From a bacterium (lineage in GTDB: Bacteria > UBA10199 > 2-02-FULL-44-16 > JAAZCA01): a stretch of 64,000 nt of DNA. This document shows, in pieces, positions 1 through 64,000 of the stretch. The notes below the pieces were generated by a model, which was not told where the DNA came from, did no database searches, and saw only the letters and a program-made list of their open reading frames with translations. Both the position numbers and the translations under genes were made by a program. The stretch's first letter is position 1, and every line of letters starts with the position of its first letter. Where the stretch lies: positions 800,001-864,000 of the forward strand of contig CAXXGI010000002.1 of NCBI GenBank assembly GCA_963674695.2. Reading direction: 5' to 3'.

Positions 1-1
1 C

Positions 2-412
2 TCGGGTCAGCAGCTCACCGGGATTGCGCCGTTCGTTCAGAGCGCGTGCGTCGAAGCCCTGTCGGGGCCGCAGGAGGAGGTCGAGCGCATGCGCGCCGCG
101 TTCGCCGAGCGCCGCGATCGGATGCTGGAACTGCTTCGAGCGATTCCGGATGTGCGCTGTCATCGTCCGGAAGGGACCTTCTATCTCCTGCCGGATCTGT
201 CCGCCTTCATCGGTCGGTATGCAGGGGAGTTTGCCATCGCCGATGCGACGGCGTTGGCGCAGTACCTGTTGGAGGAAGGACACATCGCGACGGTTTCCGG
301 CGATGCGTTCGGAATACCGGGGCATGTGCGCTTTTCCTATGCCACGTCGATGGAACAGATCGAAGCGGGAGTCGCGCGCCTGGCCGATGCGCTCGGGCGA
401 TTGCAGAAATAA
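2..412 (+). CDS. PLP-dependent class I/II aminotransferase (aspartate aminotransferase-like), 5' end outside window
   Basis: Frame open from base 2; C-terminal motifs PEGTFYLLPD, LLEEGHIATVSGDAFG, VRFSYATS. Confidence 0.9.
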   Translation, partial: SGQQLTGIAPFVQSACVEALSGPQEEVERMRAAFAERRDRMLELLRAIPDVRCHRPEGTFYLLPDLSAFIGRYAGEFAIADATALAQYLLEEGHIATVSGDAFGIPGHVRFSYATSMEQIEAGVARLADALGRLQK

Positions 413-419
413 TCATGTT

Positions 420-451
420 GTTGTCATTCCCGCGGAAGCGGGAATGACAAC
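420..451. repeat. REP-type palindrome (GTCATTCCCGC-GGAA-GCGGGAATGAC)
   Basis: Perfect intergenic inverted repeat; same family at 3694-3790 and 38760-38829. Confidence 0.85.
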
Positions 452-494
452 GAAGGAACTCGATAACGTTTTTTTTACATAGAGGAGCAACGAC

Positions 495-1916
495 ATGGAA
501 CTCTGGAAGAACACGGAAGAGATGAACACGGACAACAATGGCATCTATGCCATCAAAGGCGACACGCTCGACGTGGTCGACGAACATCGCTTTCGCAATG
601 GGATGGACCGGTTGGCCTGGAATGCGGTCTTCAACCCCGAGGCGGGCGTGCGCGACACGGCGCGCTGGATCATCTGGGAAGGATCGCAGGCGCTCGGCTG
701 TCCCTCGGCCTCGATCAACGACCTCTATATGGCGCGCGCCAAGGATGACTGGAAGGGCATGACCGTCCCGGCGATCAATGTGCGCGGCATGACCTATGAC
801 GTCGCGCGCACGCTCTTCAAGGTGCTCGGGCGCCACAACGCCGCGGCCTGTCTCTTTGAGATCGCCAAGTCGGAGATGCTCTATACCGAACAGCGCCCCG
901 CAGAATATGTGAGCGTGATCCTCGCCGCGGCATTGCGCGAGGGATGGAAGGCGCCGGTCTTCATCCAGGGCGATCACATCCAGGCGAATGCGAAAAAATT
1001 TGCCGCCGATGCCAATGCGGAACTGAAGGGCATGAAGGACCTGATCGCCGAGGCCATCGCCGCGGGTTTCTACAATATCGACATCGATACCTCCACGCTC
1101 GTCGATCTGGACAAGCCCACGGTCGCCGAGCAGCAGCGGTTCAACTTCGAGGCGGCGGCGGAGCTCACCAAGCATATCCGCGCCTGCGAGCCCAAGGGCG
1201 TGACCGTCTCCGTCGGCGGCGAGATCGGCGAGGTGGGAACGAAGAACTCCACGCCGGAAGAACTGGCGGCGTTCGTCGAGGGGTATAACAACGCGCTCGG
1301 CAAGGATCTCGTCGGGATGAGCAAGGTCTCCGTCCAGACCGGCACGAGCCACGGCGGCGTCGTTCTGCCGGACGGTTCGATCGCCGAGGTCGCCATCGAC
1401 TTCAAGGTGATCGACGAGTTGGGCCGGATGTGTCGCGAGCAGTACGGCATCGGTGGCGTGGTGCAGCACGGCGCCTCCACGCTTCCCGAGTCGGCGTTTC
1501 ACAACTTTCCCGAGCATCAGGCCGTCGAGGTCCATCTGGCCACCGGGTTTCAGAACACCATCTTCGATTCGACCTCTTTCCCGAAGGCGTTCAAAGAGCA
1601 GATCTACGCCTGGCTCGATACGAATGCGGCCTCCGATCGCAAGCCGGATATGACGCCGGAGCAGTTCTATTACAAGGCGCGCAAGCGCGGATTCGGTCCG
1701 TTCAAGCGCGAATTCTGGTCGCTCACCGACAACACGCGCGCCACGCTCATGTCGGAGCTGGCGCGCCAGTTCGACATGCTCTTCACCCGCCTGGGTGTGG
1801 AGGGGAGTCTCGAGCTCGTCGAGCGCTTCATCAAACCGGCGCGCGTGCAGCAGTCGCGCACGGCAAGCGGGGTGACCGCCGTGATCGAACACGACGACAA
1901 CCCGAACGCCGACTGA
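495..1916 (+). CDS. fba: Class II fructose-bisphosphate aldolase (long variant)
   Basis: GAGGAG RBS; motifs VPAINVR, FIQGDH, GGEIGEVG, GTSHGG, VQHGAS. Confidence 0.85.
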   Translation: MELWKNTEEMNTDNNGIYAIKGDTLDVVDEHRFRNGMDRLAWNAVFNPEAGVRDTARWIIWEGSQALGCPSASINDLYMARAKDDWKGMTVPAINVRGMTYDVARTLFKVLGRHNAAACLFEIAKSEMLYTEQRPAEYVSVILAAALREGWKAPVFIQGDHIQANAKKFAADANAELKGMKDLIAEAIAAGFYNIDIDTSTLVDLDKPTVAEQQRFNFEAAAELTKHIRACEPKGVTVSVGGEIGEVGTKNSTPEELAAFVEGYNNALGKDLVGMSKVSVQTGTSHGGVVLPDGSIAEVAIDFKVIDELGRMCREQYGIGGVVQHGASTLPESAFHNFPEHQAVEVHLATGFQNTIFDSTSFPKAFKEQIYAWLDTNAASDRKPDMTPEQFYYKARKRGFGPFKREFWSLTDNTRATLMSELARQFDMLFTRLGVEGSLELVERFIKPARVQQSRTASGVTAVIEHDDNPNAD

Positions 1917-1946
1917 TCGCGCTCGATTGTATTGCCTTTGAAATAT

Positions 1947-1978
1947 CCGGGGCATGCCCGTATCGCGGCATGCCCCGG
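1947..1978. terminator. GC-rich hairpin after fba
   Basis: CCGGGGCATGCC ... GGCATGCCCCGG inverted repeat; no U-tract. Confidence 0.45.
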
Positions 1979-2052
1979 TCTGTATCCGAGGGCTTGCAAA
2001 TCAAGCGGTGAATGGTATAGTCCAAAAAATTTATGAATTCCCAGGAGTTATC

Positions 2053-3660
2053 GTGATTCGACGTCGTTTGTTCCTCATCTTTCTGGCGATCTTCTTTGCG
2101 GCGTGTGCGGCCAAGACCGGTCCTCAGGTGACGCGCATCGATCTGGATGCGGATGACGATCCCTATTATCAATTCCTTCGTGCCGACCTGCACGCGCTGG
2201 CCGGTGAGACGAAGAAGTCCACCGTGGAGCTTGAAAAGCTCGTCGAGCAGTATCCGGACATGGCCTTCTTTCACTATCTGTTGGCGGTCAACTATGGTCA
2301 GTCGCGTCGGGTGGCACAGGCTATCGCCGAATGTCGACGCGCCATCGAGTTGAATCCGGAATTTGTCGATGCGATCGCTTTTTTGGGCGAGCTCTATTTG
2401 GCTCAACAGCTCTTCGACGATGCCATTCGTTCCTTCACGCGTGCGATTCGTCTGGACCCCACGCGCGAGGATCTCTATCTCATGTTGGCGCGCGCTCAGA
2501 TCGGGCGCAAGGAGTACCGGCCGGCCGTGACGACCCTCAAGCGTCTGCTCGCGGTCAATCCTGATGCGGTCGTGGCTCACCTCTACATCGGGTCGATCGC
2601 CGAGCAGCATCTGAAGAATACCTCGCAGGCGCTCGCCTCCTATCGGGCCGCGCTCGCCATCGACCCGAATAACGCCGGTGCCTCCAACGCCATCGCGCAG
2701 ATTTATCTCCAGCGGAAGCAGCCCCAGAAGGCGCTGGCGACCTATCGGGAGTTGGCTCGTATCGAGCCGGACAACGTGGCGGTGCAGCTGCGCATCGCGC
2801 TCATCTACTATGAGATCAAAGACTACGATCGCGCCATCGAGGCCTTTTCGCAGATCATCGAGCGCAATCCGGAAGCGGACAAGATTCGATACTATCTGGG
2901 CATCCTCTATGAGAGCGTCGATCGAAACGAGCAGGCGCTCATCGAGCTCCAGCAGGTTCCCGCCAACTCGAGCTATTTTCAGGAGGCGCGGCTCCATATC
3001 GCGGCGCTGCTCCGAAAGAGCGGGCGCATCGATGCGGCGATCGCTTCGCTTGCCGAGGCGATCGAGGTGCGGCCGAAGACGGTTGAATTCTATGAATTCC
3101 TCGCGGCGCTTCATGAAGAACAGAAGGACTATCCTGCGGCGATTGCTGTGCTCGATCAGGGCGTGAAGGCGAACCCCACGAGCGAGCGCACCTTCTATCT
3201 GCTCGGCATTCTTCTGGAGCGGGCGCACGAGCGAGATCGCGCGCTCAAGGTGATGCATCGCGTGCTCGAACTCAATGCGCAGAACGCGGGCGCGCTCAAT
3301 TATATTGGCTACACCTATGCCGAGCGGGGCGAGCAGCTCGAGGAGGCGCAGGCCTATATCGAGCGTGCCCTCCAGGTGCGCCCGAACGATGGCTACATCA
3401 TCGACAGCCTCGCCTGGGTACGGCTGCAGCGGGGTGATGTCGATGGCGCGCTGGAACTGCTGATCAAGGCCAACGCGCTGGTGCCGAACGAGCCGACCGT
3501 GCTCTTCCATCTCGGCGAGGTCTATCGGCTCAAGGGAGAGAACGCGCGTGCCCTGGGTTCCTATCGGCGCGCGCTCAAGGCCGGTGAGAAACGCGCGGAG
3601 CAGGACGAAGAGGAACTCGGTCGCATTCGAGCGCGGATTGAGGAACTGGAACAGCGGTGA
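2053..3660 (+). CDS. TPR-repeat lipoprotein
   Basis: AGGAG RBS before GTG; lipobox FAAC; many TPRs; ALNYIGYTYAE and PNDGYIIDSLAW motifs of the TPR gene often found before lolB. Confidence 0.85.
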   Translation: MIRRRLFLIFLAIFFAACAAKTGPQVTRIDLDADDDPYYQFLRADLHALAGETKKSTVELEKLVEQYPDMAFFHYLLAVNYGQSRRVAQAIAECRRAIELNPEFVDAIAFLGELYLAQQLFDDAIRSFTRAIRLDPTREDLYLMLARAQIGRKEYRPAVTTLKRLLAVNPDAVVAHLYIGSIAEQHLKNTSQALASYRAALAIDPNNAGASNAIAQIYLQRKQPQKALATYRELARIEPDNVAVQLRIALIYYEIKDYDRAIEAFSQIIERNPEADKIRYYLGILYESVDRNEQALIELQQVPANSSYFQEARLHIAALLRKSGRIDAAIASLAEAIEVRPKTVEFYEFLAALHEEQKDYPAAIAVLDQGVKANPTSERTFYLLGILLERAHERDRALKVMHRVLELNAQNAGALNYIGYTYAERGEQLEEAQAYIERALQVRPNDGYIIDSLAWVRLQRGDVDGALELLIKANALVPNEPTVLFHLGEVYRLKGENARALGSYRRALKAGEKRAEQDEEELGRIRARIEELEQR

Positions 3661-3693
3661 CACGTCAGATTTCTGATCTTGTTTTCTCCTGTT

Positions 3694-3790
3694 GTCATTC
3701 CCGCGAAAGCGGGAATCTCGATTGTCATGGTCGATCGAGATCCCCGCTGGAGTTTACCCTCGAATGATTGAATCGGGGGCGGGGATGACA
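3694..3790. repeat. REP doublet (REPIN-like), second copy interrupted by an insert
   Basis: GTCATTCCCGCGAAAGCGGGAATCTCG ... CGAGATCCCCGC[insert]GCGGGGATGAC. Confidence 0.75.
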
Positions 3791-3852
3791 GTGCCAAGTT
3801 TTTCATCATATTGACGAGTCATGATATGCATGCACGGTTCACGAGGATGGGT

Positions 3853-4638
3853 ATGAAACGTCTTGGCATCATCGTCATCTGTATCGCTACGCTGACGATA
3901 TCGTGCGCGAAGCAATCGCCGCGTGTGGTGACGGGGGATGTTGGGCGTGTGACGAAACAGTCCGAGGCGTTGACGAAAGCGCTCGAGTCCTATCGCGAAA
4001 CCACCACGACGATGCGCGCGCTGGCTTGGGCGGAGATGGGCCTGGACGAGGAGGTGCGCAAGACCGAAGCGGCGCTCGTGATCGCGCGTCCGACGAGTTT
4101 GCGCATCGATGCGATGGATGCCCTGGCGGACGTCTGGGCACGTGCGGGTACCGCCGACGGCCGCCTCTGGCTCTCCCTCCCGGCGAAACGAAAACTCTAC
4201 TCCGGGCGCGCCTCCCGTGCGATGCTCTCACGGCTCACCGGTTTTGACTGGCGCGTCGATGAGCTCGTGGCGGTGCTGGCCGGGTCCGCGCCGGTTCCCG
4301 TTGGAGCCCAGCTCCATCAGGTTGGTCCCGGTCGGGATCGACACTTCCGTGTCGTCGGCGAGCCGTTGCACCTCTGGTTGGCAAAGCGCGGCGGTCCCGT
4401 GGTGCGCTGCGCACGCTATACGAATGATGAACGCGAGCCGCTCTACATCGTCACCTTTTCCGATCATCGTTCGGTCGGGGGGGTCCTCGTACCGCATCGC
4501 ATCGAGGCCCTCTTCCCCACGCGGCGTGCGCGGATTCTCGTTGAACTGCATGAGGTGGATCGGGGCGCGACGATCGAACGCGCGACCTTTCTGCCGCCGT
4601 CGAAGGGGCGGTTCAAACACGTGAGGTTTCGGGAATGA
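3853..4638 (+). CDS. LolB-like / DUF4292-type lipoprotein
   Basis: Lipobox TISC; ALVIARPTSLRID, VPHRIE and F-x-P-P C-terminal patterns of the LolA/LolB fold; follows TPR gene. Confidence 0.6.
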   Translation: MKRLGIIVICIATLTISCAKQSPRVVTGDVGRVTKQSEALTKALESYRETTTTMRALAWAEMGLDEEVRKTEAALVIARPTSLRIDAMDALADVWARAGTADGRLWLSLPAKRKLYSGRASRAMLSRLTGFDWRVDELVAVLAGSAPVPVGAQLHQVGPGRDRHFRVVGEPLHLWLAKRGGPVVRCARYTNDEREPLYIVTFSDHRSVGGVLVPHRIEALFPTRRARILVELHEVDRGATIERATFLPPSKGRFKHVRFRE

Positions 4639-6239
4639 GAAGGCCCAGCCCTCGATCGGTCGTTCTCGGTGTATGTGCGCTCATCGCGCTCATGATCTCC
4701 TCCTGCGACTTTCGCGTCGAGCGCAGCCCGGACGTGCTCACCACCTCGTTGTTGGGCGATCCGACCATCCTCAATCCCGTGTTGGCCACCGATGCCTACG
4801 CGCAGGGAATCTTGAGCTATATCTATCAAGGCTTGCTCGATCTCGATATCGAGACGATGGAACTCGTTCCCATGCTCGCCGAACGGTGGGAGGCATCTGA
4901 GGATCACCTCTCCTATACCTACTGGATTCGCGAAGGCGTGCGGTGGCAGGACGGCACTCCCTTTACCGTCGATGACGTCCTCTTTACGTTCGAGACCATC
5001 CTCGATCCGAAGGTCGATGCGGCGCGCCTGCGCAACTATTTTCGAAACCTCAAGGCGATCGAGCGCGTCGGCGATCGCGGCGTGCGTTTTGTCTTCACCG
5101 AACCCTATTTTCGCGCCCACATCATGTGCGGACGCCAGCCGATCATCCCCAAGCATATCTTCGGCGACGGGCAGGAGATGAACAGCCATCCCGCCAATCG
5201 CACGCCTGTGGGCACGGGGCCGTATCGCTTCGCCGAATGGAAGACGGGCCAGCGCGTGCGGCTCGATCGATTTGAGGGATATTGGGGAGACAAGCCGGCC
5301 ATCCGCGGTATCGTCTATAAGATCATCCCCGAGCAGGTCACCGCATTCCAGCTGATGCGCAAGGGTGGCCTCGATGCGGATACGGTCAGTGCGGTCCAGT
5401 GGGCGCGGCAGACCGAGGATCGCGCCTTCAACGAGCGGTTTTCAAAGCATCGCTTCTTTCCGCCGAACTATTTCTTTGTCGCCTGGAATAATCGCAAGCC
5501 CTATTTCTCCGATCCGCTCGTGCGCCGCGCGATGACGATGCTCATCGACCGCGAGGCGATCGTACGCGAGCTCCTCTTCGGGCAGGGGCATGTGATCGAC
5601 TCCTCCTTCTATCTCTACGGGCGCGAGGTCGATCGCGACATCACGCCCTTGCCCTACGACCCGGCCCAGGCGGTCAAGCTGTTGGATGCGTCGGGCTGGA
5701 TCGACCATGACGGCGACGGCATCCGGGACAAGGATGGCACCCCCTTTCGCTTCGTCTATCTCTATCCGGCCGAGAGCCGGTTGGCCCGAAGCATCGGGAT
5801 CTTCATGCGTGAGGACTTGGCCAAGGTCGGTATCGATTGCGAGCCGCGACAGATCGAATGGGCCACCTTGCTCAAGCTCCTGGGCGAGCGCAATTACGAT
5901 GCGACGCAGCTGGGGTATACGGGGCAGTTGGAATCCGATCCCTTTCAGGTCTGGCATTCCTCGCAGGCCGAGGCCGGTTCCAACCTCTCGGGGTTTGCCG
6001 ATGCGCGCGCTGATGCCCTCATCGAGGAGGCGCGTCGCACCTTTGACCGCGACCGACGCATCGAACTCTATCGCGAATTTCAGCGCATCGTTCATGCCGC
6101 GCAGCCCGTGACGTTTCTCTTTACCAGTGCCACCCTCGAGGTGGTCGATCGACGCTTCACCGATGTCGTCGATTATCCGATGGGCCTCGACCTCATGAAG
6201 TGGGGCATCGGCCCGTCGGCGGTGTTGTATGAATGGTAG
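4635..6239 (+). CDS. Oligopeptide/dipeptide ABC transporter substrate-binding lipoprotein (family 5)
   Basis: LNPV, PMLAERWE, IREGVRWQDGTPFTVDDVLFTF, PVGTGPY motifs. Confidence 0.95.
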   Translation: MRRPSPRSVVLGVCALIALMISSCDFRVERSPDVLTTSLLGDPTILNPVLATDAYAQGILSYIYQGLLDLDIETMELVPMLAERWEASEDHLSYTYWIREGVRWQDGTPFTVDDVLFTFETILDPKVDAARLRNYFRNLKAIERVGDRGVRFVFTEPYFRAHIMCGRQPIIPKHIFGDGQEMNSHPANRTPVGTGPYRFAEWKTGQRVRLDRFEGYWGDKPAIRGIVYKIIPEQVTAFQLMRKGGLDADTVSAVQWARQTEDRAFNERFSKHRFFPPNYFFVAWNNRKPYFSDPLVRRAMTMLIDREAIVRELLFGQGHVIDSSFYLYGREVDRDITPLPYDPAQAVKLLDASGWIDHDGDGIRDKDGTPFRFVYLYPAESRLARSIGIFMREDLAKVGIDCEPRQIEWATLLKLLGERNYDATQLGYTGQLESDPFQVWHSSQAEAGSNLSGFADARADALIEEARRTFDRDRRIELYREFQRIVHAAQPVTFLFTSATLEVVDRRFTDVVDYPMGLDLMKWGIGPSAVLYEW

Positions 6240-6280
6240 CCTCGTGAGATGGCGAGATAGCACAATAGCGAGATAGCAAT

Positions 6281-7285
6281 ATGTTTTCTTACGTTATCAA
6301 ACGATTGCTCCTCATGATTCCGACTTTTTTCGGAATCGTGGTGGTGACCTTTGCGGTGGTGCACTTGGCCCCCGGTGATCCGGCCGAGCTCAAGGCCCAG
6401 TCGGCGCGTGAAGCGATCGCCTCCGACCAGGCCACACAGCAGATCGTCGCGGAGACGCGCGCGCTCTATGGCTTGGACAAACCGCTCGTCGTCCAGTTCG
6501 GGTTGTGGATGAAACGCGTGGTGACCCTCGATTTCGGGACCTCCTTTCGCGACCATCGCCCGGTGATCGACAAGATCGGCGATGCGCTCCCCATCACGCT
6601 CACGCTCAACGTATTGACCATCCTCATCGTCTATCTGGTCTCCATCCCGCTGGGTGTCTATACGGCGCTCAAGCCTCGGGGGGTTGCCGATCGCGCGGCG
6701 ACGGTGGGGCTGCTCGTCCTCTATTCGCTGCCGAGCTTCTGGGTGGCCATGATGCTCATCGTCGCCTTCGGTGGCGGCGGCGACTGGTTCAACTGGTTTC
6801 CGATCACCGGTTTTGTCTCCGATCATGCCGATCTCCTCCCCTGGTACGGGTGGGTGGCAAACGTCGCCTGGCACCTCGTGCTGCCGGTGGCCTGTCTCAC
6901 CTACGGCGGGTTCGCCTTCCTCTCGCGCTTTGCGCGCACGGCGATGCTCGAGGTGATTCGCCAGGACTATGTGCGAACCGCGCGCGCAAAAGGGCTCTCC
7001 GAGTGGTGCGTGGTGACCAAACACGCCCTGCGCAACGCGCTCATCCCGATGCTCACGCTCATGGGCACGCTCCTTCCCGCATTGCTCGGCGGGAGCGTGA
7101 TCGTCGAGCAGATCTTCGCCATTCCGGGCATGGGGCGGCTCGGGTTTGAATCGGTGCTCGCGCGTGACTATCCCGTGATCATGGCGATCGCTACAATTTC
7201 AGCGGTGCTCACGCTCCTGAGTATCCTCATTACCGATATCCTCTACGCGGTCGTCGACCCGCGTGTGACGTTTGGAAAACGATGA
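6281..7285 (+). CDS. Opp/Dpp ABC transporter permease (B-type)
   Basis: LAPGDPA, DFGTS, DYVRTARAKGL, HALRNAL, RDYPVI. Confidence 0.95.
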   Translation: MFSYVIKRLLLMIPTFFGIVVVTFAVVHLAPGDPAELKAQSAREAIASDQATQQIVAETRALYGLDKPLVVQFGLWMKRVVTLDFGTSFRDHRPVIDKIGDALPITLTLNVLTILIVYLVSIPLGVYTALKPRGVADRAATVGLLVLYSLPSFWVAMMLIVAFGGGGDWFNWFPITGFVSDHADLLPWYGWVANVAWHLVLPVACLTYGGFAFLSRFARTAMLEVIRQDYVRTARAKGLSEWCVVTKHALRNALIPMLTLMGTLLPALLGGSVIVEQIFAIPGMGRLGFESVLARDYPVIMAIATISAVLTLLSILITDILYAVVDPRVTFGKR

Positions 7286-8274
7286 TGCCTTCGCAGACCT
7301 ACAGCGCCATCGTGTGGCGACAGTTTCGAAAGAGTCGGCTGGCAACGGTGAGCCTCCTCTTCGTCGTCGTGCTCGCGTGCGTGGCGATCATGGCACCGCT
7401 GATCGCCAACGATCGCCCGCTCATCATGCGCGATGCACAAGGGTTCGCTGCTCCGGCGCTCCATCTTCCGGCGCGATTGCGCGGTGTGGATATGCAGCTC
7501 TTTACCCAAAATCCGCCGCCGGGGGTGTGGCTCATCATGCCGCCCATTCCGTATCGGCCCGGATCGTATGATCTGGGCGCGGTGCTCGTCTCCCCGTCGC
7601 GCGCACACCTTTTGGGGACCGACGGCGATGGTCGCGATGTGGCTTCGCAGATCGTTTGGGGAACGCGCATCTCGCTCTCGGTTGGACTTATCGCCGTAGG
7701 GTTGGCCGTCTTCATCGGTCTGATCCTGGGAGCGCTGGCTGGGTTCTACGGGGGATGGATCGATATCGTCATCTCCCGTTTTGTGGAGGTGATGCTCTGT
7801 TTCCCGACCTTCTTTCTCATCCTGGTGGTGCTCGCTTTTGTCGGCCCGTCGATCTATAACATCATGATCGTCATCGGCATCACCAGTTGGACCGGGACGG
7901 CGCGCCTGATACGAGCGGAGTTTCTACGCCTACGCTCGCGCGAGTTCGTTTTGGCAGCGACTGTCTCCGGCGCGCGGCACCTGCGCATCATGCGCCGGCA
8001 TCTGCTGCCCAACGCCATTGCGCCGATCCTGGTGGCGGCTCCCTTCGGTGTCGCCGGTGCGATCCTCGTCGAGGCGTCGCTCTCCTTTCTGGGCTTCGGC
8101 GTACCACCGACGGAGCCGAGCTGGGGAAGCATGCTGGCGCAGGCCCAGCGATTTATGGATATCGCGTGGTGGTTGACTTTGGCCCCGGGCTTTGCGATTT
8201 TCGCGACGATCATGGCGTATAACCTCATCGGAGAGACGCTGCGCGATGCGATCGATCCGAACCTGAAAACCTAA
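7282..8274 (+). CDS. Opp/Dpp ABC transporter permease (C-type)
   Basis: HLLGTDGDGRD, RHLLPN, EASLSFLGFG, PSWGSML. Confidence 0.95.
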   Translation: MMPSQTYSAIVWRQFRKSRLATVSLLFVVVLACVAIMAPLIANDRPLIMRDAQGFAAPALHLPARLRGVDMQLFTQNPPPGVWLIMPPIPYRPGSYDLGAVLVSPSRAHLLGTDGDGRDVASQIVWGTRISLSVGLIAVGLAVFIGLILGALAGFYGGWIDIVISRFVEVMLCFPTFFLILVVLAFVGPSIYNIMIVIGITSWTGTARLIRAEFLRLRSREFVLAATVSGARHLRIMRRHLLPNAIAPILVAAPFGVAGAILVEASLSFLGFGVPPTEPSWGSMLAQAQRFMDIAWWLTLAPGFAIFATIMAYNLIGETLRDAIDPNLKT

Positions 8275-8280
8275 GAGCGC

Positions 8281-8372
8281 GAGTCAGGCAAGTCAGGCGA
8301 GAAAGGTTTACAGCTTGAATCAAAGTCGTTTTTAGCCTGACTGGCTTGACTGGCTTGACTGGCCTGACTGGC
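8281..8372. repeat. Inverted tracts of a 9-bp tandem repeat (AGTCAGGC / GCYTGACTG)
   Basis: About 2 copies on the left and 4 inverted copies on the right; same unit inside xseA. Confidence 0.8.
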
Positions 8373-8387
8373 AGATCTTGAGGTGTT

Positions 8388-9407
8388 GTGACATTACTCC
8401 AGGTCGACAATTTGCAGACCCACTTCTTCACCGACGATGGAGTGGTGCGCGCCGTCGACGGCGTCTCCTTCTCGATCGACCGCGGCGAGACTCTGGGGCT
8501 CGTCGGCGAGAGCGGATGCGGCAAGAGCGTGCTCTCGCTCTCGCTCATGCGCCTTATCTCCAATCCGCCCGGGCGGATCGTCGCCGGCGAGGTTGATTTT
8601 CAGCTGACCGAGAATGGCGGTCCGGTCGATCTCCTTAAGCTCAGCGAAAAACAGATGCGCATGGTGCGGGGCAAGCGCATGGCGATGGTCTTTCAGGAGC
8701 CGATGACCTCCTTGAATCCCGTCTACACGATCGGCAATCAGATCGGCGAGGCCCTGCACTTGCACGAGGGCGGCAGCTCCGCGCAGGTTCGCGCGCGCAT
8801 CATCGAGATGCTGGGGCTCGTGGGGATTCCGGCGCCGGAGCGTCGTCTCAAGGATTACCCGCATCAGCTCTCCGGCGGGATGCGTCAGCGCGCCATGATC
8901 GCTATGGCGCTGGCCTGTCGGCCGGATCTGCTGCTCGCCGATGAACCGACCACCGCGCTCGATGTGACAATTCAGGCGCAGATCCTGGATCTCATTCGGC
9001 GGCTGCAGTCGGAGTTGGGCATGGCGCTGGTGCTCGTGACGCACGATCTGGGCGTCGTGGCCGAGATGGCCTCGCGCGTGATCGTCATGTATGCGGGTCG
9101 TTTCGTGGAGATGGGCACGACCGATGAGATCTTTCGCGAGCCGATGCATCCGTATACGCAGGGCCTGCTTCGTTCCATTCCGCCGCTCGAACGGCTCCCG
9201 CGCGGGACGCGTCTGCCGACGATCCCGGGGATGGTGCCGGACCTGGCTCATCTCCCCAAGGGATGCGCCTTTGCCGATCGCTGTCCAAAGGTGCAGGCGC
9301 GCTGTCGCCAAGAGGAGGTCCCGGCCGACCCCTGTAACGTGGGTCGGCTGGTGCGGTGTTTTTATGCGGGTGCAGGCGAGAAAGGCCAGTCAGGCGGGAA
9401 CCGATGA
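8388..9407 (+). CDS. Opp/Dpp ABC transporter ATPase (D-type)
   Basis: [25 protein letters not shown]-terminal Cys motif. Confidence 0.95.
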
Positions 9408-10438
9408 CCGATATTTTGCTCGACATTCAGAATCTCGTAAAGGGGTTTCCCGTGACCGGCGGCATCCTCGGTCGTGAGGTGGCGCGCGTGCATGCGGTGC
9501 GCGGCATGACGCTTTCCATCCACCGCGGCGAGACGTTGGGGCTCGTCGGCGAGAGCGGCTGTGGCAAGTCGACGCTCGGACAGCTCATCCTGCGCCTGAT
9601 CGATCCGGATGCGGGACATATTTTTTTCGAAGGGCGTGAGATCACACATCTGTCTCAGCGGCAGCTGCGACCGCTGCGCCGTCAGATGCAGATCATCTTT
9701 CAGGATCCGTATGCCTCGCTCAACCCGCGCATGACCGTCGGCGAGATCGTCGCCGAGCCGCTCCTGGTGCACCATGTGGGCAATGCGTATGAGCGGCGTG
9801 AACGCGCGATGGAATTGCTGCGGTTGGTGGGGCTGAAACCCGATGCCGCGGGGAAGTATCCGCATGAGTTCTCCGGCGGACAGCGTCAGCGCGTGGGCAT
9901 TGCGCGCGCCATCGCGCTCAACCCGAAGCTCATCATCGCCGACGAGCCGGTCTCCGCGCTGGACGTTTCGATTCGTGGTGAGATCCTCAACCTCTTGAGC
10001 GATCTGCGCGAGCAGTTCGAGTTGACCTATCTCTTCATCGCGCACGATCTCAAGGTGGTCGAGCATATCAGTCATCGCGTTGCGGTGATGTACCTCGGAA
10101 AACTCATGGAGCTCTTTCCGGCCGATGAGCTGGCGCAGGCGCGTCATCCGTACACGCAGGCGCTTATCTCGGCCATTCCGATTCCGGATCCAAGCGTGCG
10201 CAAGAAGCGGATGGTGCTCATCGGGGATACGCCGTCGCCGCTCTTCCCCCCGGCCGGGTGTCCGTTCCACACGCGTTGTCCCTATGCCGAGGAGATCTGC
10301 CGGTGGGAAGAGCCGCCGGTTGCGGAGTATCAACCCGGTTTTTCGGCCTCCTGTCACCTCATCGATCGCATGCAGGATCGGTGTGTGGGGATGCTCACAC
10401 CCGGAGGAGAGAAGACGTTGACCCGTTCCTATCCGTAA
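9404..10438 (+). CDS. Opp/Dpp ABC transporter ATPase (F-type)
   Basis: [28 protein letters not shown]; ATGA overlap with previous gene. Confidence 0.95.
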
Positions 10439-10466
10439 GAGGAACAAAAGCTGTTCTGGAGGTTGT

Positions 10467-10970
10467 ATGCGTCGATGGGGAATGCTTGTCATGCTCGTGG
10501 TACTGATGGTGGTCTTCGCGTTTCCCGCACAGGCCAAGAAGAAGAAGGACGTTCGCGTCTATGGGGGGATGGTCATCAATCCCTACGGCATCGCGGTGGA
10601 TGCCAGCTATGATCGGCGCCTCGACAATCTCGTCCCGGGGTACAAGGTGGTCGATGTGGTGATCATCAACGACTCGCTGCAGGTGGTCTATCTCAATCCC
10701 GAAAAGGACAAGTGGTGGGTCAAACTCGCGGAGAACAAGCGTCCGATCAAGGCGATTCACGATCTGCGCCGAGCCGATTCGAAGTCCTGGTCGCACATCC
10801 CCGAACGCGCCCGCGGGCTCCTGAGCTATCCGCTCGTCATTCCGATCGGGGCGCGGCAGGTGATCGACCTCTTCGTTCCCGATACGGTCGACCTCGATCG
10901 CCTCCAGGAACTCATCATCCAACTCAAATCCGCCGGTGGCCCCAAGTTCGAGATCATGTTGCGCCAATAA
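10467..10970 (+). CDS. Hypothetical secreted protein
   Basis: GGAGG RBS, Sec signal ending AQA, native-like codon usage. Confidence 0.75.
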   Translation: MRRWGMLVMLVVLMVVFAFPAQAKKKKDVRVYGGMVINPYGIAVDASYDRRLDNLVPGYKVVDVVIINDSLQVVYLNPEKDKWWVKLAENKRPIKAIHDLRRADSKSWSHIPERARGLLSYPLVIPIGARQVIDLFVPDTVDLDRLQELIIQLKSAGGPKFEIMLRQ

Positions 10971-11064
10971 GGTATTATCATCGAATGGATCGAGGGAAGG
11001 GTTTGTGGTTGGGGGGGGCGTGATCGGCCTGGTATGTCGATGGGATCTGAAGTATAATTCCTCT

Positions 11065-12018
11065 ATGTCTACAAATCGTTATAAGCATCTTTCGGAAGAA
11101 TTCCGCGCAGGGTATACCATTTTTGAAATCATCATCGTTATCTTGATCATCGCCGTTTTGGCGCTGACGGCGGTTGCCTTTTTTTACAATATCCACGGAG
11201 AAGCTGTGCAGGGGGGTGAACAGGGGGTTGTCGGAGCGGTGCGTTCCGGTTTGGCGACCTATGCGGTTGAATCACAGATGCTCAATCGGCAGCCACGATA
11301 TCCGGAAATGCTCGATGATGCCGAGAGCGGTGCTGCGGCTCCAGATAACCTCTTTTTTTCAACGATCGTTGCGCCTTCGATCAACAGCGATTGGAATAAG
11401 ATCGATACGAATCGGTATGAGGGGCCAACCGGGGTGCAGTATATCTACGACCAGGCAAATGGGACGTTTGCTGCGACCGATCCCGTCCTTGCCTCCTACT
11501 CCTTTGATGAGGGGGAGGGCGATTGGGTCGTTCGGGGGACGACGGTTGCCATTACGGACGGGCAGTTGGTCCTTGGGGATGGGGAGTGGCGTCCTGAAAA
11601 TCGGGCTTTTGTCGGTGATGAAAACTGGACCGACTATACCGTTGAGACCGATGTTCTGCTGCAGCAGGGGTCTGGATACGGAATCTTTTTTCGCGCCCAA
11701 AATCCCGACAGCCCAGAAGGATATATCTTTCAGTACGACCCCGGCTATGGGAGCGGGACTTTCCTTTTTCGGCGATGGGATGCTGGGCATGAGCGATCTC
11801 CGTTTGCACGGGCAGAGCCGGCCGATCCCGATTTCGACTGGTATGGAGTGGAGCGAAATGTTCGCGTTGAGGTCCAAGGGGATACATTTTCCGCCTATGT
11901 CGATGGCGAACTGGTCTTGACCGGAACGGATGACACCTATGACTCCGGTTCTGTCGGTGTTCGATCTTGGCACAATAGCTTGGTCGAATTCGACAATATG
12001 ACCGTTACAGAGCCGTAA
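11065..12018 (+). CDS. Type IV pilin-like protein with C-terminal DUF1080/ConA-like beta-sandwich domain
   Basis: Class III signal G|YTIFE plus hydrophobic helix; WTDYTVE, GIFFR, VRVEVQGDTFSAYVDG, SGSVG motifs. Confidence 0.75.
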   Translation: MSTNRYKHLSEEFRAGYTIFEIIIVILIIAVLALTAVAFFYNIHGEAVQGGEQGVVGAVRSGLATYAVESQMLNRQPRYPEMLDDAESGAAAPDNLFFSTIVAPSINSDWNKIDTNRYEGPTGVQYIYDQANGTFAATDPVLASYSFDEGEGDWVVRGTTVAITDGQLVLGDGEWRPENRAFVGDENWTDYTVETDVLLQQGSGYGIFFRAQNPDSPEGYIFQYDPGYGSGTFLFRRWDAGHERSPFARAEPADPDFDWYGVERNVRVEVQGDTFSAYVDGELVLTGTDDTYDSGSVGVRSWHNSLVEFDNMTVTEP

Positions 12019-12163
12019 AGATCTATTGCAAAAGGCGTTGAGACCGCGGATGCCATTCTCGGCCATCCGCGGTTGCTTTTTTGAGGGGGGCGTGATTCAC
12101 ATCACCGCGCGACGGTTTTTTCCCAAACGGGTTGCGTCACGTATTGTCATTTTTGTGCCTCAG

Positions 12164-12198
12164 TGAACGAGTCACGAGTCACGAGTCACGAGTCACGA
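12164..12198. repeat. Heptamer tandem repeat (GAGTCAC)
   Basis: About 4-5 copies just upstream of the patatin start. Confidence 0.8.
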
Positions 12199-12201
12199 AT
12201 T

Positions 12202-13605
12202 ATGGGTATTACGATCGTCCAAAAGAGTGATCTCACGAAGAAGCGGCCGCATGCGGTCAAGGCGCTCATTCTCTCCGGCGGGGCGGTGACCGGCGGTTCG
12301 TTCAAGGCCGGTGGCATCAAGGCGTTCAACGACTATCTCTCCGGATTTACGGTGAACGACTTCGATTGTTTCGTCGGCATCAGTTCCGGTAGCCTGCTCG
12401 TGACGCCCCTGGTGGGCGGCATCTCGCCCGAATCGGTCCTCAAGAGTCTCGATGGAACGAGCCGGCATTTTTCACCGCTGAGCGCGTGGCACTACTATCG
12501 TCCGAACGTCTCGGAACTCATCTCGCGGCCGATCTCCTTCATGATGCAGGCGGCCACCTGGTTGCCCGGAAGGGTGGCCGCGATCGTCGGTCAATCGGCG
12601 CGCTGGCCGGGGGGATTCATCGGTGCCATCCTCGATTTTGTGCGTCATCCGACGGATGCCTCCTATGAAGAGCTGATGGCGCCGCTGACGACGCTCATTC
12701 GAGGCGGTGATTTCCCGTCGCTGATGGGGCTTCTGCCTTCGGGCCTCTTCGATAACCGTCCCATCGAGCGCTATATTCGCACCAACATCGAGCGCAACGG
12801 GTTGACCAACGATTTTGTCGAGACCGAACGCCTCACGGGAAAACGCCTCTACATTTCGGCGATGCGCCTCGATGGCGCCAGCCGCGTCGTCTTCGGCCCG
12901 GACGAGGAGACCGATCTCTCGATCTCGGAGGCCATTCAGGCCTCCACCGCGATGCCGGGTTTTTATCGCCCGGCGACCATTCGCGGCGTCGATTACGTCG
13001 ATGGCGGCGTGCGCGAGACGGCGAACATCGATGTCGCCATCGACAAGGGGGCCGAGCTCATCGTCTGCTACAATCCCTTTCGTCCCTACGATTCCCAGGA
13101 GTTCGTCAGGGGGATGCAGCGCAGCAATCGCCGGCTCGCTTCGAGCGGCGTGCTGGCGGTGCTCAATCAGATCTTCCGCGCCTTCTTTCACTCGCGACTG
13201 ACCGTCGCCTTGGATCATTTTCGAGAGAGCGATCGTTTCCACGGCGACATCATCCTCATCGAGCCGCGCGCGGACGATCTCGACTTCTTTGCCCTCAACC
13301 CATTGGCGCTGGCCAACCGCGTTGAAGCGGCGCGCCTGGGGTTCGTCTCCGTGCGCAACTCCATCGAGGAACGCTTCGACGAGATGGCCGAAATCCTCGC
13401 CGCCTATGGTATCACCATGAGTCGCTCGGGAGTGGATGCTGAATATCAGTGTATCGCGGAACCGGATGCGACCGAGCAGGATGTGCAGTTCCTTCTGGAA
13501 GGGCGCAGCCGTCTTCCGGCGAAGAAGGCGGCCAAACGGACGAGACGGGGTCGTTCGAAGACGAAGAAGAAGACAAAGACAACGAGGAAGAAGAGCACGC
13601 GATGA
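12202..13605 (+). CDS. Patatin-like phospholipase
   Basis: LSGGAVTGG oxyanion loop, GISSG nucleophile motif, YVDGG; Lys/Arg-rich tail. Confidence 0.9.
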   Translation: MGITIVQKSDLTKKRPHAVKALILSGGAVTGGSFKAGGIKAFNDYLSGFTVNDFDCFVGISSGSLLVTPLVGGISPESVLKSLDGTSRHFSPLSAWHYYRPNVSELISRPISFMMQAATWLPGRVAAIVGQSARWPGGFIGAILDFVRHPTDASYEELMAPLTTLIRGGDFPSLMGLLPSGLFDNRPIERYIRTNIERNGLTNDFVETERLTGKRLYISAMRLDGASRVVFGPDEETDLSISEAIQASTAMPGFYRPATIRGVDYVDGGVRETANIDVAIDKGAELIVCYNPFRPYDSQEFVRGMQRSNRRLASSGVLAVLNQIFRAFFHSRLTVALDHFRESDRFHGDIILIEPRADDLDFFALNPLALANRVEAARLGFVSVRNSIEERFDEMAEILAAYGITMSRSGVDAEYQCIAEPDATEQDVQFLLEGRSRLPAKKAAKRTRRGRSKTKKKTKTTRKKSTR

Positions 13606-15050
13606 AATCTCGGCAACTCGACATCTTTGGAGCGCCTCCTGTACAGAAGGATTCCGCGTCCAAGCCGAAGCCAAAGTCCAAGGCCAAGACAAAAGCAGAG
13701 CCGAAGAAACGCCGGGCCTCGTCGCGCTCGCGTACGGCCAAGACCGCGCCGATGATCGTGGATGCGTATAATGCAGCCAGTCAGGCCAGCCAGGCCAGTC
13801 AGGCCAGTCAGGCCAGTCAGGCCAGTCAGGCCAGTCAGGCGAGTGCGGAGGCGGAGAAGGGGCCTCGTATCTATTCGATCGCCGAGATCACCGATTCGAT
13901 CAAGGGGCTCATCGAGCGGAACTACACCGATGTCTGGGCCTGTGGTGAAGTGACCGACTTTCGCAACCGGACCGGCCGGCACTTTTACTTCGCGCTCAAG
14001 GACGACAAGGCTAAGATTCGCGCCATCATCTTCGGCGCGGGGCAGCGGCGATTGCCCTTCGAGTTGACCGATGGTCTGGAACTCATCTGTCATGGGCGCC
14101 TCAACGTCTATCCGCTCGGCGGCAGCTATTCGCTGGTGATCGATCACTGCGAGCCCAAGGGGATCGGCGCGCTGCAGCTCGCGTTCGAACAGCTCAAAAA
14201 GAAACTCGAGGCCGAAGGCCTCTTCGCGCGTGAGCGCAAACGCCCGTTGCCGTTTCTGCCGCGACGCATCGGCGTGATCACCTCGCCGACCGGTGCGGCT
14301 GTGCGCGACATCATTCAGGTTCTCACGCGCCGCTTCCCCGGCATCGAGGTGCTCATCGATCCGGTGCGCGTGCAGGGAGAGGGATCCGCACCCGAGATCG
14401 CCGCGGCCATCGATCGCATGGGCGCACGCACCGATCTCGATTGCCTCATCGTCGGGCGCGGCGGCGGATCCATCGAGGACCTCTGGGCCTTCAATGAAGA
14501 GATTGTGGCGCGCGCCATCGTGGCATCAAACGTGCCGGTGATCTCGGCGGTTGGGCATGAGATCGATTTCACCATCGCGGATTTTGTGGCGGATGTGCGG
14601 GCGGCCACGCCCTCGGCTGCGGCCGAGATCGCGGTGCCGGTGCGCAGCGAGTTGATGCAGATGCTCGCGGATCGCCGACGGCAGTTGGGCTTGGCCCTGC
14701 GCGGGGGCCTGGAGCGTCGGGTCGATGCCGTCGCGCGTCTCTTCCATCGCCTCGGTGACCCGAGTCGGCGCCTTCCCGATCTGATGCAGCGCATCGATGC
14801 CCTCTCCCGCAGCCTTCGGTTCGGCATGGAGGTGGGTGTTGAGAAGCGCGCGCAGCGGTTTCAGGCGTTGGTGGCCAACCTAGGGCACCTCTCGCCACTC
14901 GGGATTTTGGCGAAGGGATATGCCGTTGTGGAGGATGAGCGCGGGCACACCGTCCGGGCGGCGCGCGGGCTCAAGGTGGATCAGGAGCTGGCCATACGCC
15001 TGCATAAGGGGGCTGTGCGTGCCCGCGTCCGTAAAATCGTTGACGGATGA
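13602..15050 (+). CDS. xseA: Exodeoxyribonuclease VII large subunit with N-terminal extension
   Basis: HFYFALKD, IGVITSPTGAA, GRGGGSIEDLWAFNEE, SAVGHEID, ATPSAAAE; ATGA overlap with patatin. Confidence 0.95.
   Translation: MKSRQLDIFGAPPVQKDSASKPKPKSKAKTKAEPKKRRASSRSRTAKTAPMIVDAYNAASQASQASQASQASQASQASQASAEAEKGPRIYSIAEITDSIKGLIERNYTDVWACGEVTDFRNRTGRHFYFALKDDKAKIRAIIFGAGQRRLPFELTDGLELICHGRLNVYPLGGSYSLVIDHCEPKGIGALQLAFEQLKKKLEAEGLFARERKRPLPFLPRRIGVITSPTGAAVRDIIQVLTRRFPGIEVLIDPVRVQGEGSAPEIAAAIDRMGARTDLDCLIVGRGGGSIEDLWAFNEEIVARAIVASNVPVISAVGHEIDFTIADFVADVRAATPSAAAEIAVPVRSELMQMLADRRRQLGLALRGGLERRVDAVARLFHRLGDPSRRLPDLMQRIDALSRSLRFGMEVGVEKRAQRFQALVANLGHLSPLGILAKGYAVVEDERGHTVRAARGLKVDQELAIRLHKGAVRARVRKIVDG
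13776..13838 (+). repeat. In-frame 9-bp VNTR (GCCAGTCAG)x7 encoding (ASQ)7
   Basis: Directly visible in DNA and protein. Confidence 0.95.
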
Positions 15051-15094
15051 GGGGGTGGTGCAGTAAGGGTCGTATAATGATAACGGAGGGGGCG

Positions 15095-15328
15095 ATGACG
15101 GAAAAACGCAGCTTTGAAAAGGCGATGACCGAACTCGAGGGGATCGTGCGGCAGCTCGAATCGAACGACCTGACGCTCGACGATTCCCTCAAGGCCTTCG
15201 AAAAGGGAGTGACGCTCACGCGCGAGTGTGAAACGTATCTCACCGAGGCGAAGGGCAAGGTCGAAAAACTCGTGCGCGACGCGGATGGCGTGGAAAAGAC
15301 CGAGGCGTTCGAACCGCGCGAAGCGTGA
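15095..15328 (+). CDS. xseB: Exodeoxyribonuclease VII small subunit
   Basis: SFEKAMTELEGIVRQLE ... FEKGV; GGAGGG RBS. Confidence 0.95.
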   Translation: MTEKRSFEKAMTELEGIVRQLESNDLTLDDSLKAFEKGVTLTRECETYLTEAKGKVEKLVRDADGVEKTEAFEPREA

Positions 15329-15441
15329 ACGGTGAACGGTGAACGGTGAACGGTGAACGGTGAACGGTGAACACTGCAGTGTAACACGATTTTGCTTACG
15401 GTTTACGGTTCACCGTTTACGGTTTACGGTTCACAAGTCAC
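15325..15441. repeat. Heptamer tandem repeat (GTGAACG)x~7 with an inverted degenerate tract
   Basis: Left tract 15325-15372, right tract (GTTYACG) about 15395-15441. Confidence 0.9.
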
Positions 15442-15450
15442 GGAAAAATC

Positions 15451-16332
15451 ATGAATCTCAAAACATATCTGGCAGAACGCAAGGGGTGGGTCGAGGCGGA
15501 GCTCAAGCGCTCGATCGATGATCCGTCCATTCCGCAGCAGCTGGCGAAAGCGATGCGCTACAGTCTGGAGGCGGGCGGCAAGCGCTTGCGCCCGGTGCTG
15601 GCGTTTGCCGCGGCCGAGGCGGTGGGGAGCGATGCGCGTCGGGCCATGCCCGCGGCCGTCGCCCTCGAGATGATCCACACCTTCTCGCTCATCCACGATG
15701 ATCTCCCGGCCATGGACGACGACTCGCTGCGCCGGGGAAAACCCACCAACCACAAGGTCTTCGGTGAAGCCACAGCGATTCTCGCCGGCGATGCGCTCCT
15801 GGCCGAGGCCTTCTCGGCCCTGGCGCACGCGGCGGTCGATGTTTCCCCTGTGCAGCTCATCGAGGTCATCGCCGATATCGCCGATGCCACCGGCTGTCGC
15901 GGCATGACCGGTGGCCAGCAGATCGACATCGATGCGACGGGAGAGACCATCTCGCTCGAAGCGCTCGAGGGTCTGCACCGGTACAAGACCGGGGCGCTCA
16001 TTCGGGTTGCCCTCACCTCCGGCGCGAAATTGGCTGGCGCCGATGCAGAGCAGGTGGAGCGTCTTGCGCATTTTGGCGAAGCGATCGGGCTCGCCTTTCA
16101 GATCGCCGACGATGTGCTCGACATCGAGGGCGATCAATCGCTCATGGGCAAGGACATCGGAAGCGATGAGGGACAGGACAAATCCACCTATCCGTCGATC
16201 ATCGGGCTGGATGCGTCCAAACGGCGTGCAGCCGCCCTCATCGACGAGGCGGTCGAGACGATCGCTCCCTTCGGCGAGAAGGGTGAACCGCTCGGCCAGA
16301 TCGCCCGCTACATCATCGAGCGAACATCATGA
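15451..16332 (+). CDS. ispA: Farnesyl/geranylgeranyl diphosphate synthase
   Basis: GGKRLRP, IHDDLPAMDDDSLRRG, KTGALI, FQIADDVLD. Confidence 0.95.
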   Translation: MNLKTYLAERKGWVEAELKRSIDDPSIPQQLAKAMRYSLEAGGKRLRPVLAFAAAEAVGSDARRAMPAAVALEMIHTFSLIHDDLPAMDDDSLRRGKPTNHKVFGEATAILAGDALLAEAFSALAHAAVDVSPVQLIEVIADIADATGCRGMTGGQQIDIDATGETISLEALEGLHRYKTGALIRVALTSGAKLAGADAEQVERLAHFGEAIGLAFQIADDVLDIEGDQSLMGKDIGSDEGQDKSTYPSIIGLDASKRRAAALIDEAVETIAPFGEKGEPLGQIARYIIERTS

Positions 16333-16754
16333 GACATCACTGCGCTGAAATAGACGTCGCTACCAAGGATCCCGTCGAGTTTCTCGACTGCACGGAACGC
16401 GTCTGCGAGGTGGTGGCCAAAAGCGGTATTCGCAACGGATTGGCCACGGTCGCCACGCAGCACACCACGGCCGCGGTGCGCATCACTGAACGGTGCGAGC
16501 GGTTGCAACAGGATATGCGCACGTGGCTTAACGAGACGATCCCGGCGGCACCCTATCGGCACGATGAACAGACCGTCGACGATCGTCCCAATGCGCGTGG
16601 CCACCTCATGGCCATGCTCATGCCGCACGCCGAGACGATTCCGATCGTCGACGGCAAGCTCAAACTGGGGCAGTGGCAGTCGATCTTCTTCGTCGAGGTG
16701 GACGGTCCGCGCCCCGAGCGCCGTTTGTTTGTGCAGGTGATTGGTGAACGGTGA
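16329..16754 (+). CDS. yjbQ: YjbQ/UPF0047 family protein
   Basis: HTTAA, YRHD ... NARGHL, LGQWQSIFFVEVDGPR; ATGA overlap with ispA. Confidence 0.9.
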   Translation: MRHHCAEIDVATKDPVEFLDCTERVCEVVAKSGIRNGLATVATQHTTAAVRITERCERLQQDMRTWLNETIPAAPYRHDEQTVDDRPNARGHLMAMLMPHAETIPIVDGKLKLGQWQSIFFVEVDGPRPERRLFVQVIGER

Positions 16755-16779
16755 ACGGTTCACGAGTAGTGGAGGTGGT

Positions 16780-18159
16780 ATGAACACACAGGATATGCAG
16801 TCGTTCTTTGCCGATGAAGAGACGATCGATCGCGACGTCTCCGTCATCTTCACCTATTTCATCGAGACGCTTACATCCGTGAAGGAGGCGGCGGCCTCCC
16901 TCTGCCAGGAGACCTCCACGGCGCAGTGGAAGCGCCCGAACGTCGACGAGGATTTTCGCCCGCGTCATGCGGCCAAGGTGATCTCGCTCGAGCCGATCGA
17001 CGAGGGAGCCGCGTCGGTCTTTTCGAGCACCGCGGTTTTTGGCTCGCGGTTTTCGCGCGCGCGCGTGCGCATCGCACACCCGATCGAAAACTTCGGCGCA
17101 CGCCTGCCCAACCTGCTCACCGTCGCCATGGGCGAAGGCGCCTTCTTCAGCCACGGCATCACGTCGATCAAACTCATCGACATCGAGTTTCCGGATAGCT
17201 TCTTGGCAGCCTTCCAGGGACCGCAGTTCGGGACCGCAGGCCTGCGCCGGATCATCGATGTCTTCGATCGCCCGCTCTTCTTCGGCGTGGTCAAACCCAA
17301 CGTTGGGCTCGATCCCGCAGGCTTTGCGGAGCTTGCACGCGAGGCGTGGGTCGGCGGGCTCGACGTCGCCAAGGATGATGAGATGCTCGCCGATACGGCG
17401 TATTCTCCCTTTGCCCAGCGCATGCAGCTCGTGGGGCAAGCGCGGCAGGAAGCTGAGCAAATCACCGGACGGCCGAAGATTTTTATCGCCAATATCACCG
17501 ATGAAGTCGATCGCATCATCGAGCTGCATGACATCGCGGTCGAAAATGGAGTCAATGCGGTCATGCTCAACGTCATGGCCGTGGGGCTCTCCGCAGTGCG
17601 TATGCTGCGCAAACGGTCGCAGGTGCCGATCATCGCTCACTTCGATTGCATTGCGCCCATGTCGCGGCATCCCTATTTCGGCGTCTCCACGACGGTGCTG
17701 ACGAAACTTCAGCGCCTGGCCGGTTGCGATGCGATCATCATGCCGGGGTTTGGCGAGCGAATGATGACCTCCGAGGAGGAGGTGTTGGCCAACGTGCAGG
17801 AATGCGTTGCGCCCATGGGGTCGATCGCATCCGTCCTGCCGGTTCCGGGCGGAAGCGATTGGGCGGGGACGTTGCCGCAGGTCTATGAACGCTTGCGCAC
17901 GATCGACTTTGCGCTCGTTCCGGGGCGAGGCGTCTTCGGCCATCCGCAGGGCCCGCGCGCCGGGGCGGAGAGCCTTGTCCAGTCGTGGGAGGCCACCGTC
18001 GCGCGCATCGATCTGGCCGAGTATGCCGAGCAGGCGCCGCAGCTGCGTGCCGCGATCGAGGCCTTTAGCGCAGCAGGCGGACAGGACGATACGACCGATG
18101 GAGAGGCGCTCATACATGGGTATACGGGGGCGGTACTCTCGTCGGTGATGCGCCATTGA
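16780..18159 (+). CDS. RuBisCO-like protein, form IV (Chlorobium/Photo-clade-like)
   Basis: GGAGGT RBS; ETSTAQWKR, GVVKPNVGL, GGLDVAKDDEMLAD, MPGFGERM, PVPGGSD, PGRGVFGHP. Confidence 0.92.
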   Translation: MNTQDMQSFFADEETIDRDVSVIFTYFIETLTSVKEAAASLCQETSTAQWKRPNVDEDFRPRHAAKVISLEPIDEGAASVFSSTAVFGSRFSRARVRIAHPIENFGARLPNLLTVAMGEGAFFSHGITSIKLIDIEFPDSFLAAFQGPQFGTAGLRRIIDVFDRPLFFGVVKPNVGLDPAGFAELAREAWVGGLDVAKDDEMLADTAYSPFAQRMQLVGQARQEAEQITGRPKIFIANITDEVDRIIELHDIAVENGVNAVMLNVMAVGLSAVRMLRKRSQVPIIAHFDCIAPMSRHPYFGVSTTVLTKLQRLAGCDAIIMPGFGERMMTSEEEVLANVQECVAPMGSIASVLPVPGGSDWAGTLPQVYERLRTIDFALVPGRGVFGHPQGPRAGAESLVQSWEATVARIDLAEYAEQAPQLRAAIEAFSAAGGQDDTTDGEALIHGYTGAVLSSVMRH

Positions 18160-18226
18160 TGCATCCCGCGTGCCGTTGTTCTCGAAGGGAGTTTTCATGA
18201 ACGCGTTGCCTGTGCGAGCGATGCTC

Positions 18227-18380
18227 CAGGCTGCTGACAAAGTCCAGAAGAGATGATTATCTCATGATTGTCATTCTGAGGCGTCAGCCGAAGAATCCCT
18301 TGTTGACGATGTTTGTAGGGGATTCTTCGCTTCGCTCAGAATGACAATACTATTCGTCATTGGGGTTTGTCATCAACCTC
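18227..18380. mobile_element. MITE with IS1182-like ends carrying a REP doublet; ~39-bp flanking direct repeat
   Basis: Ends CAGGCTGCTGACAAAGTC / GGGTTTGTCATCAACCTC; DR at 18188-18226 and 18389-18427 (3 mismatches). Confidence 0.8.
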
Positions 18381-18397
18381 ATATTTGAGGAGTTTTT

Positions 18398-19285
18398 ATG
18401 AACGCGGCGCCTGTGCGAGCGATGCTCGTCCTAATTCTGCTCGTCATTCCATCGATGGTCTTCGCCAAAATTCCGCCGAAGATCGAGAAGGTCGTCTTCT
18501 CGCAGTTCGTGCCGGCGCTGTCGAATCCGGGGATCATCTCCGCCTATACCGATCCGGATCCGGCGAAGATGCGGACCTATGTCGTGATCGAGCGTGGCGG
18601 CATTCCGGCCGAGCGCGCGACGTTCTTTATCTCCTGGAGTGACTACGACTATCGCGGTGCGGTCATCAATCTTGCGAAGAACGATCGGATCACGACGCGT
18701 CGCGGTGGGGTCTACACCTATCTCCAGAAGGGGGATGTCATGGCCGTGACCGGCGTGCGCGTCTTTGGGTCGACGGTCTACGTGAAACTCCTTTCCGCAG
18801 ACGTTTATCGCCCCGAAGCGCGGGAGAAGGATAAACGCTTTGCTCGGGTGTCGGTGGAGGTCGGGTTCAAATTTCCCAAAGAAGTGTTTAAAACGGATGA
18901 TGCCGATACGGTGATCAAGACGATGCTCGAATGGTTCACGCCTTTCTCCTCTCGCGATGAGGCCTTTGCTTATGCGGAAACCATCGGCGGCAATACCGCA
19001 GAGATAGCGGGCCAGGAGTGGGAGCAGCTGAAGGCCGAGGAGCGCGCGGCGCGGGAGGCCAGGCGCAAGCGCAAGGCTTCGACTGCCGTCGGCGATGAAT
19101 CGCCGGCAGATGCCGCCGCAGCGGAGCATGTCGAGCAGGAGGGACAGCGCAAGCAGGTCAAAAAACTCGATGAAAAGATCGAAGCGCTTCAGCGCCAGAT
19201 GGAGGAAAACGCCGCGGAGATGGAACGGCTCAAACAGGAGATGAAGGCGAATGCGCAGGCCGAGGATGCGTCGCCGAAAAAGTGA
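18398..19285 (+). CDS. Hypothetical secreted protein with C-terminal coiled coil
   Basis: GAGGAG RBS, signal peptide ending VFA, charged heptad tail. Confidence 0.75.
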   Translation: MNAAPVRAMLVLILLVIPSMVFAKIPPKIEKVVFSQFVPALSNPGIISAYTDPDPAKMRTYVVIERGGIPAERATFFISWSDYDYRGAVINLAKNDRITTRRGGVYTYLQKGDVMAVTGVRVFGSTVYVKLLSADVYRPEAREKDKRFARVSVEVGFKFPKEVFKTDDADTVIKTMLEWFTPFSSRDEAFAYAETIGGNTAEIAGQEWEQLKAEERAAREARRKRKASTAVGDESPADAAAAEHVEQEGQRKQVKKLDEKIEALQRQMEENAAEMERLKQEMKANAQAEDASPKK

Positions 19286-19303
19286 ACGACCTGTTTCAAA
19301 CAC

Positions 19304-19337
19304 AAACGGCCGACTCTCTTCGAGTCGGCCGTTTTTT
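19304..19337. terminator. Bidirectional intrinsic terminator
   Basis: AAACGGCCGACTC ... GAGTCGGCCGTTTTTT between convergent genes. Confidence 0.85.
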
Positions 19338-19383
19338 GTGCGATGAAATATTTTCACGGCTTTAAAGAATTGTTCAGGGGGTG

Positions 19384-20319
19384 CTAGCCCTCATCCGCTT
19401 CGCGGCGTGTTCGATCGGCATCGAAGCTTTTTCCCAAATCGAAGGCGATGCCGGCCGTGACCGTGAATTTCGGGCCGCCTGCGGCGTTCAGGACAGAGGC
19501 ACCACCGGCTGCGCGGAAGGAAAGTCCCATCGGCAGGCGGTAGCTGAGTCCACCCATGACGATGAGCGGCGAGGTGCGCCGGTCGATGTCGCGCATGACG
19601 ATCGATCCGTTCGCTTCCGCCATGACCTCCAAACCCTTGTAGACCGGAACCATGGCGCCGAGTCCAAAGGTGAGTTCGTCCCCGAACTTTCTTCCGCCGA
19701 TCGTCTGATCGGGAAGAAGACTGTAGCCGACATTTGCGGTAATGTAGGTATCGCGCAGGCCGAGGAAAGCCTTGTCGACGATGATCTTTGCGCCGCCGGA
19801 TATCCCCTTATTTCCCATGAACTTTTTATCGTTCCCCGTCGGGGCATCGACGAACCCCAGGATCGCAATGCCCGGGAGGTTGCCCTTGTCGGCGAGCGCG
19901 CGTCCCTTGAGAGCAAAGCGGATATCACCGAGCCCAACCGTGGTGATGGTGCTCGCATTGACGGTATACATCTCCGAGACGTAGGCGTGTACGGGGACGT
20001 CGAAGCCGATATCGATCCGGTCAAAGAATCCGATTCCAGCGGTGACATCGGCGGTCAGCATCTTTTTGATGAGCTGGGTGCTGCCACCACCGGCAGCCCG
20101 AATTGCAAAGAGCGACTGGGCATAGTCGGCATCGATGGCGAAGGTGGGCCGCAGGTGCGTGAGGGTTCGCGAACCATAGACCGTGAGGATGCCGCTCCGA
20201 TCGAACGTCGGGCGGAAGCGCTGGATGTCGAAGCCGACAATACCGGTATCGGCGGCATGTGCTGTGCTGGCGATGAGCAGGGCGGCGACGAAGAGGGTCG
20301 AAACGAGTCGCTTCTTCAT
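19384..20319 (-). CDS. Outer-membrane beta-barrel protein (like N-terminal barrels of myxobacterial OmpA proteins, no OmpA domain)
   Basis: Signal peptide AHA; FDIQRFRP start, GLGDIR, DAPTG, alternating strands. Confidence 0.7.
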   Translation of the reverse strand: MKKRLVSTLFVAALLIASTAHAADTGIVGFDIQRFRPTFDRSGILTVYGSRTLTHLRPTFAIDADYAQSLFAIRAAGGGSTQLIKKMLTADVTAGIGFFDRIDIGFDVPVHAYVSEMYTVNASTITTVGLGDIRFALKGRALADKGNLPGIAILGFVDAPTGNDKKFMGNKGISGGAKIIVDKAFLGLRDTYITANVGYSLLPDQTIGGRKFGDELTFGLGAMVPVYKGLEVMAEANGSIVMRDIDRRTSPLIVMGGLSYRLPMGLSFRAAGGASVLNAAGGPKFTVTAGIAFDLGKSFDADRTRREADEG

Positions 20320-20420
20320 GGCATCTCCAACGAATGAGGGACAAGGGATAACAGAAAATACTAATTATTTCGATGGGATGTACTCTTTTTGCGGAAAGGC
20401 GTCAAACCGATTTTGGGGAG

Positions 20421-20455
20421 AAAAAACGGCGGGCCCGCGGGGGGTCCGCCGTTTT
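20421..20455 (-). terminator. Intrinsic terminator
   Basis: AAAAACGGCGG ... CCGCCGTTTT hairpin. Confidence 0.75.
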
Positions 20456-20480
20456 AGCGTGTCGTATCCTTTCTCCCTTC

Positions 20481-22832
20481 TTACTCGGGCTCTTCGTCGA
20501 TACAGACCATCCTCATAAGCATCTCGCCGGAGGTGTTGTGAGCACCAAATGTTTCCTCGTCGACGCTAACGCCGACCGTACACTCCCATGTGGTGTAGGG
20601 ATCCTGGCCGTAGTCAGCGGATGTGTCTTCCGGATCGTTCAGGCACGTGAGTTCATCGCCGTTCCCGCGCTCCTCATCGTACGGATCGAAGAGTTCAAAC
20701 CACGTTCCCGCACCACATCCGTCCACCCCATCATGGCAATTGAACCGGATGGAGAAGTGATTCATCGTGGAGTCCTCCCAGTCGTAACCGATAAAGGCGT
20801 GATTACTTCTTAATGATGCTCCATCTAGCTCCAATCCTGGCCACGTGATGTCGAGACGACCATCAGAGGCGATGATATCATTGGCGATCTCGAGATCGGG
20901 CAGATCCAGGTCGGATGTCAACTGGCTAGCGTACATCGTTATACTGCAATATTTTCCTTCAATCTGATTGGGAACTTCCATGTTGCAGGTTCCCTGGATG
21001 GGAGTAACGAGTCCATCGATATCCTCAAACTCACCCATGCCCATCCCGTTAAGCAAAGATAATTTCGCGCTGATCGTCGCGCTTCCCTCGAAGGTTGAGA
21101 AAGTTCCTCCGACGTCTGTCGCTACGATATTGTCAGAGACAATTGAAGAGGCATCGAAGAGGTCCTGCATTGTCAATCCTGGGGCCAATTGATTTGTTGA
21201 AACGGGCATGGTGAGGCTCAACGTCGAGTAGTCGTCTGAAAATGTTCCAGTGATCTCGTCGATATCGTCCTCTTCGTCGACTGTACTGGAGATAGTCAGC
21301 GCAGTTCCGTCCTGATCTGCTTCCCATTTCGATATGTATTCCATGCTTGCACTCCCACTCATAAACATGAGAAGTGCGGTCAAATTTCCATCCAAGCCAG
21401 TGAAGTTCCAGTTGATTGCGCAGGTCGTTCCACTCAAATCCGGCGGTCCGTCGTTCTCCGGGATCGGCTCGAACGCGGCGAGCATAGAGTTGGATGTGGT
21501 GCGTTTCACCATGGCATTCGCGATTGCTTGTGCTCCAGCCGCCGCAGACCCGAAGGCGGCCTGTGCCTGTGCCATGGCCTCGCCGACCGTCGGGGTGAAA
21601 TCGATCGAGGTGAAGTTGAGCAGGTCTCCCGCGTTGTAGAGGGCCTCCTGCAGGAGGGTGCCTCCCTCATCTGCGACGACCAGTGCGAGCGTGAGAGGGC
21701 GGAAGCCGGAAAAGAAACGCGAGACCTTGGGGTCTGTGCCTGCCGCCGCGTTTCCCATGCGGATGAGGGTGCGATAGTTATGGACCGAAAATGTCCCCTC
21801 GAGGTTATCGAAGGTTGGCTCTTGGATATCCCGATAGGAGACGGAGTCGGGATTGAGGTCGAGGTTGGCGACCATCTCCACGCCCATCATGTCCTCGACG
21901 CCGCCGAGGAAATAGAGACGTTCGGCATCCTGGTTGAAGTAGGTGACGAGCTGCTCGCTCCCATCGGATTCTTCGATGGCGGACATGATCCAGTAACCGC
22001 TGAGGTCCACTTCGATCGTGGCGTTGAGCAGGCCGTATCCCCGCGAGTTGCCGGAGGCCGTGTGGATCATATGGAGGAAGTCGGATCCGTTCGTGTCGAG
22101 CGCATAGATCTCCTTCGAATCGACGAGCAGGACGGCACGGATGATGTCGGGTGACGTACCGCCCACGTAGAAGAGCTTCGTTTCGATGATGCCGTTGCCG
22201 GGGCGCAGCAGGAGCCAGGCGATGGGGTCGCCGGCCTGGTCCCAAGCCTGGTATTCGATTTCGAAGGCTCCGGTCTGGTATTCGGCCGCCTCAGCGGTAA
22301 AGACGAACGATGTTCCACCGATCTCGACCGATCCGACGACTGCGCCAGAAATTCCGTTTTCATCGATCGTGAAGGCCTCATTTTCGATCATGGCCTGGAT
22401 GTGTGTGAGATAGGGAAGGGCGCCCATCATCTTGCGGTACGTCTCGTAGCGGATGGAGACGCCCGTGTCCGCAACAGCGATAGCAGTCTGCTTATCGCCT
22501 GTGCTGGCGCGGCGCTCCGGATCGTCGAGGAGAAGGACGCCGGCGACGGCGCTCGAGTCCTTGGTGCCCAGTGTCGCCAGGCTCGGAGATGCGCTGGCGG
22601 AGAAGGATGGATCGCTCGAAGCGAGATCGAGCAACGCCGAGAGTTCGGCGGTCGACATAGTCCCGATGCTCGAGAGGACCGACATCTGCGCTGCCACCTC
22701 GCTGCTGCCGCTGGCCGCTTCGATCTGTCCCTCGGTGAGCGAGTCACCGTTCCAGGGGGTGACGCTGGAACTGGAACATCCCGCCAGTGCTATGACGATC
22801 ATCCACAGCATAACGAGCCGTGTGCGTTTCAT
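20481..22832 (-). CDS. Large acidic hypothetical lipoprotein
   Basis: GGGGAGG RBS; lipobox LAGC; 783-aa open frame. Confidence 0.75.
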   Translation of the reverse strand: MKRTRLVMLWMIVIALAGCSSSSVTPWNGDSLTEGQIEAASGSSEVAAQMSVLSSIGTMSTAELSALLDLASSDPSFSASASPSLATLGTKDSSAVAGVLLLDDPERRASTGDKQTAIAVADTGVSIRYETYRKMMGALPYLTHIQAMIENEAFTIDENGISGAVVGSVEIGGTSFVFTAEAAEYQTGAFEIEYQAWDQAGDPIAWLLLRPGNGIIETKLFYVGGTSPDIIRAVLLVDSKEIYALDTNGSDFLHMIHTASGNSRGYGLLNATIEVDLSGYWIMSAIEESDGSEQLVTYFNQDAERLYFLGGVEDMMGVEMVANLDLNPDSVSYRDIQEPTFDNLEGTFSVHNYRTLIRMGNAAAGTDPKVSRFFSGFRPLTLALVVADEGGTLLQEALYNAGDLLNFTSIDFTPTVGEAMAQAQAAFGSAAAGAQAIANAMVKRTTSNSMLAAFEPIPENDGPPDLSGTTCAINWNFTGLDGNLTALLMFMSGSASMEYISKWEADQDGTALTISSTVDEEDDIDEITGTFSDDYSTLSLTMPVSTNQLAPGLTMQDLFDASSIVSDNIVATDVGGTFSTFEGSATISAKLSLLNGMGMGEFEDIDGLVTPIQGTCNMEVPNQIEGKYCSITMYASQLTSDLDLPDLEIANDIIASDGRLDITWPGLELDGASLRSNHAFIGYDWEDSTMNHFSIRFNCHDGVDGCGAGTWFELFDPYDEERGNGDELTCLNDPEDTSADYGQDPYTTWECTVGVSVDEETFGAHNTSGEMLMRMVCIDEEPE

Positions 22833-22885
22833 ATTACCCTCCCCCTCATTTGTACACTGACCCATCGAACGCATCATTTAAGAAT

Positions 22886-22901
22886 AGCAATAGGCGTGCC
22901 G
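22886..22901 (-). promoter_or_regulatory. Sigma54 (-24/-12) promoter
   Basis: CGGCACGCCTATTGCT on minus strand; AT-rich IHF-like tract and CGTCAATGCATTGACG palindrome upstream. Confidence 0.7.
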
Positions 22902-23101
22902 AGGGGAATGAGAGGAATGATATTTATAATTTCAAAGAGTTAGGTGTGTCATCATGAAGATGGTGGGTAAAAGTTTGCCGGGTTTTCGTCACAATCGTCA
23001 ATGCATTGACGATTGGATTGTGGTGGTCAAAAAATACTATAAATACTGGATTTCAATAGGGGTTTCGTGTGGAGGCTGCACGGCTATTGGATCGATTACA
23101 G

Positions 23102-25120
23102 TCAGTTTTTGGCCCTCCGGGGGAGGAGGCGGCGCATGACGATGAGGATCAGAATTGCAAAGGGACTCAACCAAAGGGCCGAGGTCTTTTCAGCATGGCC
23201 TGTGAGCGAGCAGCCGCTTCCGCCCAGGGCTTCGAGTTGTGTGATCGTCGGACTGAAGAGCGCCTTGGTGAGCTTTCCTCCCTCGCGCGTGCACTGGATG
23301 ATGAACGGGGAGGCGTTCACCCCGAGCGATGTCTCGAAATAGGCGATCGTCTGGTCGCTCGTCGCGAGCAGCTCCGCCGTCGTGTCGCCGACCGTCACAC
23401 CGGTGACGTTGGGACACTGGCAGTAGCCCTGCAACAGAAATGAAGCACTGTCCACATAGGAGGTCTCACCGATGTTGGTAACATAGACGTTATCCCCCGC
23501 GCAGGCCCCCACTCCGGAAGGCGTTGTTCCCACGCTGTTCATCGGGTCGGAGAAGGCGGAGGTGTTTCCATCCGCGTCGGTCACCGTCGCCGTGTAATAA
23601 TGTGTCGAGTCGATCGCCGTCCAGCCGCTTCCCGAAAAGAGCCCGTCGGAGGAGATTGCTTCGGCAAGGAATGTTGCGCCGTCTGCGGAGATATCGTCGA
23701 AAATCTCGACGGTGGATCCGTCGGCGGTCTCCACAGAGCCGCCAACCTGTGTTGAGGAGATGGCGATAGGGGCGGTGGCGCTTAAAACCGGTGAAAGGAT
23801 GCCGCCGTTGGCGTCGTGCAGAAGATAGATGCCGGAGACGAGGCTGCCCGTGATGGCGTTGCGACGCAGTTGGTTACGCAAGGCGGCAGCACCGTCGATG
23901 AAGACACCGTAGGTGTCGTTGTTCGTTATCGCGTTGGCGGAAAAATTTCCGTCGTTGTCCATGCCCACGAGCGAATCCACTGCGTTGAAGAGCCCCAGCC
24001 CCGAGAAGGCCATCTCTGAAAGGGTGTTTCCGGTGATGACGGCGTCGGTGGAGCCCGTGAGGCAGAGCCCGCTTCCTGCGAGCTGGGCGTACATGATGCT
24101 GGGATACTGGGTGCCGGTGTCGTAGCCGAGGGTTCCTGCAGCGATTTCGGCCAGAAGATTTGAGCCATCGAAGTTACGTCCACTGCCCTGTCCCACGAAG
24201 GCGAAGGGGACGACGTATTGGACAGAGCTGTCCTCGAAGAACAGCTCGACGGCCGCGGTGATTTCCTCGCGCGTCGTTCCGGGGATGAGGGCGCTGTCCA
24301 CAAACATCGCGATGTTGGTGGTGTAGGCGTCGCGGGTGCCTTTGTAGAGAACGAGGTGATAGGATTCACTGCCGGTTACGAGGCTTTGAGCAACATCCTG
24401 GGACGATGAACCGCTTGCCATCGGCATGATGGTGTGAAGCGCAGTATAGTTGCCGTCGTACATTCCGACGAGTGACCAGGAATCGGGGCAGTAGTCGCCC
24501 TCTCCCCCGTAGGTGTAGCAGGTATAACTGGGAGGGTAGAGGGTGGCGTGAAAGGACAGAAGGGTGTCGTCGCTTCCTGTGAACGTATTATTGCGTATGA
24601 TATGCCCCGATCCGCCGAAGAGCATGACGTGGTAGGCGGCTGCATCGACCGAGGTGTTGTCTTCGATGATGAGGTCGCTGGGGCCATCGGGGCTCCAGCG
24701 TGATCCGCCCTTGGGGGTTTGCCCCTGTGTGTGTGCTCCATAGGAGAAGATGGCGACGATCGTTCGGCTGGCATCGAAGTTGAGTCCCCGAATCTCCGTC
24801 TCCGATGCGCCCGCGTTGAGGTTGAGGAGGCCGGAGAGAAACCAGCTGTCGGAGGAAAGCGTGATGTCGCGGTCAGTCGCGTCGATGATGAGCTTCTTGT
24901 CGATCTCGAGTTCGGTGACGAGCGAGATCGTTTCGCCGTCGAGTGCGGCAGCAAATTCAATCGTGTCGCCGGCGACGGCGTCTTCCACTGCCTCGCGCAG
25001 GCTGCCCGCCGGTGCAGGGTCGGCGTCGGTGGCGACGGTGACGGTGTGGATGGCGGCCTGGACAGTGGTCGAGAACAACAGCGCCAGAACGAAAAAAACG
25101 GCCCTGATAAGACGCATCAT
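23102..25120 (-). CDS. Secreted parallel beta-helix protein with MYXO-CTERM-like anchor
   Basis: Signal peptide; GSLREAV start motif, PbH1-like repeats, GGSGCSL-TM-RR tail. Confidence 0.75.
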   Translation of the reverse strand: MMRLIRAVFFVLALLFSTTVQAAIHTVTVATDADPAPAGSLREAVEDAVAGDTIEFAAALDGETISLVTELEIDKKLIIDATDRDITLSSDSWFLSGLLNLNAGASETEIRGLNFDASRTIVAIFSYGAHTQGQTPKGGSRWSPDGPSDLIIEDNTSVDAAAYHVMLFGGSGHIIRNNTFTGSDDTLLSFHATLYPPSYTCYTYGGEGDYCPDSWSLVGMYDGNYTALHTIMPMASGSSSQDVAQSLVTGSESYHLVLYKGTRDAYTTNIAMFVDSALIPGTTREEITAAVELFFEDSSVQYVVPFAFVGQGSGRNFDGSNLLAEIAAGTLGYDTGTQYPSIMYAQLAGSGLCLTGSTDAVITGNTLSEMAFSGLGLFNAVDSLVGMDNDGNFSANAITNNDTYGVFIDGAAALRNQLRRNAITGSLVSGIYLLHDANGGILSPVLSATAPIAISSTQVGGSVETADGSTVEIFDDISADGATFLAEAISSDGLFSGSGWTAIDSTHYYTATVTDADGNTSAFSDPMNSVGTTPSGVGACAGDNVYVTNIGETSYVDSASFLLQGYCQCPNVTGVTVGDTTAELLATSDQTIAYFETSLGVNASPFIIQCTREGGKLTKALFSPTITQLEALGGSGCSLTGHAEKTSALWLSPFAILILIVMRRLLPRRAKN

Positions 25121-25240
25121 ATTCTCCCCGGGAAGATTGTGGAACAGGTGTCAAATGACATCATCGCCTTCTTGATCGATTGCCGCAAGTATTTTTCACG
25201 GTGCGGAAGCGGAGAATGAACAGGGTGCTTGCCTTATGTA

Positions 25241-25271
25241 GACGGCCGACCACTCATGGTCGGCCGTCTTT
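25241..25271. terminator. Hairpin downstream of the arginine-synthetase-like gene
   Basis: AGACGGCCGACC ... GGTCGGCCGTCT. Confidence 0.6.
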
Positions 25272-25302
25272 GTATTGACGATAAGATTTTGATGATGCGA
25301 CA

Positions 25303-26619
25303 TCACTTCAGGAAATCGCTTAACACCGTATTGAGCGTGGGTTCGCCCATCTCCTCGAGTTCATAGTAGACGCGCATGGCGGGTTTTTTGAGGTCGATGA
25401 CGCGTCGGATATCGATCGGGCTGCCGATGAGGATCAGATCCGCCGGCGTGGCTTCGATGGATTTCTCCAGATCCTCGAGCTGATCATCATAGTAGCCCAG
25501 CGCGGGAATGAGATTTCCGAGGTTCGGATACTTCGTATAGGCATCCTTGATGGAGCCGACAGCAAACGGTTTCGGATCGACGATCTCCTGGGCATCGAAT
25601 TCATCTGCGGCCACCATGCCGGCGCCGTAGCTCATGCCGCCGTGGGTGAGCGTGGGGCCGTCTTCGATGACGAGGACGCGCTTCCCACGAACGGCGGCGG
25701 GGTCATCGACGGTGATCGTCGAGGCACCCTTGATCACCTGTGCATTCGGGTTGAACTGTTTGATGTTGGCCAACACCGTGTTGAGTTGTTCGGCGGAGGC
25801 CTGCTTGTATTTGTTGATGACGAGGACATCGGCCATGAGAAAGTTTGTCTCACCGGGATAGTAGCTGCGCTCATGCCCGGGGCGCAGCGGGTCGAGCACC
25901 GTGATGGCCAGGTTCGGTTTCACAAACGGCGTATCGTTGTTGCCGCCATCCCAGATGATGACGTCGGCCTCCTTCTCCGCCTGCCGCACGATCGCTTCGT
26001 AATCGACGCCGGCATAGACGACCATGCCGTTGTCGATGTAGGGCTCGTATTCCTCGCGCTCTTCGATGGTGCAGTTGTGGCGATCGAGGTCTTCGTAGCT
26101 CGCAAAGCGTTGAACCGCCTGCTCGGCGAGATCCCCGTAGGGCATCGGGTGGCGAATGGCGACGACCTTCTTTCCGTGTTCCTTAAAGATCTTCACGATA
26201 CGGCGCGAGGTCTGGCTCTTGCCGCAGCCGGTGCGGATGGCGCAGACGGAGATCACCGGGACCTTCGCTTCGATCTGCGTCTTGCCCGGTGCCAGCAAAA
26301 GAAAGTTTGCGCCGACGGCAGCGACCCGCGAGCCCATCTGCCCAACGTATTCATGCGAGACATCGCTGTAGGAGAAGACGACCAGGTCGATCTTTTCCTT
26401 GGTGATGATGTCAGTGAGTTCCTCCTCGGGGCAGATCGGAATGCCGTTTGGGTAATCGGGGCCGGCAAGCGCTGCTGGGTAACAGCGTCCTTCGATATTC
26501 GGAATCTGGGTTGCGGTGAAGGTGACGACCTCATAGTCGGGGTTGCCCCGAAAATAGGTGTTGAAGTTGTGGAAGTCGCGTCCAGCCGCTCCCATGATCA
26601 GTACGCGTTTCTTGGTCAT
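25303..26619 (-). CDS. Arginine synthetase (ArcE)-like / cyclic 2,3-DPG synthetase family P-loop ATPase
   Basis: GGGAGG RBS; IMGAAGRDFHNFN, RTGCGKSQTSR, RHPMPYG, EEREEYE, WDGGNND, EDGPTLTHG. Confidence 0.85.
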   Translation of the reverse strand: MTKKRVLIMGAAGRDFHNFNTYFRGNPDYEVVTFTATQIPNIEGRCYPAALAGPDYPNGIPICPEEELTDIITKEKIDLVVFSYSDVSHEYVGQMGSRVAAVGANFLLLAPGKTQIEAKVPVISVCAIRTGCGKSQTSRRIVKIFKEHGKKVVAIRHPMPYGDLAEQAVQRFASYEDLDRHNCTIEEREEYEPYIDNGMVVYAGVDYEAIVRQAEKEADVIIWDGGNNDTPFVKPNLAITVLDPLRPGHERSYYPGETNFLMADVLVINKYKQASAEQLNTVLANIKQFNPNAQVIKGASTITVDDPAAVRGKRVLVIEDGPTLTHGGMSYGAGMVAADEFDAQEIVDPKPFAVGSIKDAYTKYPNLGNLIPALGYYDDQLEDLEKSIEATPADLILIGSPIDIRRVIDLKKPAMRVYYELEEMGEPTLNTVLSDFLK

Positions 26620-26886
26620 CTCAGCCTCCCGAGCCCCGTGGACTCTTCTTGCTGCGTCTGTTGAGGGTTTCAGTCCTGGAGTGGGGAAACGATGTGCCGA
26701 CGCAGTGAGGCTTGCCTTCGTGCATCCCAATCCGGCGTCTTGCCGAGAACCATCTTTAGCAACCGAAGCAGGGAAACTCAAGCCGTGCGTTGTGTGTGCG
26801 GGATCGATATCGCAACCCCCCGAAGAGGCTGGAAAAAGGCAAGTCATTTCAATGTGTTATGTTCTGCTTGTGAAGAAAGAAATGAC

Positions 26887-26914
26887 GCAACTTTTCGGGG
26901 GATCGACCGAAAAC
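26887..26914 (+). promoter_or_regulatory. Putative sigma28-like promoter
   Basis: GCAACTTTT-N10-ACCGAAAA; same spacing as three other copies. Confidence 0.5.
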
Positions 26915-26989
26915 TCTTTTAGTGACGACTTTTATTAGCTACGGAGCGGTCGGAGCTTTGTCGACCCGGCTTTGTGAGGAAGGATGTGT

Positions 26990-28444
26990 ATGGATCCATT
27001 GACGATAGGTGTGATGATTTGTGTCGCCCTTTTTGCTGCGAGTTGCACCGGGAAACCTTCGGAGAAGGTGCCGGTCGATGGCGATGAGGATCTGCCGATC
27101 GGCGGCGATGAAGATCTCGATGATGATGGCGAAGCAGTCGATGAAGTCGCTGATGGTCCGGATCCGGAAGAAGAGGTGGAGTCGGAACGCACGCGCCCCG
27201 ATGGCTTCGTCCGTCTGCCCGATCCTCGCGATCGCGATGCGGTCTGTCGGAATGTGGTGGACATCGATCTGACCGGAGATCGCCTCGCCTTCGTCTGCGG
27301 CTATCCGACCAACCGCGTCGGGACCTACGATGTGCGCACGTTCGAGGAGGGGGAGGGTGATCCCGAGGCGGTTTCGGTGAACTTCGCTGGTGCATTCGCT
27401 GGTCATGTCGATAGTCTCGAAGGTGGCCTCGAGGCCGTGCAGCTCATCGAGTATGGCGCTGACTATCTGATTCCATTCGCTAACAAAACGGAGAATGAAG
27501 AGGAAATTTTCAGCGGCTTTGCAACCGTCACCGGCGATGGCCAGTTGGTGCCGACCGTTTCCATCGATACCGTTTCCTTCGCGAACGATGTCCCGATGGA
27601 GATGGACGTTCATCATATCCGTTCGGCGGTCGTCTATGACAATCGTCTTTGGGTTGCCGCAACCGATCGCGAGACGGATCACGGTATCGTCTATTCCTAC
27701 AGCTTTCTCATGAACGGTGCGATCAATCCGCGCAGCGCGCGCATGCCCATTCCGACGACGGGGATCTTTCCGACGAGCCTGACGATGATCGATGAGGATG
27801 CCGGCCTGGTCGCGGTGCTCAACCTCGCCGGGGAATACCCCCATGGGACCATGGGCCTGAATCCCACGAAGCTCGATCTGCTCGATCTCAATGCGACGGA
27901 CCCGGCTTCGGCGCTGGTGGAATCGGTCGATTTACGCGTGGTGCCCATGATGCCCTCTCCGGAGCTCGCCTTCGATGCCGAACACATGCAGGCGGCGATC
28001 GCGTTCGCCGGGATGGATCCGGGAATTCTCATCGTCGATCTGCACGCGGGACGCCGTGCGATTCACAATGTCATCCACATGAATGATTGTGGGCTGGAAT
28101 CTGAGGTGAAGGCGCTGGCCGTTCGAGACAATAGGGTCTGTGCCGCGCTCGAGGGGGGAAAACTCCTCTGTTTTGACCATGCCGATGTTCCGACACTTAG
28201 GGGGACGTTTCCTGCGCGCCTCATCGATGCGCAGATGCCCGTCGGGGCGATCGCCCTCGGTCGGAACGACTATCTCTACGCGGTTGTCGACGACGCCCAT
28301 ATCGAGGCGATCGATCTCAATGCGGTGGAGGACGAGGCGCTCACCTGCGGAACGGTGATCGTCGAAAAGCCGGAGGTCGATGGCGATGAGGATAACGATG
28401 CCATCGACGTCGATCCGGATTACGAACATATCTCAAAGCTGTGA
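26990..28444 (+). CDS. Hypothetical acidic lipoprotein (probable beta-propeller)
   Basis: Lipobox AASC; repeated short beta-strand blades; acidic termini. Confidence 0.7.
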   Translation: MDPLTIGVMICVALFAASCTGKPSEKVPVDGDEDLPIGGDEDLDDDGEAVDEVADGPDPEEEVESERTRPDGFVRLPDPRDRDAVCRNVVDIDLTGDRLAFVCGYPTNRVGTYDVRTFEEGEGDPEAVSVNFAGAFAGHVDSLEGGLEAVQLIEYGADYLIPFANKTENEEEIFSGFATVTGDGQLVPTVSIDTVSFANDVPMEMDVHHIRSAVVYDNRLWVAATDRETDHGIVYSYSFLMNGAINPRSARMPIPTTGIFPTSLTMIDEDAGLVAVLNLAGEYPHGTMGLNPTKLDLLDLNATDPASALVESVDLRVVPMMPSPELAFDAEHMQAAIAFAGMDPGILIVDLHAGRRAIHNVIHMNDCGLESEVKALAVRDNRVCAALEGGKLLCFDHADVPTLRGTFPARLIDAQMPVGAIALGRNDYLYAVVDDAHIEAIDLNAVEDEALTCGTVIVEKPEVDGDEDNDAIDVDPDYEHISKL

Positions 28445-28466
28445 TGTCTGCAAAATGTGGAATCGG

Positions 28467-28498
28467 AAGGGTCGGCCGTCGCCGGCCCTTTTCTTTTG
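28467..28498 (+). terminator. Intrinsic terminator
   Basis: AAGGGTCGG ... CCGGCCCTTTTCTTTT. Confidence 0.75.
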
Positions 28499-28556
28499 CG
28501 TTGGATGCGGAAAGCCGATTGACGCCGCGGTCGTGGATGCGCTAGCCATGCGGGCC

Positions 28557-29426
28557 ATGAACGCCATCACCATTTCTGCCCCCGCCAAGGTCAACACCGT
28601 CCTGCGCGTCGTTGGGCGCCGGCCGAACGGCTATCACGACCTCGAGATGGTCATGGTGCCGCTGTCCGTCGCCGACGAGATCAGTTTGACTAAACGCGAT
28701 TCGGGGATCGAGCTTGTCTGCGATGGGGGTTCCGACGAGGGAATGCAGGCCGAGCGCAACCTCGCCTGGCGTGCCGCGCGTGCCCTTCAGGAGGCCGCGG
28801 GGATCTCCTCCGGGGTGCGCATCGAGTTGACCAAACGCGTTCCCATCGCCGCGGGGTTGGGCGGCGGCTCGAGCGATGCCGCGGCGGTCCTGCGCGGGCT
28901 CAATGAGTTGTGGGAGCTGGGATGGGAGCCACAGCGGCTGGCCGAAATTGGCGTACATCTGGGGGCGGACGTGCCCTTCTTCTGTTTCGGGCGTTCGGCC
29001 TGGGTCGGGGGGATCGGCGATCGCATCGACCCCCTCGAAAAATTTCCAAACCTCTCGTTATTATTGGTGAATCCGAATATCTCCGTGGCCACCCCCTGGG
29101 TCTATGGCCAGTGGGATGAACTGCAGAACCAACGCAAAAACAAGGGGTTGACTGGTCATGAGGCCGGTGCTAGGGTCCGCCCGCTTTTTCAGGGTGTTTC
29201 GGATGTGATCGAATCCCTGCACAACGATCTCGAAGCCGTCACGATTCCGGCTTATCCGATCATTGCCGATATCAAGCGCGCGCTGCAGGAGAACGGGGCA
29301 GCGGGAACGCTCATGTCCGGGAGTGGCCCGACCGTCTTCGGCCTCTTTCGCGATCGCGACCAGCGCGACCGGGCGGCACAGCGCATCGATGGCGATGCGT
29401 GGCGAGTGATCCCAGCCGACGTGTAA
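28557..29426 (+). CDS. ispE: 4-diphosphocytidyl-2-C-methyl-D-erythritol kinase
   Basis: APAKVN, GYHDL, PIAAGLGGGSSDAA, GADVPFF, LMSGSGPTVFG. Confidence 0.97.
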   Translation: MNAITISAPAKVNTVLRVVGRRPNGYHDLEMVMVPLSVADEISLTKRDSGIELVCDGGSDEGMQAERNLAWRAARALQEAAGISSGVRIELTKRVPIAAGLGGGSSDAAAVLRGLNELWELGWEPQRLAEIGVHLGADVPFFCFGRSAWVGGIGDRIDPLEKFPNLSLLLVNPNISVATPWVYGQWDELQNQRKNKGLTGHEAGARVRPLFQGVSDVIESLHNDLEAVTIPAYPIIADIKRALQENGAAGTLMSGSGPTVFGLFRDRDQRDRAAQRIDGDAWRVIPADV

Positions 29427-29444
29427 GGGAACCTCGGAGGCATA

Positions 29445-29729
29445 ATGGAAATCACCGACGTCTCGGTCTTTCCGGTCGACGAGGAACGGCTCAAGGGGTA
29501 CGCGACGATCACCTTCGATAGGTGTTTTGTCGTGCGTGACGTCAAGATCATCGCGGGCACGAAGGGGTTGTTTGTCGCGATGCCCTCGAAGAAGCGTCGT
29601 GATGGCACTTATCGCGATACCGCGCATCCGCTCAACCAGGAGATGCGCGAGGTGATTGAGGCGCGGGTGCTCGGTGCTTATACGGTGCAAGCGGAGAAGG
29701 GGACGGGCGAGTCCGGTAACGCCGAGTAG
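29445..29729 (+). CDS. spoVG: SpoVG family protein
   Basis: MEITDV, GLFVAMPSKK, YRDTAHP. Confidence 0.95.
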   Translation: MEITDVSVFPVDEERLKGYATITFDRCFVVRDVKIIAGTKGLFVAMPSKKRRDGTYRDTAHPLNQEMREVIEARVLGAYTVQAEKGTGESGNAE

Positions 29730-29796
29730 GGGGAGTGTTTTTCGTCCATCGTCCGAATGAGCGCAGCGAGTGGACATCATGCGTCCTTCGGCAATT

Positions 29797-29868
29797 TGGG
29801 GCGTCGACAAGCGGTAAGTCACCAGCCTTTGGAGCTGGCATCCGGAGGTTCGAATCCTCCCGCCCCAG
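29797..29868 (+). tRNA. tRNA-Gln (TTG)
   Basis: Acceptor TGGGGCG/CGCCCCA, anticodon arm CCAGC-CTTTGGA-GCTGG, GGTTCGAATCC; CCA not encoded. Confidence 0.97.
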
Positions 29869-29873
29869 CACTT

Positions 29874-29959
29874 TCGTGGTCTCGTGAATCGTGGTCTCGG
29901 GGATCGTTCCAAACACGAGACCACGAGTTCACGAGACCACGAGACCACGAGACCACGAG
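29874..29959. repeat. Inverted tracts of an octamer repeat (CACGAGAC)
   Basis: TCGTGGTC tract followed by (GACCACGA)n. Confidence 0.8.
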
Positions 29960-29965
29960 GAACAT

Positions 29966-30916
29966 ATGTTTGGAAACAACAACCTCAAGCTGATTACGGG
30001 AAATGCCAATCGCGATCTTTCGGAGGCCATCGCCCGATCGTTGCGGCGCGAGTTGGCACATGCGACGGTCAAGCGCTTCTCCGACGGTGAGACTTGGGTG
30101 GAGATCGACGAGAACGTCCGAGGTGCCGACGTCTTCGTGATCCAGCCGACCAGTTTTCCGGCAAATGAACAGCTCATGGAGTTGCTCATCATTATCGATG
30201 CGCTCAAGCGTTCTTCGGCCGGTCGTATTACGGCGGTGATTCCCTATTATGGCTATGCCCGCCAGGATCGGAAGGTCAGCCCGCGCACGCCGATCAGCTC
30301 GAAGCTGGTCGCTGATCTGATCACGGCGGCGGGGGCAGAGCGCGTGTTGACCATGGATCTCCATGCGGGCCAGATTCAGGGGTTTTTCAATATCCCGGTG
30401 GATCACCTCTTTGCCAAGCCGGTGCTCATCGATTATCTGCGCGAGCATTGTGGGAAACAGGAGCTGGTCGTCGTTTCTCCCGATGCCGGCGGTGCAGAGC
30501 GCGCGCGTTCATTTGCGAAGCTCCTGCATGCGCCGATCGCCATGATCGATAAACGGCGTTCCAAACCGAACGAGAGCGAGGTCATGCATATCGTCGGTGA
30601 TGTCGAAGGTCGGAAGGCCGTCATCGTCGACGATATCGTCGATACCGCAGGGACCATGGTGGTCGCAGCCGAGGCGCTCACGGCTAACGGAGCCACAGGG
30701 GTGATCGCTTGTTGTACGCACGCGGTGCTCTCCGGGCCGGCGATCGAGCGGCTGAACGAGTCGCTCATCGAAGAGTTTATCACCACCGATACCATTCCGC
30801 TGGGCGACAAGGTGGCGCGGTGTTCGAAGATCAAGGTGCTGTCGGTAGCTTCGCTTTTGGGTGAGGCGATCAAGCGTATTCACAACGCCGATTCGGTGTC
30901 GTCGTTGTTCGTGTAG
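29966..30916 (+). CDS. prs: Ribose-phosphate pyrophosphokinase
   Basis: FSDGE, PYYGYARQDRK, DLHAGQIQGFF, VDDIVDTAGT. Confidence 0.98.
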   Translation: MFGNNNLKLITGNANRDLSEAIARSLRRELAHATVKRFSDGETWVEIDENVRGADVFVIQPTSFPANEQLMELLIIIDALKRSSAGRITAVIPYYGYARQDRKVSPRTPISSKLVADLITAAGAERVLTMDLHAGQIQGFFNIPVDHLFAKPVLIDYLREHCGKQELVVVSPDAGGAERARSFAKLLHAPIAMIDKRRSKPNESEVMHIVGDVEGRKAVIVDDIVDTAGTMVVAAEALTANGATGVIACCTHAVLSGPAIERLNESLIEEFITTDTIPLGDKVARCSKIKVLSVASLLGEAIKRIHNADSVSSLFV

Positions 30917-31013
30917 GTCTTATTCAACGGCCGCTCATGTGGTGGCCTCAATTTCGTCGGGCTGGATGCTGAAAGCTGTAGGCCACAGGCCGAGGGCGAA
31001 CGAAGGAGGACGT

Positions 31014-31694
31014 ATGGAACGCGTTGCAATAACAGGAGAGAAAAGGAGTGTTGGAAAGGGCGCTTCGCGCCGAGCTCGCGCGGCGGGTCAGGTGCCGGCG
31101 GTGCTCTACGGGCAGAAGGTGGATCCGCAGCCGCTCGTGGTCAATCGCAAGGAGTTGGAGCGTGCCGTGAAGACCAAGGCTGGCCTCAACGTCCTGGTTG
31201 ACCTTACGATTGCCGGAGGCGATTCCGGCCTGGCGGTTATCCGTGATTATCAGGCAGATCCGTTTCGGCGCGATTTTATTCACATCGATTTTCAAGCGGT
31301 GAGTCTGGACGAAAAACTCGAGATCGAAGTTCCGATCCGCCTGGTCGGCACATCCCGCGGTGTCAAGGAGGGCGGTGTCATCGAGCAGTCGCGCCATGCC
31401 CTGACGATTTGCACCACGCCGGATCGCATTCCAGATGGCATCGAAATTGACATCACAAACCTCGATATCGGCGACAATCTCCATGCCAACGACGTGGTGT
31501 TGCCCGAGGGCGCAACCTTCCCCCGTCAGGTGAACTTTACCGTCGTGGCCGTCGTTCCGCCGGCCAAGGAAGAGGAGGCCGCAGCGACGACGGAAGAAGG
31601 TGTGGCAGCAGCGGCTCCGGCTGAGGGTGCTGTGGCAGCAGCGGCTCCGGCTGAGGAGAAGAAGGCCGAAGATGGCGCCTCGGAGAAGGCGTAG
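31014..31694 (+). CDS. rplY: 50S ribosomal protein bL25/Ctc
   Basis: VPAVLYG, HIDF, GVKEGG; GGAGG RBS. Confidence 0.97.
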   Translation: MERVAITGEKRSVGKGASRRARAAGQVPAVLYGQKVDPQPLVVNRKELERAVKTKAGLNVLVDLTIAGGDSGLAVIRDYQADPFRRDFIHIDFQAVSLDEKLEIEVPIRLVGTSRGVKEGGVIEQSRHALTICTTPDRIPDGIEIDITNLDIGDNLHANDVVLPEGATFPRQVNFTVVAVVPPAKEEEAAATTEEGVAAAAPAEGAVAAAAPAEEKKAEDGASEKA

Positions 31695-31699
31695 CTTCC

Positions 31700-32257
31700 G
31701 TGAAACTTATCGTCGGCCTTGGAAATCCTGGGCGTTCTTATGCACGGCATCGGCATAACATCGGTTTCGATGTGATCGATGCGCTGGCGGCTCGTCTCGG
31801 GGTCGATGTGGGAAAGAAGTCCTTTCAGGCGCTCGTCGGCGATGGGCGCTTGGGCTCCGAGAAGGTGCTGCTCATCAAGCCGCAGACCTTCATGAACGTT
31901 TCGGGCGAGTCGGTGGCGCCGCTGATCGGCTATTACCGGCTGACGATCGACGATTTGGTCGTCGTGCATGACGATATCGATCTCGCCCTCGGTCAGATCA
32001 AGCTCGCACAGGGTGCTGGCCATGGCGGCCACAACGGTGTGCGTTCCATCGTCGATCTGTTGGGAACGCAGTCGTTCTTTCGCGTGCGGGTGGGCGTGGG
32101 TCGTCCTCCCGAGCAGTGGGATCCGGCCGATTTTGTGCTCTCGCCCTTTTCATCGGAAGAGCGTGAGACGGCGGCCGAGACGGTCGCCAGAGCGGCTGAT
32201 GCGGTCGAACTTCTGATCGTCGAGGGGCTCCTGGCCGCCCAGCAACGCTTTCACTGA
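31700..32257 (+). CDS. pth: Peptidyl-tRNA hydrolase
   Basis: LIVGLGNPG, RHNIGF, KPQTFMNVSG, GGHNG. Confidence 0.98.
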   Translation: MKLIVGLGNPGRSYARHRHNIGFDVIDALAARLGVDVGKKSFQALVGDGRLGSEKVLLIKPQTFMNVSGESVAPLIGYYRLTIDDLVVVHDDIDLALGQIKLAQGAGHGGHNGVRSIVDLLGTQSFFRVRVGVGRPPEQWDPADFVLSPFSSEERETAAETVARAADAVELLIVEGLLAAQQRFH

Positions 32258-32332
32258 CGATGGTGTTCTTTGAGTTTTTTGTTTTGAACTGTGAACATTG
32301 AACGTTCAACTTTGAACGTTCAACTGTTTTCA

Positions 32333-32381
32333 CTCCTTAGTCCCGGGATTGGCCCGGGGCTTGCCCCAAAACCGAAAGGAG
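32333..32381 (+). promoter_or_regulatory. Putative S6:S18 autoregulatory leader
   Basis: CTCCTT pairs with the AAGGAG RBS, with an internal CCCGGG hairpin and CCG, directly before rpsF. Confidence 0.6.
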
Positions 32382-32386
32382 ACTGT

Positions 32387-32848
32387 ATGCACGAGTATGA
32401 GATTGTCTTTATCACCCAACCCGAACTGTCCGATTCTCAGCTGACGGAGATCACCAAGCGTGTCGATGGAATGATCGATCAGCACGAGGGCAGGACCTTC
32501 TTCACCCGCAGCATGGGAAAGAAGCAGCTGGCCTACCCGATCCAGAAGCAGACCAAGGGCGTCTATACGCTGGTCGACTTCGCGGCGCAGGGCGGTTGCA
32601 TCGCGAAGATCGAGCGCAGTCTGCGGCTGGATGAAAACGTTCTGCGCTTTCTCACCGTGGTTCGGAACAAGGACATCGATGTCGAAGCGCGTGCCACGGA
32701 GGTGATCGCACGCGGTGAAGATCGTCCGCCGGAGTCCGCGGTGGAAGTAGCTCCGCCCGCAGTGGAAGCGGAAACGAAAACGACGGTAACGAGTCCTCCG
32801 GCCGAAGCGACTGCCGGTGATACAGAAACAGAGGAGGTGAAAAAATGA
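32387..32848 (+). CDS. rpsF: 30S ribosomal protein bS6
   Basis: [20 protein letters not shown]. Confidence 0.97.
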
Positions 32849-33114
32849 GACCACGCAATAAAAAGAAGATGAAGCGTAAGAGCCGCGTATCCAATCGTCC
32901 GCGCGTTTGCCGGTATTGCGCCGACAAAAAACTCACCATCGATTATAAAGATGTAAAGGCGCTCGGTTTTTTTACGACTGAGCGGGGAAAAATCGTTCCG
33001 CGTCGCATCTCGGGTGCATGTGCGAAGCATCAGCGCGAGATCAAGATCGCCATCAAGCGGGCGCGCATTCTGGCACTCGCCCCGTTTACGTCAGCGCAGG
33101 CGCCGACGGCCTGA
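32845..33114 (+). CDS. rpsR: 30S ribosomal protein bS18 (Zn-binding type)
   Basis: [27 protein letters not shown]. Confidence 0.98.
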
Positions 33115-33120
33115 GGAGAT

Positions 33121-34155
33121 ATGCTGGTGGTGAATTTTCGTTCCATCGCGGTTGGCGCTTTTGCCATGATCGCTCTGTTTTCCAGCGGTCTGCTGGTGGT
33201 CTTTACGCCGGTGCCGCTCATCTACGTTTCGGCCTTTCGCGGTCGGCGCGCAGGTGTTCACACCGCTGCTCTGGCGTTTGCCGGCGTCTGTGCACTGCTG
33301 TTCTTTGCGCTGCCGACGTTTGTGCAATCGCTTGAGTCCGGCGGGTTGTTCCTGCCTCTGCCTGCGATCGACCTGGCTGCTTTTCTGCCGATGTCGATGA
33401 CGGCGGTGCTCATCATCAGTAGCTTCTGTTTTTACGCGGCGATTGGGATTGCGCTGGGTGAAGCCGCTCGCCGGCGTTGGGGTCTGCAATATGGTGTGGC
33501 CGTCGTTCTCGGTTCGGGGCTGGCCGTGATGATCCTGGCCGGAGTGGTGCTCTCCGCCATGGGGTTCGAGGCGGGGCTCTCGGGGATGCAGCGCTATTTT
33601 CTCTCCATCGTTGCGGAGCTGGTTCGCCTTCAGCAAGATGGGGGGGCGGCCGGCCTGCCGATTGCTTTGCTTGCCGATCATGGCGACGCGGTTGCTGCAT
33701 TTGTGTTGCGCATCATTCCCGGAATGCTCTTTCTCTATGGGGTGATGGTGGTCATGCTCAACTTTCTGGTGGGGCGTCGGTTGACGCGGAACGTGCATGC
33801 TTTTTCGCACATTCACAATGCGGCGCGTTTCCGCCTGCCGTTCCCGGTGGTCTGGGTTCTGATCGGAGCAGGCATTACGTTTTTTGCCGGGCATTATGTG
33901 CTGCACTCCGTTTCATTTGAGATGCTGGCGATCAACGTGCTCATCGGTGTCAGTGCACTCTACTTTTTGCAGGGGATGTCCGTTGTCGTCTATATGTTGC
34001 AGGGCGTTCGTGCCCCGTTTATGCGAGCGGCTGTCTATATCGCTATCATTATGTTCTTTCAGACCGTGAGCGTAGGGCTCGTGGCCTTGGGGATTGTGGA
34101 TTCATGGGTTGATTTTCGGTTGCGTCGTTGGCGGGCGCGACATCATTCAACATGA
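33121..34155 (+). CDS. DUF2232/YybS family membrane protein
   Basis: Multiple TM helices; YFLQG and GIVDSWVDFR; position between rpsR and rplI. Confidence 0.88.
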   Translation: MLVVNFRSIAVGAFAMIALFSSGLLVVFTPVPLIYVSAFRGRRAGVHTAALAFAGVCALLFFALPTFVQSLESGGLFLPLPAIDLAAFLPMSMTAVLIISSFCFYAAIGIALGEAARRRWGLQYGVAVVLGSGLAVMILAGVVLSAMGFEAGLSGMQRYFLSIVAELVRLQQDGGAAGLPIALLADHGDAVAAFVLRIIPGMLFLYGVMVVMLNFLVGRRLTRNVHAFSHIHNAARFRLPFPVVWVLIGAGITFFAGHYVLHSVSFEMLAINVLIGVSALYFLQGMSVVVYMLQGVRAPFMRAAVYIAIIMFFQTVSVGLVALGIVDSWVDFRLRRWRARHHST

Positions 34156-34222
34156 TCGTTATTATCGATGATTTCATCGATCGTTCGATCGCATGATCGT
34201 TCGATCGCACGAGGAGGGTCAC

Positions 34223-34666
34223 ATGCAGGTCATCTTACAGGAAAATGTGGTAAAACTGGGTCAGGCGGGCGATGTGGTCAACGTTCGCGAAGGGTACGGG
34301 CGGAACTTTCTCCTGCCACAGGGCAAGGCGGTTGTGGCCGATCCCAAAAACCTCAAACAGCTCGAGCACCAGAAACGCGTCGTGGCGGCCAAACAGCTCA
34401 AGCGCAAGCAGGAGTCAGAGGAGCTGTCGACCAAGCTCTCGAATGTCTCTCTCACCATCAGCCGTGAGGCGGGCGAAGAAGATAAGCTCTTTGGGTCGGT
34501 GACGGCGAAGGATATCATCGATGGTCTTCGCAACGAGGGCTACATCATCGATCGCCACGCGCTCGAGCTGGCCGCGCCGATCAAGGATCTTGGCGTTTTC
34601 GAGGTGCCGGTGAAGCTGCATGCGGAAGTGACGGCGACGGTGAAGGTCTGGGTGGTCAAGAAGTAG
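34223..34666 (+). CDS. rplI: 50S ribosomal protein bL9
   Basis: MQVIL, GYGRNFLLPQG, KLFGSVT. Confidence 0.98.
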   Translation: MQVILQENVVKLGQAGDVVNVREGYGRNFLLPQGKAVVADPKNLKQLEHQKRVVAAKQLKRKQESEELSTKLSNVSLTISREAGEEDKLFGSVTAKDIIDGLRNEGYIIDRHALELAAPIKDLGVFEVPVKLHAEVTATVKVWVVKK

Positions 34667-34759
34667 CCAGTTCCGAAGGACGATGGACGATCGATCCCTT
34701 CGGGATCTCGGATGATGGACGAAAGAGCGTTGAGCTTTATTGCCTATCGAGGAATTTTT

Positions 34760-36163
34760 ATGGGCCTTCCGGAAGAACAGCGTTTGAAATTGCCACCGCA
34801 GAATCAGGAGGCAGAGCAATCGGTCCTGGGCGGTATGCTGCTCGATAACGAGGCGATCAACCGGGTAATCGAATTGATTCGGCCCGATGATTTTTATCGG
34901 GAGGCCCATCGCCGCATCTATCAGACCGTTCTCACCCTCTATCAGCGCAACGAGCCGGTCGATCTCGTGACACTCACCTCTGCTCTCAAGGAGGACGGGG
35001 CGCTCGATGCCATCGGGGGGGCGGCCTACTTGGCGGCACTCGTCGACCGGGTTCCCAGTGCTGCGCACATCGCTTCCTATGCGAAGATCGTTCGTCAGAA
35101 GTCGGTCCTTCGCTGTCTCATCGAGGGGGCGACCGAAATTGTCGAGCGCGGATATCGGGAAGAGGGCAATGTCGATGAATTCGTCGATGCGGCCGAGGGG
35201 ATCATCCTCGAGGTGGCCCAGCGTCGGGTTCGCCAGGGGTTTTCCGAAGTTCGTGAGATCGTGAAGGACAGTTTCAAGGCGATCGAACAGCTCTATGAGC
35301 GTAAGGAGCTGGTCACCGGGGTGCCCACCGGGTATCGCGAACTCGATAAGATTACCTGTGGGTTTCAACGCTCCGATCTCATCATCATTGCGGGTCGTCC
35401 CAGTATGGGGAAGACGGCTTTCGCGCTCAATATCGCCGAACATGCGGCGGTCGAAGCGGGTGTGACCTGCGCCATCTACTCCCTCGAAATGTCGAAAGAG
35501 CAGCTCGTACAGCGTATGCTCTGTTCGCGCGCCGAGGTCGATGCCTCAAAGCTGCGAGGTGGATTTCTTTCCGAGAGCGATTGGCCAAAATTGACGCGCG
35601 CGGCGGGTCTGCTCTCTGAGGCGCCGATCTTCATCGATGATACGCCGGCCCTCAACGTGCTGGAGGTGCGCGCGAAGGCGCGACGGCTGCAACGCGAACA
35701 TGGTCTGGGGCTCATCGTCGTGGACTATCTCCAACTGATGAGTGGCGTGGGGCGCATCGAGAGTCGCGAGCGTGAGATTTCTGAAATTTCTCGAGCGCTC
35801 AAGGGGCTTGCCAAAGAGCTCAACGTGCCGGTCATAGCACTCTCGCAGCTCAATCGTGGCGTCGAAAGCCGTCAGGACAAGCGCCCACAGCTCTCCGATC
35901 TTCGCGAATCGGGCGCCATCGAGCAGGATGCGGACGTCATCGGATTTATCTATCGCGATGAGATGTATAACCGAGAGAGCCCGGATGCGGGAAAGGCCGA
36001 GGTGATCATCGGTAAACAGCGAAACGGGCCGACGGGACATGTGATGTTGGCCTTCCGGAACAATATCACGCGTTTTGATGACCTCGCCCATGGTATGGAT
36101 GACTATGTCGAGCCGGCGACCGTCGTCGAAGCGCCGCCGCCGGGCGAACCACCTCCGTTCTAA
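34760..36163 (+). CDS. dnaB: Replicative DNA helicase
   Basis: AEQSVLG, GRPSMGKT, VDYLQL, SDLRESGAIEQDAD, KQRNGP; no intein. Confidence 0.98.
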   Translation: MGLPEEQRLKLPPQNQEAEQSVLGGMLLDNEAINRVIELIRPDDFYREAHRRIYQTVLTLYQRNEPVDLVTLTSALKEDGALDAIGGAAYLAALVDRVPSAAHIASYAKIVRQKSVLRCLIEGATEIVERGYREEGNVDEFVDAAEGIILEVAQRRVRQGFSEVREIVKDSFKAIEQLYERKELVTGVPTGYRELDKITCGFQRSDLIIIAGRPSMGKTAFALNIAEHAAVEAGVTCAIYSLEMSKEQLVQRMLCSRAEVDASKLRGGFLSESDWPKLTRAAGLLSEAPIFIDDTPALNVLEVRAKARRLQREHGLGLIVVDYLQLMSGVGRIESREREISEISRALKGLAKELNVPVIALSQLNRGVESRQDKRPQLSDLRESGAIEQDADVIGFIYRDEMYNRESPDAGKAEVIIGKQRNGPTGHVMLAFRNNITRFDDLAHGMDDYVEPATVVEAPPPGEPPPF

Positions 36164-36997
36164 ATGAGTATCCCCATCGTCAGCGTTGTCATTCCCACCT
36201 CCAATCGTGCGGCGTTTCTTCGCGAGGCGATTGCATCGGTATTGGTGCAGACCTTTTCTGATTTTGAACTGATCGTCGTCGACGACGGATCGACCGATGA
36301 TACGCCGACCCTGTTCGACACGGTTCATGATGGGCGGGTTCGTTTTCTTCGTCAGGACAATAGCGGTGTGGCCTCCGCACGCAATCGGGGGGCAGCGCTT
36401 GCGCGAGGAACCTATCTCGCGTTTCTGGATTCCGACGATCTCTGGGAGCCGCGCAAGCTCGAGGTGCAGCTGGCCTTTCATCGCGAAATGTCGCGATCGG
36501 TCCTGTCGCAGACGGAGGAGATGTGGGTGCGGCGGGGTCGGCGCGTGAATCCCCGACAGAAACACACGAAACGCTCCGGATGGATCTTCGAGCACTGCCT
36601 GCCGCTCTGTATCGTTTCGCCTTCGGCGGTGATGATGGAGCGGGAAATCTTTGATGAGCTCGGTGGATTCGACGAACGATTTCCCGCCTGTGAGGACTAC
36701 GATCTCTGGCTGCGCGCGGCGCTGCGCTATGAGATCCATACGCTCCCCGAGCCCCTCATCGTCAAGCGCGGTGGGCATGGGGATCAGCTCTCGGCGGCGT
36801 GGGGACTGGACCGCTATCGCATCCAGGCCCTGCAGAAGTGTTTACGCGATCCGCTGCTGACGGATGACCTGCGTCCCCTCGTCGAGGAACAGATCATTCA
36901 TCGCGCTCGCATCGTGGCCGAGGGGGCGCGAAAACGCGGGAACGAGGAATTGTATCGGGAGTATGCTGTTTGTGCAGAAATGGTGAGTCGATCGTAG
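36164..36997 (+). CDS. GT2 family glycosyltransferase
   Basis: VSVVIP, VVDDGSTD, AFLDSDD, EDYDLWLR. Confidence 0.93.
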   Translation: MSIPIVSVVIPTSNRAAFLREAIASVLVQTFSDFELIVVDDGSTDDTPTLFDTVHDGRVRFLRQDNSGVASARNRGAALARGTYLAFLDSDDLWEPRKLEVQLAFHREMSRSVLSQTEEMWVRRGRRVNPRQKHTKRSGWIFEHCLPLCIVSPSAVMMEREIFDELGGFDERFPACEDYDLWLRAALRYEIHTLPEPLIVKRGGHGDQLSAAWGLDRYRIQALQKCLRDPLLTDDLRPLVEEQIIHRARIVAEGARKRGNEELYREYAVCAEMVSRS

Positions 36998-37050
36998 ACC
37001 CGAAGGAACGCCGTTGATTTACTCTTATACCTTTGGTCCATGGTCTATAG

Positions 37051-37701
37051 TCAGTAGTGCACCCCCAGAATGGCGAGTGCGGTGAGCGAGGGGTAGAACC
37101 CTCCCTTGTAGACGAGCGTGTTGGGGATTCCGCTTACCGTCTGGCGTTTATCGTCGAAGAGGAGTAGGTCGCCTTGCACGTCGAAGCCGAAGAAGAAATA
37201 TTTGTGCCAGAGAAAGGCGATGCCGCCGCCGACGGCGGGTCCCCATCCGATGGTGTCGATGACATTGTCGGTGGCACCGATGGCGCTGGGCAGGCCAGCC
37301 ACGCGTACGCTCATTCCCATCTTGGTGAAGGGGAGGATGCGCAGCGTCTTGAAATCGGTCAGGGCATCGAGGATGAAGGTCCACTTGGCCGAGACGTTGG
37401 CGTTCGCGATGTGGGCGCGCTTGCGACCGGATTCCTTGAAGGTCGTATAGAGGCCCTGGAGTTCGGCGGAGAAATTGTCGGTCAGGTTCCAGCCGAAGAG
37501 GAAGCCGAGTGCCGGTTCGAATCGGTCGCCCATGTAGGTTCCCGTGATCTGGTCTCGGTCGTAGTCGTTCTGGATGGCGCCGACCTCCAGGGTGAGATAG
37601 GGACCCTTGAGAAAGCCCTTTCGGGGGCGGGCGTCAACGGAGGCGCAGGTCGCTGTGATGAGGACGATGGTCAGCAACATGGTCATGGCCAGGCAGCGCA
37701 T
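37051..37701 (-). CDS. Outer-membrane beta-barrel protein
   Basis: Signal peptide, alternating strands, C-terminal aromatic (GVHY); paralogue at 40045-40881. Confidence 0.75.
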   Translation of the reverse strand: MRCLAMTMLLTIVLITATCASVDARPRKGFLKGPYLTLEVGAIQNDYDRDQITGTYMGDRFEPALGFLFGWNLTDNFSAELQGLYTTFKESGRKRAHIANANVSAKWTFILDALTDFKTLRILPFTKMGMSVRVAGLPSAIGATDNVIDTIGWGPAVGGGIAFLWHKYFFFGFDVQGDLLLFDDKRQTVSGIPNTLVYKGGFYPSLTALAILGVHY

Positions 37702-37818
37702 GGTGCTGTATTGCCCGTTCGAGGGAAAAAAGGCAAGTGAACCCTCGCTTGTCAATGAATGCTCCATCTGCTAAGTCGCTTGGGCATCGATATGGTTCGG
37801 AAAAAGGAGTTTCGGCAG

Positions 37819-38448
37819 ATGAAACTGGTCTTGGCGACCCGAAATGAAGGAAAGCTCGTCGAGCTGCGCCACCTCCTGGAGGGGATCGATGTCGAAGTGA
37901 GTTCCCTGGCCGAGTTTCCGGAGATAGGCGAGATCGTCGAAGATGGGCAGAGCTTCCGAGAGAACGCGCTCATCAAGGCGCGGGCCGTGGTCGCCGCGAC
38001 GGGTACATGGACGCTTGCCGATGACTCGGGACTTGTAGTGGATGCGCTGGGAGGACAGCCCGGAATTCATTCGGCACGCTATGCGGGTCGACAGGGCGAC
38101 CATGCTGCAAATAACGAGAAGCTCCTGCAGGAGATGCGCGATGTTCCGGATGAAAGACGCCAGGCGGCGTTTGTCTGCACCATGGCGCTCATCTCGCCGG
38201 AGCATCGGGAATGGGTCGTCGAGGGGCGTTGCGAGGGGATGATTGCTCGCGAGCGATCCGGCACCGAAGGGTTTGGTTTTGATCCGCTCTTCTTCGTCGG
38301 GAGCTGTGGGGCCACGATGGCCGAACTGCCGCTCGCACAAAAGAATGGCATCAGTCATCGCGGTCAGGCCCTTCGGAAGATGAAGGCGATTTTGATTGAA
38401 ATTATGGGGCATGCGAAGGAAAGAGAGAACGGTTCACTCGGGGTGTAG
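37819..38448 (+). CDS. rdgB: dITP/XTP pyrophosphatase
   Basis: LATRNEGK, ENALIKA, DDSGL, GFGFDPLF, KNGISHR. Confidence 0.96.
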   Translation: MKLVLATRNEGKLVELRHLLEGIDVEVSSLAEFPEIGEIVEDGQSFRENALIKARAVVAATGTWTLADDSGLVVDALGGQPGIHSARYAGRQGDHAANNEKLLQEMRDVPDERRQAAFVCTMALISPEHREWVVEGRCEGMIARERSGTEGFGFDPLFFVGSCGATMAELPLAQKNGISHRGQALRKMKAILIEIMGHAKERENGSLGV

Positions 38449-38513
38449 CTCAGTCTGGTTAGAGTGCCTGCTTTGGGAGCAGGATGTCGGAGGTTCGAAT
38501 CCTCTCACCCCGA
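38439..38513 (+). tRNA. tRNA-Pro (TGG)
   Basis: CGGGGTG/CACCCCG acceptor, CCTGC-TTTGGGA-GCAGG anticodon arm. Confidence 0.97.
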
Positions 38514-38540
38514 CACAGGTGTGGACGCGATAGAGTGCAG

Positions 38541-38613
38541 GCGCCCATAGCTCAGTGGATAGAGCATCTGCCTTCTAAGCAGAATGCCCCAGGTTCGAAT
38601 CCTGGTGGGCGCG
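38541..38613 (+). tRNA. tRNA-Arg (TCT)
   Basis: GCGCCCA/TGGGCGC acceptor, TCTGC-CTTCTAA-GCAGA anticodon arm. Confidence 0.97.
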
Positions 38614-38614
38614 C

Positions 38615-38653
38615 AAAGACAAGGGGAGGGCTTTTGCCCTCCCCTTGTCTTTT
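38615..38653 (+). terminator. Intrinsic terminator after tRNA-Arg
   Basis: AAAGACAAGGGGAGGGC / GCCCTCCCCTTGTCTTTT. Confidence 0.9.
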
Positions 38654-38663
38654 GGTGTTCGGT

Positions 38664-38985
38664 GGATTCGAACGTCCGCCAAAGGCGGACTTTTCGACGA
38701 CCTTCCGAAGGGCAGCTCGCCGAACAGGCGAGCGAGGTTGCTGACAAACCCGTGTTTTTGTCATCCCCGCGAAAGCGGGGATCTCGATGTACCGTAAAAA
38801 GCGAGATTCCCGCTTTCGCGGGAATGACAAACTTCGGTTTTACGATAATGATAACATGAAATGACTTTGTCAGCAGTCTGAGCTCGCCGAACAGGCGAGC
38901 TTTATAATGCTGAAGTGTCGGCGAGTGGGTAGCGCCCTCCACTCAGGCGTTGGCGGGCAAGCGAGCCGACGCCCTGGTGAGCACC
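38664..38985 (+). repeat. tRNA-linked repeat element, copy 1 (interrupted by a MITE)
   Basis: Aligns with 41259-41389; ends in a degenerate copy of the tRNA-Arg 3' end. Confidence 0.8.
38734..38880. mobile_element. MITE with IS1182-like ends, REP doublet cargo and perfect 20-bp target duplication
   Basis: Ends GAGGTTGCTGACAAACC / GACTTTGTCAGCAGTCTG; AGCTCGCCGAACAGGCGAGC at 38714-38733 and 38881-38900; empty site in the paralogous repeat near 41310. Confidence 0.88.
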
Positions 38986-39044
38986 GAAAAAAAACGACCC
39001 GCCATGTGGCGGGTCGTTGGAGTCGATAGCATTGCAGGTCTGAA

Positions 39045-39299
39045 TTAGAAGCTCGGGAAGCCAGCCTTGTGTTCAAGCAGCGCCTTCGGTAGACGAAAGT
39101 CGCTCGTCTTTGTCATTTTCTTGAGTTCATCGCTCTTCTGCTTGGCTTCTTCATTCTTGGCGACCTGTTCTTCCTTCGCGGCCTTGGTCGTGTCGGCTTT
39201 CTTGGTCTCAGCCTTCGCTACTTTCGGATAATCCTTGATGACGTGACAGAATTCTTTTCCGGTCAAGTAATCCGTTGTGCACACCATATTGTCTGCCAT
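39045..39299 (-). CDS. Small Lys/Ala-rich hypothetical protein
   Basis: AGGAGG RBS, 84 aa, terminator at about 38987-39018. Confidence 0.7.
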   Translation of the reverse strand: MADNMVCTTDYLTGKEFCHVIKDYPKVAKAETKKADTTKAAKEEQVAKNEEAKQKSDELKKMTKTSDFRLPKALLEHKAGFPSF

Positions 39300-39347
39300 T
39301 TTGAGCCTCCTGTAAAAAAATCTGTGCGTCATCGGTTAACGTGCAAT

Positions 39348-39593
39348 TTATCTTCCGGGAAAACCGGTGCTCGTATACATTGCTTTGTTGTACATGAAAC
39401 GATTGTTGCCTTCGAGATTCCTCAGCTGCGAAGCCTGCTCGCGGGCACTTTCAACTTCATAGTCCACATAGGCCATCACGATCGCTCCGACCCCTTCGCC
39501 GATGTCGCTGGCGATTTCACAGGCGCTGTTCCACAAGGAGCTCAGTGCGGTCATCGTGTACTGGTCGTTGCTGTTCATGATGGGATTTTCCAT
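39348..39593 (-). CDS. Small hypothetical protein
   Basis: AAGGAG RBS, 81 aa, sigma28-like motif upstream. Confidence 0.65.
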   Translation of the reverse strand: MENPIMNSNDQYTMTALSSLWNSACEIASDIGEGVGAIVMAYVDYEVESAREQASQLRNLEGNNRFMYNKAMYTSTGFPGR

Positions 39594-39653
39594 TGTGTTC
39601 TCCTTTGTGGAACATCTGATTTGTGCCTGTTTTTGTTTCCTCGTGCACCCTCT

Positions 39654-39680
39654 GTATCGCAAGTTTGATCAAAAAGTTGC
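39654..39680 (-). promoter_or_regulatory. Putative sigma28-like promoter
   Basis: GCAACTTTTT-N9-TGCGATAC on minus strand. Confidence 0.55.
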
Positions 39681-39990
39681 CTTGTTTATTTAAGAAATAA
39701 GTATTTTTCTGGATGATTCTAAAAACGGCCCTCATTTCAAGTGGTTGCCAGGGCAAGTTCTGTGTGCGTGATTGTCAAAAACCGCTGTAATCCCGTTGCT
39801 TTCCGTCATTCACTTAATCAATTAACCTATTCATATCTTCTGGGGAGAATATGTCAAACAATAATGTCGATTAGCGTAACAATATTAGCTGCATTCGGTG
39901 ATGGTCGTAAATGCATGATATTATACGACCTTTAAAAAATACCGTTTTCGATGGGGTAGTTTGGCGGTCGAAGAAATGAGGACACGCCAT

Positions 39991-40021
39991 AAAAAAACCC
40001 GGCGGGGTGGCCGCCGGGTTT
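39991..40021 (-). terminator. Intrinsic terminator
   Basis: AAAAAAACCCGGCGG ... CCGCCGGGTTT. Confidence 0.85.
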
Positions 40022-40044
40022 CATCCATCATTATAAACAATCGA

Positions 40045-40881
40045 TCAGAAGTGCCAGCCGAGCATACCCAGGAGCAGGAACTGCATCTTCATGCCGCCAG
40101 CGGTCACTTTCGTGTTGCGGGTCGTTCCGGCGGAGTCCGTCAGGTTGCGATAGAACGACTTCTGAAAGATGAAGTGTTCGGTCAAGTCGAGACCAACATA
40201 GAGTCCCTTCCAGATGAAGAATTCAACGCCGGCACCAACGCCGATGCCGCCGCCAACGGCGCCCACCTTGTTGTTGCCGTTGGGGGCGTTCACGAACAGT
40301 CCGTGGCCCACGCCGCCGAGTTTGGCATACGGGATGATCTTGAGGTTGTTCCACTGCCAGTTTGCACGCGTGAAGTAGGGGAGCGTGGCGCGACAGTAAA
40401 GGCCGAAGTCCAGGACGTGCTGACGCGCGTTTTCGACCGGGAACGTGCCGGCCGGGTAGGTGACGCCGTTATAGGTGGTTGCGGCAGCGGCATTTGCCGG
40501 GTCGCCCACCTGTGAGCTCGCCGTGGCATAGGTGATCTGCAACATCGGTCCGATCCAGTCGGCGATATCCCAACCGAAGGTGATGCCCATGGCCGGGTCG
40601 ATAGGTCCGTCAAACTTACGGCCCGTCACGCTGTGCCGATCGTTGGTGACCTGCATCATGCCGCCCGTGATGGTCAGATAGGGGCCCTTGTGCCAGCCCT
40701 TTTCCGGAAACTTCGGGTGATGCTTTTCGGACTTTTCGATGTCCTTCTGAACCTTCTCGACAGCCTGTTCCGATTTTGGCGTGGTGGACGTGCGGCGATA
40801 CTGCGACGAGATGGCCATCGCATTGCCGACAAAGGCCATCGAGACGACGACGATGACGGCGGTGAGCAGGATCTTTTTCAT
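40045..40881 (-). CDS. Outer-membrane beta-barrel protein
   Basis: AGGAG RBS, signal peptide AMA, GVGAGVEFF, C-terminal GWHF. Confidence 0.8.
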   Translation of the reverse strand: MKKILLTAVIVVVSMAFVGNAMAISSQYRRTSTTPKSEQAVEKVQKDIEKSEKHHPKFPEKGWHKGPYLTITGGMMQVTNDRHSVTGRKFDGPIDPAMGITFGWDIADWIGPMLQITYATASSQVGDPANAAAATTYNGVTYPAGTFPVENARQHVLDFGLYCRATLPYFTRANWQWNNLKIIPYAKLGGVGHGLFVNAPNGNNKVGAVGGGIGVGAGVEFFIWKGLYVGLDLTEHFIFQKSFYRNLTDSAGTTRNTKVTAGGMKMQFLLLGMLGWHF

Positions 40882-41132
40882 GGGGTTATCTCCTATGGGT
40901 TTCGGTGTGTAGGCTCCATCTATCAGGTTGGGCGGGGGTGTCAACCCCCTGAAATCTGGCCTCAATTCGGAATAAGAAAATATGGACAAACGCCCCTATA
41001 TCCGCTAATAGCCGCGACTCGATTCGATGGTGGCTGTAGCTTCCGATCTCGCATGATCTTTCCGCGGGACAGCGGAAAGTCATCAGCGAGATCGAGACCC
41101 GCCAACGGTTTTTGGCGGGCTGAGCGTAACAT

Positions 41133-41210
41133 GGTGGCTGTAGCTCAGTTGGTTAGAGCGCTAGGTTGTGGTCCTGGAAGTCGAGGGTTCGAGTCCCTTC
41201 AGCCACCCCA
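41133..41210 (+). tRNA. tRNA-His (GTG)
   Basis: G-1, acceptor GTGGCTG/CAGCCAC, CTAGG-TTGTGGT-CCTGG anticodon arm, encoded CCA. Confidence 0.98.
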
Positions 41211-41247
41211 AATAGAAAACGCCCCCTTTTGGGGGCGTTTTCTATTT
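41210..41247 (+). terminator. Terminator after tRNA-His
   Basis: AAATAGAAAACGCCCC / GGGGCGTTTTCTATTT. Confidence 0.9.
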
Positions 41248-41258
41248 GAGCTGGCCTT

Positions 41259-41389
41259 GGACTCGAACGTCCGCCAGAGGCGGACAGTTCGACGACCTTC
41301 CGAAGAGCCGCTCGCCGATTAGGCGAGCATTATAATGATGAAGTGTCGGCGAGTGCGTGCGCGAGCCGACGCCCCTTCAGCCACCCCAA
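41259..41389 (+). repeat. tRNA-linked repeat element, copy 2, ending in a 17-bp duplicate of the tRNA-His 3' end
   Basis: CCCTTCAGCCACCCCAA at 41195-41211 and 41373-41389. Confidence 0.85.
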
Positions 41390-41560
41390 GTGATAACTGG
41401 TAGAACCGCAGCATCATCCTAGTCGAAGACGGATGATGCTATAAAAATGGAAGTGAACCGCCAGGGGCGGGGAATATATGACCATATAGGTCAGAACGAA
41501 GTGACAACCCCTGTTCTGATTCAATCGGGACGGGGGTCTGCCGCATCTGGAGCCCGAAAG
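41382..41560 (+). repeat. att-like repeat, copy 1
   Basis: CACCCCAAGTGATAACTGGTAGAAC ... CCCTGTTCTGATTCAATCGGGACGGGGG ... GGAGCCCGAAA. Confidence 0.85.
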
Positions 41561-41607
41561 ATCTTGTTCGACTGGCACTTTCCGCTCCTTTATCAGGGTT
41601 TTTCTTA

Positions 41608-41634
41608 GCAATTATTTGGTGATTATGCTGATAC
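41608..41634 (+). promoter_or_regulatory. Putative sigma28-like promoter
   Basis: GCAATTATTT-N9-GCTGATAC. Confidence 0.5.
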
Positions 41635-41691
41635 ATGATAGAGACGAGCGGTCTCGGGGGCAGTGTCGGGTTGGAGGAAAGGGGAGTCAGT

Positions 41692-42693
41692 ATGCTTGCA
41701 GCTGGCCGAACAGTGTTCTCTCGGAGAGGGAGGCGCTTGCCGATGTGGTCGGCGTTTCCCGTAAGGAAATCCCAAGACGATCCTCCCGTGGGAAGCGCTC
41801 AGACGTACTATACCCAACAACTTCAAAACATTCATGATACCTACTGTTCAGCGGGAGTGTGTCGCTTGCCCCCGACGCCTGAAGGTTTGATGGCGTCTCG
41901 CGAGACGCGCCATGAGCTCCATCGGATTCTTGCGGGCATCCACGTCTTTTCAGGGAAGAAGGGTCAACGAGATACCGTCGTCAAAACATGTCCCATCATA
42001 GACGGTGCCAAGGCCATGTGTTATTCACACAGCCCTCTCAGTTACCGCGCGGCACGGAAAGTCCTCTTTGGAATGATCCATCTCAAGAAGGAGCCCGAAC
42101 CTGCGGAGCCCGGCAAGAGGTATTCCGTCAGAGATGTTTATTGTGAAAGGGATTATTATGAAAACATTGGGGTTGGTCCCGGAAAGTATCCCTCAAGCAA
42201 CGTGATCAATACCGAACATACCTGGCCACAGAGCCGTTTTCGTGTGTCCGGGGCGGACAAGTCATATCAGAAATCCGATCTTCACCATCTCTATCCAGCG
42301 AACAAGGAACGCAATTCCACGAGGGGCAATTACCCCTTTGGTGAGGTGGGAAGGATTGCTGAGAGGAAAAATCCAAGCTGCACCCTTTCAACGCTTGGGT
42401 ATCTCAGCGGTGGGGTCGAGCTTGGTTTTATGAATGGACAACGAATGAACGCTCTTTATTTTGAACCTCCCGACGCGCATAAGGGGAACGTGGCGAGGGC
42501 ACTCTTTTATTTTTCCGTCCGATATGAGTTGCCCATAGGAAACACCCAGGAACGCTTTCTTCGGAAATGGCATAAGGAGGATCCGGTCGATGGGGCGGAA
42601 AGAAGGAGAAATCAGATCATCTATGAAGCTCAGCACAACCGCAATCCCTTCATTGACACTCCCGAATTGGCCGACCTCATAGTTGATTTTTAG
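41692..42693 (+). CDS. Endonuclease I family (His-Me finger) nuclease; start uncertain
   Basis: NTEHTWPQS, SDLHHLYP, NSTRGNYPFG, KGNVARALFYF, RNPFID; no evident signal peptide. Confidence 0.9.
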   Translation: MLAAGRTVFSRRGRRLPMWSAFPVRKSQDDPPVGSAQTYYTQQLQNIHDTYCSAGVCRLPPTPEGLMASRETRHELHRILAGIHVFSGKKGQRDTVVKTCPIIDGAKAMCYSHSPLSYRAARKVLFGMIHLKKEPEPAEPGKRYSVRDVYCERDYYENIGVGPGKYPSSNVINTEHTWPQSRFRVSGADKSYQKSDLHHLYPANKERNSTRGNYPFGEVGRIAERKNPSCTLSTLGYLSGGVELGFMNGQRMNALYFEPPDAHKGNVARALFYFSVRYELPIGNTQERFLRKWHKEDPVDGAERRRNQIIYEAQHNRNPFIDTPELADLIVDF

Positions 42694-42772
42694 AGCCTGT
42701 AAAACAGATCGTGTAACGGCTTAACCTTTTTAAGTCCGGGGACACGACACTTCACTCGTTAGGGTTCCATGA

Positions 42773-43684
42773 GTGCCCTCTCTCGTCGTCGACGCCCGTG
42801 CGCGTCTCGCGTGGGGATCGACCGCCATCGAAGGATGCACGCTTTCACTGGAAGCCGTTGAGGGGTTGCTGGAGGGCAAGGAGGCGGTCGGCTATCCGGA
42901 TCGCCATGTTCGGATGGCTCAGAACTATCTCAAGGCGCTGGTGTGGTTGCAGAAAAAGGGAAAGACGTCCCGCATTGCGGAAAAGGATGTTTTCCGACTG
43001 CATACAATCGTCGCGGCCGACGTTGTGGACGAAGGACCCGTTGGCGCCTACCGGCGAGAATCCGTGAGTGCTGGACTGTATGTTGCACCACCCTGGAAAA
43101 AGGATCCGGAACTCATGGAAGCCATGCTTGGGTGGCTCAATGGCCCGGCGAAGGCATTGCCGGCGGTTATCTCCTCTTCACTGCTTCATTTACGCTTTGT
43201 CGAGATCCATCCCTTTCGCGACGGCAATGGTCGTGTCGCTCGAGCCTTGGCGACGTGGGAGCTCTATCGAAAGGGATTCGACACGCTGCACATCTTTGCC
43301 CTCGATGAGATCCTGATGGAAAATCGGGCGTTCTACATCAAAAGCCTGCAGCGGGTACAGGTCGAAGGGGAAGATCTGGGTGGGTGGCTGGAGTTTATGG
43401 CGGAGTCGATTCTGGAAACGCTCGTGCGTATCGAGCGCCGAATGCTGGCGATCGGTCCGGTGAGTCAGGAACCGCTGGCGTTATCGGTTCGGCAGGAGAA
43501 GCTTTTGAATCTGCTGCGCGAAAAAGGAAGCCTGCCTGTGAGCGAGATAGCCAAAGCGCTTAAGGTGACATCACCCGGTGCGCATCACATCATGAGGCCG
43601 CTTTTGGAGCGCGGTTTGATCGATCGCATCGGTTCGCATCGATCGACACGGTATGCCCTCCCCACGAAAAGATCGAAAGCCTAA
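42773..43684 (+). CDS. Fic family protein with C-terminal wHTH, probably 5'-truncated
   Basis: STAIEG, HPFRDGNGRVAR; GTG start without RBS only 15 residues before STAIEG. Confidence 0.85.
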   Translation: MPSLVVDARARLAWGSTAIEGCTLSLEAVEGLLEGKEAVGYPDRHVRMAQNYLKALVWLQKKGKTSRIAEKDVFRLHTIVAADVVDEGPVGAYRRESVSAGLYVAPPWKKDPELMEAMLGWLNGPAKALPAVISSSLLHLRFVEIHPFRDGNGRVARALATWELYRKGFDTLHIFALDEILMENRAFYIKSLQRVQVEGEDLGGWLEFMAESILETLVRIERRMLAIGPVSQEPLALSVRQEKLLNLLREKGSLPVSEIAKALKVTSPGAHHIMRPLLERGLIDRIGSHRSTRYALPTKRSKA

Positions 43685-43690
43685 AATCAG

Positions 43691-43849
43691 TTCGACGATT
43701 ATCACGCAAAGCACCCCAAGTGATAACTGGTCGAACCAAAGACGCCCCCAGAGCGAGTTGCGAGCTGGGGGCGTTTTTGTCCTGAGCGACGAGCGAAGCG
43801 AGGAGTCGAAGGACCCCCATTTATCAATCAGGACATGGGTTTCCAGTTT
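43691..43849 (+). repeat. att-like repeat, copy 2 (with REP-like inserts)
   Basis: TTCGACGATTATCACGCAAAGCACCCCAAGTGATAACTGGTCGAAC ... TCAATCAGGACATGGGTTTCCAGTTT. Confidence 0.85.
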
Positions 43850-43935
43850 ATAGGAACTACTCATCATTTGCTCCGTCGACAATTGACCGAAATTATTCCG
43901 TGACGTATGAGTTTCATTGGTGGGAGGTCTCACGA

Positions 43936-45156
43936 ATGACGATAGCCGAAGACAATCGAGCAGGTGGCACGCCGGAAAAGCCCTACAATCGAGGCCCGTT
44001 CAAGGGTCTGACGCCCAACGTCATCAAGTTGGGCATCGTGTCTTTCTTCGCCGACGTTTCGAGTGAGATGATTTATCCTCTAACGCCGATCTTTCTGACG
44101 ACCGTGCTCGGCGCGCCGATGGCCGTCGTCGGTCTCATCGAGGGTGTGGCGGAGGCGATCGCGAGCATCATGAAGACCGTCTCTGGCCGAATGTCAGATA
44201 GAACCGGCAGGCGAAGGCCATTTGTTTTCGTGGGCTATCTGCTCTCGGCGGTAGCGAAGCCTTTGATTGCGTTAGCGGGCGGATGGGCGCTGGTATTCGT
44301 CGCGCGCTTTGCGGACAGGTTCGGAAAGGGTTTGAGGACGAGTTCTCGCGATGCGCTCATTGCCGATTCAGTTGATGCGAAGACGAGGGGCCTCGCGTTC
44401 GGCTGGCACAGGGCGTTTGATACGATGGGCGCGGTTATTGGGCCGCTGCTCGCCATTCTCTGTGTCAAGTATGTAGAGAATTTGAGGTTTGTCTTTCTCT
44501 GGGCCCTTGTCCCCGGAATCATCGGTGCGCTCATCGTTCTCTTCGTGAAGGAGAGGCGAACCGCACTCGGTAGTGGTAATTCGACTTTTAAATTGAGTTC
44601 TCTGCCCACGCCATTTCGCAGGTATCTCGTCGCGTGGAGCGCATTTTCGATAGCAAATTCGAGCGATATATTTCTGATTCTCAAGGCCAAACAGGTTGGG
44701 TATTCAACTGCACTCGTCATCGCCGTATATGCGTTTTACAATTTGACGTATGCGCTCGCGAGCCCGTATCTTGGACATCTCTCGGACAAGATGGAACGAA
44801 AAAATCTTCTGGCGTTGGGGCTCATCGCCTTCGCCGCGGTCTATGTTGGGTTTGCCCTCGTTGTGCATCCGTGGCAAATGTGGGTTCTGTTCGGCATATA
44901 CGGCCTCTACATGGCAGCCACGGACGGTGTCAGCAAGGCCCTCGCGATCGACTTGGTTGAGGCGGAAGTCAGGGCGACGGCGGTAGGTGTAATGAGCACG
45001 TTCTCTGGTATCGCAGCTCTCATTGCAAGCACGGTGGCTGGGGTGCTCTGGAACGCCGTTGGTTCTTGGGCGGCCTTTGTCTATGGAGCGGTCGGCGCTA
45101 TCGTTGGCGCCATGATGCTTTTCAAGATTCCAAAAATTGTGAAGGCCTCTTGCTGA
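43936..45156 (+). CDS. MFS transporter
   Basis: GRMSDRTGRRR motif A, DRFGKGLR, RDALIAD, 12-TM pattern; GGGAGG RBS. Confidence 0.93.
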   Translation: MTIAEDNRAGGTPEKPYNRGPFKGLTPNVIKLGIVSFFADVSSEMIYPLTPIFLTTVLGAPMAVVGLIEGVAEAIASIMKTVSGRMSDRTGRRRPFVFVGYLLSAVAKPLIALAGGWALVFVARFADRFGKGLRTSSRDALIADSVDAKTRGLAFGWHRAFDTMGAVIGPLLAILCVKYVENLRFVFLWALVPGIIGALIVLFVKERRTALGSGNSTFKLSSLPTPFRRYLVAWSAFSIANSSDIFLILKAKQVGYSTALVIAVYAFYNLTYALASPYLGHLSDKMERKNLLALGLIAFAAVYVGFALVVHPWQMWVLFGIYGLYMAATDGVSKALAIDLVEAEVRATAVGVMSTFSGIAALIASTVAGVLWNAVGSWAAFVYGAVGAIVGAMMLFKIPKIVKASC

Positions 45157-45304
45157 TCGATGACCAAGTAAGCATCCGGGCCTTGTTGATATGACGGAAT
45201 TTCTGATGTGTATTTGTCCGCCATGAGGTCGACGGAGGCGGTCCGGAGGCGTTGAAGACCCTCGGAAGGCGTCCTGAAAAAGTTCCTGAAATCGTTGCAG
45301 AAGG

Positions 45305-45514
45305 GACCCCAAGTGACAACCGGTAGAACTGCCGAGAATCCCTTAGCGAGAAGCTTGAGCGACGAGCTTAGGGATTCCGGCATCCTGAGCGAGCCCTTCG
45401 ACTCCCTTTGGTCGCTCAGGGTAAACTCCGCGAGTCGAAGGACCCCATTCATGAATCAGGACAGGGGTTTCCAGTTTCTGGAGCCCGAAAGCCCGCGTCC
45501 GACGGGTGTTTTCC
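45305..45514 (+). repeat. att-like repeat, copy 3 (with REP-like inserts)
   Basis: ACCCCAAGTGACAACCGGTAGAAC ... AATCAGGACAGGGGTTTCCAGTTTCTGGAGCCCGAAAGCCCGCGTCCGACGGGTGTTTTCC. Confidence 0.85.
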
Positions 45515-45666
45515 ACGATAGCACCCAGGAAATTACGGTATTTCAATCGCTTGATCATGGTTCCAACATGCGATATCCAACGTTCGACCGCGGGAAACCA
45601 CGCGATGTGTCTCTGTTCTCCACAGAATCGAGAAGGGAGAGCATGCGAGCGTGAAATGAGGGTTCT

Positions 45667-46965
45667 ATGACGCGAATATGGTTCAGATCGTTTGTGGTCA
45701 TTGGGATGGTCGCAGTATGTGCGGGGGCATCGGGATGCCGCGGATGCACCAGTGGGGAATCACAGCGTGAATGGGCACAAAGCGCACTCAAAGCAGCTGA
45801 CGTGTCCATGGATGCGACGACCGTCGAGGCGAACAATGCCTTCGGGTTCGATCTTCTGCAGCGCGTCAGGGAAGACTCGACGGGGAATGTTATCTTCTCG
45901 CCCGTCAGCCTCTCCATTGCGCTGACGATGACGGCGGCGGGGGCGCAGGGGGGGACGCGGGATCAGATGCTCGAAGTCCTCCATCTGGGTCCCGATCTGG
46001 CGAAGGTCCAGGCAGAGTACCGAGCGCTACTCGCGCGGTGGGTGCTTTCCGAAAAGCCATATTTGCTGGAGGTGGCCAATCGCCTCTGGGTGGACCAGGG
46101 GTTTTCCCTCCTTCCTTCCTATCTCTCGCTGGTGGAAAACAATTTCGGTGCCGAACCGAAAACGCTGAACATCACCGGGAATCCCGAGGAGGCTCGCCGG
46201 GCGATCAACGCATGGACTAGTGAACAAACGCACGGTAGGATCGAGGATCTCATCCCGGCGGGGAATCTGAATGCCGATTCGCAGCTCGTTTTGACGAATG
46301 CCATCTATTTCTTCGGGGAATGGGCACGGAAGTTCGACCCGGACAGGACGAGAAACGAGGATTTCTATTTGGATGCTGCAAATCAAGTGAATGTTCCGTT
46401 TATGCACGAAACCAATCGCTATCGGTATGCCGAGACGGATGCATTTCAGCTGCTGGAGATGTCTTACAAGGGTGGGGATCTCTCGATGGTGATCCTTCTT
46501 CCGCGTGCGCGGGATGGGATCGCGGCTCTGGAGCGTGACCTTACGTCGATGTCGATCGAGCAACTTCTGGCGCAGGCGTCGATGAAAAAGGTCATCGTGA
46601 CACTCCCAAAATTTCGGATCGAAAAAGCATTCGGGCTAGAAGAGGTGCTTCGAAAGATGGGGATGGGTCTGGCGTTCAGCGGTGCCGCTGATTTCAGCGG
46701 GATGACGGGGGGCAGGGATCTGATGATCGGTTTCGTGAGACACAAGGCTTTCATCGATGTGAATGAGGATCGCACGGAGGCGGCCGCAGCGACCGCGGTA
46801 TCGATGATGCCGGCGGCTGCTCCTCCTCGACCGGAGCCGCCCATCGTCTTTCGTGCGGACCATTCATTTCTCTTTCTGATTCGCGACAGAACATCCGGGG
46901 CTATCCTCTTCCTCGGCCGCCTTGCAAATCCTCGGGGGGTGAAGGAAAAATTTCCAGGACACTAA
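45667..46965 (+). CDS. Serpin (exported, possibly lipoprotein)
   Basis: NVIFSPVS, INAWTSEQTHGRI, LTNAIYFFGEW, LPKF, TEAAAAT hinge, FRADHSFLFLIRD. Confidence 0.95.
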   Translation: MTRIWFRSFVVIGMVAVCAGASGCRGCTSGESQREWAQSALKAADVSMDATTVEANNAFGFDLLQRVREDSTGNVIFSPVSLSIALTMTAAGAQGGTRDQMLEVLHLGPDLAKVQAEYRALLARWVLSEKPYLLEVANRLWVDQGFSLLPSYLSLVENNFGAEPKTLNITGNPEEARRAINAWTSEQTHGRIEDLIPAGNLNADSQLVLTNAIYFFGEWARKFDPDRTRNEDFYLDAANQVNVPFMHETNRYRYAETDAFQLLEMSYKGGDLSMVILLPRARDGIAALERDLTSMSIEQLLAQASMKKVIVTLPKFRIEKAFGLEEVLRKMGMGLAFSGAADFSGMTGGRDLMIGFVRHKAFIDVNEDRTEAAAATAVSMMPAAAPPRPEPPIVFRADHSFLFLIRDRTSGAILFLGRLANPRGVKEKFPGH

Positions 46966-47049
46966 TAGTTCCGAGGACACGACGCTTGTTCTGATCTCCA
47001 GGGACATGAGACTTAATTTAGTGCTCATCTCGGTCGTCATCGAGATCGC

Positions 47050-47150
47050 CTGCCCTGAGCGAAGTCGAAGGGATCAACAGCCCAGTACACGGATCCAGGG
47101 ATATCAGCTTCCCTGAAGGCTGAGCTCTTCGGCAAGCTCAGGACGGGCAC
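47050..47150. repeat. REP doublet (CCTGAGC..GTCGAAGG family)
   Basis: GCCTGCCCTGAGCGAAGTCGAAGGG ... CTTCGGCAAGCTCAGGACGGGC; related units near 43780 and 45383. Confidence 0.65.
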
Positions 47151-47307
47151 TGTCGAATGGGGCGTACATTCTCGTCCGCGTCGTGAACCCCTGCATTTTC
47201 CTCAACCGATCACACACGAACGTCTGACGCTCCTGATCGAGAGTGCCGTTGAGCGCGGGTGGTACTTATCGATTGAACTATTCCAGCCAATAAGATAGAA
47301 TGGTTCC

Positions 47308-48501
47308 ATGAAAATAAAAAGGATGTATTTCAATAAGTTATATAAAGAATTGCGGGAACCGGAGATCTCCATTTTGCTCGGTGCGCGACAGGTGGGGAAA
47401 ACGACGTTGCTCGAACAACTCCATGCGAAGGTGACCAAAGCAGGGCTGAAATCGAAATATTTCAACCTCGAATCCTCGGAAGGGCTCATGGAACTTTCGG
47501 GCGATAATGCGGCGGTCATCAAAACGCTGATGGGAGCAGGGGATGTCGTTTTTATCGATGAATTCCACTATTTGAAAAATGCATCGAAGATTTTTAAAGA
47601 GATCTACGATTCGAAGAAAAAGGTGAAGATCTATGCCTCGGGTTCATCGTCGCTGGAAATCCATAAGCATTTGAAGGAGAGTCTTGCTGGACGTTTTCGA
47701 ACGACGATGATTTTTCCGCTGACACGTGAGGAGATGAGACAGTCCAAGATGGAGGTGCTGGATGTGTTTTTGAAGTGGGGTGGAATGCCTGGATTGTTGC
47801 ATCGGGCGAGCGACGACGACAAGATGGATCTGCTCAGCAATATCGTGAGCACGTACATCACGAAAGACGTCAAGGCGATGATTCGGGAGGAAAACGTACG
47901 AGCCTTTAACCAAATGCTCTATCTGCTTGCGCAGAATCAGGGCTCCCTCGTTGTGATGGCCAATATCGCGAACGCGACGGGAATAAGTCAAACGACCATC
48001 GCCGACTATCTCGAGATTATGTCACAGACGTATGTTTGCCATCCGGTGCATAGCTATTCGACGAATCTTGCTAATGAGCTAAAGAAATCAAAAAAATGTT
48101 ATTTGTTTGATGTGGGAATTCGCAACAGCCTTCTCAAGGATTTTGGAGAACCAGCCGAGCGAGGTGATCGGGGCGTTCTCCACGAAACGTTCGTGTATCT
48201 CAGCATGCTCCCTCAGCTCAAACCGAATATGGAAATACGGTTCTGGAGGACGAAGAAGGGGGATGAGGTTGACTTTGTTTTGATCAAGAACCGGGTTCCT
48301 GTGCCGGTCGAGGTGAAGTCGAGCGTAAAGGAAGCTTCCATTCCTTCCGGCATGCGGTCTTTTTTTCGAGCATATCCGAAGGCGCCGTTTGGCATCGTGT
48401 TTAGCGGTATTCCGGAGAAAACGGCTGACCATGAAGGAAAGCCTGTTTATTTTATGGGATGGGATCGGGCTGAGAATATCGAGTATTTGAATGATGTGTA
48501 A
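47308..48501 (+). CDS. AAA_14/DUF4143 ATPase
   Basis: GARQVGKTT, FIDEF, ASGSSS, ESLAGR, GGMP, FWRTKKGDEVDF, PVEVK; AT-richer codons. Confidence 0.92.
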   Translation: MKIKRMYFNKLYKELREPEISILLGARQVGKTTLLEQLHAKVTKAGLKSKYFNLESSEGLMELSGDNAAVIKTLMGAGDVVFIDEFHYLKNASKIFKEIYDSKKKVKIYASGSSSLEIHKHLKESLAGRFRTTMIFPLTREEMRQSKMEVLDVFLKWGGMPGLLHRASDDDKMDLLSNIVSTYITKDVKAMIREENVRAFNQMLYLLAQNQGSLVVMANIANATGISQTTIADYLEIMSQTYVCHPVHSYSTNLANELKKSKKCYLFDVGIRNSLLKDFGEPAERGDRGVLHETFVYLSMLPQLKPNMEIRFWRTKKGDEVDFVLIKNRVPVPVEVKSSVKEASIPSGMRSFFRAYPKAPFGIVFSGIPEKTADHEGKPVYFMGWDRAENIEYLNDV

Positions 48502-48505
48502 CAGA

Positions 48506-48685
48506 TTCGACGATTATCACGCAAAGCACCCCAAGTGACAACCGCAGAGCGGAGCACATGCGGAGCGCATATAATTGAAGTGACCCGCCGTAGGCGGGGA
48601 ACAAGGATCCTTGGAGGTCAGAATGAAATGACAACTGGTAGAACCCCTGTTCTGATTCAATCAGGACGGGGGTTTCCAGTTTTTG
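48506..48685 (+). repeat. att-like repeat, copy 4
   Basis: First 33 bp identical to 43691-43723; ends GACAACTGGTAGAACCCCTGTTCTGATTCAATCAGGACGGGGGTTTCCAG. Confidence 0.88.
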
Positions 48686-48914
48686 GGGGGAAGGTCAAAT
48701 GCGGTACGATGTGAAATGGAGAACAAGGAAAGAGCTGATCGAATCAGCGGGATGTTCTACCGGCTCAGGTGAGCCGGTAATTAGGAATCAACATCAGGAT
48801 CAACATCAACATCACCATCATTCACAATCAAAAATCAGAAGGCAATTGTGCGATGATATCGTGACTGCTGCACCTTACCCTCAAACGAATGAAGTGTTGT
48901 GAATCGCCCCGGGA

Positions 48915-49826
48915 TTATCGTCTTTGTTCATGCGAATCGACGCTGGATTGAACCAATCCCTCAACGATTCGATCAAGGGTCTCATTGAAAACAATCGGTT
49001 TCTCGAGCATCAGAAAATGTCCTGCATCGTCGATAAATGTAACGTTATAATTTTTGATATACTTTTTATTCGTTTTGACGTTTGTGGGATATATCTTTGA
49101 GTTGATAGAAAAAATGGGGACGCTGATGTGAGCAAAGTAGTCTGTAACCCTCCCTTTTTGGTACTCCCCCAGAAACTCCTCCATTGCACTTACGCCAACA
49201 TGCGGCGGAGATGATGACATATCCTCTGTTATCCAATCAATGAGTTTTGGAGAAGTGCTCGGCACAAACATATCTTTCAGGAAGGACTTGGTAGCCTTCT
49301 TGAAATCTTCTCTGAATGGCTCCAGCATCATCGTAAATACCTCTGACGTTACCGGATATGCAACATCCTGAATGGAATCGACTATTACAATACCAATCAC
49401 CCTTTCTGGGAGAAGGCTGGCCGTTTTTGCAGCTAATTCACCACCCATCGAATGTCCTATGAGGATAACTTTGCTCGAGCCAACTGAATCGACAACAGCT
49501 TTTACATCATCAGCGAAGGAGTCTATCGAATATCTTTTTCTTTCCAGACCTGAACGACCATGGCCGGCAAGATCGATTGTCACCACCTGATATTTTTTTG
49601 AAAAATAGGGAATCTGCTCTTTCCAATAATTGCCGTCGCAGCTCCATCCATGGATGAAAATTAAAGCGGGTTCTTTGCCTGAATACAATTCGTACGATAT
49701 GCGTACACCATCGGAGGAATCAACGCTCTTCACAACACCAACGTGCTTCTTGGATGAGCATCCAAAAGAGAACGATACCATCAATAAGATGCATATCAGA
49801 GCGATGGAGCGAAATGATTTTATCAT
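48915..49826 (-). CDS. Alpha/beta hydrolase, probable lipoprotein
   Basis: FIHGW, DLAGHG, GHSMGG, AGHFLMLEKP; lipobox-like SFGC; low GC. Confidence 0.9.
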   Translation of the reverse strand: MIKSFRSIALICILLMVSFSFGCSSKKHVGVVKSVDSSDGVRISYELYSGKEPALIFIHGWSCDGNYWKEQIPYFSKKYQVVTIDLAGHGRSGLERKRYSIDSFADDVKAVVDSVGSSKVILIGHSMGGELAAKTASLLPERVIGIVIVDSIQDVAYPVTSEVFTMMLEPFREDFKKATKSFLKDMFVPSTSPKLIDWITEDMSSSPPHVGVSAMEEFLGEYQKGRVTDYFAHISVPIFSINSKIYPTNVKTNKKYIKNYNVTFIDDAGHFLMLEKPIVFNETLDRIVEGLVQSSVDSHEQRR

Positions 49827-50025
49827 AGAATGCCTCGTGACTTCCTTCTCATTGAGCTGCGCTGTATATGAGATGTGTTTCAAACTCAATGGTATTATGT
49901 GGCCATCTCTTGACAGGCAGTTCTGGAATCGTTCAACCAGCCAGCCATTGTGTTTTTTACGACGAAGCTCCATGGGAGCGTGGGAAGTTAGAACCATAAT
50001 GCCCCGCCGAATGGCGGGGGCGATG

Positions 50026-50115
50026 GATAACTGGTAGAACCCCTGTTTTAATTCAATCGGGACGGGAGTTTTCCGTTCATGAGGCCCGAAAACTCGCCTC
50101 CGACGGGTGTTTTCC
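50026..50115 (+). repeat. att-like repeat, copy 5
   Basis: GATAACTGGTAGAACCCCTGTTTTAATTCAATCGGGACGGGAG ... GGCCCGAAA ... CCGACGGGTGTTTTCC. Confidence 0.85.
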
Positions 50116-50859
50116 GTGATGGTTATTTCGAGAAGCCAACCCGATGCATGGCTGGAGGAGATCGAGGGGTGTCGGGGAAGGGGTTTGACCGGTGTGGCAG
50201 GACCAGATCAGACCTATAGCGAATACGCTGCGGCCGCTACTGCCGAGATCTGTCCGAACGAGGATGTATGCGCAACGAAATACTATGAAAATGTGCTACG
50301 TCAGTATTCACAGATCTCTGACGCCAATTGCTGGCCGGAATTCCGGTTCAGCTATAGCGAGGGGCCTGCAGTAACGGCTTTTGCGTGGGCAGGTATGGGA
50401 GGTGTCACGCGTCCACTAGAGCGTCGCGCTTTTATGGAGTCTTTTCAAAACGGCAACGAGACATACATGCGTAGTTTTGATACCATCGTTACGGATGCCA
50501 TTGGTGATGATGGATCGGTGGAATGTAATATGCGGGTCGAGTTCCTTTTGGCGTTGGATGCGGTTTCGATCATTACTCCGGATGGAAGCGGACCACCTGA
50601 AGATTCGATCGGAGTTCCGGGAGCGAACATGGCCAAGGCCATTACACCGGGGACGGATCCGACTCTTCTCATTCCCGACGTTGGCGTTGCCTCCACGGTG
50701 CGCTCTGTTTTCAATACAACGATTACTTCAGTGCTGGGAACCGATGAGGCCACGTCTTTATGCCAAGCGCAGCTCGGCGAATCGAATGAACGCACACGGA
50801 ATGGCTTCGTATCGAAAGGGGCGATAGTTGCTGATACCAACCCGATTCCTTCGCCGTGA
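50107..50859 (+). pseudogene. Hypothetical protein, probably a 3' fragment abutting the att-like repeat
   Basis: 250-codon frame that starts inside the repeat; no RBS or signal peptide. Confidence 0.45.
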
Positions 50860-51175
50860 AGTTTTGAGATGAATAAGTTTGTTCGAGTATAGATCCGATA
50901 CGGGGAATAAGTAAGAAAACCTCGTTGTTTAGGTCTAACTTATACTGAACCATATCAGTAAAACTGCCAGCGCATTCGCGTCTCAAATCGAGTCACAATC
51001 GAACAGAACAAACGCCACACCACTGCAACCGGGCTCATATGCGACAAATTGCGCCCCTCGCCTTCTCGCGTTTTCAATTCTGTTCCGTCTGATGGTTTTC
51101 TAGTCCTATCAAGCGCTCACCGGACGCCCGACCTTTCGCTCACAGGGCGAACTCGCTCGATTTCCAGAAACAGCA

Positions 51176-52498
51176 TTATCGTCGCAGTCGCAAAATCTGG
51201 TTCAGAGCAACGGCGAGCAGGGTGGCCAGCGTCAGCGAGGACTCGAAGAGGGGGGCAAGCCACATGGGGACATGGGCGTAGAGTTCGGGGAGGATGTCGA
51301 CACTCAAGCCCAGGGCGAATGGAACGCCGATGACGAAGATTTTTCGGGTGTCGATCCCGCTGCCGATGATGATCTGCAGCCCCGACAGGACCATGAAGCT
51401 GATGACGAAGATCAGGATCGCGCCCATGACCGGATCGGGCATGATCGAGATCAGCGACGAGAGCTGTGGGAAGAAGGCGAGCAGGATGAAGAGCGCACCG
51501 GCGATAAAGCCGATCCAACGGCTCGTTGCCCGCGTTGCCAGCGACATCCCGACGTTGCTTGCCGAGCTGTCGGTTGCCATCCCCCCGAGGAGCCCGGCGG
51601 AGATGACGCTCAAGCCATCGGCGAACAATCCGTTGCCGATGTTGCCGATGTTCGCTTCCTCCCAGCTGGCGTCGTTGGCCTTCTGGGCGATGACGAGATT
51701 TCCGAAGGTCTTGAGGCTTCCGCAAAGGGAGACGATGAGGAACGGGACGAGCAGCGACAGGTCGAAGGAAAATTTAAAATCGCTCAAGCCGCGGATGGGG
51801 CTGTCGACAAGCGGGGCGTGCATGAGGTTGTAGAGATCGACTGACGAGATGATGCCGAAGAGCAGCGAGAGGAGATACCCGGCCGCCATGCCGATCAGCA
51901 CGGAGTAGAGCTTGAGCCGGCCCCGGCTCATGACGTTGACCCCGATCATGATCGCCAGCGTGATCGTCGCCGTCAACACGACTGCGGGCTGGATGCGGTC
52001 GCCGGCGTAGTCGATGCCCACGAATTTCGACGCGCCCAGCGGAACGAGCATGACCGCGACCATGACGACGACGAGCCCCGTGATCTCGACCGGGAAGAGA
52101 ACGCGCAGCTTCGAGATGACGCGCGAGAAGAAGAGCTCGAACAGCCCCGCGACGATCGTCATGCCGCGCATCAGCGGCAGACCGCCGATCCACGCGGCGT
52201 GTACGGACACCGACAGGAAGGACGGTCCGCAGAGGTTGGGGACCAGGTAGCCGGATCCCACACACCCCCGGCCCAGCGACTGCAGGATCGTTCCGATGCC
52301 GGCCGCGATCATCGAGAGCGAGACGACGCTGCGGATCTCGGCGAATGATCCGCCGATCTCCTGCAGGATGACGACCGGGAGGATGAGCGTGCTCGACATG
52401 ACAAAGACGTGCTGAAGGGCGAGGACCAGCAGCACCGCGAGCGGGGGCCTCTCATCCACAGCATAGATCAGATCGTCTGGTCTTAGAACTTTTTCCAT
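51176..52498 (-). CDS. NCS2 (xanthine/uracil) family permease
   Basis: LIYAVDERPP, LALQH, LFADG, SSASNVG signature region, PDPVMGA. Confidence 0.9.
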   Translation of the reverse strand: MEKVLRPDDLIYAVDERPPLAVLLVLALQHVFVMSSTLILPVVILQEIGGSFAEIRSVVSLSMIAAGIGTILQSLGRGCVGSGYLVPNLCGPSFLSVSVHAAWIGGLPLMRGMTIVAGLFELFFSRVISKLRVLFPVEITGLVVVMVAVMLVPLGASKFVGIDYAGDRIQPAVVLTATITLAIMIGVNVMSRGRLKLYSVLIGMAAGYLLSLLFGIISSVDLYNLMHAPLVDSPIRGLSDFKFSFDLSLLVPFLIVSLCGSLKTFGNLVIAQKANDASWEEANIGNIGNGLFADGLSVISAGLLGGMATDSSASNVGMSLATRATSRWIGFIAGALFILLAFFPQLSSLISIMPDPVMGAILIFVISFMVLSGLQIIIGSGIDTRKIFVIGVPFALGLSVDILPELYAHVPMWLAPLFESSLTLATLLAVALNQILRLRR

Positions 52499-53397
52499 AT
52501 GGGATCGATGGCAAAGTAGTCGGAGCCGACGATATAGGCCGTGCCCTTCACGTCGACCCTTCGCAGATATGCGATCTTCTTGGATGGCCTGGTCTCTCCC
52601 GGCTTCGGCCACATGTAGCTGATCCAGGCCGTGTCCGTCGTCTTGAGCGCGTCGATCATCTCCTCGATGGTTTTTCTTCCCATGGCGTCCCTGAAGCCGA
52701 GCAGGTTTCTCCCGCTGCCCTCGCCTGCAAACGCCTTGAGGTCAGGCGAAGCGGGATCGACGATAACATGCCCGGTCATGTCGAGGACGAAGAGGTAGAT
52801 ATCCTTATAGACGAAGCGGCTCGACCGGTCGGCAAACACCGCAAACGCGGCCGTCCCTTTCTCTCGGATCAGGTCCACCGCTGCATCGACCGTTTCGACC
52901 AGGAACTGCCGCTCGGTGCGCATGTTGTAGATGCCGCTGCCGATGAGGACGTCCGTGCCGTCGAGGCCGGTTGTGCGCAGGACATACGAGCTCTTCCAGG
53001 TCGGGAGGAGGCCGCCCGGCTCGAGCCAGAGATAATGGACCCAGCCGCCCGGGTCGGAAGGATCGCGCGTGGTCACATCGATCATCTGCCGGATGATTGG
53101 CTTTCCCTCGAGATCCCGAAGGCTCAGGATGTTCTTTCCGACGAGGTCGGGGTTGAAGGGATCGAACAGGGGGGTGCCATGTATGTCGATGACGAAGAGA
53201 TAGTGGCTGTCCTCTTTCTCAAATTCCGCGAATGCGCGTGCTCCTTTCCGGGAGAAGAGCTCCGCGGCATCGTGAACGGAATCGATGAGTTCCTGCGTCT
53301 CCCGGAACTGGTACTTGTCCAGCTCCTCGTCTGCGGCAAGGGAGGCCGTCGGGAATGCGAGGACCAGCAGCATGGAAAGAACTCTGAATCGCATCAT
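52483..53397 (-). CDS. Stand-alone periplasmic tandem Cache-domain protein
   Basis: Signal peptide; two repeats of YLFV.D..G, L.D..G..II, W..Y.W..PG, K..Y, GS. Confidence 0.88.
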   Translation of the reverse strand: MMRFRVLSMLLVLAFPTASLAADEELDKYQFRETQELIDSVHDAAELFSRKGARAFAEFEKEDSHYLFVIDIHGTPLFDPFNPDLVGKNILSLRDLEGKPIIRQMIDVTTRDPSDPGGWVHYLWLEPGGLLPTWKSSYVLRTTGLDGTDVLIGSGIYNMRTERQFLVETVDAAVDLIREKGTAAFAVFADRSSRFVYKDIYLFVLDMTGHVIVDPASPDLKAFAGEGSGRNLLGFRDAMGRKTIEEMIDALKTTDTAWISYMWPKPGETRPSKKIAYLRRVDVKGTAYIVGSDYFAIDPIWKKF

Positions 53398-53467
53398 ATC
53401 TCCGAATCTCCGACCGATCATATTGAATGCGGCGGATTTTTGCAAAGTGCAAAAATATGCACGTCCA

Positions 53468-53517
53468 GAGGTTTTCCGTTTTTGGAGCCAAAAGGCCCGC
53501 GTCCGGCGGGAGTATTC
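53468..53517 (+). repeat. Partial att-like repeat, copy 6
   Basis: GGTTTTCCGTTTTTGGAGCCAAAAGGCCCGCGTCCGGCGGG resembles the 3' part of copies 3 and 5. Confidence 0.6.
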
Positions 53518-53683
53518 TGCGAGTGGTATGTCAAAATTCCCGCCCGACGTGTATGTTGGGGAGATCGGGGATGGCTGGAAGAGGGGTTCGATAGGTCAGA
53601 AAGGATGGTAGGGATGGGAGATGGGGGCTTCCCTATCGAGAGGTACGCTTTCCCAGTTTTTCGTAAAGATGGAGAAAAATGTA

Positions 53684-53710
53684 GCAACAAAAGGAGGTTG
53701 TGGTCGATAG
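53684..53710 (+). promoter_or_regulatory. Putative sigma28-like promoter
   Basis: GCAACAAAA-N10-GTCGATAG. Confidence 0.5.
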
Positions 53711-53736
53711 CAAGAGAGACCTGAGAGGAGAAGACT

Positions 53737-55014
53737 GTGGTCCAAGGGATGACAACACGGGGTTTGGTTCGGGAATTCGTCAAGGCTCATGATCGGGATC
53801 CCTCGAACAACGTACCTGAGCCGATTCCAGAGTCCCGGGTGAACGAGGATTTTGCCGATCTGTATTTGGCCAATGTCATCGGCTCTCTTGGCGCTTCTTC
53901 CGCCTCAGACTTTCATGAGGCCAACGCGGAATTCTTTAAATATCTTCCTCCGCCATGTCGTGCACGGGTGCTTACCTCCATTCATCGTAGCTGTGCGATG
54001 GTGAATGATTCAGCCTTCTGCAGGAATGAACGTTGGAACATGAGCTGTCTTACAGAGCAAGCTCCTGCTGATGTCGATGCTAGAGCGTTGAGCCGAGAGG
54101 ATATAAAAACCCTACACCATTTCTCTGTGTTGCAAGATCCAAAGGCGTTCCCAGCGATTTCAGCACAGGAAACATCGGCTGTTTATAAAAAGATTCAATG
54201 GCTCATCACGCGCTCTCACGCGGCAGGTCTGGAAGCGTTTGCCTTGCGATTGGAAGATCTTCTCAAACAAGGGCGCATTCGGTTGTTTGAAAACATGGAG
54301 GAACAGATCAACGCCAGTGGGTTTGTCGACCCACGAACTGAAACTGTTTATCTGAGCTGCTACATGTTTGAAGCTTCGTGGGCTGATGAAGCGGAGGTGT
54401 CTTCCGAAGACATTAGTGAAACAGAGCTGTTAGCCTATGCTCGAAAACAGCTCTCTATCGAATGGAATTTCCACTGCCCGGAATTAGAGATGGGCCAGCT
54501 AGAAAAAATTGCAAAAAAGTTTCCTCGCTTTCGACCGAAGGCGATTCAAAGAAAACTTCTCAATCAACGAAGAAAACAGCTCGCTGAACGCTATGCCTTC
54601 TACTATGGAAGCTTGGCTCGACATACTTTCCCCCCAGAGATGCCGAGCTGGTTGATCGGTGTGGCTCATGAGGTGCGCCACGTAGAACAATATGCTCAAA
54701 ATCGAACCAACTGGAATCCATCGTGGTTGAAGAAGACCTCAGGCGCCGATCAAGCATATTATTTCTCCTTGCTGACATGGGTTCTCAATCGTGCCTTTGA
54801 GGTGCCTCAGCAGATGATTCCAGGAGGCATGCTGTATCAGTCTTTACGGGAAATAGGTTTTGATCCGAGTCAGTCTGAATTTCAAATGGAGCAGAATTCA
54901 GACAGCATATCGTATCTCGTCAGAGCTTCCGAACGGGATGCAGCCCTTTATGGAGTCCACGTTGCCAAGAAGCTCCTTCCTTTTTGGCGGGCGAGCCAAA
55001 GAGAGGCGAGGTAA
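53737..55014 (+). CDS. Hypothetical protein with HExxH motif
   Basis: GAGGAG RBS; AHEVRHVEQY plus downstream SERDA; lower GC. Confidence 0.7.
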   Translation: MVQGMTTRGLVREFVKAHDRDPSNNVPEPIPESRVNEDFADLYLANVIGSLGASSASDFHEANAEFFKYLPPPCRARVLTSIHRSCAMVNDSAFCRNERWNMSCLTEQAPADVDARALSREDIKTLHHFSVLQDPKAFPAISAQETSAVYKKIQWLITRSHAAGLEAFALRLEDLLKQGRIRLFENMEEQINASGFVDPRTETVYLSCYMFEASWADEAEVSSEDISETELLAYARKQLSIEWNFHCPELEMGQLEKIAKKFPRFRPKAIQRKLLNQRRKQLAERYAFYYGSLARHTFPPEMPSWLIGVAHEVRHVEQYAQNRTNWNPSWLKKTSGADQAYYFSLLTWVLNRAFEVPQQMIPGGMLYQSLREIGFDPSQSEFQMEQNSDSISYLVRASERDAALYGVHVAKKLLPFWRASQREAR

Positions 55015-55133
55015 CGTCCTGTTCAATTGACCTTCCAAAAAGCCGCTCGTCGAATGATCAAGTGCCGACGCGTGCGTGCGCGCGCCGGCACCCCTTCGGC
55101 CACCTTAACGGATATCCGCAGAGCGGAGCAATT

Positions 55134-56225
55134 CTACTTCGCCCTGTCGGTAACATCGATGAACGGCGTATCCCCTTTGAGGTTGATGGTCTTGATGGTG
55201 GGGGCGTTGAGATCCATCTTCATCAGATCGACCATCTTGATCGACATGTCGTCATAGGTGCGCATGTAGAAGCGCTTGTGCTTCAGATCCGCCACGCTCG
55301 TCCACTGCGTATATTCGATGCCCTTTTTCGCACTCTTGGACGTCCGCACGGAGCCCATCGGGATATCGAAGTTGTTGAGAATGTGGAACGCCTGAAGGAC
55401 GACATCTGTATCTGTCTGTACGGGTACAGCCATGCCGCTGAAGAAGGCAGCGCGAACGAAGCGAGATGGAGAGGTCCAATCACCGGGGCTTCCCAGAAAG
55501 CCCGTCCCCATGCTTAACGCTTTGAGCTCGACCCCACGGAGGTTGACCGGAGGCGCGTTCACGGGAGTCAGGTTGATGTAGTTTCTGAGGTTCGTCATGT
55601 GCCAGTCGAAGGCTGGAACGTTTGTCATCACGCCTATCGTATTGTCGAAGACTTTGAGTTCCCCCCCGATGGGATCGATCGCGATGTTGTTTCCCTGCGC
55701 ATCGACGACGTCAAAGTGGTAGGTCTGCTTGCTTCCCGCGGTAAGATAGTTCGGCATGACGACCCTGATCTCCGCTAGGGCATTGCGCACCTCCTCCACC
55801 GTTGCGAAGTTCGTAAGCATCCATGTCGCCATGTCGAGTGGCGAAATCGTGCGCGAAGCCTGGGCCTTATCGTATGTCTGGAACTGTGCAAATCCCGGAA
55901 AGAAGAAGAGGCCGACGGCGAGCCCCTTCTCGTTCACGCCATCGACGATGACCGGTTTGCCCACGGCATTTGCGCCGACAACACCATACTTCGACGTCCA
56001 CGTCATGCCGGGTTTGCCGTTGGGCAGTGAACCTGTGAACTCCATCCCCCGAGGTAGAACGATAATGTTTGATTCCAGATCTGCAACAAACTCAAGCGAA
56101 CGCGCGTGCACCACCGTGCCATCCTTTGCACTGAGTCGAATGCCGGTGCATGCATCGACTGAGGATGCGGATGAGACGATCAGCGTTGCCATGGCCACAA
56201 AAGCCAATGCGATGGATTTCTGCAT
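55134..56225 (-). CDS. Choloylglycine hydrolase / penicillin V acylase family Ntn hydrolase
   Basis: Signal peptide then CTG nucleophile; DGVNEKGL, VMTN, PGDWTSPSRFVRA, YTQWT. Confidence 0.93.
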   Translation of the reverse strand: MQKSIALAFVAMATLIVSSASSVDACTGIRLSAKDGTVVHARSLEFVADLESNIIVLPRGMEFTGSLPNGKPGMTWTSKYGVVGANAVGKPVIVDGVNEKGLAVGLFFFPGFAQFQTYDKAQASRTISPLDMATWMLTNFATVEEVRNALAEIRVVMPNYLTAGSKQTYHFDVVDAQGNNIAIDPIGGELKVFDNTIGVMTNVPAFDWHMTNLRNYINLTPVNAPPVNLRGVELKALSMGTGFLGSPGDWTSPSRFVRAAFFSGMAVPVQTDTDVVLQAFHILNNFDIPMGSVRTSKSAKKGIEYTQWTSVADLKHKRFYMRTYDDMSIKMVDLMKMDLNAPTIKTINLKGDTPFIDVTDRAK

Positions 56226-56467
56226 GTGATCCCCCTTTTTTGTGATGGCATGAGTGTGCCCACTCATTTGGGGAACACAATAGAAAATCGTTGCATAGGT
56301 TTCCTTTTCATTCCCGAACAGATGCCCCTGGAGGTCGGGACGAAGTGGCACCTGGTCAAACCAGAAGCGCCCCCTGCTTGATGAGTCGGCAAACCACCTC
56401 GACATGTCGTCGATTGATGCTATAGGAGTTCTGACGAGTTTTTGGGCAACGTTGGAGGGAGTGAAGC

Positions 56468-58015
56468 GTGAATATTGTCGTCGATAATATCGATCTGGAG
56501 CCGGGGTGCGATGAAGCGGCCTTGGAATTGCGTGCCTCCAAAACGTATAGGGCGAATCTCAAGCTGTATAGGATTCTTCGTAAATCGATCGACGCCCGAA
56601 AAAAAGGCCGGGTGGTGGTCAAATATCGAGCGGTCTTTACGGTGGACGACAAGGAGGTTCATCGTTTGATCAAAGCGGGCTGTACCACCTATCACGAGTC
56701 CCCGGCGGTTGCACTCGCAACGGGTGGTGATCCTGGAAGTGTTCTCATTGTGGGGAGTGGCCCTGCCGGTCTTTTTGCGGCACTCCGCCTGATGGAGCGC
56801 GGCATTCGCGCGACGATTCTTGAACGCGGAAAGCGTGTCGACGAGCGACATCAGGATGTGGCGCTCTTGAAGCAAGAAGGGGTGCTCAATACCGAGAGCA
56901 ACGTGGTCTTCGGCGAGGGGGGTGCGGGAACGTATTCCGATGGAAAGCTCACGACGCGCATCAATAAGGACGGCATGGAATGGCTCTTTGAAAAGCTGGT
57001 TGAGTACGGTGCTCCCGACACGATTCTTTTTGATGCCAAACCCCACATCGGAACGGATATTCTTTCGAACGTGGTCGTGAATATTCGAAAAAAACTCATA
57101 GCGTTTGGAACGGAGTTTCACTTCGGAGAGAGGGTGGTCGACATCGTCTCTCGTGAGGGAAAGGCTGTGGCTGTACATACCGTTTCCGGAAAAGAGATCC
57201 CAGCTGACCATATCATTGTGGCGTGCGGACATTCGGCGCGTGACCTTTTTGAATCGTTCGAGAAACAGGGCATCGTTCTCGAAAAGAAGGGCTTTGCCGT
57301 CGGCGTTCGCATCGAGCATCCGGCAGCGTTTATCAACAAGGCGCAATATGGCGTGCAGTATGCCAAACTTCCCGCGGCGGACTACCGGCTGGCATGTACC
57401 AACAAGGCGAGTCGGCGTGGAACATACTCGTTCTGCATGTGCCCAGGGGGAGAGGTGGTCAATGCTTCTTCTGAACAGGCGATGCTCTGTGTCAATGGCA
57501 TGAGCTCTTCCAAGCGCGATCTTCCCTTTTCGAACTCCGCGATCGTGGTTGCGGTACGGCCGGAGGATGTGGGACCGGGTGCCCTCGGGGGCATTTGCTT
57601 CCAGCGTGACCTGGAGAAGAGGGCCTTCGATGCGGGAGGGGGAGGATTTGTTTCACCGGCGACGAGTGCCGCGACCTTCTGTACGGGAAAATCAAAACCG
57701 ATGGAGCGAATTTCGTACGTCACGGGCTTTCGGGAAGCGGACTTTTCGAGGATCCTTCCGACGTTTGTGGTCGAGGAACTCAAGCGGTCGTTGTTCGTCT
57801 TTGACCGGACGATCAAGGGTTTTGTTTCTGAGGGAGTGGTCATCGGCGTTGAGACGCGCACATCATCACCGGTACGAATCGTGCGTGGCGATGATTTTCA
57901 ATCGGTTTCGCTCAAACGACTCTATCCGGCAGGTGAAGGATCGGGCTACGCGGGCGGGATCGTGAGCTCGGCCGTGGATGGATTGCGAATTGCGGATCAC
58001 ATTGCGGGCTTTTAG
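56468..58015 (+). CDS. FAD-dependent oxidoreductase (COG2509-type)
   Basis: GSGPAG, FGEGGAGTYSDGKL, PHIGTD, SFCMCPGG, ETRTSSP, GEGSGYAGGIVSSAVDG. Confidence 0.92.
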   Translation: MNIVVDNIDLEPGCDEAALELRASKTYRANLKLYRILRKSIDARKKGRVVVKYRAVFTVDDKEVHRLIKAGCTTYHESPAVALATGGDPGSVLIVGSGPAGLFAALRLMERGIRATILERGKRVDERHQDVALLKQEGVLNTESNVVFGEGGAGTYSDGKLTTRINKDGMEWLFEKLVEYGAPDTILFDAKPHIGTDILSNVVVNIRKKLIAFGTEFHFGERVVDIVSREGKAVAVHTVSGKEIPADHIIVACGHSARDLFESFEKQGIVLEKKGFAVGVRIEHPAAFINKAQYGVQYAKLPAADYRLACTNKASRRGTYSFCMCPGGEVVNASSEQAMLCVNGMSSSKRDLPFSNSAIVVAVRPEDVGPGALGGICFQRDLEKRAFDAGGGGFVSPATSAATFCTGKSKPMERISYVTGFREADFSRILPTFVVEELKRSLFVFDRTIKGFVSEGVVIGVETRTSSPVRIVRGDDFQSVSLKRLYPAGEGSGYAGGIVSSAVDGLRIADHIAGF

Positions 58016-58104
58016 GGGGCTGATTCAGTATGGAAAGGAAGATGGGTTCGATTGGTCGGAGAGGATGCAAGGGCGGTGGGGGGATAATTTGAGGCGAGAT
58101 GATG

Positions 58105-58575
58105 TTACTTCGTATTGAACATGATCTTTGCGCTTTCTGTCATGAGTGTTCCGTGCGGGATGATGAGTTCAGTGGCACCTTGTTCCGTTTTGACTATTGC
58201 AACGATATGCATGGCCGCTTTAGTGGATACCTTCAGGTTGATCTCAAGAAAGACGGGCTTGAGAAAGAAACACTCGATAACGCCCCGAACTGGATTGCCA
58301 TCGACTGTTGCATCGATGGTGTCGCCAACGTTTAAGATGTGATCTTGAAATCGTATCGTCTTGAGATCGGATGCCTCGGGAGCGGGTTTGATGTCGATTC
58401 GTTGGCCAGAACTCATCGTAAGCCAGCTCGTTTTCTTGGGAACGCTCTCTTCGGTTTCGCATTTGTCATGGTGAACCGATAAACGTTCATCCCTTCCATC
58501 GCCATCCAGATCATACACATCATATTCCCGTGTAGTTGGTTTTCGGTGGGTGCATTTTCGTATGGGTGTCGTCAT
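58105..58575 (-). CDS. Hypothetical protein
   Basis: AAGGA RBS; DLDGDGRDE Ca-binding-like motif; sigma28-like motif upstream. Confidence 0.6.
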   Translation of the reverse strand: MTTPIRKCTHRKPTTREYDVYDLDGDGRDERLSVHHDKCETEESVPKKTSWLTMSSGQRIDIKPAPEASDLKTIRFQDHILNVGDTIDATVDGNPVRGVIECFFLKPVFLEINLKVSTKAAMHIVAIVKTEQGATELIIPHGTLMTESAKIMFNTK

Positions 58576-58602
58576 GAAGATTCCTTTATTACCTTACCTG
58601 TA

Positions 58603-58630
58603 TTATCGTCCAGCGGGGTTGAAAAGTTGT
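58603..58630 (-). promoter_or_regulatory. Putative sigma28-like promoter
   Basis: ACAACTTTT-N11-GACGATAA on minus strand. Confidence 0.5.
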
Positions 58631-58766
58631 CTAAAAATGTGTTTTTCATTCTCCATGCAGTGCATGTCGACCAAAAATGGTTCTCAGATTGAGAATGTTC
58701 TTGCAGAATGAAAGGGGGTGCATATGGATATTTCTATAAAAACATGGGGTTAAGGTGTATCGCTAT

Positions 58767-58782
58767 TGGCATGAAGATTGCT
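58767..58782 (+). promoter_or_regulatory. Sigma54 (-24/-12) promoter
   Basis: TGGCATGAAGATTGCT; AT-rich tract and TTCTCAGATTGAGAA near-palindrome upstream. Confidence 0.75.
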
Positions 58783-58831
58783 ATGTAATTGAATGCTCTT
58801 TAAGGGGTGGGGCATCGACGAGGAGATGCCC

Positions 58832-61800
58832 ATGATTGTTCGTCTTCTGAAGTGTCGTTACGGAAAACTCCTTTCAATTGTCATCATCACCGCGTTTGTT
58901 GCTCAACCCGCCTTTGCTGGAATTACGACGAAGGGCACCGCAGTTAAACGTGCACGATCCACAATCATCAAAGCCAATTCCAAACCATCCTTTCGGGAGC
59001 CAGACGGCATCATCCGCTCGGATTGCGACCTGAAGGGGTTGTATCTGTCGCTCCTGTCGGATCTTGAACAAAAGCTGCGGCAGGAAGGTGCTGACTCCGG
59101 CTATGGGCTACCGTATGTGACATGTGCATCGGAACTGAAGGCGGTGCATGAGTCGGTCGATGATGACACGTCAGCGTTTATGGCCGATTTGAGCAATCAG
59201 TGTACTCTGCTCGATACGTGTACAGGAGCGAATTCGTATCTGCTGCAGTCAGAGCCACGTGTAAGCGAGCGGCGATCCTGTATGTCATTGTACGATGACT
59301 ACATGCATAACCAGGAGATGGTGGCACGTTTGAATGCGTTCACTCATGATATTCAGGTTGCCCTCAAGGAGAAGCTCTCCTCCGTTTCCCTTGGATATGG
59401 GAGCTGCAATGTTGTCCGCGACAGCTTCATTGCTCGCGAAGTGACGGTGCGTTCCATTCAGCAGCGTTTGCAGGATCGACAAGCCATCTGCACTGAGGAA
59501 AACCTTCTTTCCCGGGAATGGCATTATCGCAACTCGTGTCGGTACTCATGTGATAATCGAATCTGGCGAGATCACGTGGATACGAGGGTAAGAGAGATGT
59601 GTGCTCCGGAAAGGCAGTGCCGAAAAGAGTGGAACAAGATCGTGTGTACATATGATTGGTACTATATTCCCGGTGAAGAATCGTCGAACACGGTCGTATT
59701 GGATAATGGCCAGGCGGGTTTGATTCGAGAGGCAGAAGAACCTGCGTCGGATGAGAAGAAAATGGAAGTACCTCCTGAAGTGAGAGCGAAGCAGTGCAAG
59801 GAATTGCTCGAACGCGCCAAGGCGAGATTGATGATGCAGATATCAAGCGAACCGAATCCAGCGGATGTCATCGGTGCATGGACGTATTCGGGCCTCACTG
59901 ACGGGACGAAGAAGGTCGTGAGGGGTGCATTGCGTGCACTGAATCAGGCTATTCATGTGTTGGATGAGCAGGATCCACGGTACGATTTCAATCTGATTCG
60001 TGAGTCCCGGATGTATGCGCGCTATCGCTCCGTGTTGGGCAGCGATGTCCAGCTTGTTCCCGCGGATATGGCATCCGCAATCGTGAGGGCTGTCGTGAGA
60101 AAATCGTATCTCAATCGGTACGCGCAGATCCCCGTGGAGCGTTCGGAAGCCAAAGTTGAACAATATCGAGCTCACATCAACGATGAAGTGTTCTCGGTTA
60201 TCGTCTCTGATCTCGTTTTGGGATTCATTCCAAATGATGCGCTGACGCTGCTGACCGGTGTGCAGGATGAATGCCCTAGAAGTATGGTGGTGGATGGTGT
60301 CTGCTCTTCGGTGTCGTTCGATGGGAATGAAACGACGGGGCTGAAGGGCTTTGTTGAATCGGTGCGGCTGGGACGCGCGAAGGAGTGGTGGAAGGCGGCT
60401 TACATCAGGTGGATCAACAAGAAGGGCGTTTCGGTTGGTCGGGGGCCGTTCGATGCCGGGGGGCAGCTGCGGCGAAAATATGATCTGATCGCCGAAAGGG
60501 TGTATCGATCATTCCATGTGGGTGCGGGTGATGGTGCGACTGCAAGAGGTGATGCACAGGAAGGATTCTATCACGTCGAGCGGTTTTCAGATGTCATTAT
60601 TCTCTCTCCCATCAATCATATGTCGGCAGAAGCCATATCATATTTCAACGATCATATGGAGGATTGGAAGCGGTTCCCCGAACTCTGGGAAAAGCTCAGG
60701 ATGATCCTGTGTGGTGAGGTCGACAGGCAAAGGCCGACGCTCGATTCCGAGACAGAATTCGTGAGCGATGGTTCGCATAGGGCCGATTCTCGGTTTCGGG
60801 TGGTTGCTTCGCATATTCTCGATCTCATTATCGCAAATGCATATGCGGAAGAGTCAGAGACGTTTTTGTCTCAACAACAAATCGATATGATAAAGCAGAA
60901 TGCGGGTACGGCGGCGATCAATCTTCGTCTTTTGCGCGAGAGTGGCGCGTTCGGGTCTGCGGATGCAAAGACATTTGTAGACTCTGCTATTGGAGTGTTT
61001 GAGGGAATGGCTGATGGGATCTACGATTATGATTTGGAAAACACCGACATCAAGGATCTTGATGCTGCTCTCGGCATTAACCGGAGTGGTGAGATAACGA
61101 TAGACCCGGAAGCACTGAATGATGAAGACGTGATGACCGGTGTTGCGGCCCATGAACTGGGCCATTCCTATCTGGATGGCGAAGACCATCAGTTCGATTT
61201 CAATATTCAGGCCGTAAAGGAAGGGCTCTGCAATTTATTGGACTTCATCTATCAGCTTGTTTCGACGGGATCGATGTCAAATCGCACGAATGCCGATGCG
61301 CTGGTAAGCGCGCTGCGAAATCCAAACAGTTCCATCTATGATCTGTTGGCGTGGTCAATGACAGACTATTATAGAACATCGGCCGTTGACTTCGAGAGTG
61401 CGCGAGAAGCGGCTCTTCAAGGATTCCCTCAAGTCAAACCGGATACGGTATATGATGACCCTGCAACTGATGATCAGAAAAAGTATAATGAACAGCTCGA
61501 GCATCAAGTGGAGCCTCCTGACTATACCGATCCAGATGATGTCGAGCCGTCTGATGGAGGAAAAAAGCCGGTAAAGCTGTCTGACGGAAGGGTGGCGTTT
61601 GCGGATGATGACGCAACGGAATGGACGCCAAGATGTGTCATCAGTTTTGACGAACAGCTTCTCGAGGGGGAGATCGATCGCGATGATTCTCAAGAGCGAA
61701 TGGACCGGGAGATGAATCCGGAAGAAATGCCGGAAGGTCTGGACGATCCCCACCGGCGTCCGGATGCAGGCGCCAAGGACCCGTTTGGCGGTGCAGATCC

Positions 61801-62470
61801 GCATGATCGACGGGCGCCGGATGAAGACAAGGGTGACAACCGAGATGATGGGCGTGGGGGAAAGAGAGAGCATCATTCGAGCTATGTTCCAAACACCGGA
61901 AATAGCGGTGGCGGTGGTGGTGATGGTGCTCCGGGAAGTACGTCGCCGAGCGGTTCCGTTCATCATGACAATAATGGCGATACCGATAAAGATGATGATG
62001 CAAACGGCGACAATTCGAATGGCAGCTCTGGGGGCGATTCGTTGGATACTGCTTCAGCAACAGTTGAGACCATCTATCCTGATGGAACGACACATATCGA
62101 TGTTATCCCCCCGAGTGATGATGGCGATGACGATGATGATCCGGATGGTTCCGGCCATGGTGTTCCGGGGAGCAATCCGGATCCCTGGGGACCGAACTCC
62201 AACATGGACAGGGGTGATTTTCTCGGAACCGTCTATGTTCCCACCAACGATGGCGATGGAGATGATGGTGGGGGTTATGATCCGGGGGTATTTATCGAAT
62301 CTCTGGGAGGGTATTTTTATCCGGCGGATCCGGATGAGGATTTTGGAGACTTTGGCGGCGGTGTGTTCATTCAGATCGGTCGTGAACTCGTTCCGGCAGA
62401 CCCCACCGACGACGATGGAGGTGGGGTCGATGGCGGCGTGTTTCACGGTTCAGCGCGTACCGCTCAGTAG
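58832..62470 (+). CDS. Large secreted Cys-rich protein with HExxH domain and acidic C-terminal tail
   Basis: GAGGAG RBS; signal peptide AFA; AHELGHSY ... KEG; D/G-rich tail. Confidence 0.75.
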   Translation: MIVRLLKCRYGKLLSIVIITAFVAQPAFAGITTKGTAVKRARSTIIKANSKPSFREPDGIIRSDCDLKGLYLSLLSDLEQKLRQEGADSGYGLPYVTCASELKAVHESVDDDTSAFMADLSNQCTLLDTCTGANSYLLQSEPRVSERRSCMSLYDDYMHNQEMVARLNAFTHDIQVALKEKLSSVSLGYGSCNVVRDSFIAREVTVRSIQQRLQDRQAICTEENLLSREWHYRNSCRYSCDNRIWRDHVDTRVREMCAPERQCRKEWNKIVCTYDWYYIPGEESSNTVVLDNGQAGLIREAEEPASDEKKMEVPPEVRAKQCKELLERAKARLMMQISSEPNPADVIGAWTYSGLTDGTKKVVRGALRALNQAIHVLDEQDPRYDFNLIRESRMYARYRSVLGSDVQLVPADMASAIVRAVVRKSYLNRYAQIPVERSEAKVEQYRAHINDEVFSVIVSDLVLGFIPNDALTLLTGVQDECPRSMVVDGVCSSVSFDGNETTGLKGFVESVRLGRAKEWWKAAYIRWINKKGVSVGRGPFDAGGQLRRKYDLIAERVYRSFHVGAGDGATARGDAQEGFYHVERFSDVIILSPINHMSAEAISYFNDHMEDWKRFPELWEKLRMILCGEVDRQRPTLDSETEFVSDGSHRADSRFRVVASHILDLIIANAYAEESETFLSQQQIDMIKQNAGTAAINLRLLRESGAFGSADAKTFVDSAIGVFEGMADGIYDYDLENTDIKDLDAALGINRSGEITIDPEALNDEDVMTGVAAHELGHSYLDGEDHQFDFNIQAVKEGLCNLLDFIYQLVSTGSMSNRTNADALVSALRNPNSSIYDLLAWSMTDYYRTSAVDFESAREAALQGFPQVKPDTVYDDPATDDQKKYNEQLEHQVEPPDYTDPDDVEPSDGGKKPVKLSDGRVAFADDDATEWTPRCVISFDEQLLEGEIDRDDSQERMDREMNPEEMPEGLDDPHRRPDAGAKDPFGGADPHDRRAPDEDKGDNRDDGRGGKREHHSSYVPNTGNSGGGGGDGAPGSTSPSGSVHHDNNGDTDKDDDANGDNSNGSSGGDSLDTASATVETIYPDGTTHIDVIPPSDDGDDDDDPDGSGHGVPGSNPDPWGPNSNMDRGDFLGTVYVPTNDGDGDDGGGYDPGVFIESLGGYFYPADPDEDFGDFGGGVFIQIGRELVPADPTDDDGGGVDGGVFHGSARTAQ

Positions 62471-62664
62471 GGGGGCAAAGGCGGTTTGGCGTCGAAATTG
62501 AGGGAGATAATCATAATCAAAATGCTTGCCAGGGGAGGGGGGTCCTCACCCCCTGGCCGCAGAGGCCCTGTGATCGCTGAATAAACGGGGTGTCGCTATT
62601 CTCTTCGTGAGGAGCGTTTCAACCCGTTTTTCCGTGTGCTATAATAACGCCATTGGAGGGGGGG

Positions 62665-64000
62665 ATGCGCACACGAAATCTATCCATCATATGTTTCTTC
62701 CTTCTGTTCCTCGCCTCCTGTGGGACCGGGCCGATGGAGCCCTCCGAAGGGGAGACGACGGTCACGATTGGTGCCGGTCAATCGCTCGGCGGTGGAAGCG
62801 CTGGGCTCTCTGCTGAAGTCGATGTCAATTCCAGTTTTACCGCAACGTTCTCTGCGCCGGTCGATATCTCGACGGTTCATGCCGGGACGTTTTTTGTCAT
62901 GCAGGCGGCCAGTGCCGGTGCTTCGGTAAAGGCGATGAGCGTATCGTGTGACCCCGCGCTCGCGATTGAAGGGGTGGTCACCTGTGCAGACGATGCGCTT
63001 TCCTGTACGCTCGATCCGAGTGATGCGCTGAGCGCTTCGGCCGATCACCATTGTTGCCTGACCTCCGACATCCGTTTCCAAAACCCTTCGGTCTTCGGAT
63101 ATTTTGACGGCGTGTCGATGAGCTTTCGAACGGCTGCTGCACAGGAGGAAGAGGAGGACGCGGATGAGACGGCGCCTACGGTCGCAGATGGCAGTGTTGC
63201 GGCGAGCAATCCGAGCACCACGACGATGGATCTGGCCTGGGTTGCCGCGAGCGACGACATAACAGCGTCAGCGGATTTGCTCTACCTCGTGTCGTATTCG
63301 GAGACCGCTTCGCTCGATACGCTTGCCGATATCGAGGCCAACGGGACGGCGTTCGGAGTGTTCGCAGCGGGGGTGACCTCGACGACCGTCACAGGGCTCA
63401 TTCAGAACACGGCCTATACCTTCAACGTCGTCGTCAAAGATGAGGCGGGAAACAAAGCGATCTACACGCCGGCGACCGGAACGACCCAGCGGGATACGAC
63501 TGGCGGGCCGAGCATTACGAACGGTACCATCGCTGCTTCGGGTGCGACGATGACGAGCATCGATCTGGCCTGGAGCGCCGCGACGGATGATTTTGATGCG
63601 GCCGGCGATCTGCTCTATCGCGTCTATCATTCGACGAGCAACGATCTCGACTCCGTTGCGAACATCGAGGCTAATGGAACGGCGTTTGGCGCAACGGCTG
63701 CGGGGCTGACCGGAACGACGGTTACGGGGCTCTCCTCCGGCACGACCTATTTCTTCAATGTGATCGTCGAGGACTCCGACGGCAACAAGGCCAGCTACAC
63801 GACGGTTTCCGAAGAGACGTTGGGTGATACAACGGCCCCGACGCTCGGATCCGGGATCTCCTTTTCGCTCGCGTCGCCGGTCGGCACGCAGGTGAGCTGG
63901 GGTGCAGCGACCGACGGCGTGTCGGATGCATCCGCCCTCCAGTATAAAGTGGTTCGCGCTGCGACCAGTGCCGAGATCGATTCGGTGGCTGAGGCCGATG
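62665..64000 (+). CDS. Lipoprotein with Ig-like and fibronectin type III repeats (runs off window)
   Basis: Read manually: MRTRNLSIICFFLLFLASC lipobox; repeats DLAW.AA.DD....DLLY, TVTGL...T.Y.FNV.V.D..GN; TATAAT and GGAGG upstream. Confidence 0.85.
   Translation, partial: MRTRNLSIICFFLLFLASCGTGPMEPSEGETTVTIGAGQSLGGGSAGLSAEVDVNSSFTATFSAPVDISTVHAGTFFVMQAASAGASVKAMSVSCDPALAIEGVVTCADDALSCTLDPSDALSASADHHCCLTSDIRFQNPSVFGYFDGVSMSFRTAAAQEEEEDADETAPTVADGSVAASNPSTTTMDLAWVAASDDITASADLLYLVSYSETASLDTLADIEANGTAFGVFAAGVTSTTVTGLIQNTAYTFNVVVKDEAGNKAIYTPATGTTQRDTTGGPSITNGTIAASGATMTSIDLAWSAATDDFDAAGDLLYRVYHSTSNDLDSVANIEANGTAFGATAAGLTGTTVTGLSSGTTYFFNVIVEDSDGNKASYTTVSEETLGDTTAPTLGSGISFSLASPVGTQVSWGAATDGVSDASALQYKVVRAATSAEIDSVAEAD

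Follow-up and report, generated by a model that had tools for sequence, protein, structure and literature searches.

Introduction

In E. coli and many other bacteria, xseB, ispA and dxs form an operon, and in E. coli ispA, dxs and yajO are contiguous. Rhodospirillum rubrum reaches DXP through the MTA-isoprenoid shunt, which employs MtnP, MtnA, a RuBisCO-like protein (RLP) of the DeepYkr clade (a methylthioribulose-1-P 1,3-isomerase) and a cupin methylsulfurylase. The DHAP shunt, which handles 5'-deoxyadenosine and MTA, uses MtnP or MtnN/K, MtnA and the aldolase Ald2. OiaX is an RLP-type 3-oxo-isoapionate-4-phosphate decarboxylase, and an ill-defined sulfur and stress role has been described for the RLP of Chlorobaculum tepidum. 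The available parts of Miller et al. (2018, PMC5893883) give the function of the Photo-clade RLPs of C. tepidum and Rhodopseudomonas palustris as unknown.

Here we describe a bacterial locus in which yjbQ and a Photo-clade RLP gene stand behind ispA. The window is the whole 64,000-nucleotide stretch of DNA analysed, and its genome assembly is 100% complete (3 contigs, no N).

Organization and conservation of the locus

The genes from patatin to RLP are co-oriented (Table 1). Open reading frames, family profiles and the sequence itself confirmed this predicted layout, including the overlap of the yjbQ start with the ispA stop (ATGA) and the 25-nt spacer between yjbQ and the RLP gene; a GGAGG-like site precedes the RLP start. 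As also predicted, no dxs-like gene follows ispA at the locus, where yjbQ and the RLP gene stand, and ispE lies near 28.5 kb. The xseA reading frame opens at 13449 and has an (ASQ)n repeat within its N-terminal extension; tblastn synteny places the patatin gene upstream of xseA in many loci of the class. The hairpin between xseB and ispA folds as RNA at -59.3 kcal/mol (z -6.9; equalled in 0 of 200 shuffles) with no T-run on its 3' side, and its heptamer GGTGAAC forms only 14 tandem runs genome-wide.

Table 1. Features of the locus, with profile scores and model cut-offs
Feature	Position	Strand	Evidence and remarks
Patatin-like phospholipase	12202..13605	+	First gene of co-oriented block; PF01734, 71 bits
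xseA, exodeoxyribonuclease VII large subunit	about 13599..15050	+	TIGR00237, 451 bits (cut-off 180)
xseB, exodeoxyribonuclease VII small subunit	15077..15328	+	TIGR01280, 77.5 bits (cut-off 35)
Long intergenic hairpin, xseB/ispA gap	15329..15440	+	(GGTGAAC)6 plus inverted copies
ispA, farnesyl diphosphate synthase	15451..16332	+	NF045485 FPP synthase, 379.5 bits (cut-off 275); PF00348, 206 bits
yjbQ (UPF0047), RLP-linked subfamily	16329..16754	+	PF01894, 123.7 bits (cut-off 27); TIGR00149, 108.9 bits (cut-off 67.75)
Form IV RuBisCO-like protein (RLP), Photo clade	16780..18159	+	PF00016, 173.1 bits; PF02788, 28.3 bits
ispE, MEP-pathway kinase	28380..29426	+	TIGR00154, 225.3 bits (cut-off 138.7); outside operon, context only

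The linkage of ispA, yjbQ and the RLP gene is conserved class-wide. Of the 53 assessable RLP loci of the class, 49 have ispA immediately before the RLP gene; yjbQ intervenes in 40 of these and is missing in 9, and the linkage persists at RLP identities down to 43%. This arrangement is far beyond chance, and xseA-xseB-ispA-(yjbQ)-RLP is an old operon common to the whole bacterial class. The yjbQ product scores above the cut-offs of both UPF0047 models, a family with solved homologues. Among 80 related loci, which include those of purple sulfur bacteria, 48 have yjbQ immediately ahead of the RLP gene. Orthologues adjoining RLP genes in several phyla are 44-58% identical; for the remaining UPF0047 genes of the class, identity is only about 34%.

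Other isoprenoid genes were found next to the RLP gene outside the class. In a Chromatiaceae subclade, yjbQ-RLP is followed by a type 1 IPP isomerase gene (idi; NF002995, 174 bits, cut-off 127) whose reading frame overlaps the RLP stop; each of two counts found idi in 8 of 9 loci. One Planctomycetota MAG contig has the order xseA-yjbQ-RLP-xseB-ispA-dxs. An MTA phosphorylase (MTAP) gene adjoins yjbQ-RLP in two lineages, at 2 of the 118 loci scanned: L078, on the same strand (TIGR01694, 303 bits), and L080, convergently (280 bits; cut-off 274.85). Most phototroph RLP loci have no isoprenoid gene nearby. G043, a Planctomycetia MAG whose completeness is not known, carries yjbQ-RLP, MTAP and HMG-CoA reductase, and dxr and dxs were not found in it; without dxr, the RLP product there cannot feed the MEP pathway.

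The RLP belongs to the Photo clade

Apart from the RLP, the genome has no RuBisCO-family gene (a single PF00016 match). Its translation contains the expected form IV hallmarks KPN, KDDE, HFD and GFGERM, and its anticipated likeness to the C. tepidum protein was borne out, 1TEL/1YKW being the closest solved structures (514-516 bits). R. palustris RLP2 (2QYG) follows at 494 bits, and the next-best solved RLP or RuBisCO reaches at most 225 bits. The protein is nearer to these two RLPs than to other RLP clades and groups in the tree with RLPs of Chlorobiota and Chromatiaceae. It is orthologous to the orphan RLPs of the Photo clade that green and purple sulfur bacteria carry. In the translation and its alignment to 1TEL/1YKW, the carbamylated lysine and metal ligands (KDDE) are retained, with KPK replaced by KPN, HR by HF and the loop 6 lysine by arginine. 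Across 117 RLPs there is no variation at K172, K198, D200, E201 and H287. In 48/48 ispA-linked and 31/31 phototroph RLPs, F288 stands where our mapping to RuBisCO numbering puts the arginine of the second phosphate site. Judged by these residues, the RLP is a predicted Mg2+/carbamate-dependent enolising enzyme that has lost the residues of carboxylation.

The RLP reached the cut-off of no curated RuBisCO, MtnW or OiaX model. Scores for bona fide RuBisCO (forms I-III) were 235.5 against a cut-off of 497.45 (TIGR03326), 211.8 against 438 (NF003252) and 135.6 against 489 (NF010002), and those for the MtnW/YkrW 2,3-diketo-5-methylthiopentyl-1-P enolase were 212.7 against 409 bits (NF007095) and 186 against 513.6 (TIGR03332). 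OiaX, although the best-scoring NCBIfam model, reached 275.3 bits against a cut-off of 700.

DXS is absent, and RLP does not account for its absence

The genome search bore out the predicted lack of dxs in an otherwise present MEP pathway. TIGR00204 gave no match genome-wide, and in tblastn neither E. coli Dxs nor five DXS proteins from the same order had a hit; HMG-CoA reductase and YajO homologues were likewise not found in the genome. dxr and ispD to ispH are present (ispD, ispF and ispH by tblastn with the E. coli proteins), leaving dxs as the missing member, and the DXP users pdxJ and thiG are also encoded. DXP is therefore needed in an organism lacking dxs, YajO and HMG-CoA reductase.

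The original prediction was that RLP and YjbQ substitute for DXS, supplying all DXP from the slot that dxs usually occupies. The gap in the MEP pathway fits this, as does the position of the RLP gene, which is that of dxs behind ispA in E. coli, and within the order RLP occurs in 22/22 genomes and dxs in only 5/22. However, the predicted anticorrelation of RLP and dxs is absent. The 93 class genomes divide into 10 with both genes, 48 with RLP only, 7 with dxs only and 28 with neither; for the 63 high-quality genomes, all of which have dxr, the numbers are 9, 34, 4 and 16 (odds ratio 1.06). Genomes with neither gene keep dxr, carry no RuBisCO-family gene of any kind and are scattered over at least ten families or genera, which indicates that RLP loss without dxs has been tolerated repeatedly, and when five of them were rechecked at E<=1e-5 none reached the dxs cut-off. 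Since 16 of the 63 have dxr but neither dxs nor a RuBisCO-family gene, loss of DXS is class-wide and independent of the RuBisCO family. The class must have a further source of DXP, on which the window genome may draw as well.

The genes also coexist: six genomes carry dxs alongside ispA-yjbQ-RLP, and at locus L073 RLP and dxs are within one operon. In the six dxs-positive class genomes examined, dxs never adjoins ispA and lies elsewhere, so no dxs slot was taken over. yjbQ, the supposed partner in the replacement, is missing from 9 of the 49 ispA-RLP loci. We strongly disfavour the substitution and give it next to no probability.

Candidate upstream enzymes

The genome encodes MTAP (TIGR01694, 345 bits, cut-off 274.85) and MtnA (TIGR00512, 441.9 bits, cut-off 279). 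MtnA occurs in 20 of the 22 genomes of the order. In one family, 3 of 4 genomes have MtnA and none of the 4 has a class II aldolase/MtnB-type gene; the RLP is the only candidate consumer there among those looked for. MtnA was also present in all five RLP-less genomes tested and is thus not RLP-specific. The window genome has a single class II aldolase-like gene, which matches no equivalog and belongs to an unrelated cluster of lipid or inositol-like type.

A possible role in salvage

The RLP gene stands behind an isoprenoid chain-building gene throughout the class, yet it is not what permits life without DXS. Its position directly behind ispA points to a role in feeding the isoprenoid pathway. 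Our best explanation, offered tentatively, is that MTAP and MtnA provide 5-deoxy- or 5-methylthio-ribulose-1-phosphate, from which the RLP, with or without YjbQ, forms DXP or one of its precursors. MTAP and MtnA would convert SAM waste nucleosides, likely 5'-deoxyadenosine from radical-SAM enzymes and possibly also methylthioadenosine, to a ketopentose 1-phosphate. The RLP would then shift the carbonyl of this ketopentose phosphate, a reaction like that of the R. rubrum DeepYkr RLP on methylthioribulose-1-P; 5-deoxyribulose-1-P would give DXP directly and the methylthio substrate 1-methylthio-DXP. The product would pass through the MEP pathway to FPP synthesis. YjbQ may be an accessory enzyme of the route, dispensable in some lineages, perhaps dealing with a wrong epimer or with the methylthio product. 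On this reading the RLP module is a salvage feeder, not an enzyme replacing DXS. In favour of it are the conserved operon, the links of yjbQ-RLP to idi and ispA-dxs, the MTAP neighbours at the opposite end of the proposed route, the MTAP and MtnA genes of the genome, the retained active-site residues and the need for DXP.

The available parts of Miller et al. (2018, PMC5893883) bear on the salvage feeder in both directions. R. palustris RLP2 slowly converted methylthioribulose-1-P to methylthioxylulose-5-P in vitro, so the chemistry is within reach of the Photo clade; the rates were negligible, however, and in vivo no role of the protein in MTA metabolism was found. Those parts make no mention of 5-deoxyribulose-1-P. 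By estimate rather than computation, SAM waste probably provides only a small flux compared with the whole DXP demand. The nil association of RLP with dxs absence, MtnA in RLP-less genomes, G043 and the yjbQ gaps also count against salvage.

The ispA adjacency could instead be an inherited operon without metabolic meaning, with the RLP working outside isoprenoid metabolism, either on a phosphorylated sugar acid as decarboxylase or isomerase, like its sister clade and OiaX, or in the sulfur and stress role described in C. tepidum. xseA and xseB themselves have no functional tie to ispA, most phototroph loci are free of isoprenoid genes, OiaX is the best curated match, and a sister clade of 25 RLPs neighbours genes for UPF0261, an MBL lactonase and class II aldolase-like and sugar isomerase-like proteins. 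We consider this doubtful, though a serious alternative, in view of the low OiaX score and of the PGGSD motif, at which the sugar-context clade (PAGSQ in 25/25) departs from every RLP linked to yjbQ or ispA; moreover, inheritance alone explains poorly the links to idi and MTAP, which are separate arrangements in other phyla. An unlikely alternative is that the RLP, with or without YjbQ, acts on a sugar phosphate of the isoprenoid pathway without supplying DXP from SAM waste, for instance by repairing or epimerising side products of DXP or MEP, 1-deoxyribulose-5-P or a 3-keto isomer among them. Enolisation and proton transfer on 2-ketopentose phosphates are established for RLPs, coexistence with dxs would be expected, and the links to ispA, idi and ispA-dxs suit it equally, but it leaves unexplained the MTAP neighbourhoods and the presence of RLP in a dxr-less genome, and we found no such damage product documented in the literature consulted.

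We regard as very improbable a route of pentose-bisphosphate type, in which a nucleoside phosphorylase, a PfkB kinase and an MtnA-family isomerase would yield ribulose-1,5-bisphosphate, the RLP would enolise it and eliminate the C1 phosphate to give 1-deoxy-2,3-pentodiulose-5-P, and a reductase would form DXP. MTAP adjoins a PfkB kinase in the window genome and also at L080. The diketone formed by beta-elimination is known as a side product of RuBisCO, and the RibB/YajO route to DXP presumably passes through it as well. However, the two kinases have no similarity detectable at E<=1e-8, MtnA passes its own cut-off and falls below that of the ribose-1,5-bisphosphate isomerase model (233 against 314 bits), F288 makes the second phosphate site hydrophobic, and there is no YajO homologue in the genome and no reductase in the operon.

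Comparison with known systems

The RLP resembles OiaX in its best curated model and differs from it in scoring far under the cut-off and in having no apiose-pathway neighbours. With the E. coli operon the locus shares the order and orientation of xseB and ispA; unlike E. coli, the genome has neither dxs nor YajO, yjbQ-RLP follows ispA, and dxs-positive relatives carry dxs elsewhere. The salvage feeder would share its upstream enzymes and substrate pool with the DHAP shunt, but would end by isomerising the substrate to DXP instead of cleaving it in an aldol reaction; the only class II aldolase-like gene is in an unrelated cluster.

As in the R. rubrum shunt, an RLP is linked with isoprenoid genes, the genome encodes MtnP and MtnA, and the RLP gene has a small second gene beside it, but here the RLP is of Photo type rather than of the DeepYkr clade and its partner at the locus is YjbQ rather than a cupin. 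The R. palustris Photo RLP carried no such shunt in vivo, according to the available parts of PMC5893883. With the Photo RLPs of C. tepidum and R. palustris the window RLP shares a full-length match (494-516 bits) and the same catalytic and substituted residues. By contrast, its host lacks PufL/M, PufC and type 1 IDI and is thus no phototroph with a type II reaction centre; unlike those of the named Photo RLPs, its gene is fixed to xseB-ispA.

The ispA-yjbQ-RLP locus

The RLP gene is the last of six genes on the same strand. As read from the sequence, the ispA stop codon overlaps the yjbQ start codon in an ATGA, and the 25-nt spacer between yjbQ and the RLP gene includes a GGAGG-like site; no consensus terminator was found inside the six-gene block. 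In the gap between xseB and ispA, (GGTGAAC)6 and the inverted copies that follow fold into a hairpin (-59 kcal/mol, z -6.9), the motif recurs at the yjbQ stop, and only 14 tandem GGTGAAC runs occur genome-wide. No RNA runs containing the stretch are listed, and the three DNA runs that contain it come from a single study. The N-terminal extension of xseA carries an in-frame (ASQ)n repeat, the model-matched part beginning at residue 93. The predicted secreted protein encoded after RLP ends in a Lys/Glu-rich tail, matches nothing in Pfam or NCBIfam, and is kept in most loci of the order at 38-54% identity.

Features of the locus and of related sites; positions are those of the window unless a contig or locus is named
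Feature	Position	Strand	Remarks
Six-gene block	12202-18159	+	patatin-like phospholipase, xseA, xseB, ispA, yjbQ, RuBisCO large-subunit homologue
xseA		+	TIGR00237, 451 bits
(ASQ)n repeat of xseA	about 13770-13840
Hairpin, xseB/ispA gap	15329-15440		112 nt
ispA		+	FPP synthase model NF045485, 379.5 bits (cut-off 275)
yjbQ (UPF0047)		+	PF01894, 123.7 bits; TIGR00149, 108.9 bits
GGTGAAC run at yjbQ stop	16743-16756		two units
RLP		+	RuBisCO large-subunit homologue, 459 aa
Predicted secreted protein	18398-19285		295 aa
Transketolase-like protein (L093)	host C1:649397-651778		793 aa
Single open frame outside window	host C2:526726-565167		12,813 codons
MTA phosphorylase and PfkB-family sugar kinase, host	host C3:800497-802452 (L102 3498-5453)
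MTA phosphorylase and PfkB-family sugar kinase, L080	L080 1411-3176
dxs and class II aldolase-like gene, L151 (G091:C15)	L151 3721-6215

No curated RuBisCO, MtnW or OiaX model reached its cut-off with RLP. Among solved structures the nearest were those of the Chlorobium tepidum RLP (1TEL/1YKW, 514-516 bits) and, at 494 bits, RLP2 of R. palustris, followed by one at 225 bits. RLP is therefore a form IV protein of the Photo clade, as originally predicted. The protein has an intact enolisation apparatus, its gene is arranged for co-transcription with the FPP synthase gene, and a phenylalanine occupies what we take to be the position of the second-phosphate-site arginine of RuBisCO. Complex prediction for an RLP dimer (residues 1-429) with YjbQ scored 0.00, which counts neither for nor against. 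Fused forms were found neither for RLP among proteins of 805-2295 aa nor for YjbQ among proteins of 248-2000 aa, a null result of little weight.

RLP was present in all 22 genomes of the order, dxr being found in 21, and in 58 of the 93 genomes of the class; a Pfam search with PF00016 returned the same 58. We examined 54 of these 58 loci, the remaining four being fragments. The predicted linkage to ispA was confirmed in relatives, since ispA lies directly upstream of RLP in 49 of the 54 loci. Linkage to yjbQ held in part: the gene intervenes in 40 loci and is missing from nine (family f2 and five others). Of the five loci without ispA upstream, one begins at a contig edge and four have other contexts (L074 and L117 of family f11, L126, and the divergent L145). 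Compared with the RLP-linked YjbQ, the UPF0047 genes of f2 and of RLP-less genomes reach no more than 26-45% identity, in partial alignments. The RLP-linked form thus makes up a subfamily of its own, with His45, His78, His92 and Asp84 among the invariant residues. NCBI titles of order members are inconsistent (Bdellovibrio sp., Myxococcales, Deltaproteobacteria, Pseudomonadota bacterium).

DXP demand and supply in the host genome

The host genome comprises 3.03 Mb in three contigs without N, the window being C2:800001-864000, with marker genes indicating 100% completeness and 0.85% contamination. The absence of dxs, on which the original prediction depended, was borne out: a TIGR00204 profile search returned no matches, five DXS proteins of the same order gave a best tblastn match of only E 0.008, and E. 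coli Dxs had no match at E≤1e-3. The rest of the MEP pathway is in place, with dxr (497 bits), ispG (434 bits) and ispE found and ispD, ispF and ispH recovered by tblastn with E. coli proteins, as were pdxJ (56% identity), thiG (58%), thiH, thiC and thiE. HMG-CoA reductase was absent on search, and PufL/M, PufC and type 1 IDI were not found. DXP is therefore needed for three pathways without a known source. The genome has one RuBisCO-family gene, and its MTA phosphorylase (MTAP) and MtnA, whose presence was also to be checked, both exceed equivalog cut-offs.

Other candidate sources of DXP, or of an RLP substrate, were considered. The divergent 793-aa transketolase-like protein (L093) was a candidate for a hidden DXS. 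It matches human TKT at 69 bits, and no other protein of the genome has a transketolase pyrimidine-binding domain; neither a canonical transketolase nor a 2-oxoacid dehydrogenase E1 was seen. This candidate was rejected. Close homologues occur in three of five dxs-positive genomes tested and in G062, none was found in the dxs-less G079, G100 and G125, and G107 gave only a 55-bit match; orthologues appear in some relatives irrespective of dxs. A YajO-type route was likewise rejected, as no homologue of E. coli YajO was found at E≤1e-3. A scan for the GDG...NN thiamin-diphosphate motif was uninformative, with 10 matches, none in a plausible ThDP enzyme; it also met a single open frame of 12,813 codons outside the window. 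The class II aldolase-like gene of the host (MtnB/Ald2 candidate) has no equivalog match (MtnB 77.7 bits, cut-off 137) and sits in a lipid or inositol-like cluster. In L151, a locus of a dxs-positive class genome, a class II aldolase-like gene with 33% identity to that of the host directly follows dxs on the same strand.

RLP and dxs across the class

If RLP and YjbQ replaced DXS, as originally proposed, RLP and dxs should be anticorrelated. This was not borne out. With dxs searched at E≤1e-5 in the order and E≤1e-100 across the class, dxs was found in 5 of 22 and 17 of 93 genomes, respectively, and dxr in 90 of 93. RLP and dxs occurred together in 10 class genomes, RLP without dxs in 48, dxs without RLP in 7, and neither in 28. 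Among 63 high-quality genomes (at least 90% complete, at most 5% contaminated, dxr in all), the corresponding counts were 9, 34, 4 and 16, an odds ratio of 1.06 in which kin are not independent. Fifty of these 63 have dxr without dxs, and 16 of the 50 also lack a RuBisCO-family gene. Genomes with neither RLP nor dxs are spread over f5, f8 (14 genomes), f15 and f17 and over single genera of f6, f14, f16, f18, f19 and f23. Outside the order, the looser E≤1e-5 search was applied to five genomes (G079, G100, G107, G125 and G103; 96-100% complete), and no dxs reached the cut-off; their best matches to the dxs model were short transketolase-like proteins of 615-644 aa (130-221 bits, G079 having 221), which co-occur with true dxs in other genomes.

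Nor does the notion that RLP and yjbQ occupy the usual dxs slot after ispA apply here, since dxs lies away from ispA in all six dxs-positive class genomes examined. Both dxs and ispA-yjbQ-RLP are present in six genomes (G054, G055, G057, G066, G071 and G093). The dxs proteins of f1 share 63-65% identity with one another and 47-52% with those of f3 and f4, identities that fit vertical descent with repeated loss. The class-wide distribution thus makes DXS-less life a trait of the class, independent of RLP. RLP cannot be the general answer to the absence of DXS, and the DXP source from which the class runs the MEP pathway is a more general puzzle than RLP.

RLP relatives beyond the class

Among 80 loci with the closest RLPs, drawn from 185,579 species genomes, yjbQ lies directly upstream in 48, of which 13 also have ispA and 8 have idi after the RLP gene; one has ispA without yjbQ, 25 have neither, and six are at contig edges. 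In a quick IQ-TREE phylogeny, whose long-branch outgroup rooting leaves the root unsure, the RLPs of phototrophs (Chromatiaceae, Ectothiorhodospiraceae, Chlorobiota) formed a supported group (35 rows, SH-aLRT 99), as did those with neither yjbQ nor ispA upstream (25 rows, SH-aLRT 96). The latter come from Desulfobacterota, Chloroflexota and Spirochaetota, with UPF0261, MBL-fold lactonase, and class II aldolase-like or sugar isomerase-like genes as neighbours. All 25 carry PAGSQ, whereas all 86 yjbQ- or ispA-linked RLPs carry PGGSD, and the 25-row group probably has a different function. Loci of this yjbQ-less sister clade are L015, L018, L019, L023, L043, L055-L058, L062, L063, L068, L070, L075 and L081; some have as neighbours a SorC regulator and two TIM barrels of xylose-isomerase-like type, and the motif of the clade extends to PAGSQW. 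The clade probably represents an uncharacterised sugar-acid pathway.

In one Chromatiaceae subclade a type 1 IPP isomerase gene overlaps the RLP stop and is followed by lipA. The Planctomycetota contig L073 has the order xseA-yjbQ-RLP-xseB-ispA-dxs; its xseA is 52% identical to that of the window, so transfer from the host's class is possible. MTA phosphorylase lies upstream of yjbQ-RLP on the same strand in L078, a Planctomycetia contig; in L080 it follows a PfkB kinase gene and lies tail to tail with RLP. The host likewise has an MTA phosphorylase-PfkB pair; the two kinases have no detectable similarity at E≤1e-8. Further yjbQ-RLP neighbours in Ectothiorhodospira (type III sulfide:quinone reductase model, 210 bits, far under the cut-off of 525), Halochromatium (cardiolipin synthase-like, 275.5 bits, cut-off 290) and others had no shared theme. 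Photo-type RLPs also occur on the archaeal-binned contigs L022, L046 and L080 (Methanoregula, Micrarchaeota), two of them with yjbQ and L046 also encoding FtsZ, a Rad50-like ATPase and enolase; these may reflect transfer or mis-binning.

A possible role for RLP and YjbQ

Gene context and homology are the basis of all functional statements made here. The yjbQ-RLP pair adjoins idi, ispA-dxs or MTAP in lineages other than the host's. [quoted passage not shown] Such salvage accounts for both kinds of neighbour, isoprenoid genes and MTAP. It also fits the coexistence of RLP and dxs, because a salvage route is not in competition with DXS, and the enrichment of RLP in anoxygenic phototrophs, given their presumed dependence on radical-SAM enzymes. 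Salvage leaves the class-wide supply of DXP unexplained.

5'-Deoxyadenosine is the universal waste of radical-SAM enzymes. The narrower idea that Photo-clade RLP and its linked YjbQ convert 5-deoxyribulose-1-phosphate, derived from 5'-deoxyadenosine via MTAP and MtnA, directly to DXP is in our judgement unlikely. If true, it would provide a new fate for 5'-deoxyadenosine, an answer to the long-standing question of what RLPs do in green and purple sulfur bacteria, and a genuine contribution to the DXP that isoprenoids, thiamin and PLP require in a mostly DXS-less class. Separately, a new DXP-forming enzyme serving the class at large would be of interest for isoprenoid engineering and as an antibacterial target. 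With a conserved partner, YjbQ, and two kinds of metabolic neighbour, the locus and its relatives yield a specific hypothesis for an orphan enzyme that is testable in vitro.

The Photo clade of RLPs was recognised in about 2001 and includes proteins of solved structure. No assigned reaction for them was found in the literature searched, including the accessible portion of Miller et al. (2018, PMC5893883), nor did any paper found there treat "RuBisCO-like protein" and "YjbQ" together. According to that portion, the Photo-clade RLP2 of R. palustris has no part in MTA metabolism, its function being left to further work, and in earlier in vitro experiments it had turned methylthioribulose-1-P into methylthioxylulose-5-P only slowly. 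Overexpression of E. coli YjbQ is described, in the text available to us, as aiding a by-pass of unknown nature whose product is a phosphorylated keto acid (Kim et al. 2010, PMC3010111). The fates of 5'-deoxyadenosine named in the accessible sections of a 2024 article are the DHAP shunt, 6-deoxy-5-ketofructose-1-P and 7-deoxysedoheptulose, DXP not being among them (PMC10986504). In the portion available of a 2023 MEP survey, only Dxs was missing in 181 of about 4,400 species; genes of the R. rubrum shunt account for at most 5% of Dxs-less species, and the mechanism is unknown in 95% (PMC10663253). The DXS-less class described here sharpens the question that this survey raised.

Follow-up and report, generated by a model that had tools for sequence, protein, structure and literature searches.

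How did a row of small, unrelated gene packets come to stand behind a single tRNA gene? The window analyzed here is a 64-kb stretch of DNA that carries tRNA-His(GTG) at 41134-41210 on the + strand (ARAGORN; Rfam tRNA, 66.1 bits). The packets are stacked in a row behind this gene, and each is joined by a copy of the last bases of tRNA-His plus a terminator. The array sits near 841-856 kb of contig C2 in the 3.03-Mb genome of an uncultured bacterium. The reading we favor is tandem, site-specific accretion of recombinase-less, CIME-like cassettes. On this reading, an additive genomic island behind tRNA-His would span 41.2 kb to at least 50.1 kb and leave decayed traces as far as 55.1 kb, and the crossover would fall at the core of the junctions; we give this joint reading a probability of roughly 0.55. 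What the analysis establishes is the anatomy of the junctions, their confinement to this locus, their reappearance in other genera, where the cargo differs, and breaks in homology at the core. We infer that a recombinase mediated the crossover at the junctions and that the units are mobile in trans.

Repeat families were recovered mechanically, and the copies were then read directly. The composite direct repeat is found at 41382, 43712, 45306, 48527, and 50026, and all copies are on the + strand. These are the positions reported by a first-pass annotation of the window, and its partial copy near 53468 begins at 53466; a seventh, decayed copy at 55017-55135 had been missed. Copy c1 (41373-41590) combines the former tRNA-His 3' end, now displaced, with the core, the box GATAACTGGTAGAAC, hairpin B (41508-41536), and a distal module, and is interrupted by a type-2 element at 41407-41508. 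The 8-nt core, CACCCCAA, is the CACCCCA of the tRNA-His end plus the next A. Copy c2 (43691-43855) has a 22-nt left arm, TTCGACGATTATCACGCAAAG, the core, and the box, followed by an inserted hairpin and a variant hairpin B. Copy c3 (45284-45518) has a diverged arm, the core variant GACCCCAA, and a trailer with an insert that is closest to the native trailer of tRNA-His in G004, a genome of a different genus (89.5% over 86 nt). In copy c4 (48506-48692), which has the left arm and the core, a type-2 element is inserted at about 48543-48635 and a T-run follows hairpin B (48641-48675); this copy is the best-ranked terminator-like match in the terminator scan. As the annotation had recorded, c5 (50026-50119) does not have the CACCCCAAGT start; arm and core are missing, and its box, hairpin B, and distal module are uninterrupted. 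Copy c6 (53466-53522), whose status is uncertain, is only the distal 57 nt of the trailer module and is 79% identical to c3. In c7, 92 of 118 aligned bases are identical to 41283-41425; it is made up of a tRNA-His 3' remnant (CCCCTTCGGCCACCTTAA) and CGGATA, along with the 3' portion of one type-1 element and the beginning of one type-2 element. The stretch from c5 to c7 has no clean junctions.

The core and its surroundings are specific to this locus. Within the 64 kb, the + strand has CACCCCAA at four places, the tRNA, c1, c2, and c4 (all within 41204-48534), and the - strand has none. The hairpin pattern has three matches genome-wide, all in the locus, and none with the reversed control. The earlier proposal of att-type junctions associated with the 3' end of tRNA-His, and not of a scattered REP, is supported. 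A genome-wide search confined arm, core, box, and hairpin to the tRNA-His locus of their own genome, and none of these four is dispersed in the manner of a REP or MITE; genome-wide scatter holds only for the type-1 and type-2 elements and a repeat at 48706-48820. The 33 nt shared by c2 and c4 are identical (43691-43723 and 48506-48538) and begin 6 nt past the Fic stop codon and 4 nt past the ATPase stop codon, as first described. A conserved 22-nt pseudo-tRNA arm stands before the core in the junction copies, and left arms of 22-30 nt look like a degenerate T-loop-to-acceptor segment of tRNA-His. In hairpin B, 87.6% of cells are paired, compared to 36-58% when the register is slid, and 6 of 13 pairs are changed on both sides. 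This covariation supports the terminator-like hairpin; U-G pairs occur in it on the + strand, and its tail is T-rich. The junction repeat matched no Rfam family. A 7-bp dyad at the junction, whose support comes from eight related sequences only, is absent in G007, G001, and L021 copy b; read on the minus strand, it scores 10/12 and 9/12 as a sigma70-like promoter.

Some of the repetition around the tRNA has a separate origin. A small non-coding type-1 insertion of 161 bp (41212-41372, + strand) includes a terminator palindrome at 41202-41255, and its body is homologous to elements behind other tRNAs; the family is present behind seven tRNA loci. It is bounded by a 17-nt direct repeat (41195-41211 and 41373-41389). 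The tRNA duplicate to which c1 had been described as fused is real, but c1 and this duplicate together represent the former tRNA end, which the separate 161-bp element displaced. The inserts in c1 and c4 belong, like the 161-bp element, to separate small-repeat families found genome-wide.

The units themselves are accessory and mixed in origin. Pfam agreed with every gene call of the first-pass annotation. Unit 1 (41635-43684, +) encodes an endonuclease I (41635-42693) and a Fic protein with a wHTH domain (42773-43684), unit 2 (43900-45156, +) an MFS transporter, unit 3 (45667-48501, +) a serpin (45667-46965) and an AAA_14/DUF4143 ATPase (47308-48501), and unit 4 (48915-49997, -) an alpha/beta hydrolase. 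A 250-aa ORF without a Pfam family follows at 50107-50859 (+); it is 41.5% identical over 207 aa to a G012 ORF, where the counterpart is the C-terminal part of a 494-aa ORF behind the G012 trailer. An NCS2 permease (51176-52612) and a Cache-domain protein (52483-53445) occupy 51176-53445 on the - strand. These two genes are accessory in the family, but no full junction bounds them, and the last cassette proposed earlier (fragment, NCS2, and Cache) lacks a proper junction as its boundary. The differing composition of the modules was confirmed: GC is 0.43 for the hydrolase, 0.47 for the ATPase, 0.57 for the serpin, 0.62 for NCS2, and 0.52-0.58 for the remaining units. Serpin homologues are found in none of 12 family relatives, and NCS2 has a single 28% homologue in one of the 12. 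The hydrolase is 83.5% identical at the nucleotide level over 907 nt to a G006 sequence (contig C23), with syntenic upstream DNA at 65-71%. The first genes of the units begin about 45-150 nt behind the terminator-like hairpin. Unit sizes are 0.9-6 kb, the smallest (G001, G007) being one gene, and the arm lies 4-20 nt behind a stop codon in the genome studied here (G000), G012, and L022.

The cassette content behind tRNA-His was compared across relatives, and different units stand at the same site. This outcome agrees with the check proposed alongside the annotation and escapes the conditions set there for refutation. The junction was found with other cargo in four other genomes of the family, in a genome from a different family, and in three metagenome contigs (L020, L021, and L022). 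G006 has four copies in 8.6 kb, with TPR / TrmO, ParE, and an AcrB fragment / Big_5 / DUF4347 as cargo; G012 has one lipoprotein unit, G057 one unit, G001 one DUF2127 unit, and G007 a methyltransferase unit. Direct repeats of the tRNA-His end flank units in all five. The box pattern is present in 6 of 93 genomes of the phylum, compared to none for the control. Because other gene packets occupy the same spot in relatives, the 3' side of tRNA-His is a gene-acquisition hotspot of the kind known at other tRNA genes. The type-1 element is missing in G006, G011, G004, and G057, and in these genomes tRNA-His is followed at once by box and hairpin, so the right-hand portion of every repeat is the native tRNA-His trailer with its terminator. 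The left arm is kept across genera although the tRNA bodies differ (two tRNA-His types); the arms of G001 and G007 were recognized by eye. Trailer copies are most alike within one genome (G006 c2 and c4, 97% over 64 nt), a likeness that gene conversion or homologous recombination would also produce.

In the favored mechanism, small recombinase-less units would insert repeatedly and site-specifically at the extreme 3' end of tRNA-His. The junction would be an attP-type site with a left arm, a core, and a right trailer. The left arm (22-30 nt) would move with the unit on its left, the crossover would fall in the 8-nt core, and the right side, the box GAYAACTGGTAGAAC plus the terminator hairpin of the tRNA-His trailer, would move with the unit on its right. 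Each incoming unit would enter at a core and displace older units outward. The recombinase would lie outside the array, supplied by a transient element or an unlinked gene, or would have been lost, in which case the array would be a fossil.

Consistent with the annotation, the window has no recombinase gene (no PF00589 or PF00239 match). Pfam found no recombinase domain in any of 12 units from seven genomes or contigs (11 with a core at either end, and c4-c5), with ORFs below about 100 aa scanned in part. The genome has five PF00589 matches, all on C1 or C3 and none on C2 near 841-856 kb, and no array contig of the relatives has a match. No junction copy stands beside a recombinase gene in G000, G006, G011, or G057, in the collection-scan contigs, or in plasmid and phage records. 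Near-exact motif searches, which a diverged partner could escape, found no cognate recombinase-bearing element with the same att in the genome, its relatives, genome, metagenome, and viral collections, or plasmid and phage records. In G001 (99% complete) the only recombinases are two Xer-like tyrosine enzymes, with serine recombinases absent, and the same is true of G057 (89% complete); the enzyme is either absent there or of an unrecognized kind. No excised circles, deletions, or empty sites came to light; the sequencing runs containing the locus consist of contigs from a single study, which could not reveal such events. A tRNA-Met island on C1 differs from the array in that an integrase gene adjoins its tRNA, whose last 20 nt recur exactly 15.6 kb downstream in a repeat of about 45 nt.

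The absence of a resident recombinase that can be linked to the site also fits ordinary decay, in which the units arrived as integrase-bearing tRNA-His islands or satellites, lost their integrases and most of their content by deletion, and are now a fixed fossil. Gene fragments in the units (the AcrB C-terminal part in G006, SNF2 in L021, and the truncated 250-aa ORF) and the degraded junctions c3, c5, c6, and c7 point the same way, and there are precedents: degenerate elements and scattered partial tRNAs in tycheposon islands (10.1101/2020.12.28.424599), and integrase-less ssrA islands in Dehalococcoides (PMC3146451). But about half of the Dehalococcoides islands keep an integration module (PMC3146451), whereas the scanned ORFs of the 12 units hold not even a recombinase fragment. 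The units are also very small, with the arm set closely behind a stop codon in three cases, and the arm is kept across genera rather than decaying freely. We consider this history unlikely.

The position of the crossover bears on both accretion and a less probable route, homology-driven capture without a dedicated recombinase. By this route, DNA of relatives carrying a 60-140-nt tRNA-His trailer would enter by a RecA-dependent single crossover or a tRNA/trailer double-crossover swap, and the repeats would be duplicated homology. The long similarity to the right of the core, the likeness of copies within a genome, the resemblance of c3 to another genus's native trailer, and the lack of a recombinase in the searches agree with such capture. 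However, the left boundary is sharp at CACCCCAA in each copy and genus, the single-unit loci G012, G001, and G007 share no trailer homology on the tRNA side and have a direct repeat of only the 8-9-nt core, and the conserved left arm would have no role. Between G007 and L020 (methyltransferase proteins 88.5-94% identical), homology spans the 3' end of the methyltransferase gene and the arm and ends right after CACCCCAA, so that the right flank met by this gene and arm differs between the two. In G057, the tRNA-side copy has a GTG-type right arm and an L021/L022-type trailer (92% over 118 nt), and the junction has a CAC-type left arm, a CGG right arm, and a different trailer. This pairing is as expected for putative attL and attR sites, and these alignments place the crossover, as part of the joint reading above, probably at the core.

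A boundary or regulatory module, namely an intrinsic terminator facing right, perhaps combined with a promoter facing left, that was duplicated locally with no link to gene arrival, would suit the covariation, U-G pairs, and T-rich tail of hairpin B, the top terminator rank of c4, and the minus-strand promoter score with a minus-strand gene to the left in G006, G057, and G001, and it can coexist with the recombination model. As a full account it is very improbable: it leaves unexplained why every copy has a pseudo-tRNA arm and a tRNA core, why the repeat keeps to tRNA-His loci in all the genomes, and why the cargo differs in relatives and homology breaks at the core. The putative promoter would also point antisense into a converging gene in G000, G012, and L022, and the repeat has no Rfam match.

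Accretion of recombinase-less cassettes can be set beside several known systems. Islander-type tRNA islands have an integrase beside the tRNA and a far-end repeat; here the repeats are present and the integrase is absent. Integrons are rows of small recombinase-less cassettes with structured sites between them at one platform, with intI adjacent and a Pc promoter. The array is similar in its small cassettes at one platform, its structured intervening sites, and the lack of a recombinase of their own. It differs in having neither an adjacent intI nor a Pc, in using a tRNA 3' end as the platform, and in its genes, which have upstream regions of their own and are found on either strand (hydrolase, NCS2, and Cache on the - strand), whereas integron cassettes mostly lack promoters, share one orientation, and are expressed from Pc. 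Inspected by eye, the junction comprises a tRNA-end core, a 7-bp dyad, and, apart from these, a terminator hairpin, unlike the attC layout. With no linked integrase, the integron-like capture array proposed at first is an analogy only. Xer-dependent modules (IMEX, and the pdif modules of Acinetobacter plasmids) are recombinase-less and are moved by the host recombinase at short dyad sites. They compare well in that several array-bearing genomes hold Xer-like recombinases only, but compared by eye the junction is unlike the probable dif site, which lies at C3:482054 next to the GC-skew maximum, and a further, dif-like copy of the junction was not found.

Prochlorococcus tycheposon islands (10.1101/2020.12.28.424599) share successive integrations at one tRNA with partial tRNA copies between them, degenerate remnants, scattered partial tRNAs, and niche or defence cargo; newer elements there push older ones inward. 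Tycheposons are defined by a tyrosine or large serine recombinase plus replication modules, and neither is in any unit here. Among the Dehalococcoides ssrA islands (PMC3146451), 16 have a serine-recombinase (DsiB) integration module and 15 do not, the latter being proposed to be mobilizable in cis; none of the 12 units here has a recombinase. The two systems share tandem islands downstream of one small-RNA gene, short direct repeats of its 3' end, a conserved motif (about 15 bp in Dehalococcoides) immediately before each repeat, and no island duplicated within a strain. The Dehalococcoides repeat is 20 bp within the T-loop-to-end part of tmRNA, compared to the last 8 nt of tRNA-His plus about 100 nt into the trailer and terminator, and the units here are much smaller. 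The definition of a CIME, in the ICESt1/ICESt3 paradigm (PMC5704250), presupposes a cognate ICE or IME able to mobilize it in cis. Our searches found no such recombinase-bearing partner, and the units are tiny with no conjugation remnants. What the array has in common with CIMEs is the retention of flanking attL- and attR-type repeats, scanned ORFs free of integration and transfer genes, and tandem stacking at one att site.

The tRNA-His(GTG) gene, identified with ARAGORN at 41134-41210 on the + strand, is followed by copies of a composite repeat, the junction, which consists of a 22-nt left arm, an 8-nt core (CACCCCAA), a box, and a terminator-like hairpin (hairpin B). Recombinase-less gene packets, or units, accreted at an att site in tRNA-His are a well supported explanation of this arrangement. 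The repeat finder recovered the composite + strand families that the first-pass annotation had described at this tRNA, and direct reading of each copy placed c1 at 41373-41590, c2 at 43691-43855, c3 at 45284-45518, and c4 at 48506-48692. On the same strand, c5 (50026-50119) begins with GATAAC and is missing the core, and c6 (53466-53522) is similar to the distal part alone. A decayed junction, c7 (55017-55135), retains the tail of a type-1 element (described below), a tRNA-His remnant, and a CGG-type arm. BLAST shows that c2 and c4 share 33 identical bases, a stretch that starts 6 nt past the Fic stop codon at c2 and 4 nt past the ATPase stop codon at c4. The hairpin pattern gave three matches in the 3.03 Mb genome, all at the tRNA-His locus, compared to 0 for a reversed control. 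The + strand of the window contains four copies of the core, all of them within 41204-48534, and the - strand contains 0. The units are unlike in GC computed per unit. Pfam agreed with the annotated gene calls, and the annotated lack of a recombinase gene held when profile searches for tyrosine and serine recombinase domains, with the downstream ORFs scanned too, detected none in the window. A dispersed repeat at 48706-48860, represented on all three contigs by at least 10 copies (82-92% identity), adjoins a short ATCAAC-type hexamer-like run at 48787-48830.

The repeat is the native tRNA-His trailer. The genome that contains the window (G000) is the sole species of its genus in the set compared, and upstream synteny is kept at 65-71% nucleotide identity in G006, which belongs to another genus. 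In G006 and G011, tRNA-His is directly continuous with CACCCCAA-CGGAYAACTGGTAGAACCC, after which comes a hairpin with a T-rich tail, and the gene also runs directly into the trailer in G004 and in G057, a genome from another family. The closest relative of c3 is the native trailer of G004 (89.5%, 86 nt), above every other copy in G000. An alignment of 14 copies from seven genomes or contigs shows hairpin B pairing in 87.6% of cells, compared to 36-58% with slid partners; both sides are changed in 6 of 13 pairs, and U-G occurs on the + strand at two positions. The c4 hairpin was the highest-ranking terminator-like site in a simple scan, and only tRNAs rose above noise in Rfam. Hairpin B is read as the tRNA-His terminator. 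Two very different tRNA-His bodies are present in one family, one in G000, G006, and G011 and the other in G001, G003, G004, G005, G007, G010, and G012. Both end in GCCACCCCA, and such divergence of a tRNA within a family is unusual.

Comparison of cassette content at tRNA-His across relatives, a check proposed in the first-pass annotation, revealed the same junction with different genes in five genomes. G006 has four copies across 8.6 kb, and between them lie TPR / TrmO, an uncharacterised ORF, an AcrB fragment, ParE / Big_5 / DUF4347. The order in G012 (locus L019) is tRNA-His, a 392-aa lipoprotein gene, the full junction with its trailer, and a 494-aa ORF; over its C-terminal part this ORF shares 41.5% identity with the 250-aa ORF that lies behind c5 in the window. 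A single unit is found at tRNA-His in G057, to which locus L018 is similar, and the single-gene DUF2127 unit of G001 ends in an arm-like sequence, CCACCCCAA, and a terminator palindrome. In G007, from the genus of G012, a methyltransferase unit is closed by arm and core, with a beta-lactamase-family gene, a trailer remnant, and TrmO past the junction; the downstream anchors of these two genomes are collinear and the intervening content is different. The junction is also present on metagenome contigs L020, L021, and L022. L021 has two copies 6 kb apart, together with Schlafen/AlbA_2, an SNF2 fragment, Mrr, a methyltransferase, and TrmO. With up to two mismatches, the box pattern matched 6 of 93 phylum genomes (control, 0), namely G000, four of 12 family relatives, and one of five genomes in family f18. 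The contigs of G003, G005, and G010 stop within 2.3 kb of tRNA-His and have no bearing on the presence of an array, and the G011 contig stops within 3.7 kb of the gene. Two loci of G012 and G001 (L007 and L008) proved to hold tRNA-Ala within rRNA operons and were excluded from the comparison. Exact hairpin-pattern scans returned 0 matches in genome_contigs and 0 in metagenome_contigs, and the box pattern found five loci in genome_contigs, three of them true. The other two, which are cyanobacterial, are taken as chance matches within an apparent short coding frame with tRNA-His not nearby. One of two scans of viral_contigs gave 0 matches, and the single viral match is also taken as chance, being inside a 753-aa ORF on a contig of 39% GC. 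The junction was not matched in plasmid and phage records. In G006, in G007, and on two metagenome contigs (L004 2567-3082, L025 11716-12333, L022 8407-8958, and L021 6053-6604), a trailer copy is followed by a TrmO-like gene at 75-90% amino acid identity, and this gene may be the ancestral neighbor of tRNA-His. Its homologue in G000 is just 33-35% identical and sits elsewhere, at C1:918549.

The cargo is accessory. Serpin homologues were found in none of the 12 family relatives, and the best in the phylum (42% identity) belongs to another family. The hydrolase has 83.5% nucleotide identity over 907 nt with a copy on contig C23 of G006, where the syntenic flank is at 65-71%; a six-frame search flagged five stop codons in that copy over positions 21-357. 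Among the 12 relatives, NCS2 has a lone homologue (28%) in one, and the choloylglycine-hydrolase gene is without a homologue. The near absence of these two genes from relatives indicates that the flexible region extends past c5.

The enzyme that would have built the array may be external and transient, or lost, or of an unrecognised type. G000 encodes five tyrosine recombinases, two Xer-like on C3 (C3:410059 and C3:742351) and three integrases on C1, two of which belong to ordinary islands next to tRNA-Met and tRNA-Ala. In the serine class it has one large enzyme (C2:113593) by tRNA-Arg and, on C1, three small resolvases. The tyrosine recombinases of G001 (99% complete), G057 (89%), and G004 (94%) are just two Xer-like enzymes, and serine recombinases were absent from these genomes. 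No large serine recombinase was found in G001, G004, G006, or G057, nor on the G012 array contig. A strict dif consensus search gave no match, and a looser search gave a plausible site, C3:482054, beside the cumulative GC-skew maximum (~C3:475000). This is likely the dif site, and it is unlike the junction in a comparison by eye, which speaks against a Xer/dif origin. Excised circles and empty sites were sought in three runs of one study that contain the locus and in one marsh run with a 0.07 share. The contigs follow the window order and break at the 33-bp identical stretch; 'skips' occur solely in the 0.07-share run, with sides of 20-24 letters at 90% likeness, and these data have no bearing on excision. 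The units could possibly be decayed ordinary islands, an explanation that overlaps with accretion, but Pfam detected recombinase domains in none of the 12 units among the ORFs scanned (those under ~100 aa in part), and recombinase remnants were likewise found in 0 of 12. An ordinary island is present at tRNA-Met (C1:336679-352400). It encodes an integrase that adjoins the tRNA and a resolvase at 343190, and it has a direct repeat of ~45 nt that starts in the anticodon loop and extends through the 3' end. Arm repeats of GGGGCCAATTTGGGGCCAAT are found at both ends, and past attR lies the displaced original trailer together with its type-1 element.

The junction sequences locate the crossover point. 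The left arm preceding CACCCCAA is kept between genera as RTTCGNAAATTATC(AC/CG)NNAAAG (19 copies in the table, eight in the alignment), and as a sequence it resembles a stretched T-loop-to-acceptor segment of tRNA-His. A putative dyad is formed by TTATCNN on the left and NNGAYAA on the right, with 83.9% of cells pairing compared to 21-48% when slid, covariation at two of seven pairs (CAC/GTG versus CCG/CGG), and one of 500 shuffles attaining the pairing value. Eight related sequences give the dyad modest support, and it is absent from G007, G001, and L021 copy b. The core is the sole duplicated sequence at the G012, G001, and G007 loci. G007 and L020 have the methyltransferase 3' end and the arm in common, and their likeness stops immediately past CACCCCAA. 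Identity of the methyltransferase proteins is 88.5% with L021/L022 and 94% with L020, of which 34 aa are available. On the tRNA side, G057 carries a copy with a GTG arm and a trailer 92% identical to L021/L022 over 118 nt; its distal junction combines a CAC left arm with a CGG right arm and another trailer, the pairing predicted by attP x attB. The core-only repeats, the G007/L020 break, and the G057 arms put the crossover inside the 8-nt core. Homologous recombination through the trailer accounts for the long likeness right of the core and for the similarity of copies within one genome, but neither the core-only repeats nor the break at the core agrees with it. A purely regulatory module would explain the terminator and the sigma70-like minus-strand matches (48541 to 48513, 10/12; 43726 to 43698, 9/12), but it leaves the tRNA-derived parts and the unit turnover unexplained. 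The gene to the left of the junction is on the minus strand in G006, G057, and G001, which is not the case in G000, G012, or L022. The full junction pattern is confined to arrays, and the conserved 30-nt arm-core-arm site, with homology breaking cleanly at CACCCCAA, is a defined sequence on which recombination could be assayed.

BLAST of the spacers against the genome and the 700-nt trailers of all 43 tRNA genes identified small elements nested in the array. The 161 bp separating tRNA-His from c1 (41212-41372) belong to a non-coding type-1 family of about 150-170 bp. Type-1 elements are directly 3' of seven tRNA loci (His, Gln-CTG, Arg-TCT, Ser-GCT, Glu-TTC, Met at C3:434778, and Gly-CCC), and an additional one lies behind the displaced trailer of tRNA-Met on C1. 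Elements were located at C1:17473, C1:195587, C2:364672, C2:838541 (window 38541), C3:434778, and C3:722530. Nine of the 43 trailers match type-1, two of the nine through a neighboring tRNA's element. The 3' end of most is a 12-20-nt direct copy of the local tRNA 3' end beginning just after the T-loop; the terminal copy at tRNA-Arg is only about 10 nt and has a mismatch. The 5' end is usually a terminator palindrome, with the inverted tRNA end as its second arm. Tandem type-1 sequences occur at tRNA-Met (three copies, period 171) and as 77-nt sub-repeats at tRNA-Gly. These elements look like cargo-less insertions at tRNA ends. The 17-bp tRNA duplicate noted at c1 in the first-pass annotation is real (41195-41211 = 41373-41389), and the terminal tRNA copies of type-1 elements identify it as the footprint of a separate type-1 insertion. 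Thus, c1 is the former tRNA end and trailer, shifted 178 bp downstream. Descent of type-1 from the arms of the C1 integrase islands was rejected since the tRNA-Met island arms differ and type-1 lies past its attR. Type-2 elements of about 100 nt with the 3' end GGTCAGAAYGAARTGACAA break up c1 at 41407-41508 and c4 at ~48543-48635; others, at C1:17560-17760 and C2:658760-659240, lie within the T-loop-like GGTTCGAA^TCC of partial tRNA copies, often in tandem. Terminator hairpins behind several tRNAs are long palindromes (C1:17520-17590, C2:364600-364690, C2:659240-659330, and window 41202-41255) with a 3' arm that inverts the last 11-17 nt of the tRNA, which would allow base pairing between the trailer and the acceptor 3' strand of the precursor. 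A small palindromic element with GTCATCCCCGCGAAAGCGGGGAT-type ends is nested in the G000 tRNA-Arg trailer (window 38700-38790) and in the G006 array spacers (L004 2270-2300, 5010-5090).

The first-pass interpretation survives in part, as the accretion of recombinase-less units at the tRNA-His att site; mobilization in trans and the analogy to integrons would go a step further. In the broadest form of this idea, tRNA 3' ends of this small uncultured phylum would be capture platforms for recombinase-less units moved by an unlinked or unrecognised recombinase. The tRNA-His end and terminator would correspond to attI of an integron, and the cargo-less ~160-bp type-1 elements with their 12-20-nt tRNA duplication would be the empty form of the machinery. 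We give this proposal roughly one chance in five. If an outside recombinase moves the units, the locus would offer a route for single-gene trade in defence, transport, and secreted inhibitors within a lineage known only from metagenomes. Even as a fossil, it shows that a tRNA terminator can accompany each insertion and insulate the next unit.

The closest described case, from the parts of the literature compared, is the tandem ssrA islands of Dehalococcoides (PMC3146451). Those islands have 20-bp repeats of the gene end, each immediately preceded by a conserved motif, and 15 of them lack an integration module and were proposed to be cis-mobilisable (PMC3146451). CIMEs and accretion are defined in PMC5704250, and tycheposons are described as stacking at tRNAs, where partial tRNAs act as spacers and degenerate remnants occur (10.1101/2020.12.28.424599). 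The main texts of Geobacter genome papers held nothing relevant on tRNA-trailer repeats, which their supplements may list. Within this limited comparison, five features are new: a recombinase is missing from every unit, the final 8 nt of the tRNA alone make up the core, each unit brings the tRNA terminator along, two families of an uncultured phylum have the conserved arm in common, and a cargo-less element family marks seven tRNA loci.
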